Of a DNA stretch of 64,000 bases, positions 1 through 64,000 are shown piece after piece. The stretch spans positions 41,681-105,680 of the forward strand of contig JBBPEB010000022.1 of NCBI GenBank assembly GCA_039096225.1, given 5' to 3'. The notes beneath the pieces were generated by a model. It was not told the origin of the DNA. It searched no databases and was given only the letters and a program-made list of their open reading frames with translations. How positions within the stretch are numbered: the first letter of the stretch is position 1; every line of letters begins with the position of its first letter. Origin of the DNA: Blastocystis sp. Blastoise. Its lineage: Eukaryota; Protista; Bigyra: Opalinata. The position numbers were made by a program, and so were the translations under genes.

Positions 1-199
1 GAGTTAAAATGGATTTGTTCTCATTGTGACTGTTGTTGAGAAGAGGAAGTCTAAAAAAACTATAAACAGTTAGATATATGTATATAATGTCAAAATTTAA
101 AAGGTATAATCTAAAAGAGATAAAAATAAGTTTAAAAAAAGAGAAAATATATATATATATATAATATGTAAAAAATATTAAAGAAAAAGAAAAATAAGA

Positions 200-266
200 C
201 TTCATGTCAGGAATTGAACCTGAAAACAATCTATAATGATTGTTTCTCTCCTTCTGGAGCATAAAG
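200..266 (-). ncRNA. Atypical tRNA-like cloverleaf, copy 1
   Basis: Minus strand reads CTTTATG-CTC(CAGAAGGA)GAG-AAACAATC(ATTATA)GATTGTTT-TCAGG(TTCAATT)CCTGA-CATGAAG. It has a 7-bp acceptor-like stem, a GG-containing D-like loop and a canonical T-arm/B-box, with no connector nucleotides. Confidence 0.75.
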
Positions 267-810
267 GGAGTTTATAAATAATAATAATAATCAAATATAT
301 ATATTTATATATATATAATAAGAAGGAAATGAAGTGGAAGGATGAGGAAGAAGGAAGTAGGAAGGATTAGGAAGAAGAAGTAAGAATAAGGAAGGATGAG
401 GAAGAAGGATGAGAAAGAAGGAAGTAAGAAGAAGTAAGAATAAGGAAGGATGAGGAAGAAGGAAGAATCCAGAATGAAGAAGAAGTAAGTAAGAAGAATC
501 AAAGATGAGGAAGAAGGAAGAAGGAAGTAGGAAGTAGGAAGCATGAATGAAGAATGAAATAGGAAGAAGGAAGCATGAATGGAGAAGGAAATAGGAAGAA
601 GGAAGAAGGAATGAAGAAGGAAATAGGAAGAAGGAAGAAGGAAGAAGAAGGAAGGAAGAAGAAGTAAGTAGGAAAGATGAGGAAGAAGGAAGAAGTAAGA
701 AGGAAGAAGAACGAAGATAGAAAGAAGAAAAAAAAACTAAGAAGAATATTAAACCTATATACAATAAATAAACATAATAAATAAATAAATAAATAAATAA
801 ATAATAAACA

Positions 811-860
<50 letters not shown>

Positions 861-1420
861 TAAATAAATAAACATATAAAAAAAATGAATAAATAAATAA
901 TAAATAAATAAATAAATAATAAAAAAAAAGTAAACAATAAATAATAAAAATAATAAATAAAATATAAATATATACCTTTAAAATAACCTTGAACGACAGA
1001 TTAAAGAAGGAAAATATTTAGCAACGAAGACCACAACACATCCATTAAAGTTTCTTTCCTATAGAATAAAAATTATTAATAATATATAGAATAAATTATA
1101 TGTAAAGACTAAATAAATAATATTGATAATAAAAATAATAAATAATAAAAACGAATTAACAAAAAGAAAAACAGATCTTAAGAAATAAATAATATATTTA
1201 TATACCTGATCATAAATAAACCATTTTACACAGCCAAGACCACTTCAAGAACACTTCAACACCACAACCAAGGAAAATACAAAAGAATCCTATAGAAAAG
1301 TGTATTATTTTAAATAAATAAATATATACATACAAATATATATAAAAATAATAACTAAACAATATCAAATAAATAAATAAAACATACTCAGTCAATCAAT
1401 ATAATTAAATATTTAAAAAA
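267..1420 (-). ncRNA. Putative spliced lncRNA (or decayed gene) with U/C-rich terminal exon leading into tRNA-like copy 1
   Basis: First donor GTATGT near 1387, GT-AG bounded exons at 1289-1206 and 1058-976, and a terminal exon from 754 made of TTC/TTCC-rich sequence. No uninterrupted spliced ORF. Confidence 0.45.
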
Positions 1421-1648
1421 AGAGTAAAGAACTATGTTTTTTGGGTACCCAAAATGATTTTAAATAAGAATGACCCAATTATTACTTTAGTAACAAAATC
1501 AATAAAAAATTAAGGTTTTTTTTTATTTCTATTATGTTTAAAGAAGCATATTTTGAAAATAGACCCTATTATATTTATTAATACAAATGAAATAGGATTC
1601 TTAAATACATATTCAAATACTTAATTGTATATTATATTATTAAATAAG

Positions 1649-2811
1649 ATGTCTGAAAACAACAAAATGTCATCCAGGAGGAGGCCTGGAAATAAAAAAT
1701 AATTTATATTTCAAAGAAAATCAGGTTCTTCTACTCAATAAAATCCAGTTGTGTATGCTCTTGGTCTTGGTGGTACTTGCTATGATGGTCTTTAAGGTTC
1801 TTCTATGCTATTTGAATTATGCAGTGGTGGTGGTGTTGCCTGTTATGCTAACTGTGAAGGTTCTTCTGTTATTGTAAGTGATTCCAATAGTGATATCGGT
1901 GTTGATGTAGGTTCTTCTTGCTTTATAGATGGTATGTTACCAATCATTTATTTTTTTTTTATATTTTATTATTATTTTTTTATTATTTCTATATATATAT
2001 AGGTTCTTCAGTTGTTGTACATGTTAACAGTGATGTTGATAATAGATGTCTGTGTGGTGTTGAAGGTATGTTGTCATTCATTTATTTCTTTTTTTACTTT
2101 TATATATATAGATTTGTTTTATTGATGTAAATGTTGCTATGGATGTTGTTGGTGATCAGGTAGACTGCTCATATGATATTAAAGGTATATATATATTGTC
2201 ATTCATTTATTATTATTTTTTTTTTATTTATTATTTGTCTATTACTGTTTCTTTATAGGTTATTCTACTGTTGTGGTTGTAGTTGCTGAACGTATTAATG
2301 ATGAAGGTATGTCTACTTTTTAAATTTAATTTAGTTTATTATTATTTTTATCTTATATAGGTCGTTCTTTTCTTATGGAGTCTTGGATTAATAGTAATAA
2401 TGATACAGGTATATTCTTATTTCTTCCTTTCTTTTTTTTTTGATTTATTAATTATCTTTTCATTATATATAGGTTCTTCAAGTCAGTTAAGATATCATGG
2501 TGATTCCTCTGTTCCTTCTTTAGAAGGTATATATATATATTTATTGTTTATATATATTTTATCATTTATTATATTATATATAGGTGTCTTTTCTAATAGG
2601 GGATCTTATCACCCTAATGTTAGCTTTCATTTTAATAATAAAAATGTATCTAAAGGTATATATATATATATATAACAAATATTTATAATATTTCTTTTAA
2701 TATATATATGTTAGATATATTTATTATACTATCTCTTATTATATATATATATCTTTTATTTATATAGGTTCTCTTAGTTTTATTGTTATGTTTAGATTTT
2801 TTTTTTTTTAG
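1649..2811 (+). pseudogene. Modular micro-exon gene or pseudogene built of G-S-S-initiated units
   Basis: Phase-1 exons at 2003-2065, 2259-2306, 2361-2408, 2473-2526 and 2584-2655 (all multiples of 3), plus an out-of-frame 73-nt exon at 2112-2184. The ATG at 1649 is followed by in-frame TAAs at 1700, 1739 and 1793, and the frame is open from the ATG at 1805. Confidence 0.5.
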
Positions 2812-4274
2812 TTCTTTTTCTTTTTCTTTTGTTTATTATTATTATTATTTTTCACATTTAATAGCTTTCTATTATCTGCTTTCTTTATATTATTTATTTA
2901 TTTATGCTGTTGTTATCGTTTTAGCTATTCTATATTTAAATGTTTTCTTTTGCTATTTTTGTTTTGTTCTTTTTTTTTTTTTTTATTTAAATTGTGTCGA
3001 CTATTAAGATAATTCTTGAAATACTTAGTATGTTAAATAGTGTCAAGTTTTTAAATATTTGAATTAAATTTTAAAACATTTATTGTCACTTTTAACACTG
3101 TATAGTATTACTGATTTAAAACTGTCAATAATTGAGATATTTAAGTTTTGAGTTTCTCTGTTTACTAGCATTTATATTTACATAATTTTGTGAACGTATT
3201 AACTCATAAAAGTAACTTTAAGGTTGTAAAATAAAAAATATTATCTTAAAATAGGAGATTCGAAATTCTAATAGAAGTTTAATATATAATAAGCTAAATT
3301 CTACAACATATTAAAAAATAAGAGAATTTCATTTTTGAAAAGTGAATTAACAATGTGTTTGAGTTGTCTAGAAATTTTAAAGAGTTAGTATATTCTTTTA
3401 AAATTGTGTTTTCATTAGACTATGAAAATTTTGACTTTTAAAAACAAGTTTAAAGGGATTAATATTTTTAAATGTAGAAATGAATTATCCAAAGGATGAG
3501 ATTCAATATAAAATATTTTATTTATCAAACTATGAATTATATTCTAAATTATATCAAAAGAAAGGACAAAAATACACTTGACAAAGTGTATGACCAAATG
3601 TAAAATGTTTATAAAGAGTGTCAAAATGGTGACTCTTATGTTGATAGAGTTATGATGAGTATAGTGTTATAATATTAGCTTTTAAAATTAATTATAAGTG
3701 TGTCAACCTTTCAAAATGTGTTAAAAATGATCTTGAAGTCAGAGATTCAAGACATTAAACTTGAATTAATAAATAAAATAATGAGATCTATACTATGTGG
3801 AAGTTATGTCTAAAACTATTTTGATACACTTGATATCGAAATGGTAAAGTCTCTCTAAAAGTAATATTGTTGACACTTTTGTGTTTAGAAATGCTATTTA
3901 GATTGAATTTATTAATATTAATTCAAAAACTTTGTGTTTAAGTCGTTAAAGTCAAAATGAATGTTGACTTTGTTGTGTTAGATTTGTTTTATTTTTATGA
4001 AATGATTAAAATAAGTTTATGCTATTTTATTATAATCTATTTAAAATGATTTTACAACATAAAAATATTTTTCAATACTTAACATTATGACCCATTTCTA
4101 AATTTATTACCTTTAGAAACTCCATAATAATTAAAACAGTAATTTAACTATTTATAAATACAAAATATATTTTTAAAATAATAAATAACAAATATAATGA
4201 TTCAAAAAGGATTTCTTATTTTCTTCAAGTATTGTTTTTAGTTTTTCAGATACTATTCAAATAATCTATTTAGT

Positions 4275-4342
4275 TCTTATATCAGGAATTGAACCTGATT
4301 ACAATCAATAAATGATTGCTACTCTCCATATAGAGTATAAGA
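4275..4342 (-). ncRNA. Atypical tRNA-like cloverleaf, copy 2 (7-nt loop centred on TTA)
   Basis: Minus strand reads TCTTATA-CTC(TATATGGA)GAG-TAGCAATC(ATTTATT)GATTGTAA-TCAGG(TTCAATT)CCTGA-TATAAGA. Confidence 0.75.
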
Positions 4343-4511
4343 AGTGTTATTAAAATAATATATATAATATATAATATATAATATATAATAAGTAACATAT
4401 TATAGATAATATTTAATAAATAATATATATTATATAATATATAATATATAATATATAATAGATAAAAAGGAAAGAAAGTAAATAAAAACCAAACAGTTAT
4501 TATTCATTGCA

Positions 4512-4558
4512 GCCGCGGTCCGGTGCCGTTAGGCCCCGGACCTGCGGCGTGACCCTAG
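4512..4558 (+). mobile_element. Helitron-like 3' terminus (GC-rich hairpin followed by CTAG|T)
   Basis: The hairpin GCCGC-GGTCCGG-tGCC(gtta)GGCc-CCGGACC-t-GCGGC (4512-4548) ends 10 nt before the last base of CTAG (4555-4558), which is followed by T. It is an isolated GC island in AT-rich DNA. The 5' end is not established. Confidence 0.6.
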
Positions 4559-4619
4559 TATATTAATATAAGCTTAGTCAATAACAAAATAATAAACAAA
4601 ACAAGATTTTTTTTCTCAG

Positions 4620-5007
4620 TCATTTTTTTGGAAAAACCGGGTTTTTTCCAAAAAACCGGGTTTTCCCCATGAGTGTAAAATAACATTGATATAGTCATCA
4701 TCTTTGTCATAAAACCCATTACAATTGTTTTGAGCTACCCACGACACATAATCAGTAACATAATTGGACGGAACTCGTATAAAAGATGCTTTCGTTAAAG
4801 GGTTTATTACTCTGGTGTCTTTTGATCGTTTATAAAAGGTTTATTGACTAAATAAAACGTTCTGACAGTAATCATATTGTGAATCTGTTTGATAAACTTA
4901 TTAAAATTCATACTTTGAACTCTGTCAACTATTGCATTATAAATCTCGTCATAAGACTCCATAACACTCGTCAACAACGTCAAATATAGAATAATTAATA
5001 TAAACAA
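4620..5007 (-). pseudogene. Short orphan coding fragment split across two frames
   Basis: ORF 4807-5007 (MESYDEIYNAIVDRVQ...) overlaps a second open frame, TFYKRSKDTRVINPLTKASFIRVPSNYVTDYVSWVAQNNCNGFYDKDDDYINVILHSWGKPRFFGKNPVFPKK*. Joining them needs a frameshift or an atypical intron. Confidence 0.35.
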
Positions 5008-5286
5008 AGAATTGTGTATTTTTTTCCCCTTAATTATTTTCTCTATAATTTACAACAATAAAAACACTGCCATTTTGTCAAGTTTATCGCGGTAATAATA
5101 GTACTCAAAAATAGACTGTCCTGAGTCAAGTTTTACAATTTAGAGCGTCCTGAGTCAATTATCTCTTCTGTTCTTACATATTCCCATGAATATGGCAAAT
5201 TGTAGTAATTCCTTCTTTTATTCTAATTGAAGAACTACAACTCGTAGCTAGTATATTTTGTGTTAGTTTTAAGAGTTTTGTGAGGA

Positions 5287-7206
<1,920 letters not shown>

Positions 7207-7616
7207 ACAAATATTATTTCTTATATATACATCGCTTCTCTATTGTATTTCTTATAATTAAGAGTAATATATTATACATAATTTTTAAGTTTTATTTTTG
7301 TTTTGTTAATAGTAAATAATCCCTTTTTCTATCCAAATACTATACTACAAATAATATGACATTTATATTCTATTTTAATTTTTTTTTATATTTGAAAATA
7401 TAATCACATTATTACTTATGCTATAGGTATTATCTAAAGAGAATACTTTTTCAAAACTAAATTCCATTATTACTACAAAATTGTCTATACGTTCATATAG
7501 TCGAAAATAAAACAAGCGAATAACTAATTTATTACATAAAAAAATAAACTAAATAAACAAAATTTATGTATAGTATATAAACAACAAAAGAACTGAATGA
7601 AAAAATAAAAAAGAAT

Positions 7617-7700
7617 TGCCAGCTGTGGGGTTTGAACCCACGCATGCGTTCGCATAAGGGATCTTAAGTCCCCCTCCTTGGACCACTCGGACAAACTGGC
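7617..7700 (-). tRNA. tRNA-Leu (anticodon TAA)
   Basis: GCCAGTTTGTCCGAGTGGTCCAAGGAGGGGGA-CTTAAGA-TCCCTTATGCGAACGCATGCGTGGGTTCAAACCCCACAGCTGGCA folds as a canonical cloverleaf with a long variable arm. Confidence 0.96.
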
Positions 7701-8307
7701 TTGTAACTTTTATTTTTCTAACTCTATTTGTACCATATTAAATAATTGTATGTCACAAATGCATCTCTTTTATTCTTCATTTTATTCAAATTTTATCAAC
7801 ATTAATTCTATTTGAAATCTACAAATTATTAATATGAAATATATATTATGACTTCAATCGGAATATCTCTAGAATTAATTAAAATAAAAAAACGAATAAC
7901 ATCTTGTTGGTCAAATAAATACTACTGATGCATAAAATTATTAAATAAATGCTATAGAATACATATATCAATTTATAAACGTTTTTTAAGCATTCTTATG
8001 TACGAAAAAGAATTGAAAAAAAATAAAATTTTTGAATCACTCTTTGTATAAATTATTCATGTGTTATATCATTGTTTTTGGATTATAAACAAAAAATACG
8101 TTAATTATCTATATTTTGGAAAACATATTTTGTTTGTAGTTCATCAACTTTGTTTATTGAGGAAACGACAATAAATTACCATTTCATAATTACATTATTT
8201 TTTAACAATTCAAAATAAAACTTTTCATATTACGTACGATACATGCGCATGAATTTGAGTTGATTAATCGAAATAAAAGCAAATGCATATTTTTTTTTAC
8301 TATTTAC

Positions 8308-11136
8308 ATGGATTTAAAGAACTTAATAAAAAAGAAAAAACTCGTTAATGAGTATGATCAAGCACAAAAAGTATTTACATATAAATATAATGTATGTTTG
8401 ACAATATAGAATGTGATTGATGGAAACTCTATTGATAATTTGAGTTCAGCAAATATTTTAAAATGGATGACAAACAGTGAAAACTTCAAAAACTCTACTT
8501 CTATGGCTATTGATGTTGATAAGTATTTCATTTTTATCTCTGTTTCTATGTATAGCAACAAAGAATCTCAAAGTGAGGATATATCTCAATATGAGATTGT
8601 ATTTAATAATACTGACATGAATACACACAAAAAGAAGTATAAAAATAATCAATCCACTTCAAATCCTTCATTAATAAATGAAAATAATAAAATGGCTATC
8701 TGTAAAAAAGATATATCGGATACAATAGGTCAATTTATTATTACAAATGAACAAACTTATGAATCCAATGTATATATTTTTTATTATAGGATACTATTGA
8801 GTGTTTTATACTAATACTATTATTTAGTTCGATATAGGTAATTGTATTATCTATTGGGCAACAGATAGATTTTATGTAAAGAATAACATAGCTTTGTATT
8901 TAGCAATGGAAATCAGGTAAGCATTCATTATTGTAATAATAACAATATTCATTTTATTAAGAAATATTAGAATAAATTAAATATTAATATCTATATATAG
9001 TATGAAGATGAGTCTTCCCTTGTTAGTTATGTCTGTTTTTACTAATTTTATTGAAATCCCTCCAAAACCATCTCAAATACAATTATATTCTCAAATAATT
9101 CAATTCCGATGTGAATTATACATTCATTTTATTCCTTATTTATGTGTTTTTACTGATGATATATATGATACTGTCACTAAATATATATCTATCTATAAAC
9201 CTAAATATGTAATAACAGAATATTCAACAAGTATTTCATACTCTTCTTGTCTTGAATTACTTCAGATCGATTTCCCGCGGTTAATTATTCAAGTATATCA
9301 AGACTTACTTGGTATTTCAAAGAAATGTATAGAGGGACAATTAAATACATGTATTTATTTAATTATATAATAATTGTGTAGCGTTTCAAATTATATATGT
9401 TTATATTAATAGTTATCTCTCTTTATGTTTAGTAACAGTATTTCCTTCTTCCTCAACTCTTTCTGCAATAACATCAACACTTTCTTCTTCTCTTCTTTCT
9501 CTCTCTAATCAATTATCAATTTATACTCCTTCCTCTCTTCCTCTCTCTAGTCAACAGTATTTCTGGAAAAATCATGAATATATATCAATTTTAACAGACA
9601 TAAACTCTATTTCCCTTGATTCCCTGAATAGTTCTATCTATACATGTTTTCCTCTATTAAATACAATAGATCTATATAATAAAACTATAGAGTCTATTAC
9701 TCGATCTATTCCTTCTATTTATATTCCTGATGATACTATTCTAGAATGTGATTGGAGTCATATATATATGTATATACAAAGCATGAACAAGACACTTCAT
9801 TTTGAGGGTAATCTATATATATATTGATATTGAATATATTTATATATATTGGTATTTAATTTTATTTTTCTCATTATTAGTATAGTATATGTATATTATA
9901 ATTGAATATCTCTCTAGACCTTCTTTTTAGTGGTAGCGGATTATATACAGCGTCAATTGCTTTATCTTATCTGAATAATAATCAGTCAATTTCATCGCTT
10001 TATCATTATCTACATTTATCTCCTAATATTTATGTACATAAATCATCTATAGTAGAACTATATTCGTATATAAAGGATAATTCTATTTCTATATTTACAA
10101 TAATGCAGTATTTTAAAGATATAAATGTATGATAATTATATATATTTATATTTCTTATATTCATAGAGTATATATAATACATTTGTTGAATGGATATCTA
10201 GTTATATGTTTTCGTTAATCTATGGTCAATCTTTATATAATAGTATATCTATAACTAGTTCTTTGTTAGTATTTATATATATATATATTTATATCATATA
10301 TATAGAATATGGTATATATGATATATATAATAGCATACCAAAAGAACAGATAATTATATTCAAAGAAATGACAGATAAGTTCTTAGATATACAGTATATT
10401 GAATTTATATAATTATATATTATTATATCTACAATAGTTTATTATATAAAGTTTTTTTTGTATATTATTATTAAAGATTTATTTTTGTAATATATAACTA
10501 TATATATAGTTATACTCCTTTAGATATAAAAGAAGGAACTATTCCAAATCAACTTTATAACTGTATAATTCATTTATACCAATTATATAATGTATATATA
10601 TATTAAATAATCCTTATTTCAGCTTTATATTATTATTACATATATAATGTAATATATAAGTCTCTATAATATATATCTATATAATAATATATAGTCTATT
10701 CCATTTGTTTGTCGTGTTTATATCATTCAATATCGAATTATATTTTTATTTCATATTCCTCCATATCTATTTATAAGACCTTTATTAGATCTATATACAG
10801 ATAATACAAATATAAGTATATACATATATTTTTTTAATTGTAATTTTGAAAATATCTATATAAACAATATATATTATATATTATATATTTAAAGTGATTA
10901 CCTATGATATACTTACAGATATAATTCAAATTCTGACTATTATAGCAAATCATTATATTCAAAAAGTATTCTTTTATATATAATATTATATATGTATAGA
11001 AATATATAATTGATTCTACAGAAATAAAAAAGGTATATATTTCATAAAATACATACTTAATAGTATTATAATATAGATTATTCCAGATTTAAACAGTTTT
11101 TATCAGTATATAACAGAGTTGAAAAATAAAATATGA
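8308..11136 (+). CDS. Multi-exon hypothetical protein
   Basis: MDLKNLIKKKKLVNEYDQAQK splices to NVIDGNSIDNL..., followed by a chain of GT-AG bounded open exons. It ends ...ITELKNKI-TGA with TGTTTGTT at 11146. No family recognised. Confidence 0.6.
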
Positions 11137-11347
11137 ATAAATTTTTGTTTGTTTTTTGCTTTCATTTCATTTTATATATATTCAAAAAGTTAAATGATCA
11201 AAATAAATATTAAAAACATACATATAAACATTCAACAAAACAATAGCTAACAAAGACAACATTTACAATATAATAAAAAAAAATGAAAAAGTTAAAAAGA
11301 TACAGATAGACTGATAAAAAATAATTACTATTTATAGAATAATAAAT

Positions 11348-11810
11348 TTATGAGTTTTTGACAGAGAAATAATTAAATATGGTGTTTTGTTTTGAAGGTG
11401 TTTGCTGATCATTTGTATTGATTGAAGAAGATGTATTATTAACAATAGTAGAGTTATTTGATTCGTTATTAGTTTCTTTTCTTCGTTTTTTATTGGATAT
11501 ATTAGAATCTTTAATAGATCGTTTTTTCTTATTACTTGTATTTGAGTTTATAGAAGAAGGAGAAGAAGAAGAATAAGCTTGTTTAGTAGGTGTGACTAAT
11601 AACATACTTACATCTTGATCTTCATCACTATCTTCTTGAATAATTTGTGTACCCGTAGTAGTTATATCATTATTATTCTTTATTATAAGATTTGTATGAA
11701 TTCTATTTATTGTTGACAAAGTAGTTGAATCGTTACTTTGCTCTAAATCTGAATCTAAAATAGTAATTACTGGTGAGTTAGAATGAATAATCTCTTCTTC
11801 TTTAGAAGGT

Positions 11811-11853
<43 letters not shown>

Positions 11854-12121
11854 CTGAGATATTATTATTATCTGAGATATTATTATTATTAGATTGTATG
11901 GGAATAATTTCTTTGGTTTCTAAAACGACAGATGATTGTATACCTTTTTCTATAGGATGATTTTGACTATGTTCATTTACTAATTTATTAATTAATTCAA
12001 TATCATTATGTTCTTCATTCATCATTGTTTCTTCATCATTATCTGTTGAATCATGGAATGATGTTGATAATGTAGAATGAATTATACTATTTGATATAGT
12101 ATTTTGAGAAGACAAAGTCTC

Positions 12122-12215
<94 letters not shown>

Positions 12216-12413
12216 ATAGGTAATCTATCTAATGAAGGCATATGAAGAGTTGAATTACTATTACTTGATTCTTTAATAATTTCTCTGCTTGCTTCATCTA
12301 ATACTATAGTTTCTTGTTTCATTTCTTGAGATAAACTTAATCTTTGTTCTTTATTTATTATATTCTTCTTTGTATCTCTAATAAACTGTCTCATTGGACT
12401 ACCTTCTTCTTCA

Positions 12414-12471
<58 letters not shown>

Positions 12472-13100
12472 TAAAAGTAAATATTTCTTTATTATCTTTC
12501 TTAGGAGTATGTAATAAATCATTTGAGTCCTGTATATCTATATCTATATCCATATCTAAATTTAATTTATCTAATTCATGTTTTTGTTTTTTATTTATAT
12601 TAAATAATGAATGATTATTATTTATATAAGGTAACGATTGAGGATGAAGAGGACAACTTGGTCCCATACATATATTATTATTATTAATATTATTATTATT
12701 ATTATTATTATTAGTTATAGAAGAAATAGTAGGAATTGAATTATTTGTAGAATTTGAAAGCATATTATTCGTAGAAGATAGTGTTTTATTTGTATCTAAT
12801 TGATTTCTTATACTTTGTATAGATGAAAAACTAAAAGAAGAAATAGAATTACTATTATTATTCTCTTTAATAGGTAATAATCCACGATAACTATTACTAA
12901 ATTCATTAAAGGAATGTTGAGATAATTCGATTATTTCATGTTGAGTTAAAGTCTGTGGAACAATATGCTTCTTCTTCTTAGAATTTGAATTATTATTATT
13001 ATTACTAGTTGAACTAGTAGTAGAAGAAGATGAAATTGTACTTGAATTTGATATCTTTTGAGGGGAAACAGGTGACGAAGAAGAGAATGTAAATGAAGAT

Positions 13101-13142
<42 letters not shown>

Positions 13143-13233
13143 GTATTATTAGTATTAGTATTATTAGTATTATTATCAACAATAAAATTAAATCCTGATG
13201 AATAACAAGAAGAAGATACAGGCATTGAGAAAC

Positions 13234-13300
<67 letters not shown>

Positions 13301-15086
13301 TGGAGTAGATAAAGTTAATGGATGAGGTAAGAGTGTAGATTTATTATTAATATTATTATGAGGAGTATTGATTTTAGGAGAAGGAAGAGCAGGAGACATA
13401 GCTATAGGTATATAGGGTATTTTATAATCATATATAAAAGAATCATCAATTTGATAATTATCTAAAATTTCTTTTTTAATTTTCCATACTTTTGCTTTAG
13501 AAAGTTGTGTTTTTTCTTTTCTATCAACTATTTCTCGGAATTTTCGTTCAATCTATATTATTAACGAGGTTCATAGATAGAATAAATATAATAATAAAAG
13601 AATAATAGTAAAAATATTAAAAATAAAAGACAAACTAAAATTAATAACAAATAAATTACATAAATAATAAAAACTAAAACCTTAGAAAAAAAAAGAAACA
13701 TAAATAAAACTAAGCTATTAATAATAAAAATATATGTATATATATACTTGTATTTTCTTTAAAACAGGATATTTATCAAATACTGTTTCTACAACATTAG
13801 GAATAGAAATAGAATGATTATGACTAATATAAATAATATATTTTATCATTTCATCATTAATTTCTATTCTTTGTTTAGATGGAGAAGTAATGTCACTTCT
13901 ATTTATATGGTTATCATTAATAGTATTAATAGAATCAAGACCATGTTTCTGAATAACATCTTTCTTTTGTTTAATATCATTATAATTTAACATATGTAAA
14001 CAACAAAAATATAAATCAGATTCTTTTTTAATTGTTTTAATAGTATTTACAGTAATAGGAAGTATAGATTTATTATTATTATTATTTATATTTTCATTAT
14101 TATTATTATTATTATTATTTTCTATAGTCATACAATTAGATAGATCAATAGACATAGAAGAAGAAGAAGACAGAGTATTTATAGTATCTTCTTGATATAT
14201 ATTTGTTAAAGGACCAATACAAATAGGTTTTTTAGTACGTAATGTAGCATCTTCACCATTTCTTCTTCCTGATAATTGATTTAATATATATGTACTTTTC
14301 TCTTCTGCAGACATTTGAAGACCTTCTGGTATTTCAACATCATCTTCTACCATAAATCCATCATTATAATCAAATTTATTAGGTTCTTGTTCATTTTCTT
14401 GATCATTCTCATCATCATCATCTTCTTCATTAATATCATCATTAATAATATCACTATCTACATGACTATCTTCATCTTCATCTTCTGACCATTCTATACC
14501 ACTATCAAAACTATAATCTAATTCATTCTCTTGCTTAAAAGGAGTTCTAGGAGTTATTATTAATGAATGTTTATGCCTTCTACCAAAGAAGGCAGGACGA
14601 TTATCCTCATAAAATTGTGTTAATTGATATCTATAATATTGGCGAAGATGATAATATATTTCATTTGAAGTATACTGTTTTATAGATTTATGTAAAGATA
14701 TATATGGCTTTATAGAAGAAACAGAAGGAGAAGGAGAACAAGGAGATATTGAAGACGTATTTAAAATTTCGATATCATTTGAATTCTCATTTTGATAGCT
14801 AGTATTATTATTATCACTATTATTATTATTATCATTAGATGATGGAAATAGAAGGGATTTATGAGTATTTGAATTCGATTTTAATCCATTATATATAGTA
14901 TTATATTCTTGTTTAAATTGTTTATATAATAATTGATTCTCTTTTTGGATATTTAATTTCATTTTACGAAATAATTGTATATCATCCATTATTAAATTAG
15001 GTATAGAATCATTATTATTTAAAGAATGCTTATATTCTACTTTCTTTCTCTCCTCTTCTTCTAAATAATAATAATAATAAAGAGTA

Positions 15087-15121
<35 letters not shown>

Positions 15122-15302
15122 ATATATATATACGTTGTAACTGTGTGAGTAATTCAGGATTATTTTCTTGTTTCGTAATAATATCTTTTTTCTCTTCTTG
15201 TTTAATTTTAGGAGCAGCACTAAAGAAATTAAATATACTATTTATTTGCTTTGTTTCTTTCTCTTTCTCCTTTTCTTTCTTATCTTCTATCTTCTCTTTT
15301 CT

Positions 15303-15393
<91 letters not shown>

Positions 15394-16490
15394 TCAACAT
15401 AATATATTTAAACATTCATTATTAAATGAAAATAATATATATATAAACTAAATAATATATATACTTTTCTTCTTCTATTTTCATTTTCTTTGCTAATTCT
15501 TCTTCTTTTTTCTTTTGAGCTAATAATTCTTTCTGTTTCTTTTCCTCTTGCTTCTTTAATAATTTCTCTTCTTCCTTCTTCTGTTTTTCTTCTTTCTTCT
15601 GCTTTTCTTCTTTTATCTATAAATAGTGTAGAAAAAATAAAATGCTTATAAATTAGATTAATAATTTTATAATATATTGATACCAAAAAATATATGAATA
15701 GGATATCATAAAAAAAAATAATAATAATAATAAAAAAATAAACAATATAAAACCATTACAACTATCGTAAATCATATAAAAATACTTTATTATCAATTTC
15801 AATATATTTCTGATGAGCTAATACTTTTGCTTGTGCATTTTTTGTGTTTATATTTTCTAATTTACTTATTTTTTCAGCAGATTGTTGCTCTTTTATTGCT
15901 TTTATTAATTGACTTAATGAAGAAATAGTTTTCTGACGACATTTCCTTTCTTTGCGAACTGCAAATATATATCGTTTTGAATCTGAAGGAAGAAAATTTG
16001 TATTAATACATTGCCAAAACCATGCATAAATAGGATTTGTATCATCATAAGGTTCAACAGAATCCGTTGGAGTAGCTCCATTATACTCTCTTGTCGCTAA
16101 GAGCTTTATATAACTTTTCATTATATCTTTATTCAACTTTGAATAAAGAGAAGACACTTCATCTGTTATATCTATAGGTATATCTTCATCGATATCTTCA
16201 TCATTCATCATTTCTTCAGTCTCTGGACGAAGAAAACTTAATATATAGTCAGCTAACACATTCAATGAGAGTGATGATCCTTCACAAAGTCTTGCAATCA
16301 ATGTAGAAACACTACTGTCAAGTTCATCAGGCGTACTGGGAGCCGTAGCAACTTTGATATTTCGAAATGTTTGTAATAATTCTTGAGTATTCTCATGTTC
16401 TGTTAAATTAAAGGTAATATTATCCTCCGATGCTTCTTTAATTAAAGTATCATACTGACTCTTTAATAATTCCAATTGGTCAGTCGATGA
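11348..16490 (-). CDS. CHAF1A: Chromatin assembly factor 1 subunit A (p150/FAS1-like); further 5' exon(s) probably extend to ~16700
   Basis: K/E/R coiled-coil exons and the motif QFYEDNRPAFFG...IITPRTPFKQENELDYSFDSGIEWSEDEDE, followed by an acidic ED region. PIP-like motifs QINSIFNFF and C-terminal QNTIFNYF. Confidence 0.88.
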
Positions 16491-17071
16491 CTATATTCAA
16501 ATTATCGTTGATGAACATAAAAACAATATACCATATCTATTTTTGACTTCTATATAACTTGATATTCTTTGTAATTGATAAATAACTAATAAAAGACGTA
16601 TATCAGACAGTATCAAACGAGATATACAAAAATATTGACCTAGAACAGTCAACCGATACTAAAATGGAGGGAAAATTTCCCACAGGAGGTATTCATTTTT
16701 GTTTATAGAAAAAGAAAATGCTGTTCCTCATAGAAAAAAAATAATTGTGGGAATTTCTACAAAATTGGTCAGAATATTCGGATTTCCTGAGTACTAGGAA
16801 TACAATGGGAAGAAATTGAGTTTGCAATTTTCATTTTTGTGTTAAAATAGAAAAATAGATCTTTGGATTTTCAAAGGAATTCAAACAAATTCTGCATAAA
16901 AGTCAGAATAATTACGATTGTGCTCTACATATGGGAAGGGGATAATTGAAGTGTCCTTTATTTTATCGGGTGTTCGTAGCAAAGTTTACCCCCTGGATGG
17001 AAAAATCCAAAATAATCTTTATTATTTCTGTTTTTTTAACTATAATCTTTGTTAATAAAAGACAAAACAAG

Positions 17072-17967
17072 ATGATTCGTATGTTTTCTAAGAAGGGCGT
17101 TGATGCAGGAGAGAAGAAAAATGAAGAAATAGAAGAAGTCGACAACCATGATCTTATTCCTCCTCCTCAAAAAAACTTTGAATTACCTCAAGAATTTATT
17201 GATGCTGAAGAAGAAGATTTCAATGGAAGAAAAACAAATCCTTCTGTATTTTGATGATTTCTCTACACATATGTTTTCTACATTATTCTTTATTTAGATT
17301 AAAAAATATATTATGGATCATTATATTGAAAGTGAAATGAGAAAAAAGTATTTTCAATAAATTTTATTTATTTTTCATTATTCATAATATATATCTACGT
17401 ATTATGTCTTTTTAGGGAAGATTCTTTTTCTACTTATAAAGATGTCTCAGTATGGTGTGGTACTTGGAATGTAAATGGTAATAAAGTAGATGAAGATATT
17501 ACTGAATGGCTTACTGGTGAAAAAGAAGGAGTTCCTGATGATGATATTTATGTTCTTGGTCTTGAAGAAATGGTTGATTTAACAGCTACATCTATTGTTA
17601 TGGAAAATCAAAGTCAAAAACGTGCTGAAGTTTGGAAAGAAACTTTATATAAAACACTTAATAAAGATTATGAAAACCCTGAAGTATGTATTATATATAT
17701 ATGTATTATTTTATTCATATTTTATTTATTTTATTATATTTTATGTATTTTTATTATATATATATATATAGGAAGATGGATATAAATTTGTTGATCAAAA
17801 GATATTAGTAGGTGTTTATATATGTATTTATGCTAAAGCTGAAATCTATGATCTTATTTCTAATGTTATGGGTATATATATATATATATTATTTTATTTA
17901 TATTATTATATTTATATATATTATTATGTTTATATTATTATATTTATATTATTATTATTTTTTTTGC

Positions 17968-18022
<55 letters not shown>

Positions 18023-18996
18023 ATGATACTGCAGCTGTTGGTTTTATGGGTATTATGGGTAATAAAGGAGGTGCTGGTATTCGATTCAATCTAGATTGTA
18101 GTAACATATGCTTTGTTTGCTCTCATTTAGCTGCTCATAGAGAAAAAGTTTATAATAGAAATGCTGATTTCCATAGGTATATATATATATATTATTCTAT
18201 TTATTATTAATATGAATATATTATAAAGAATATATTTTATTTTATCTATTATTTTAAAAATTTCTCTATATATAATAATTATTTTATAGTATTATTGATC
18301 GTTTAAGATTCAGTAATGAAGCTAAGCCTTCTTTAACAGAATCTAAATCTTATAATAATATTGTAAAGACTGAAGAAGAAGAAAAAGAAGAAGAGGAAAA
18401 GAAAGAAAAGGAAGAAGAAGAAAAGAAAGAAGAAGATGATGAAGAAGAAGATAATAGTAATGCTTATAAAGTCTTAGATCATGATGTTGTTATTTGGGTA
18501 TTTATATATATTATTATATATATTATTATATTTATTATTATATTTATTATTATATTTATTATTATATTTATTATTATATTTATTATTATATTTATTATTA
18601 TATTTATTATATTTATTATATATAATTATATTTATTATTATATATTATTATATATAGATTGGTGATTTGAACTACCGTATTACTACTGATGTTCCTACAA
18701 TGACTGTGTTTGAACAAGCAGAAGCTGGACAATTAGATTATCTCTTAAAGAAAGATCAAGTATATATTATTATTTATTATTATTTACTATTTTGATAAAT
18801 ATCATTATATTTATTTATAATAATAATATTATTATTCCCTATACTATTTCTATATAGTTAATTGAATCTCATAAGGCTGGATTAGTCTTTGAAGACTTTA
18901 CGGAGCCCGCCATTACCTTCCCGCCTACTTATAAATATGTTAAGAAGACTAATACTTATGATAAGAGAAATGAAAAGAAACTTAGAGCTCCTGCTT

Positions 18997-19041
<45 letters not shown>

Positions 19042-20125
19042 AATATTATTATCTTCTATTTATATTATATTTATCTTCTATTTATATTATATTTATCTTC
19101 TATTTATATTACTATTATTATCATAATACTTATTATATGTTATAGGTGTGATAGAGTATTATATCATTTGAATGATACAGTTAATGAGGACACGATAGAG
19201 GTTCAGAAATACGACCATGTTATGGACATGATGGCCTCGGATCATAAACCTGTATACTGCTTATTTAAGATGAAAGTGAAACATCATAATAAGAAACAAA
19301 TGAAAACTATTCGTAATACTATCGAAAAGGAATTAAATGATGTTAATAGCAATGATATTCCCGATGTATATTTTATTTTTTATATTTATTTATATTTTAT
19401 TTTTATTTTATTTTTATTTTATTTTTATTAGATTATATTATTTATTTATTTATTTATATCTTTTTTTTTATTTATATTATTTATATTTATATATATTATT
19501 ATTATTATATTTATTTATATTATTATTATTATATTTATTATATTTATAATAGATAACTGTTAGTACTGAATCTATTTCTTTCGATAATATCAGTTATAAA
19601 GTACCTCAGGAACAGACTATTCAAATTACTAATAATGGTTCTAATATTGCTTATTTCAATTTCTTAGCTAAGGCTGAAGATCGTTATATATGTAAACATA
19701 TGTATAATATTACTCCTTCTTATGGTATGATATTACCTGGTGAACATACAGATATTAAAGTTGAATGTAATATTGATATCAGATCTGCTCAAGAATTAAA
19801 TAAAGGTGATTTATTATTAGAAGATATAGTTACTTTAAGAGTTCATGGAGATAATGATTATCATATACAAATAGATGGTTCTTATAATATATCTTCATTC
19901 GGTCAAACACTTGATAACTTAGTTAAGATGAAATTACCTATTCGTAAATGTACTAATTTGGTTCTTACTCCTGTTTCTCCTTCTTATATGAATATACCTA
20001 AGGAAATGTGGAGAATGGTTGATTATTTATATAAGAATGGATTATATACAAAAGGATTATGGATTGAAAAGGGTAGTTATATATTTTATTATATATATTA
20101 TTCTATTTATTATTATTATTGTATT

Positions 20126-20204
<79 letters not shown>

Positions 20205-20270
20205 AGAAGAAGATAAGATTCGTACTATTCGTGAGGCTTTAGATACAGGTGATGCCTTCCAAGGTGTTGA

Positions 20271-20302
<32 letters not shown>

Positions 20303-20942
20303 TACTAATAATAATAATGATTATATATATATAGTGCATTAAGTATGGCGGATGCTTTCCAAGATTTCTTATCTTCTTTATATATACCTATATTACCTGA
20401 TATATATACTCAGAAATTAGAAGGAGTTAAGAAAGTAAATATGAAGGCTGCTAGAGCTTTTGTAGATACTTTACCTACTATTCATCGTAATTCATTTATT
20501 TATATTATTATGTTCTTAAGAGAATTATTAAAATATGACCAACAAAATGATCTTACTCCTGCTTTCTTATCTATGGTATTTGCTCGTTGTCTTATATCTC
20601 CTCCTGTTAATAAACATAGTATAAGCAAGAAATATAGAACTATTCAAGTATATATATATTAATAATAATTATTAATCAAATATGAATATATCATCAATTC
20701 TTATAATTATATCTATAATATTAATTATTATTATATACATCAATACATATATACTATTATTATAGGAAGCTGTAACTAGCTTATTAGCTGTATTCCTTAA
20801 GAGCAGTGTTGCTGAATTATGTGGAGAAGAAGAAGAAGAAGAAGGAGAAGAGGAAGGAGAAGGAGAAGAAGATGATGATGATGATGATCGTACTCCTATG
20901 TCACCTGCTGAAGGAGAAGGAGAAGGAGAAGAAGAAGAATAA
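17072..20942 (+). CDS. OCRL: OCRL/INPP5B-type inositol polyphosphate 5-phosphatase with ASH and RhoGAP-like domains
   Basis: GTWNVNG, GLEEMVDL, GIMGNKGG, CFVCSHLAAH, WIGDLNYRI, PAWCDRVL, SDHKPV, then SSFGQTLDNLV...IPKEMWRMVDYLY and a RhoGAP-like C-terminus. Confidence 0.95.
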
Positions 20943-21989
20943 ACAAATTATTTATAATTGTACTATTATTTATTTTTGTATTCTTATTCATTATATATAT
21001 ATTTGCTTATATATATTATATTTATTTTATTCTTTCTTCTTTTTATAAAAGAAACATACTTTTGAATTTATTTTATTTTTCAACTGTTGTTTTTTTTTAA
21101 TTTAAATTTTTAATTGACATCTTCATCACTTGAATAATTATTTATATTCTTATCATTTCCAATACTCAATACTCTTTTTCCTATTTACTTTAAAACCATT
21201 TTAACTTTATGATTTCATTTATTTATATCTTTATAAACAAAATATACATTCTCCTTGTTTTAATAGTTTTATTATTTCATATTTACAATTCATTATACTA
21301 TACATATTATGGATGTATCCTATTTGTATTACTACTATATTATGTATATCTTTTATTCTAAAGATTTTTTATTTTTTAATATAAATAATTTTTCTTTTAT
21401 TTTTAGATAGTTTAAATTGTGTTTTGCTTGTATAGTTTATGTTTTCAATATAATTATAAGCTATTCATTAGTAATTATGTTCATGATCGACATAAAAAAT
21501 CATGATTTCTCAAAACATTATAATATATGTGCTTTGTATATAGCACGAAAACAATAAAAAATCAACATTATTGATATGAGGCATATTTTAATTGAAAATG
21601 TTTTTAGAAAAGTTGACTGTTTCAACATATAATGTCAGGAGAACAATACAAATAACATGAATAAAATAAGGAAACTTTCAAATATGATTCTTGAAATAAA
21701 ACCAACTCCATTGCTACGTTATTTAATAAATATATTCTTGTATATCTCTAAAAATAAACCAAATGTCTTTTATTTAGCTGTCATTATCGTTGAATAACAT
21801 GCTATGATTAAAAGAATAAAACACAATGAAATTTGAAAGAAAACAGTTGTGTTTTTAAAATTTATTGTTTATTCGTATTTCTTTCTTCAATTTTTCATTT
21901 TCATATCAATCTACTTTTTTCGTAAAGAACAGACGTACCGTGGTTTTTCATACAAATTATTGTCTCTTCATTATTTAAGATAATTGCTC

Positions 21990-22886
21990 ATGAATTGCTT
22001 TTCAATTGTTTTTCTCTTCCTAATCTCTATTGTTTCAGCAGTTACAAAGAATGGAGAACAACAAATCAACTATTTTTCACTCAATAAAGTTCCATTAGAT
22101 GAAACAGATGAAGATAAAAGACGTTTAAGTGATAGTTTTTATAAAGCTCCTACATTTGGAAGTGTTCTCAGACTTGGGTATATGCTTTATTCTATTATTC
22201 TTACTTTATTAATAGTTATTATTATGCTATTGGATACATTGGAACACCTCCTCAACGAACAACTTTGATTATAGATACAGGTAGTCATTTAACAGCTACA
22301 CCATGCTCAGATTGTAGAGATTGTGGTACTCATTTAAGTAAACCGTTTGATCCTCTACTTTCAAGATCTAAAGAGGTATATATATATATATATATAATGA
22401 TAATTATTTTATAATAATTATATTTATATTATAGGTAATAACATGTAATCATCCAAATAATTCATTAAAATGCAATGCTTGTAAGTCAAATCAATGTGTT
22501 ATTACTCAAGTATATATATTTAGATTTTTTTTATTCTTAAAATTATAAATATATTTTATATATTTTATATATTCTATATATTTTATATATTCTATATATT
22601 TTATATATTCTATATATTTTATATATTCTATATTAGCATTATGCTGAGCATTCTCTATTAAGTGGTGTTTTGTATTCAGATAAAATGTTTTTAGGAGGGA
22701 ATATATATATACATAATTCATCGATTCCTGTTGGTAATCTAGAGAGTTTAGAACAATATTCTGTTTATAATGAATTTATTTGTATTAATCAATATACTAG
22801 TATATTACTATTATTATTATTATTATTATTATTATAATATTATTATTATTTTTGTGATTATTATTATGATTATTATGATTATTATG

Positions 22887-22918
<32 letters not shown>

Positions 22919-24829
22919 ACAGAATTGTTTAAAACTCAACTTGCTGATGGAATTCTTGGTCTTTCAGCAACAAGTATATAATAAAAAAATATAATAATAA
23001 ATATGAATATAAAAAATATAATAAATATAATAATAATAAATACACTAAAAAATATAATAAATACACTAATAAATATAATAATAAATATGAATATAATGAA
23101 TATAATAAATATAATATAAATATTAAAAGAAAACAATAAAAATATAATAAAATTAATATAAATATCAAATATTTCTCTAGGAAATTCATATATAACTCAT
23201 TTATTTGCGTCAAGATCTATATATCCATCGTTTTCATTATGTTTTAAAGAAGATTCTGGAATAATTGCATTTGGTGGTCAAGATACAACATTGAATCAAT
23301 CTCCCATGTGTTCTGTTCCTATACATTATCATAATTATCAATATACCGTTGAAGTAACAAGAATTGCATGGAATAATGTGAAAGTACCTGTTCTTAATGA
23401 ACGATATTTCTTGTATATTTATAAAATATTATTATTTTTTGATCTGTCTATTCTATATATAATATAATATATATAATAAAATAATAATAAAAAGATTTCA
23501 TCCTCACTATTATATATACTATAACTATTATAATTATTATTACTCTTTATATAGTACAAGTAATCCCTTACATATTGATAGTGGAACTTCATTTACATAT
23601 ATACCCAATTCTATTTTCCCCGCGTTTATTCATGTATTTAAATCGATATCTGAAATACTTAATGCACCTATTCAAAATGAACAAACATTAATGGGAGTAT
23701 ATATACATATATATATATTATATTATATTATATTATATTATATTATATTGTATTATATTTTTATTTTATAATCATGTAATATATATATATATATATACTT
23801 TATATACTATATTTCAACAATTCTATTTAAATATCTTATTCTAATAACATTAATAATCAAAAAGTATTCATAATAATATTAAGAATTATATTATATATAT
23901 ATATATATAGGAAGAGTTTTGTGTATCTATGGATCAATCCTCATTAGATTTATTTCCTATACTATATATTTATTTAACAAATAATTGTTCAATTCATGTT
24001 TCTCCCCGTAATTATTTCTATTATCGTCGACAAGAACGTGTTTGGTGTATATCTATCGCTAGAGATCAAGTGTTTTTATTAGGAAATAATTTTATGATAG
24101 GTCATCATTATTATTTTGATATTAAACAAAATAAATTAGGTATTGCTGAATCTAATGTATATATATATATATAGTTATTATTTATCTTAGTTTATATAAT
24201 ATATTTATTTTTATATCTTTTATAGTATAAATATATATAAGTATAACAATGTATATAGTGTTATAAATCTGAGATTTCTGCACAGGATATTTATGATATG
24301 ACTACTCCTTATTCAGATAAGCCTTCTTCTTATTCTCCTTCTCCTTCAAATAACACGATTAATTCAAAATTAGTCGGTCATCTAGATCCTATTCCCATGA
24401 ATATCAATGCTTCTGTACAATATACTAAAGATCTTGAATTCTTAAATAAAAATACTACTTATAATATTACTATTTCAGATACATTATTACATGATTATTT
24501 AAGAGGAGGAACTATATATAATCGGTTTACTATCTCTTCATTTGTTACTTCTATTTATTCATCTATCACGGGATTTGGAAGTTATTTATGTATATATATA
24601 TATTCTATATATATATATTCTCTTCATATATTCTTCACATTCTTTTATTAATTTATGTATTCTATATTATATATGCTGATATTTCTATATATATAATTTT
24701 ATATTAATGAATCAATACTCTCTATTATATATATATCTAGATAATACTCTATTGAAAGTCCCTGTACATAATAATTATAAAACGTTATTCATATGCTCTT
24801 CACGTGATTGTACAAAATATTTCTATTAG
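21990..24829 (+). CDS. Secreted pepsin-family (A1) aspartic protease, plasmepsin V/nepenthesin-like
   Basis: N-terminal signal peptide. Contains IGTPPQRTTLIIDTGSHLTATPCSDCRDCGTH, ADGILGL, IDSGTSFTYIP and LLGNNFM...FDIKQNKLGIAE. Confidence 0.92.
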
Positions 24830-25405
24830 GTATTATACAAAAAACTATTTATTTATGTTTAATTATGTGTATTGTTTAGTGATGTTAGATTTTATTTCTT
24901 ATTATTTATATTTTTTGTTTTGTTTGAGGACTTCGTAAATATTCAATTATATATATTAATTTTATTTTATATTTTAAATTAAATCTGATTGTATTATGAT
25001 CTATAACAGAACAATTACAATTGTTTTGTTTTTGAAGTATTTTTTAAGTATTCACATTATTAAAGCATTCTCACTATCATTTTAAGTGTCTATGATAACA
25101 CTAAATCAATATAATCATTAAAACGATCAATAATTGATAACAATCAACTTATTTTAAGGATATAGTTCATAACGTATAAGCAGTTATGTCAAATAATGAA
25201 TGTTTAATTAATACAAACCCTATTTAGCAACAAAATATATGATAAACATTCATTCAACTTTTTTTACAAAAATCAGAAGTCCGTTAGAAAATGACGGTAA
25301 TTTCTGATTTATCCAGAGAAAAATGAAAATATTAAAAAAAGGAGACAATTTTCATTTCTTTTGATAAAACACTTTTTCTTTTTATCAATTACTTTAAGAA
25401 TTACG

Positions 25406-28771
<3,366 letters not shown>

Positions 28772-29356
28772 TAGTATTCCATACTCTAGATATTAATATT
28801 ATTTCATTTATCATATACATTTATTATAATCATTTTTATATAAATATATATATGTATATATTTTGCATAATTCAATTTTTTTTTATTTGTGGGTTTTCTA
28901 TATTCTATATATATTAGTATATTGTGTTGTTTTTATTTATTTTTTAAATTTAATATATTTATTTCATGTATATTTCAATATTCTTTTCTAGTCAAAATAA
29001 CATAATCTTTTTATATTTGAAAAACACATAAAACTTTGGATAGATTAGTTATGAATTAGGTCTAAAATTGAGAATTGAGTAATTATTCTCATTCCTTAGT
29101 ACTTCAGATTCACCACAAAGACTGAATTCATATATATTAATATCATGAACACGAAATCAAACAAATTAAAACAACAATTATTAACTTTTCCAAGAAAATA
29201 AAAAATTTATTTTGATCACTGAAACATCAACTATACGTTGTAATATATTTAAATTAATATAATCAATAATAAGACAAAAAAAAATTTAAAAAATAGTTTT
29301 TTCTTTTTGTCTTCGATATTAAGCTATTAATAATAAAATAGAATATTTGAATATTC

Positions 29357-30182
29357 ATGTATTTCATTGGAGATCACGAACTTATAAATTGTCAGCTAAA
29401 AGAAGCAAATGTAATTCAAGCGGTTCTATATAAATACAACAAAGGAAAAAACAAGATAAAGAAACGAAAGGAAATATCTAAAACTATATCTTATGATGGA
29501 CAAAGTATGATTATAACTAATTAAGACTTGATGCATTCTCTAGAAATTCAAAGAATTTTGTGTATCCAAATAACAGATGATGTACTAACTGGATTATATC
29601 CTTTATTATTATCAAATACTAAATATTATTGAATATAAATTACAATTCTGATTTTTTCTTAATAATATAAGCCAATAAATCTTCTAGCTATTCAATTTGA
29701 GAATCAGAATATTGTAGTATATGAATTAGATATACTGAGTGATTACTTTGAAGAATTATATGCTATTCCCATTCTTACACCGATTGAAGGTATTATTGAT
29801 ATTGTATATATTTCAAATTATCTAATTAGAAATCAAGTTTATAAACAGTCAAGAAATATGTATACTGGCTTCTAACAAATTAAATTTATGTATTTATGTA
29901 AATATAAGAAAGGAGTTAATATTATTTTCTGTATTATTATTTATAGATGATTATTCAGTATCTATGGGATCACCTAGCTATGTATCAACTATTTCAGGTC
30001 AAAAGTTACATTTCTTCACAAATAATAATCCTTATTTATATAATCAAGTATCCTTTACAACTATTTCTGAAAACAAAAATAAGTATATTTATATTGTTAA
30101 TTATATCATGTTTTAAATATATATGTATATATAGTATAGGACTAACTTTTTATTCTTTCGATCAGAATGTGATAACAGAGTA

Positions 30183-30222
<40 letters not shown>

Positions 30223-30223
30223 C

Positions 30224-30286
<63 letters not shown>

Positions 30287-32867
30287 TTATTATTATTATT
30301 ATATATATAGATATCCATCACATAATTCTATATTTTTATCTCCTTCTGATTCTATTACACAAGTATACTTTACTCATCAGTCCTATGTATCTAGTTATTA
30401 TTATTATTTTTTATTATTATTGTTATTATAATATTTAATATGTTTATTATACTTATTATAATCATTATTAACATTATTATACTTATTATTATAAATATTA
30501 TTATACTTATTAATATGCTTATGTTTATTATATATATATATAGAAATCACAATTATGTTTATATTCTCCTCAGTGTTCTATTGATTTTTATTATATATCT
30601 AAATTTAACAATATATCTACTTTATATTATTACACAAATAATATTACTATTAATATTCTTCAAATAGAAGGAAACTTAATTATTCTGTATATAACATTAT
30701 TTCATTTTCTATATATAATAATATATATAATAATATATAGAGATTCATATACTATTCGTCATGAAGACTCTATATATATTGTTAAACATATAACAAAAGA
30801 GAATATAGTTACAATTTATATTATTCACAATCAAACTATCTTATCCTGTATATATATATATATATGTATTTATAGTTTATTTTTGTTTTCTATTATTAAT
30901 TATTCTCTATGTATGAATATATATATTATTTATAATATGTTATAATCTTTTATATATAGCTTATTCTTTATACACCAAAGGATCATTTGGTCACTTTATT
31001 GATCTATTTACACCTTCTATTCTATTATTCCAAGGTATATTAATAAATAAATAATAAATAAATAAATTTAATAATATAATATACTATTAGAATATTCTTT
31101 ATAGATATAGCTCCTTATTCTTATCTTCTTCTTTCTCTTTCAGGTGAAGTCCTTATTCAATCAACTATTAATAATGGTATATATATATATGTATACTCTT
31201 TGTCATCTAGTTATATTTATATAAACAACATAATAATATTATATATCTAGTTTCTTCATCTTTTATTTCGTCTCATTCAACAAAAAAATTAAAAACAGAT
31301 TCTTCAACTTCTCTTTCTTCTTCTTCTACTAATTCAACTACTATTAATGCAACTACTACTACTACAAATAATAATAATATGATTACTACTAATAATAATA
31401 ACATTTCTACTCTAAATCAATCTATCTCTATGCAACCTTCATTAGAAAATACATTATCAACAGTATCTATTCTTCATTCATTATTATCTGGCTTAAAACA
31501 AACATCACAATCTCTTTATATATCTACAAATAAACAAAAAGTTATTTGTAATTCACTAGTAGATCAATATCAATATCTTCTTAATGAATTCTATTCGAAA
31601 CAGTACACATGCCTATCAGAATCATTTTTTAACAAACATTATTCTACTGAAAATCAAAATATACATATATTTAAAGAATACAAACAAAATGAAGAATTAA
31701 AACCATTTATATTCAGAGGACAGTATATATCTAAAGAAAAGAGAATAGATAATACGTTGAGATTAAATACATCTGATAATAATAAACACAATACTATTAT
31801 AGAGAGTAATAAACTTAATATATCATCATTAAGAATGAAAATTCAATGGACTACTACAGATACACACAAACTATTATTTATTACTTTATTTAATATCAAT
31901 CAATTTATTACCAAGTATATATATATATAAACTTTTTTATTCTTGTAATTTTCTTATTATATTCTTTATTCTCCATGACTTTCATATATATATTATTATT
32001 CTTTATAGTTCTTCCTTATATCATTGCCCATGCAGTATAATAGCATATATTTCATCTCCATTCTCACCTTGTATTGTTACTTCTTCATCTTCTTCTTTAT
32101 CTCCTTCTTCTCCTCTCTCTTCTACTCTATATATACCTGTATCTACAACAATGTCATCATTTATTTCATCTTCTATACATATATATCTATATATATACTC
32201 TATTCATACACCTATATATATATCTACATATATATTCTCTCCAAATGATTATATACCTCCTTCTTCTATTCAATCAACTGGAATATACATAGATGAAAAT
32301 ATAAATAGTAATAATAATGATACTAAAAATATGAATAATAATATAATTGATGATAATAATAATAATATATCTTTATCTATACTCTATCCTTATAAATCTA
32401 TTATTTCATTTCAATCGTTATATACACCACAACTACGTTCTTTACCATTGAATAATTCTATTACTTCACTATTTAATATATTACCTTCATTCTATTGTTC
32501 TTCAATTCATCCTCTTTCTTCTTCTATTTATACATTATCTATAAACAGTATATCACCATTACAACAAATATATATTATTAATAGATGTCTAACATATTAT
32601 CAATCCTCAATTATTTCGTATTCTCTTGATTCTGAATATAAATCACTATTAAATTTACAAACTATAACTCAATTATTATATTCATTTATTGATTTTATTT
32701 CAAATCTTAATAAACAAGTATATAAATATATAATATTTATTTATTTATTTCTATTATATATATATAGTATTCATATTCAAAAAATTCACTTCTTCATATT
32801 AATAAAGATATATATAAACGATATATCAATTATATTGGTTCTATATATAATGAATTCTATAAATTAA
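29357..32867 (+). CDS. Multi-exon hypothetical protein (Ser/Thr/Asn-rich)
   Basis: ATG at 29357 (MYFIGDHELINCQL), a chain of open exons and long ORFs at 31379-31930 and 32151-32867. No family recognised and the 3' end is approximate. Confidence 0.55.
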
Positions 32868-33746
32868 TGGTATCTGTTCATTGTATGTCATGTTTGCAAC
32901 ATTTATTATAAACAATTAAACAAAAATATTATCAATGTATTATATTTGTATTTTACTTTTGTGAGTGTCTTCTGATCTATTCAAATCTCATTTGTTTTGA
33001 ATATTTATTAATTTATCATTTATCTGTCTACTTATATATTGAATAACATGACCAAATTCAAAAAAATAATAAAAAAATAAAGAATATCAAGTAGCAAGAA
33101 GCAACAGAATAATGACAAATGCTGCTAGTATTGATACTTAGGTTTCTATAAATCAAAATAAATAAAATTCTTGAAGAAAGATCCATTTCACTAAAATTCA
33201 CTTTTTCAAGTTGTATTTAAACAATGACTTATATTTTGAATAAAGTTCAGCTTATTTATTCAATCTATAAAAACCCAAATTATTAAAACTCGTAGTTTTT
33301 TCAATTGGATTCGTTATATATATTAGAATTATCGTGATAAACTTTATTGTACCACTAAGATATTACATAAATAGTCTATTTGAGAAAAAATAAGCTATTT
33401 CTTCACAACAATGATCATTTGTTGACTTTCTTTTTTTCTTTATCTTATAATGAATGTACAGATTACTGTCTAGTCTTCCAAAATTCATAGTATTTAAATC
33501 AATATCATGCTTATTATCATATAATAATCATGAGTAAACACAATTTAAAGAAAATGAATGGTTCTCTGAACATTATCCTTAATAGAATTCGATCTAACAG
33601 CAATTTGAATGGTTTACATAGAAGGACAGAGAAACAATGGATTTTGGAAGAAATGTTGTGTTTTTTCTTTATTGTAAGGACTTTCATCTTTTTTGTATTG
33701 ATTTCTTGGCCGAGTAAGAAACAGAATGAAGGTTTTTGTACGAGAT

Positions 33747-34621
33747 ATGACTAGTGACAAAATCCCATGGGGACCTCTTATTGCTTGTTGTTTTGTAACA
33801 TTCTTAGATTCTTTTTGTCTTCAGTTAGTTACACCAAACTTGCCTTTTATGATTAAGGATTTTTATCCTGATGTATATTCATAATCTTATTCTATTTCTA
33901 CTTAGTATAGGTTGATGATACGGAACTCGGTTATTATTCAGGTTATTTAACTGCTGCATTCTCTATTGGTCAGATTCCAGGAAATCTTTTCTGGGGTTGG
34001 TATTCCGATAAAGTGGGTAGAAGAAATTGTTTTTTGACATGTTTATTTTTTGTGTTTTTCATTACAAATGCATTCGGATTATCTCCAAATTATCCAGTTG
34101 CACTTATTTTTAGAACATTATGGGGTTTCTTTAATGGTAATATTGGTGCTGCTAAGACTTATATCAGTGAAATTTGCAATCCTAAAACACAAGCATTAGG
34201 CTTTTCTTTATTTACAACTACAATGGGTATTTCTAAGTAAGTGAAATATATATATATATATATATTTTTTTTGTTTTGTTTTTTTAATTACTTTATTAAA
34301 ATATATATATATATAGTGTTGTAGGTCCTACCCTTGGAGGTATTTTATCGAAGCCTGAAGAGAATATGCCATGGCTTGTAGACTTAATTCCTAATATACA
34401 TCAAGTATATATATATATAGTTATATAGTTATTGGATTATGAATATTATATATATATATATAGTATCGTTTTTATATTCCGTGTTTTGTAAGTGGTATTT
34501 TGATTGTTATTATTTTTATTGAAGTATTAATATTCTTACCTGAAACATTAAGCAAAGAACAACGTACTGAAAATAGTAAAATGAAAAAAGAAACACATGT
34601 ATATTAAATTTATTATTATTA

Positions 34622-34656
<35 letters not shown>

Positions 34657-35571
34657 CATATAGAAATCAATTCAAGAAGTTCTAGATAAGAAAGCAAAGA
34701 ATCCTAATTATAAACCCACAGAACATGAAATTGAATTATCTTTATGGAAGAATGATAATTATTTCTATTTCTTTACTAAAAAGGATGTTATGATTACTTG
34801 CGTGTTCTATTTTATGATTTCTTTAATTCAAGCAGCACAGGATTGTATATACCCTATTTGGCTTTTAAATGATAAAGATATCCTTTATTATATATATATA
34901 TAGATTATTATTATTATTTAGATTATTATCTATATAATTATTATATATATATATAATTATAATAATTATAAATTACTTTCTTAATATATGAACATCACCA
35001 TGGATTCTCCTTTGATCAAACAGATATCGGTATATATATAATCAATAATATATATATATATATAGGTTATTTATCATCAGGTAATTCGTTATCACAAATC
35101 TTATCATCTCGTATATATACATATATATTTTATTATTATTATTATGACTATTTATATATATATAATAATTATTATGACTATATATAGCAATGCTTTTACC
35201 CTCCTTAACAATTCTTCTCAACTATACATCTATATATCGATATACGTTTATTCTCTATGGAATACTATTATTCTGTCAACCAATCATTGGATTAATGTCT
35301 TATTCGGATCGTTGGTTACAATGGTTGACTGCCAATTTCTTTTATTCATGTTCTATGGGTATTCGAGTATTAACATTTGCATATCTTTTATTATATATAT
35401 AATATTATATATACATATATATTTGATTTAATTTTAAATATGAAACTATATATATATATATTCTTAATTATATACATCTATTATTACTCTTATTACAAAT
35501 TCAACCTATTCCAATTTTAGAAGTAAAGTGAATGCTTTTAGTCAGGTGTTAGCAGCTATAGGAAGATCCTT

Positions 35572-35602
<31 letters not shown>

Positions 35603-36395
35603 ATAATATATATATAGTATTAAATATATAATATTATATATATACTATTAAGTATATATATAGGGTCCTATTGTATGTACAAGTATATTCGCGTGGTCAC
35701 TTCAGGATACTAATGTATTCCCTTTCGATTATGGATTTGTTTTCTATGTATATAATACAATAATAATAAACATAAAATAAATATATAATAATAATAATAA
35801 ACATAAATAATAATAATAATAACAATTTAAACATAATAAATAATAATAATAATAATAAAAATAAAATAAATATATAATAATAATAATAAAAATAAAATAA
35901 ATATATAATAATAATATATAGATATTAGGATTATTAAGTATATTGACGTCTCTCTTAGCCTATAAGTTGAATCGTAATATAAATGCTCCTCCAAATAATA
36001 TAAAAACAGAAGCTCATGAAATATATATAAGTCAATTTACTGATATTGAATTAAAACAACTAAATGAATCATCTATCGATATTAAAGAAGAGAAAAAAGA
36101 GAGTAATATAGTTATTCAACAAAATGGGGAAACAAATAGTGTTCCTCAATCATCCAATGAGATCCATACACCTCACGTGTCAAACGTACATGATGGCCTT
36201 GAAGATGATGATGAAATTATTACTCCAAATAATAATATTATTCTTGTAACTCCCAATCAAATGGAGACTAATTCTGAAACAGAAAATAATGCACGTGATG
36301 CACGTGATGACGATTCAAATATGAATCGAATGAATTCATTACCCCCCTATCTTGTAACGGCACCAAATACTGTTTCTCAAAATTCAACGGATTAA
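33747..36395 (+). CDS. Major facilitator superfamily transporter (ZIFL/DHA1-like)
   Basis: LPFMIKDF, GYYSGYLTAAF, MFS motif A WGWYSDKVGRR, RTLWGFFNGNIGAAKTYISE, GPTLGG and LPETL. Confidence 0.93.
34878..34993 (+). other. U12-type (minor spliceosome) AT-AC intron in the MFS gene
   Basis: Donor ATATCCTTT, branch-like TTTCTTAAT and acceptor AC. Removal restores the frame WLLNDKD-HHGFSFDQTDIG. Confidence 0.88.
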
Positions 36396-37106
36396 TATCT
36401 GAATATATATATATATATATATGTATATATATTATTTATATTATTAAATATTCCATAGAAAATGTGTTTTATCTTTAGATTTTGTTGTGATAACCTATAT
36501 ATATATGTATTATTTATATTATATGTATAGAGTATAAATACTTATTATTATTTCTTTTTATTTTTAGATTCTTATTTTTTTAGAATATCAGAAAGTATTT
36601 ATGTATTTATTCTACCTCATTTTTTTCAATATTCTTTTTTATGTTTTCCAAAACAATTATTGTTTTATTATATGACTATATATATGTATATAATAATAAT
36701 TTTATGAAGAATATTCACTTTTGTTACTCTATGTTAATAATGTTGTTATTACTCATTTCTATGAATTATTTTTATCTCTTTTTATATATTTGGATATGAA
36801 ATATTCATTGTAGTTATATATTGAGTTATGTTATAATAGTAATTCATATTAAAAAACAAAATAATAAAGACAAACAAGTTTTATGTTTAATATATATATA
36901 TAAACTGTTTTTATTGATGAAAAACTAGAAAAAGAAACAGAAAATGAAATAGTTGAAATAACATTATAATATATGAATAGTATACAAACAGTTATATATG
37001 ATTAATATAAAAATTATGGATATATGAATTATATAATAATTGGAAAAGAAAAAAAAAATGGAAGAATAGAAGAAAATGGAAAAGTTAAAAAAAATTAAAT
37101 ATATAG

Positions 37107-37487
37107 TTATAAATATATATAACTATCGTTCCATGTCATTATTTACACTTTGTTTTATTGTTTGAGAATTAACTGATTTTTTAATAATTGGACCATATCT
37201 ATATATATATAGAAGTAATGTATATATAATAGATATAATATATATAATAGATATAATATATATATATAATAGATATAATATATATATATAATAGATATAA
37301 TATATATATATAATAGATATAATATATATATATATTATATCTATTATATATATATATTATATCTATTATATATATATAATAGATATAATATATATATAGA
37401 ATAGATATATATAATAGATATATATAATAGATATATATAATAGATATAATATATATATATAATAGATATAATATATATATATAATAG

Positions 37488-37524
<37 letters not shown>

Positions 37525-38198
37525 GCTCCTGCCATGTCACCTTGCTCTTTATCTGCGAATAAATGAGAAATGAAAATATCATCTGTTTTATTAGTATCAT
37601 AATATATATATTCAATATGTTTCTCTCTATAATCACGATTATTTTATGTATAATGGGATAATAATAATATACAATATATAATATATAATATATAATATAT
37701 GATATATAATAACAATGAATGAATAAGAAATGAGGAATAAAAGAATAATACTATATATATACTCTGATAATGTAGAGATAACGTGTTTTAATTTAGTTTC
37801 CCATACTTCAACATATCCTTTTTGTTCATATTTATAATGATTAAAACGAGCACGAAATGTAGATACAACAATTGAATAAAATATATTTAAAAATACATAT
37901 ATACATATTATATAAAAAGATATATAATATAAACGTATATATTTAGATTGATAACTAGCAACTCCACCCTATGAGTATAATAATAATAGTAAGTATAATG
38001 ATAATAATAATATATATGTATATATATATATATATATATTATACTTCTACAAAAACAGACCAATTATTTCCCACGGAAATCGTGAATACCGTTAATAATG
38101 CTTGAAATATTGTTTCGAAATTAAGTGTATAGTAACTCATTTTTCTATATAATAATAATGTTAATAATAATAATTTGGCTAATAATAATAATAATAAT

Positions 38199-38251
<53 letters not shown>

Positions 38252-41200
38252 CATATGACGATGTTGCCACGAATGAATTATCAACAGTTAACTATATAAT
38301 AATAAATATAAATATATATAAATATATAAATATATATACTTTTCCTTGAAATATATACATTCCAAAAATTGCAAATATATAATATATTATGAAAATAATT
38401 ATTGAATACGTTAGTAGCAAAGGTAAAATGTCAAAGAAAGATCTATATATATAATAGTATACTAAATGATATATATATATATATATATATATACTTAATA
38501 GTAGTTTTAAGAGATAATAATAAACAGAAGGAATTAAGTAAAGACATAAAATGTAAGGCTAATATCCATATAGATGGAAGGTTCTCTTTGTATATAAGAA
38601 CATATATACCTATATAATAATAATAATAAGTATAAGTATAATAATATATATAATAATATGTATAATGATAGTAATAAAAGAATAGTAAGTATAATAATAA
38701 ATAGAATAATAATAATAATAATATATATATATACCATCAATAGTATAAATGAAAAGTGGTATAAAAGACATTAAAAAGTTGCTAATAAGATATATATTTC
38801 TTATTATATTACGTTTATAGTAGAAATGAAGCAATGATAATAGATCATGGAATGTTAAATAAACATGTAAAACATAACCTATATATTAGTTATATAAAAT
38901 ATATATGTAAATATAAATATAAATGCAGATAATAAAAATAATAAAAATAATAAAAATAATAAAAATAATAAAAATAATAAAAATAATAAAAATAATAAAA
39001 ATAAAAGAAAAATAAGATATAAAAAATAAATAATATACAATAAAAATACTATAAATATAAATAAAATATAGAATAACTATATAAATATACCAATAATAGT
39101 AACAAATAAATCTTCTTCTGTAAATGCCCAAAGGTGATGAATAAAAAACAGTCGCATAAGATTTAATACAAGAACAGTATTATATATATAATTAGATATA
39201 GAAGAAGAAATATAATGATATAATGATTGTTTAATAGTTGTAGTAAATCTCTTTACATGATATATACAATAATCCCATATATATATGATAATAGATGTCC
39301 AATGAGAATCTTTAAGAGAATGTAATGAATACTGAGGTGATTTCGGAGTAAGAGGAGAGAGAGACGTAGTAGTAGATGTTTGTAGGGGTGATGGATATAT
39401 ATATAAAGAGAGAAGTTCAGGGAGATATTGAAAGGAAGAAAAAGGAATAGTATATGATTCTATATAATGAATATATAGATAGTTTATTATTATATATATA
39501 GGATATATAATATATAGTATATATATCTAGAATAGATAGAGAATAAATCTGATAGAGAATAATATGAAATAAATAGAGAATAAAGATTCATAATAATATA
39601 TACCATTTTGAATAGTATTAAGAATAATATCCTGTTTGGTATCATCAAAATCAGGTCTAATTTTCTCAATAAATAATAACACAGAAGATTGATCGAGATA
39701 TTTTGTGTTATTTATATTCAAACATTGATAACATCTCTTCATTGCATTCTATAATATATATATATATATATTCACTAATAAATATAATATAATATAAATA
39801 TAAATATAAATATAATATAATATAATAATAAATATAATAAAATATAATATAATAATAAATATAAATATAAATATAAATATAAATATAAATATAAATATAA
39901 ATATAAATATAAATATAAATAATACTATATACCATTCTATTTTTTCTTCTCCAAGCAAGAGTATATATATTACGTGTTGTATATATAGAATATATAAAAC
40001 TTAATATAAGATTAACAATAAAAAACATTCCTATTAATATATAAGGAAGAAATAAAAAGAAGAAATAACCACGGTTATTTCTATAATAAGGAAGCATAAT
40101 TTCAGGGAAATTTGCACTTGTAAGAATAACATAGGATTGAAAGAGCGCGTCATCATACCGCCAAAAATAATCATTACAAATCGGATCAAAAGGTGTTATT
40201 TGATATATATTAATACATATATCTTTATTGATTAGAGGAGAAGCAATAGATGTTTCCATATTTCCAGTATGTCCTAATATCATATAGGCTATTATACTGA
40301 ATATAAAGATATATAATGAGAAGAAGAGTAACAGAGGAACAATTGAAGATAAAGAACGAACAGTACTAGAGAAAATATTATATATAATATATATAAATAT
40401 ATATAATATATATAATATTTTAAGTCATTCAAAATTTGTATATAAACATATAATATAATAATATATATATATATACTTGAGGAATATATCTCTATAGTTT
40501 TTTGAAGAGAAAAGAATAAAAAGAGGTCGTGTAATAGAAGATATCCGTATAAATGAATAAGAATAAATAATATAATACACCAGCCAATCGGATAAACCAA
40601 ATACAATAATCGTTATATATATATAATCCTATATTATATATATATATAGAAAATATAAAAAAATATGAATATATGGATATATATATAAAAGAAACAATCT
40701 ATATAAAGTAAGTAAAGAGAATAAGAATAAATTAAATATATACATAAATGGATTTCTTTGTATTTGGAATTCGTATTTTTTGACGACATATATAATCATA
40801 TATAAAAAGAAGATAATTAATCAATTCTAATGCACAACATATCTATATATACACATATAACTTTATAATTAATATATATAATACATAATATATTGGATTT
40901 GAAGGAACAAATGAAATGAGTGAGTTCTGTTCAAACATAATTAATGATATCATGACAATAATATTTAAAGCAAAGACAATTCGATACAAAATCGAGTTGT
41001 AAACTTGATAAACACGAAGACCTTCCTTGTCAAAACGGTGAATGATAGAATGTTTATTAATACAATCATTATAAAGAACTGTTGCAATATTTAATCTATT
41101 TAACGAATAATCTAGAATAAATTAGAAACATACTTCTCATCACTCGTTTCACATTTTTCAAATACATCATCAAAATGAGTATTAAAATCGTTAAAAATAT

Positions 41201-41383
41201 CTATAAATGTATTATAATGATCATTTCATATATAAATAGCGGAATACCTCCAACATCTATCTCATCAACATCATCTAATTCTTGAGATACTAGACCCCCT
41301 GGAGAACCAGCAATATTTTTATATGAGTTACTATAGCTGTCTAAAGAATATTTAGACGAACTAAATAGACCTAAGAAACTCAT
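37107..41383 (-). CDS. TPC1: Two-pore channel (TPC1-like cation channel)
   Basis: Pore 1 DDALFQSYVILTSANFPEIMLPYY and pore 2 LNFETIFQALLTVFTISVGNNW, with an EF-hand-like linker and multiple TM exons. Confidence 0.9.
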
Positions 41384-41898
41384 AGTCGTTCAGAATCTAA
41401 AAAAAAAAGTGTTTTTTAAAAACTGTTTATCCCCTCTTTTCCAGGATCTATGATGCAATGTGACTACTCATGTTAAAAAATGATATAGACAGTGATGAGT
41501 ATACTGTTCAGTAGGTCTATTCTAGTTATAAAGATAGTTGAAAACAAATTCCAATTATTTGTGATGTATAACAAATTTATTTATTCATTTTATAATTTAA
41601 AAATGTACTCTGACATTTAGACAATAAGTTGCTTTTGTTGATTTTTAATAAAACTAAGAAATCTTCTGAATGTTGTTGTCATAATTCTTTAATTTTATTG
41701 TAAAATATATATATAGATACTAGTCTTATGAATTAAATCATTAAACTATCTCTAAGAAAAAATATCAAATAGAAAAATCCATTTTAGTTGTTTTCCTTCA
41801 TATTTGATCTCCTTAAAAGAAATAATGAATATATTTATTAAAAAAATTACAAAATGAAGATAGTTATGTGTATAAATCAATATAATATATCTTATTAT

Positions 41899-45026
<3,128 letters not shown>

Positions 45027-45141
45027 TAGAATCGCGACTATTTTTCAATCTAAAAGGGAATCACAAACAATATTTATGTTTCTCTTTATTAAGTTATTTT
45101 TTCTATTTTTATCTTAATTAATTTGATTTACATTAATATTG

Positions 45142-46407
45142 ATGCTCTCCATATTGGGATACTGCCGGAAAGATCTATCTAAATCATTAATAAGATATTT
45201 CTCTGTGAATTCAGTTCCAGTTATATATGATAGTATCTCAAATAGTATGAGACAATTGGATATGAACAAGAATGATCTTACATGGTATTCATGTGGCCCT
45301 ACTGTTTATGATGATTCACATATTGGACATGCACGTAATTATGTCAGTATTGATATAGCTCAAAGGATATTTAAATATTGGTATGGAAAGACATTATTTA
45401 CATCGATGGGTATCACTGACATTGATGATAAAATAATCAAACGATCAAAAGAAAAAAACATTCCTTGGAAACAATTGACTGAGCAATACGAAAATTCATT
45501 TTTTGAAGATATGAATCAATTAAATGTTTGTAAACCAAATGCCATATTGAAGGTGTCTGACCATATTCAAGATATTATTGAGTTTATTAAGGTATTTCAT
45601 TTTTATTATTATATGTTCGTTGTAAATATATATATAAATATTTATATTTATAGATATTAGTTGATAAAAATATGGCATATATACGTCCTTCTGGTGTTTA
45701 TTTTGATACAAATAATAATTTAATTCAATATGGGAAAATGAGACCAAGTCATTTTGATAGTATAGATACAGAAACAGGAAATGAAATAGTATTTCAGAGA
45801 ATAGATAAGAATAATGATAAAAAGAATCAATTTGATTTTGCATTATGGAAAAACACAAATGAAGAAGTAGATTATTATATTATATTTATATTATATTTAT
45901 ATTATTATTATATTTATATTATTATTATATAATATTATATTATTCTTTTTATTACTATTAATATGTGTGTATAATAATTATTTTTTATATTCATAAAAAG
46001 GGTTTTATGTGGGAATCCCCGTGGGGGAAAGGCCGTCCTGGTTGGCATATAGAATGTAGTGCAATGACAAATTATTTATATGGTGATAATCTTGATGTAT
46101 ATTTATATATATATTTATTTTTATCTCTATTGATAGTTTTATTTTTTTATTTATAATGCTTATTGATTATATTTATTGATTATATTGATTATATTGATTA
46201 TATTTGTAATGTTTATTTTATTTATAATGTTTATTATATTTTTATACCATTATATATATATATATATATATATAGATACACGCAGGAGGTATTGATTTAA
46301 AGTTCCCTCACCATTGTAATGAAATCGCTCTAACAGAAGCCTATTGTACGGATAACGTACGAACTAAATGTGATTGGCCACATTATATGATTCATACTGG
46401 ACATATG

Positions 46408-46455
<48 letters not shown>

Positions 46456-47961
46456 TATAAAATTATTATTTTTATAACATTTTATTATATATAGTTATAT
46501 TGAAGGTAGAAAAATGTCAAAATCATTAAAGAATTTTATTACAAGTAAATTAATATTAATTTCTATAAATAAATATAATTAATTATTGTATATATATATA
46601 TAGTTAAAGATATGTTAAAAGAATATGATGGAAATATATTTCGTTTCTATTGTTTATCATTCTCTATACAAAATAAAATCAATTTCTCATTTCAAAACTT
46701 AGATATTTATAAACAAAAATATATTCATATGAGTGATGTATATATATATATATATGAATTCATTATCCATTGTTTATAGTCTTTAAATGTCATACATACA
46801 ATAATAACTAAATGCATAAATAGTGATAATAATAATAATAATATAATTTCTTCATGGACAAAAGATGATTATAAACTCAGAGAATTATATATAAATACAA
46901 GAGTATTATATATATATATTTATTTATTATTTATCTTTTATTATATTATATATATATACTTATCTATAAAAGTATTCTGTATATAGACATCTATAACTTC
47001 TTCTTTATATAATAATATGGATACTCCTGTTGCTCTTTCTTCATTTCTATCTCTTATAGAGGATGTACGTATATATATAGAACAACGAAATAGAAGAACA
47101 ATTAATATACAATTGATTCAAGATATATATATATACTTTAATGAAACACTAGATCATTTAGGATTTATAAGTCAACAAGTATATATATATATAATATTAT
47201 ATAAATATGAATCTAGCATTTATTATATTCAATATATTTATATACTAAATAATTATTAAACATTAAATATATATATATAAAGACAAATAATATATCTTCC
47301 TCTTCTTCTTCTTTGTATTCTATATCTATGGATGAATTAGCTTCTTTCCGTAAAACTATTCGAGAAATAGCTTTAAATAATATTAATATAAATGATAATA
47401 ATATAGTTGCTAAGAATATTCTTAAAGAATGTGATAGAATAAGAGATCAAGTATATATATATATATAGTATTTATCATATTATTATGGATTCTATAATTC
47501 AATATATATTCTATGTCTCTCTAATATATATATATAGTATCGAAAAGAAAAGAATGTTATATTAATTGATGGCAAAGAAGATTTATTTTGGAAGCCAATT
47601 ACATATATTGATGAAAAGGAAGAAGATTCTAAACAGAAAGATCCCGCTAAAACTATAGATATGAAACAGAAAATGAAACAAAGAGTTGTATATATTTATT
47701 TTTTAATAATAATAGAAAATTAAAAATAAATAAACATGTTTATTATATATATAGAAAGAATTAGAAGAAAAGAGTAAGATAGATCCAGAAATGATGTTTA
47801 TACAAACAAATTTATATTCTGAATATGATTCTAATGGTATTCCAACAAAATATAAAAATGGAGAAGAAGTAAAAAAATCACAAAGGAAGAAACTAATAAA
47901 AGAAAAAGAAAAACAAATTAAATCACATCAACATTATCTTGAAAAACATAAAATATTATAA
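45142..47961 (+). CDS. CARS: Cysteinyl-tRNA synthetase with N-terminal organellar targeting-like peptide
   Basis: [60 protein letters not shown] and [10 protein letters not shown]-terminus is [21 protein letters not shown]. Confidence 0.96.
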
Positions 47962-48296
47962 TTCATTTGTTTATTATTAATTTTTAAATTATTTTGTTTT
48001 CGTATATTATAAATTATTTTATTAGTTGTTTGCTTATAATAAAAAAATAATATGTTTTTATTTACAACAATATATCAAGAAATACATTTTTAAAACTAAT
48101 TTACTTCAAAATAAGTTTAATATAAGTAATAAAAGCATACGAAACTAAGTATAATGTAATTATGAAATAATAAAAGAAAGAGTAATATTAAAAAGTAGAA
48201 AAAGAAAATCCAAAAATTAAAAACAAATAGACAGAAAACCAAAAGAAAAATGAGCATATATATATATATATAATAAAAGAATAGAACAAAATAATT

Positions 48297-50406
48297 TTAT
48301 GAGCCAAATAAATAGTTTAAATATCTGCATATTAAATTATAAATATCTTCAAATATTTTTTCAGGTACAAAAATGGATTTATATATTTTAAAAACTTTAA
48401 ATAAATGTACAATAAAGATTAATGATGCAATCATTAAGAAGAATGTAATATAAGTAATAACAACAGGATAACTAATACGAACAGGTTTTGTTTGAAGTAA
48501 TATATTATCTTTAGTATCTTCTACACTATATACTTCTATTTCTTCAAGTAATAAGAAATAATGATTTGATTTTTTATATTCATCAAAATAACTTGTCGAA
48601 ATAGTATCTAATGTTGATTTTGATAAATTATTTGTTTTTATATAATTATCATTATTATTATCATTATTATTATCTTTTTTATTAATAAATGTAGTAACTC
48701 TTCGTTTATATATAGAGAAAGAAGAAGTTAATTTTCCTTTTAATGTATTTAAACTATCATCTTCATCTTCTAAAGAGATTGAATGAGGAATCATATGATT
48801 TGTACATGTGATTTCATAACCACAAGAAGCATCAAAGAATCCTTGTATATAATTCCCACGGGGATATATATTTTCTAATGGTTTATTGGGAATAGTTAGT
48901 GGTATTAATGGAGAAGAAGAAGAAGATGAAGATGATTGAATAGTATTATTTATATTAGTATTTATTGGAGGTATACAAGGTTGAATAATAGTAGAAGATA
49001 TAGAAGTAGTAGATGATGATAATGGTATAGATAAATTATTATTATTATAACCAGTATTATTCTTATTATTATTAAATAGAGGAATACTATGTTGTTTCAT
49101 TACATCGCCTATATTAGTATTATATACAGAAGAGGATGATGAAGATAGAATAGGAGGAGAATTAGAATTTTGATTTATTGAATTTGATATAAGTAGAGTA
49201 GAAGAAGGAATAGAAAGAGAATCATTAGGAACAGAAGGAATAGGTGAATTAGAATGAGATATATTAGGTAAAATAGTGAATTCATTTTGAGAGGTTGAGA
49301 GAGAAGATGATGATAATAAAGAATTTATATTATCCTTTTCTGTTACTGAAGAAGAAATAATAGTATCATTTGATTTGTTATTTGTATCTATTTGAGTATT
49401 TACTTGTGAATTATGTATATCAATATCAGAATATAATTCTTGATTATTTAATTCATTATAATTATTCTGATTCTTTATATGATTAGTATATTTTAAAGTA
49501 TCGATATCAGTAATATTTTGATTCATATCAATTATATCATTTATAATAACAGAGGAATGTTTACTATGTTTAATAGTAAACTCTATATTCTCATTAGAAT
49601 CATGTATAGAATCATTTGAAGAAGATGGATTGAACAACTTATTACTATCAGTATTAGTATTAACAAATATTTGTGGTTGGAGAGACGACGATGGAACTGT
49701 AGTAGTTGAAGAAGAAGATATATTATTAGTAGGAGGAGGAGAAATAGAAGAGATTAAATGATTAGAAGAAGATATATTATTAGTAGGAGAAGATATAGAA
49801 TGATTAGAAGAAGATATAGAATGATTAGAAGAAGATATAAAATGATTAGAAGAAGATATGGAATGATTAGAAGATTGAGAAGGAGACAGAGGTGGTAAAT
49901 GAGATAAACATGAAATAGATAAATCATTTGAATATACAGGAGAAAGAGGAGATTGAGGTAATTCTGATAATGATGTTGTAGATATTGTATTTGATATTAA
50001 ATTATTGTTTATATTATTATATTCTTTAGTATTTTCTTGTGAAAGTTTATTTGAATGGAATGAAGGTATAATATTTTTATGATTAGCTGAGATATTCATA
50101 TTATTATCTTTTGTATTTGTGTTTTTATTATCCTTAATTTCATTACTCAATTTAGATTGTTTAATAATATTCTTATTATTCTTATCATATTTATCATTTT
50201 TATTTTGTTCATCTTCTGGTTTATAAGGAATAATATCAAAAATAATATGATTATTATCTGTTCCAAATAAAGGTCCTTTATTCTTATTATATAATGTGGA
50301 TATAGAGAATAGATTTGATTTATATCTACAAGGAGAAGGAATAGAAGGATGCTGTAATATATAGAAATAAGCATCTGTATCAGGATAACCATAAGTACCA
50401 TCTATA

Positions 50407-50467
<61 letters not shown>

Positions 50468-52025
50468 ATTATGATTATAATTATGATTATAATTATAAAT
50501 AAACGATAAATGAAACAATATTTATTTAGAATTATATATTTTTAAATATATATATAAATGAGTATAGTATACTATAAAATATTATTATGAATAATAATAT
50601 GATAATAATAATATATCTATATATACTTTGAAAGAATGATAAATATTCAACCCATGAATCACATCTGCTTCCTCCAAATATATAACTATTTCCTAATTTA
50701 TCTTTACATTTCACAAGAATAACTTTTCGTTGAATAGAACCACAAATATCCTGATAAGAAGTTGTATTAAATTTTAATCCAGATCGTCTATAGAAAGATA
50801 GTAAATTTATATATATTTATATATATAATAATTATTTATATAGAATAATTATTTATATATATTTTATTTATTTAAAAAATATATATTATACAAATAATAA
50901 AACTATAATAAATAAATAATAATAATAAATAACAAAAACATATATACTTATAGAGAAGCCTAGGTTGTGAGTGTATTCCAATAATATCAGTAAATTGATC
51001 TTTTAATAATGGTGTTACTAATATATCAGACCCCTCATAAGGTTCATATATATCTTTATATGATGTTAATATACTTAATGGAGAATGTATATACATCTTT
51101 GAATAACGTTTATTATAATGATATCCAGCTAAAGCATTAAATTTAAATCCTTGTTTATAAGTACTAAAAGAAGAACCAGTATCATTTTTTGAATTATTAA
51201 ATGTATTTGAAAATGGTGAATATTGTGATAATTGATGAAATGAATTAATTGTCCTCATTCCTGGATGAATAGAAGTAGGTATAGATAAAGGAAGACCTGA
51301 AAAAGTAGAAGTAACATTATTTTTATTTTGATTATAATAATTATTATTTTTATAATTTATAGAATTAGAAACACTAAAAGAAAGATCACTTGATGTTGAG
51401 AGTGTAGATATATCTTTTGATATAGATAATTCTGTTTGTTTAAATATAGAATGATGAGGAATATAATTAGTAGTACTAGTAGTAGTAGATGAAGAAGAAG
51501 AAGTTGAAGGAGTTATAATATTGGTTGTATATTCTTGTTCTAATTCATCTATCTATATATATAGTTATATAAAAAATTATATTAAGTTTATTCTAATTAT
51601 ATATATATACTTGTCTAAAACACTCTTTTATATTTTGAATTCGTTCATAAATAATTGGAAACTAAAAAAAAGTTTATAATAATATTATAATAAATTAATT
51701 AATAAAAATATTATATATATAAACATATATATACTTCTAATAATTGTTCAGCATTATATTGTAATACATAATCAGAATTTAATAATAATCGTATTAAAAC
51801 CATAATATCAGGGTCTGTTAAAGTAGGTCTGAGAAATGTATACATTTCACCTGTATATATAGTTTGTAACATCTATATATTATGAATAGAATAAATAGAA
51901 TAAATAGAATAAATAGAATAAATAGAATAAATAGAATAAATAGAATAAATAGAATAAATAGACATATATATAATAAATATAATAAATATAATAAAAAAAT
52001 ATATATATAATAAATAGAATAAATA

Positions 52026-52062
<37 letters not shown>

Positions 52063-52830
52063 GGAGTATCATCTGAAGTGAATGGATTACTACCATTTAA
52101 TAACGTTAATAAAGTAATACCTAATGACCATATATCTGACTTTATATATATATTAATAGTTATTATTATTAATTAATATATATTATAAATAAATTAAATA
52201 CTTTAATATATAATAATAACAACTATTATAATAAAACTAATAATTATTATAAACATCATAATAATAAAAATAATAATAATAAATAAATAAATGTAATAAT
52301 AATAATAAATATAATCTATATAAACCTTTTCATCATTCATTCTACTTCCACTTAATACATAAGGTGATTTATATTTCTTTTGAGAATCTATTTGTTGAAA
52401 AGGATTCGATTCTATCCATTCCTTCTTTAAACATGAATCTAAATCACCTATATATATATATAAGAAAAATATAAAATTATAAATTATATACCAATTTTTA
52501 TTGTTCCTTTATATGTAATAAAAATATTACTTGGACATATATCCTATATATAAATATAAATATAAATATCCTATATATATAATAAACAATTATTATAATA
52601 AAAAAAAAACTTATAATTAAAAAAATATATATATTATATAAAAAATATATATATTATAATAAAAATTATATATACATTATGAATAATTCCTGCTTTATGA
52701 AGATCATATAATCCCCATAAAACACAAGTTGCAATTTCAATTATAATTTCTCTTGTAATTTTTTTATTATCTTCTTTCTTTAATAGAAATTGATCTCTTA
52801 AAGATCTTCCATTACAATATTCAAGAACAA

Positions 52831-52877
<47 letters not shown>

Positions 52878-53233
52878 TAATGAATATCATTTTTAATATT
52901 TATAATGAAAAAAACATATAATATTATAATAATTAATAAATAAATACATAATCAACACCTTTATAAGTAATTTGATCATAATATTGAATGACAAATGGAC
53001 TATGAAAGTCTTTAAAGATTGTTAATTTTCTTTTCATAGCTTCATTCTGTTCTTCACGCTTTTTCGTATATGTCTTAAATACGTAAGTCTCACCAGTTTG
53101 ACGGTCACGACCCAAATAGACTGATCCTTGTCCACTAATGTACTTGTAATCAAATAGTAGTAGCTATATATATATATACCCTTCAGCAAATGGTTCAGGA
53201 TCAATTTGATATCTACTTTCAGAATTCATTCAT
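48297..53233 (-). CDS. Divergent STE/NEK-like protein kinase-fold protein with long Ser/Asn-rich region and C-terminal TM helix
   Basis: FAEGGQGSVYLG, YVFK, VVLEYCNGRSL, IIHNDICPSNIFI, IKIGDLD and SDIWSLGITL. TM segment VVITYITFFLMIASLIFIVHLF. Confidence 0.8.
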
Positions 53234-53542
53234 AGATAGAATAAAATTGTTAATTTTTTTTCTTATTTTGTAAATAGAATTTCTTTTATTGTTCTTATTT
53301 TTATAAAATATTAATTATAAATTTTATTTAACTTTTTCATCATGAATAAAACATTAAATGAAAACTAATTACGTTTTAAAAATATAGAGATAAATTTATT
53401 CGAAAATGTGGTGTTAAAAAACACCTGTTATTTTATTTTTTAATTTTTATAATAATGCAATAGAATACTATTTAGAATATAATAATATTATTATTTGAAT
53501 AGATATATTATATATTGTTAGAAATCAATAATGATATTGTCT

Positions 53543-53953
53543 TTAATAAGCTTGAGAAGGATCCATTTCATCATCCTTTTCATCTTCACCCTTCTTATCG
53601 GGAAGAAGAGAAGGATTAATATTAGGAAGAACACCACCAGAAGCAATGGTGACTTTACCAAGAAGTTGGTTTAATTCTTCATCATTACGAACAGCAAGTT
53701 GAATATGACGAGGAACAATACGGTTCTTCTTGTTATCCTTAGCAGCGTTACCAGCTAATTCGAGAATTTCAGCAGTTAAATATTCAAGAACAGCAGCAAG
53801 ATAGACGGGAGCACCAGCACCAACACGATCAGCTACCTTAGCATCACGAATATAACGAGCAATACGACCAACAGGGAAGGATAAACCAGCACGAGTAGAT
53901 CTACTTATAGTTTTTTCTCTATTACCACGACCACCTTTACCTTTACCAGCCAT
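53543..53953 (-). CDS. H2AX: Histone H2A with C-terminal SQ motif (H2A.X-type)
   Basis: [33 protein letters not shown], and C-terminus DPSQAY. Intronless. Confidence 0.97.
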
Positions 53954-54466
53954 TTTAAGTTTTAAAAAAAGTATATAACAAATAAAATTTATAAATTAGT
54001 TGTTATTTAAAATAAACATAGGAATTTCTAGTTGATATTCTCTTCACATTTATGGATCATTTCTAAATAAGTTTTAGAGAAATAGAAAAGAATTATCCAA
54101 TGAAATGAATAATAAACTTAGAAATTGACTTTTGTTTTAAAGAAGTGGATTTTGTTTTGATTGGTTGAACGAGAATTATCCATTGAATTGGTTTATTTCA
54201 GATTTAAACCAATAGAATAAAGAATACAAAAACGACTTTCATGATATCGATGAAGCGCCATATTTGAGAAAATTGCCACCAAAACACAGTCTAGAAGGGA
54301 AAACAGGCTTTCTTTTTGTTTTTATCATTTTATCTTTTTTTTGAATAAAAACAAAGTATGTATTAATTTAAATTCTATTTGCATATGTTCATGATGGATA
54401 GCTATATAATAATTTAGACTATAAAATTTCATCTATAACTAAATATCTCTATATCATCTAGACTTC
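53954..54466. promoter_or_regulatory. Bidirectional histone H2A/H2B promoter
   Basis: Lies between a divergent histone pair and contains several CCAAT/ATTGG boxes (about 54097, 54160, 54187, 54209). Confidence 0.6.
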
Positions 54467-54829
54467 ATGGCTAAAACTCCAAGTAAGAGTGCCAAGGGTA
54501 CTAAAAAGAAGGGTGACGTTCCCCATCGTAAGAGAAGAAGAGCCGAAACTTACTCTTCTTACATCTATCGTGTTTTAAAACAAATTCATCGTGAAGTTGG
54601 TATTAGTAAACGTGCTATGTCTATTATGAATTCTTTTGTAACTGATACTTTTGAAAGATTAGCTGATGAAGCTATTAATCTTGCTCGTTATAACAACAAA
54701 GCTACTTTAACTGGTAATGAAATTCAAACTGCTGTTCATCTTTTATTACCTGGTGAACTTTCTAAGCATGCTATGTCTGAAGGTTCTAAGGCTGTTTCTA
54801 AGTATTCTGTTCCTGGTAAAGCTCAGTAA
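54467..54829 (+). CDS. H2B: Histone H2B
   Basis: [29 protein letters not shown] and [22 protein letters not shown]. Intronless. Confidence 0.98.
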
Positions 54830-55077
54830 ATATAGTAGTCTTCATAATAAATAAATAATATAATATTGGTTAAAACTTCTTTAAAAAAAATTGTCTTTTT
54901 TTTTTTAAATTTTAATTTACTATTATCTTCGCTTAAAGCATTATATATGTATCTTAAACAATTTATTTTGTAACATTTAGTTCTTTTTTAACAAACAAAT
55001 CATTTTGGTTGTCTTTTTTTTTTATTTAATTATATATATAATACATATTCATACACTATGGACATTTTTTCAGGTTT

Positions 55078-55290
55078 CTGTCAAAAGGTCCAACGACTTT
55101 TTTGTTTTGGTTTCCCCAGTGGTGAGCAGTGAAAATTTTTAAATATGTAGCTGACAAAAGGTTATTTGATTTTTCTGTTTGGTTTCCCCAGTGGTGGAGC
55201 AGTGAAAAAATTTTAAAGGGTAGCTGACAAAAGGTCCAACGACTTTTTTGCTTTGGTTTCCCCAGTGGTGAGCAGTGAAATTTTTTGTCA
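55078..55290 (+). repeat. Three copies of a 73-bp tandem (subterminal) repeat
   Basis: Units CTG(T/A)CAAAAGGT...TTTGGTTTCCCCAGTGGTG(G)AGCAGTGAAA start at 55078, 55151 and 55224. Confidence 0.92.
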
Positions 55291-55842
55291 GAGTTTCAGT
55301 GATTTTATAAAATCGAAAAGCAGTGCAAAAGTATGACGCACCTTAAAACAATAATTGGCGAATAAAAATGGTTTTAAATATTCTCTATTTTTTCATTTAT
55401 TGGCTTTTTTTATTCTTTTTGTGGTGTAATAATAAACGATATAACAAAACAAACAAATTAAATATTATCAAATAATCATAAAAACAAATAATAGAAAACA
55501 ATAATAATAAATATATAAAAAAAAGATAATAAAACATATAATAAATAATATAATAAAATATATATAATATTTAATTTATAATATTTCAACCAGGACAGTT
55601 TCAGTCTTTAATTTGCATTTAAGCCTAACCAACCTATATAAAGAGATGATATTAGTTAAGTATTACTAATAATAATATATATATAACATTTTAAAATAAT
55701 AATAAAATAAAAAATATATACCTTTTCTTAAGTCATTACAAGAACAGGCAAGGAATCAAAGACAAAGAACCATCCTATAAAAGATATATGATAAATAGTA
55801 TAATGAATAAAAAGAATATAATTAAATATATATATATACTTT

Positions 55843-56292
55843 TTATAAACCATTCTCCAATTGGCCAACAACGACAGCAACAGAACTTATGGAAACCTAT
55901 ATAAAGATAGAGTGAGTTGTAGAATATAATAATATATGATATAATAAAATAATATAGAATAATAAAATATAAATATATACATTACTCCTATATAAATATA
56001 AAGTGGGGTTAGTTATATAATATGTAATAGATAATATAGATATATATGTACCTTTTATTCATGTTGATTCCCTTCATTCTAGACCTAAAGCACGCATAAC
56101 TATAAAAATAATTAGAAAAAGAAATATATATATATATACCTATAAGAGAACCATAACCACACACAAGAAGGAGCAGAACACTTAAGGAGACCAGGAATAG
56201 CCACAGCAAGAAGCAGAGACAGCTACTATAGAAAATGAATGAATAGAGTAGAAAAAATAAAATATAAAGAAACAGCAAACACCTACCATCAT
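55843..56292 (-). CDS. Putative micro-exon gene for a ~65-aa secreted-type peptide, with two more spliced exons downstream to ~55580
   Basis: Splicing by eye (including a 6-nt coding start and the 7-nt exon GAGTAAT) gives MMLSLLLAVAIPGLLKCSAPSCVWLWFSYSYACFRSRMKGINMNKRSNVSISSVAVVVGQLENGL*. Confidence 0.35.
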
Positions 56293-58150
56293 AATAGTAT
56301 CATATGATATGAAATAAAGTAATAATTTAATAATACATCATTATAATGATATAAGATATAATAAAATAAATATGTGATAAGTCATGTAGGATTTTGTTTT
56401 GTTATAAAAGGGTGTAATAGGAATTTAGAAGATATAGCTGAAATAATGAAAATAAACATGAATAATCTCATATCTACTAAATATAGAGAATCTTCATCAT
56501 AAATAAAATGAATGGTTAAGAATAAAAGAGAAAGAGAAATTTTATTTCTATGAGGAAAATGGATATTGTTATTGTTATTTTCAATTTATCCTAATTATTA
56601 TTAATACTATAAAAAATGTTTTATTTTAAAGAATTATATATTTATTTATCATTATAATGTTTTATAATTAGTTTAGACGACAGAAGAGTCATTTTTATAG
56701 TTAATTATCAAAATTATTCTTAGTATCACTTTGTAAGTATAACTTATTTTTTAAATAAATATAGGCTATAATACAGACTTATAGAGAAGACCCTGAGACT
56801 TCTAATCCCAAAATAAAAGTGATTTATATAATTCAGAATGATTGTCTGAATCTTCATTTAAAGTATTAATTTGAGTCACATACTTTCAATAAAATGATTA
56901 AATAAAGAGAAAGATGATAAAAAAGGTCTAGAGTCAAAATTGTTATGAAATATTATCTTTTTAATCTATTTGTGTAGATTTTCTATTATTTTATTATCAT
57001 AATATGACTGAAAGAGAGAAGAAAAAACATTTTAAAAGTCAATTAAGTCAACAATTGTAATCAAGTAAAAGTCTTTTAAAACCTCTTCATAAACTCAAAA
57101 CGTATAGAGTAAGTGTTTTCCAGTTAAAATAATGTTTATTCGTTACAATAATATCAAAAACAAATCAAATTATTATTTTATAATTACTCAAGAACAACTT
57201 TTTCTATCAACTAAGGACTCATAGCTATCAAATATGCATATGAATAAACAAAAATAATATTTTGTATATTTTTAATTGAAAAGTCAGAGTCGTGTTGATA
57301 GTTTATTATAAAACAAATGCAAAAATCACTTTTTTATCAAAAAAATGTTTAATCTCGATTTATCGTTATATTCATGATTTATTTATTGTCTACTTACCGT
57401 GTTTAATCATCTTCAGTGATTTTTAGTGAAACTAAAATTATTTCAAATATATATTTTATTTTCAATAATAACAGAAACGTCTTATATTGCATATTTAGTG
57501 TCTAAATGAAGTTTAAAAGTCATGAAAGTGATATCAATTAATCAAAAATTATAAAATATAAAGAATCTCCATTTTTATGACTTGTCTTAAATCATGTTAA
57601 AGAGTAAATGAATGAATAGTTTCATTAGATCATCTGTATGATTTTAGTATTATTTTCAAAATATTTTGTTTTTTAACAAGAATAAATTCTTAATTTATTG
57701 TTTATCAAGTCAAAAATGTATTTAAATGATTTTTTTCTTGTGTAAAAGGATACACTGATCATATGAAAAAAAAATTGCACAGAATCTTTTGATAATATAT
57801 TTTTGAAAAATGATAATTATTTTTTTGAACTAAACTAATATTTTACGTATAAACATTATAAAATCTCTTGAATAATCTTTTGAGAAGATTCTTTGTTTGA
57901 TAATACACTTAATTAAGTAATTGAATGTTATTGTTGGAATCTTTTTGTATTGAATAAATTGTTTTGAATGCTTTCTTTGAATCATCTATATACAACTAAT
58001 ACATTTAATGATTAAATAAATACACATATAAAGAAAAAAATAGTAATTAACATAATTGATCTTCACCTCTCTGAATATATATTTTTTGAAAAATCTTATA
58101 CAATATGAATTATTAAAACCTATATATACATAAAATAGTTATATAATTGA

Positions 58151-58218
58151 CCTTAAGACAGGAATTGAACCTGTTTTCTATCATAAATTGATTGATACTT
58201 ACCAATTTAAGCTTAAGG
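58151..58218 (-). ncRNA. Atypical tRNA-like cloverleaf, copy 3
   Basis: Minus strand reads CCTTAAG-CTT(AAATTGGT)AAG-TATCAATC(AATTTAT)GATAGAAA-ACAGG(TTCAATT)CCTGT-CTTAAGG. Confidence 0.75.
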
Positions 58219-58523
58219 ATAATATAGAAGAAAAGTAATATAAATGGGATAGTAAAATAATACGAATAATAAGTCAGTATGATGTGTAAGAATATATTTA
58301 TATATGTATAAGAGAAAAAGGATGCTAAATATAGGAGGGAAAAAATGAAAAGAGAATAAATAGAGAAAAAATATAAAGTTAATGAGATAGGGTCTTTAAT
58401 TAATGAAATTAATAAAAAAGAATTAAAATAATAATATAGATAAATGAAAAAATATAAATATAGAGATCTATAATAGTAAGGTATGCTGAAGAGAAGAGGA
58501 TTAGAGGAGAAATGGGAAAAGCA

Positions 58524-58912
58524 TGAGGAAGAAGAAGAAGAAGAAGAAGAAGATGATGATGATGATGATGATGATGAAGAAGAAGAAGAATAATGTAGAA
58601 GATGATGATGATGATGAAGAAGAAGAAAAAGAAGAATATGTAAAAGAAGAAGAAGATGAAGAAGAATATGTAGAAGAAGAAGAAGAATATGTAGAAGAAG
58701 AAGAAGAATATGTAGAAGAAGAAGAAGAAGAAGAAGAAGAAGAAGAAGAAGAAGATGAAGAAGAATATGAAGAAGATGATGAAGAAGAAGAAGATGAAGA
58801 AGAAGAAGAAGAAGAAGAATATGTAGGAGAATATGTAGAAGATGATGATGATGAAGAAGAAGAAGAAGAAGGAGAATATGTAGAAGATGATGATGAAGAA
58901 GAAGAAGAAGAA

Positions 58913-58945
<33 letters not shown>

Positions 58946-59120
58946 GAAGAAGAATATGTAGAAGATGATGATGAAGAAGAAGAAGGAAATAATTATAACC
59001 AGAAGAAGATGGAGAATAAATAGAATAATAAGAAGATGCTTGTGAAGAAGAGATAAGGAAGAAGAAGAAGAAGAAGAAGAAGAAGATGAAGAAGATGAGA
59101 AGAAGAAGATGAAGAAGATA
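58524..59120 (+). repeat. (GAA)n/(GAT)n compound microsatellite with recurrent GAATATGTA
   Basis: Directly visible trinucleotide array. Confidence 0.9.
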
Positions 59121-60219
59121 ATATTGAGATGTATATGAAAAAAATAAGAGATAACAGAATAATATATAGAAAATGTAGAATAAAAATAATAAGATGAATA
59201 AGAAGAAGATAATGAAATGCAGATGAAGATGAAGAAAACGAAAAAGGAGATAAGAAAGAAGAATAAGAAGAAGGAAATGAATAAATACAAGAAGAAGATG
59301 AAGAATAAATAGATTAATGATAAGAAAGAACAAGAAGATTAAGGTGAGAGAGCTAAGAGGAAGAAGGTGAAGAAGAGACTAGAAAGAAGGTAAAAAATAA
59401 AAAGAAAAGTAAGATAAAGAATAGGAAGAAGATGAACAAGAAGAGAAAGAAGAATGAACAAGAAACATATATTGAGATGCAGAAAAATAAAAATAAATAT
59501 AAAGAAATAGATCGATAGATAGATAGATAGATATATAGATAGACAGAAGGAGATAGAGATGGAATAGAGAGAAAGAGAAATACAAAGATAAAAATAGATA
59601 GATAGATAGATAGATGAATAGAAAGAAAGAAGAAAAGAGAGACATAAAGAAGAAATTAGATAGAAAGAGATAGAATTCTATATAGAATGAGAGATATACA
59701 AAAGAAATCAAATGAAATAGAGAATAAGATAAAAATAGATACAAGAATAAAGATAAAAAGAGAAATAGAGGAGTAGGGAAGGTGTATAAAAAAGAAAGAA
59801 TATAAAGATAGGTAGAGAGGAATTGAGAAGGATAGAGAAGGAGGAGGAAAACAGATAGAATTGGAAGACGAAGAAAAGAAGATGAGACGAAGAAGGGAGA
59901 AAAAAGGAGCAGGAAGTGAATATCAAGAAAGATAAATTTATATAGAAAAAAATTAGAAAGAAAAATACATACAAAGAAAACGATAGGGAATGATAGAGAG
60001 AATTATAATTTGAATGACATAGAGAGAAGGAGAGACAAAGCAAGATAAAGAAGTATAATAGAAAAAACAAAGAAGAAAAAAAAGAAGAATAAAAAAAGAA
60101 AAGATAGAACAATAGTATATGAGAGAAGAAAGAGACAGAAAGAAAACGGGAAATAGGGTAGAGACATAGAAGGTAATAAAATATATAGAAGGGGAGAGGG
60201 GATTGAGATAAATAAATAA

Positions 60220-60332
<113 letters not shown>

Positions 60333-62382
60333 GATAGAAGAATACCGAAAGATATAGAGAAGGAGATAAATATTAATAAAAAGGAAAATATGGATAGAGA
60401 GGAGATAGAATCAAACAGAGAAGGAGAAGTAGATAAAAGTCGTTGAGAGAAGAGAGAAGTAGATTAAAATAAAAACAAATAGCAAGAGTTAAAAGGAAGA
60501 AGGGAAGAATATAGAATGATTTGAAGAATGAGATGTATATAGAAGTGAATAGAAGGAAATAGAGAAGGAGAAGTAGATAGAAAAGATTAAAAATAGAAGG
60601 AGATAGAAAGATAAGAGAATGATATAGATACAATAGAATGAGATAGAGAAGATAAAGTAGATAGAAATGGATAGAAATAAGAAAAATAAATAGGATAAGA
60701 GAGAAAGAGAGATAAAAGGATATAAAAGGATATAGAAGGAGAGAAAGCGGATTGAGATGTAGTAAGATGGAAGGATGTAGATGGAAATAGAGAAGTAGAT
60801 AGAAGATGATGGAGAATAAAGAGGAGATAGAAGAGGAGATAGAAGGAGAAAAAGAAGAAGAGGAAGTAAATTAAGTTAGAAGGAGATATAATAAGATAGA
60901 GAAGTAGATATACGTAGATATAAGGAAATATACGAAGATATAAGTAGATAAGAGAAAATAGAAGGAAATAGAGAATGAGATTGAGACACATAAATGAGGT
61001 AGAATGAGATAGATAAGGATAGAGAAATATGAAGAGAAATATAGGAATACAGAGAGATAGAATGATGTTGAAAGAGAAAGAAAAGGAAAGACTGAAGATT
61101 GAGACAGAAGGAGTAGCTGAGATAAAAGGAAGATAGAGAAGGAAATTGAAAGATGAAGGAAGAAGGAGAGAAGATGAAAGAAGAAGAATATAGAAGAAGA
61201 TAGAGAATGAGATAATAGGGATAGAAAGAGAAAAATAGGAAAAAAGATGGTTAGAAGAAAATAGAAAAGGAGAAAGAAGGAGAGATAGAAGGAGAAATAG
61301 AAGGATATAAAAGAGATTAAGAAAGAAGTTAGAGACAAGAAGATATAGATATATAGAAAGAAATAAAAGGATTAAATAGAAGATTAATAGGAAATAAATA
61401 GGAGACAAATAGAAGATTAAGATAGAAGAAAAGAGACAAAATAGAAGTAGATATAACAATATAGAGAATGAAAGGATAGAAATAAAAATAGAAAATAGAT
61501 AACTAGAACATAAGAATATATAATAATAGAGAGAAGGAGAGAGAGAAGAAAAAGTAGATATAAAGTGGAAAAGGAGACATAGAAGGAAATATAAAAGGAA
61601 ACAAGAAGGTAGAAAGAGACATATAAGATAAAATAGACAGGGACAGAGAGAAATAAATGGAAAAAGAATAAGGATAAAGATGGATACGAGAATAGAGAGG
61701 GAGAGAAGGAAGATTGAGATAGAATTATACAGAAAGAGGAGAGAAGGAAGATAAAGAAGGAAAATAGGGCAGTAAAAAAAAGGGAATCAGAAGGAGGAGA
61801 GAAGAAGTATGAGAAGAATAGAAAGAAGGAAGAGGAGGAAGGCAAATAATAGAAGAGAACTATATATATAATAAATAGTGATATAAATATAAATAAGAAG
61901 ATGAAGATCTGAAAAAAGCAAAGAATTATATGGAGAAGAAGAAGAAGAAGAAGAGGAAGAGGAAGAAAAGGAGGGTATACACTAATACATGTCGAGGAAA
62001 AAGAAGTATAGAATAAGGAGAAGAGGATAACAGGATAAAAGAAAAAGACATAACGAAATACAATGTAAATAGAATAGTGATTAAGAAAGAGTAATGAAAG
62101 AGTGATATAAAAGGGAAGCGAAGATAAGAGAGAGGTATAATTAAAAAAAAGAAAAATAAAGGAATTTAGATAGAAGAAAAAATAAAAGAAAAATGAAGAT
62201 CTGAGGAAGATAATGAATCAAAGGGAGAGACAAGGATATAGGCTGGAGACAAGGCATAGGAAGAAGTAATAAAGAAAGAAGATGAAGAAATAAGGAGATA
62301 AAAGTGTAGAAGGAAGAAAATGAAGAAGAGAGAAGAAGGAATCATTTTGTGTAAGAAGAAGAAATAAAGAAGAACTAGATAA

Positions 62383-62413
<31 letters not shown>

Positions 62414-64000
62414 ACATACCTAATAGAAAAAAATGAATTTGGTGATGTTGAGTCATAGGGAAAGATAACCAACAGAAACAGTAGAAAACAACCTAAATAA
62501 ATAAATAATAATAAATAAAAATATAAAAATAATGAAAATAAATAATAAAATGAATTAGAATTCTAATTCAAGAAAAAAAAAAAGAAAGTTAATAATAGAT
62601 AGAATGAATATACGATAAGTATTCTATCATATAATACTTACAGAAATATAAAAAATAAAAAGATAAGAGATAATTATAAAAATAAATAAATACATATATA
62701 CTTTGAAAATAGTTTGACATCATAGACGTTGTTGACATGGACTGAAGAGGACTCTTATAACCATGGACGAGCAGGAACCTATACATGCTAGAGAATGGGA
62801 GAATGTTAATATGGGTAAAGAATAAAAAATAGTAATATACATACAAGAGAATAGTCTGAAGTTAAAATGAACTTCTATTTTTAAAAATAAAAGCAAATAA
62901 AAATAGAATAAAAATAAAAAAAATAAGTAACAAATGAAAATATTTTCTAAGTCAATAGGCTCAATAGCGTATGGGTGTCTTCAGGTCTTAAAAGAAAAAT
63001 CATTTTTGCGGGAATATCAAGAAACTCAAAAAAAGTATATTTTCCCTCCTTTTTTCGCTGTCACTTTTTTTTAATATTTTTGACTTTTTAGTATTAAAAT
63101 CGATTCTTACAGGCATGTATAGACACTTTATACCACTTTTGAAACTAAAAATCAAATATTTAAAAATGAGTGAAAATCTTAACTAGCAAGAAAAACAATT
63201 TTGTAAGCTGAGTATGTTGTGTATAAATATGTCTAACAACAGAGATGATAAAAACGCACAACTCCTCTTGGTTTAGGACATAATTATGAATTCTCTTAAA
63301 AAAGCTATTTTAAACCTTAAAACGATACCCTGAACTATAAATCAAGTCCTGAATGATATTCTAAAGTCATATTTTTAAAAACAGGTTTATTGACGATAAT
63401 CAATAAACAAAAACAAGAGCTTCTGTTTTACTTTTCTTTTTTGAATTTTTAATTGTTTTGACTTTCTAGGGTAGTTGGCTAAAAGAAATGTTGTCGTCTT
63501 TAGGCTAAAAAATGATGAATAAAAAAGTCAAGTCATTTTATTGTTTTTTCCTTGGGAAATCAAAAAGAAGAAATTTTTAGGTGTGTGTTGATTTAGGCTG
63601 TATAATGGTTTTTATTGTAAAAGGACTTGACGAGAATGATTGAAATGATAATACATCACTCAGAGAACACACAAATTTTAAAAATTTCTCACTCATGTAA
63701 TCCATTCCTGAATTATAGACTTCAGAGAAAAAATTAAAGTCTTTTTGGTTTTAAACAGTCATTTTAAATCATAAAACACTGTAAAATAGTCAATATTTAG
63801 AATGTCTATGATTATATAAATAAACAATATATTTTGTAGAGTTATTTTTAAGTTTTTCTCGTCAAAAAGAGAGAAACTTGACAAGTTGGCGGACACTCTT
63901 TTCTCGAGTTTAGGCCAACGTATTTTTGATTAAAAAATCCCAGTCATTTTGTTGTTTCTCTTACGGGAAATAGGGTCAAAAAAACACAAAATGTCCATAG

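Follow-up and report, generated by a model that had tools for sequence, protein, structure and literature searches.

The three cloverleaves in the window (the whole 64,000-nucleotide stretch of DNA analysed here) belong to a large family of linker-less, tRNA-like structures in which the RNA fold is under selection, decay and decoding both being ruled out. The cloverleaves are fixed-position cargo of three superfamilies of DNA transposon, namely Helitron, CACTA and MULE elements, a context that the initial annotation does not mention. The family is real and selected, and both the lineage and the vehicle are unexpected for a fold of the mascRNA type. The copies in the window are the following:

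200-266, minus strand: cloverleaf type A, with at least 40 copies at 96-100% identity.
Arms of the type A copy, minus strand: acceptor 266-260/206-200, D 259-246, anticodon-like 245-224, T 223-207.
4275-4342, minus strand: cloverleaf type B, 216 nt inside the 3' end of a Helitron and oriented inward.
58151-58218, minus strand: cloverleaf type C, within a CACTA-type element and 3.1 kb from its left TIR.

In each copy four helices are joined without unpaired linkers, giving a 7-bp acceptor, a 14-nt D arm, an 8-position anticodon-like stem and a 5-bp T stem closed by a 7-nt loop. The minus-strand coordinates, stems and loops reported in the initial annotation were all recovered, with some refinement of the details. 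The anticodon-like stem does span 8 positions, but A-A mismatches interrupt it, once in 4275-4342 and twice in 58151-58218. Likewise, the D arm stands, but its description as a 3-bp stem with an 8-nt loop is better replaced by 4 bp and a 6-nt loop ending in GG (columns 11 and 18 covary as U-A/A-U). The T loop TTCAATT, previously called invariant, is constant among the window copies but reads TTCAACT in one subtype outside the window. Folding z-scores relative to dinucleotide shuffles were -4.4 for 200-266, -3.7 for 4275-4342 and -3.2 for 58151-58218; the minimum-energy fold of the last copy, taken alone, is not the cloverleaf, which is nevertheless the consensus of the alignment. CCA is not encoded after the type A copy at 200-266, where the next base is T. 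As had been anticipated for tRNA callers, neither ARAGORN nor Rfam called any of the three copies, and the only tRNA or ncRNA that they returned for the window (GC content ~16-29%) was an ordinary tRNA-Leu gene at 7617-7700. When 150-320 was searched against Rfam with permissive settings, chance matches alone were obtained, with no family at the gathering score or at E ≤ 10. The tRNA-Leu(TAA) at 7617-7700 also lacks an encoded CCA.

The earlier count of three copies turned out to be a small part of the total. A structural pattern describing the linker-less cloverleaf matched at least 273 places across the genome (33.34 Mb in 34 contigs), while the reversed-pattern control matched none; a looser pattern gave 320 places, including some real tRNAs. 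The covariance-model search of the genome that had been proposed at the outset was carried out with a model built from the copies, and returned at least 150 matches, with scores of 83-95 bits among the matches listed. The readable loci comprise 22 distinct variants, 66-68 nt in length, which fall into five subtypes (A-E) that are 65-82% alike. A tree of the 68-nt cores recovers these five subtypes but not the branching order among them. Additional divergent linker-less subtypes were matched by pattern at C1:323215, C5:261937, C5:302649, C2:20197, C2:789701 and C10:100150, one of them bearing two adjacent G-A mismatches in its anticodon-like stem; some of the divergent subtypes may be single-copy, and a host source gene could be among them. 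Scanning metagenome and viral collections with the pattern yielded 7 loci, none above 26 bits as compared with 76-95 bits for true copies, and no relatives of the family were found in these collections. Five of the 7 loci were rejected as tRNA gene clusters, scoring at most 26 bits with the covariance model. The viral tRNA clusters also contain a 49-nt tRNA-like element, apparently without an anticodon arm, that is not called by ARAGORN (L053:5346-5394; also in L054, L055 and L057).

Selection on the fold is evident from the pattern of substitutions. Across the 22 variants, 96.8% of stem cells pair on a 23-pair structure, with two-sided changes at 11 of the 23 pairs; the covariation score was reached by none of 500 shuffles, and slid controls paired at 38-45%. 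As related copies can inflate a covariation test, the comparison was also made with one representative per subtype. Subtypes A, B, C and D differ by 10-15 stem substitutions and yet retain all 23 pairs, whereas random placement of the same substitutions is expected to leave 13-16 pairs intact, and none of 20,000 simulations matched A-D. Comparisons involving subtype E gave P values of 0.0007-0.015. The non-Watson-Crick pairs comprise seven classes of G-U and one of A-C, an excess that places the selection on the strand reading the T loop. RNAalifold recovered the cloverleaf unaided, together with a fourth covarying pair in the D stem. The elbow residues, i.e. G16 and G17 (the D-loop GG) and T50-A54 (the T-loop UUC-R-A), are invariant in the 22 variants, and the whole T arm is nearly so. 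Conversely, variation is greatest in the anticodon-like loop, which occurs in 13 versions of 5-7 nt. For type B, identity is 0.93 in the core against 0.70-0.81 in the flanks. The first position is occupied by C or U, and 6 of the 22 variants lack an intact 1-72 pair.

All variants lack tRNA positions 8-9, position 26 and the variable loop, and in place of the canonical 5-bp anticodon stem with a 7-nt loop and a conserved anticodon they have a stem of 8 bp. The random stem decay that would have pointed to pseudogenes was looked for in the further copies, which instead showed 96.8% pairing with covariation. In combination, the covariation, the strand-specific wobbles, the conserved elbow and the free anticodon loop bear out the original proposal of a structurally selected, non-decoding mimic rather than a set of decaying pseudogenes. 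The sequence data strongly support a perfect four-way junction in which the acceptor/T stack and D/T elbow are retained and a functional anticodon is missing; its three-dimensional shape would, by analogy, be that of mascRNA. The family probably descended from a tRNA via loss of all linker residues.

The elements that carry the copies in the window are:

1-4558, plus strand: non-autonomous Helitron of ~6.3 kb, starting ~1.73 kb before the window and carrying types A and B antisense.
4512-4558, plus strand: 3' end of this Helitron, a GC-rich hairpin followed by CTAG and then the target T.
55054-64000, strand not assigned: CACTA-type element with a TIR that begins CACTATGG; the right TIR is cut by the contig end.

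The Helitron hosts of types A and B begin with TC, end in a hairpin plus CTAG, and occupy AT targets. Type A lies ~2.0 kb from the 5' end and type B 0.2-0.7 kb from the 3' end, in fixed positions. Helitrons of 2.7-3.2 kb, too small to hold RepHel, keep type B only. The genome contains ~50 RepHel frames, of which at least 7 have a type A copy antisense 5.7-6.3 kb upstream. Type C is located 3.1 kb inside a CACTA-ended element, the family being represented by ~30 TIR pairs 8.5-8.8 kb apart, with the class assigned on these TIRs. For the MULE hosts, seven PF10551 matches lie ~12.2 kb upstream of same-strand cloverleaves; the one MULE-linked cloverleaf that was read is of type D, with a type E copy 4.1 kb farther on (L045). 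TIRs were not seen for the MULE, and this class rests on the transposase domain in the same repeat.

Several other features of these elements were observed. Two Helitrons abut by their 5' ends in head-to-head orientation, the insertion of one in the first bases of the other being apparent (L039:7933-7990, ~1.73 kb before the window; L035:8772-8830), and short Helitrons occur in head-to-tail arrays (L040, L041). In one autonomous Helitron, a 463-aa DDE_1 transposase frame (PF03184) is inserted in the stretch separating type A from RepHel (L047:2441-3829). The window Helitron carries micro-exon gene-like cargo with numerous short Ser/Val/Asp/Gly-rich exons at 1750-2810 (plus strand, opposite the cloverleaf strand). 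Regions of ~1 kb downstream of A and B (window 3400-4270, and the 1.1 kb before position 1) are 70-76% alike mutually and to the short Helitrons, so that an old duplication may have given rise to the A and B units. In the MULE-type element a long purine/pyrimidine-skewed tract occupies the strand opposite D and E (L045:1-900; L043:7905-9951).

The closest known counterparts are mascRNA and menRNA, which lack all eight linker residues while keeping the acceptor/T stack and the elbow between GG and the T loop (PMC11693755), and which RNase P and RNase Z cut out of Pol II transcripts (PMC11693755; PMC12941219). The comparison with these RNAs drawn in the initial annotation is therefore apt, since mascRNA is likewise devoid of all eight linker residues (PMC11693755). 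Both groups share the four linker-less helices, a 7-bp acceptor, a canonical T arm, a small D arm with a loop ending in GG and a long anticodon-like stem with no codon role, and here too some types close long, non-coding-looking units. However, mascRNA and menRNA measure 57-58 nt against 66-68 nt here, where the D and anticodon-like arms are longer, and the present copies have no A-rich tract or ENE just upstream (the longest A run in 25 nt is 1-4). Moreover, mascRNA and menRNA derive from vertebrate MALAT1 and NEAT1, in contrast to ~270 copies on DNA transposons in a stramenopile. No curated Rfam family matched the cloverleaf family at the gathering score or at E ≤ 10. The family is accordingly mascRNA-like by architecture and not a member, given the missing Rfam match, the longer arms and the lack of a triple-helix tract, and the likeness is most likely convergent. 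By the same analogy, the parts conserved here correspond to what RNase P and RNase Z read in mascRNA and menRNA.

As mascRNA and menRNA, with the same linker-less topology, are RNase P/Z signals, the reading that we favour, with confidence evenly divided, is that the cloverleaf acts in cis as a cassette cleaved by RNase P/Z, through which transcripts derived from the element are ended or destroyed. A longer transcript would traverse the cloverleaf, RNase P would cut 5' of position 1 and RNase Z after the discriminator; the two cuts would release the mimic and leave unprotected ends on either side, so that the host transcript would be ended or destroyed in cis. Such an effect is probable, since the cut has no A-rich triple-helix tract ahead of it and would leave the upstream end exposed rather than protected. 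The linker-less design would attract the processing enzymes yet keep the mimic clear of aminoacylation and translation. The genome contains an RNase Z domain; the search for RNase P RNA was blank, its control also being silent, and for PRORP one weak exon match was obtained (E 0.009). The retention of the cloverleaf in short non-autonomous Helitrons without room for RepHel suggests a cis benefit to the element.

The transcripts that would be cut differ between the types, as seen from the sequences flanking the copies:

267-755, minus strand: pyrimidine-rich, nearly G-free tract leading into type A, with stops in all three frames.
1207-1290, minus strand: exon-like segment between AG and GT motifs, presumably spliced, with stops in all frames.
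58219-62400, minus strand: 4.2-kb pyrimidine-rich tract leading into type C, mostly ~80-90% C+T and 0-4% G.
62421-62779, minus strand: two short exon-like segments (62421-62492 and 62703-62779) upstream of the type C tract, presumably spliced, judging from their motifs.
190-194, minus strand: T5 run, possibly terminating Pol III, 6 nt beyond type A.

In three different hosts, same-strand tracts of 0.5-0.8, 4.2 and 2.0 kb, mostly 80-90% pyrimidine and nearly free of G, lead into types A, C and E, respectively. Short exon-like segments occur farther upstream of these tracts, and those before A have stops in all frames when the segments are taken one at a time rather than as a joined model. The units upstream of A, C and E are alike in composition, with no clear homology among them beyond low-complexity matches, and no pyrimidine-rich tract was found upstream of B and D. 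AG motifs are present 30-100 nt downstream of several types, and the cloverleaves may possibly be intronic; strand-wise counts of splice motifs were set aside, being dominated by base composition. At A, C and E, cleavage would terminate the preceding pyrimidine-rich units, and transcripts reading into the 3' end of a Helitron would be cut at type B. Antisense or double-stranded RNA would thereby plausibly be limited in a cell with Argonaute-type genes, for which Piwi-domain matches were found at two loci; an anti-silencing purpose of the cleavage is purely conjectural. Set against the cleavage cassette are the C or U at position 1, the broken 1-72 pairs, and the short stretch of element, just ~0.2-0.7 kb, upstream of type B. 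The fuller scenario, in which a mascRNA-type quasi-tRNA evolved independently in a protist and was acquired and exchanged, as a device that needs no protein of its own, by three transposon superfamilies that cut their own antisense or read-in RNA via host RNase P/Z and so escape silencing, is put forward tentatively, as a conjecture that is rather less likely than its opposite.

With regard to expression, 21% of the words sampled from window 1-5600 were present in a 2023 run guessed to be RNA, but possibly DNA, and 9% in a poly(A) gut metatranscriptome of a different study, the words being in neither case placeable and the runs consisting of assembled contigs, in which RNA ends do not show. 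The lone host exon in window 1-5600 covers ~6% of the stretch. As both shares exceed this figure, part of the Helitron may be transcribed.

As the main alternative, each cloverleaf could be a self-contained Pol III gene, in which a short precursor transcribed from internal A and B boxes is trimmed by RNase P/Z to a stable, non-decoding decoy RNA, and where bound TFIIIB/TFIIIC may block read-through or heterochromatin. All variants contain the B box GGTTCAAYTCC, and an A-box-like 12-mer is found at columns 6-17 with normal spacing, albeit without G10 in all types and without T8 in C and D. These box motifs are, however, also the elbow residues read by RNase P/Z. A T5 run lies within ~25 nt downstream in 19 of 19 distinct flanks of type A, 3 of 3 of D, 2 of 2 of E and 4 of 10 of B, with almost none upstream, while the background for T5 within 15 nt is 7%. 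Conversely, type C has no close T5, and in 5 of the 10 B flanks the first T4 is 66-90 nt away; in contrast, the tRNA-Leu of the window is followed at 5 nt by a T6 run. Conservation is higher in the 20 nt that adjoin the cloverleaf on its upstream side than in the farther flanks (0.97 vs 0.72 for type D), as would suit a Pol III gene, and type B would require no upstream unit. On the other hand, a trans-acting RNA would be expected to vanish from non-autonomous elements. The B box, the A-box-like 12-mer and the downstream T5 fit Pol III and the cleavage cassette equally well, and transcription by Pol III, which we regard as possible but doubtful, would give the same mature RNA as cleavage from a longer transcript, so that the two routes are not mutually exclusive.

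A quite improbable alternative is a boundary element acting at the DNA level through TFIIIC bound to the B box, with the RNA fold a relic. The invariant B box and the constant placement of copies, close to the ends of elements or separating cargo units, are as such a site would predict, but a DNA site calls neither for compensation between paired positions of the acceptor, D and anticodon-like stems nor for a G-U bias. Even less probable is a neutral tRNA-derived SINE or pseudogene amplified passively within transposons. Transposition of the hosts does explain the high copy number, near-identical copies share flanks, and tRNA-derived SINEs resemble the family in tRNA ancestry, B box and abundance. 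They differ from the present copies, which have no tail and no target-site duplication in the inspected flanks, fixed internal positions and a structure under purifying selection; at least 5 subtypes, only 65-82% alike, keep all stems, the precise loss of linkers is unlike decay, and the covariation has already largely refuted this reading. The weakest proposal, a four-way junction formed in single-stranded DNA during rolling-circle transposition of Helitrons, is scarcely credible despite the perfect 4H geometry, the residence of most copies in Helitrons and the placement of B near the 3' end, as cloverleaves are also present in cut-and-paste CACTA and MULE elements, their loop sequences are tRNA-specific and they are not at termini.

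Further comparisons may be drawn with other tRNA-like and transposon-borne RNAs. The t-elements of plant mitochondria are degenerate, few and organellar, whereas the cloverleaves described here are nuclear, transposon-borne and form a strictly linker-less family. These t-elements are tRNA-like folds contributing to 5' and 3' transcript end formation (Forner 2007, PMC1920247). The family would in part resemble the TMERs of gammaherpesviruses in being a non-aminoacylated tRNA-like RNA with internal boxes on a selfish element. The TMERs are Pol III tRNA-like RNAs that combine a normal cloverleaf with miRNA hairpins, neither of which is seen here. In work attributed to Tycowski in 2016, ENE/dENE triple helices reportedly occur in plant and fungal transposon RNAs, where they are said to stabilise poly(A) tails. 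Both cases involve a transposon-borne structured RNA otherwise known from the 3' ends of lncRNA or viral RNA, but here it is the tRNA-like half of the MALAT1 module that is present, without the triple-helix half.

A 2025 paper names MALAT1 and NEAT1 as the only lncRNAs that mature through the tRNA-processing machinery (PMC12941219), and the linker-less fold has so far been described from vertebrates. No description of transposon-borne mimics of this kind was found in the literature searched, most subscription journals lying outside that search. If the proposed role is correct, this second, independent family would show the fold to be a widely applicable means of attracting RNase P/Z and keeping out of translation, and would represent a new kind of transposon cargo, i.e. 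a structured RNA signal common to rolling-circle and cut-and-paste elements. In that event, its many natural covarying variants would provide a ready-made mutational scan of the fold.

The remainder of the window contains host genes. The gene from 5287 onward is likely the proteasome ATPase Rpt3, with Pfam blank on the first exon. Domains were found for CAF1A at 13718-15220, SRP72 at 28171-28713 and a Cys-tRNA synthetase at 45139-45660.
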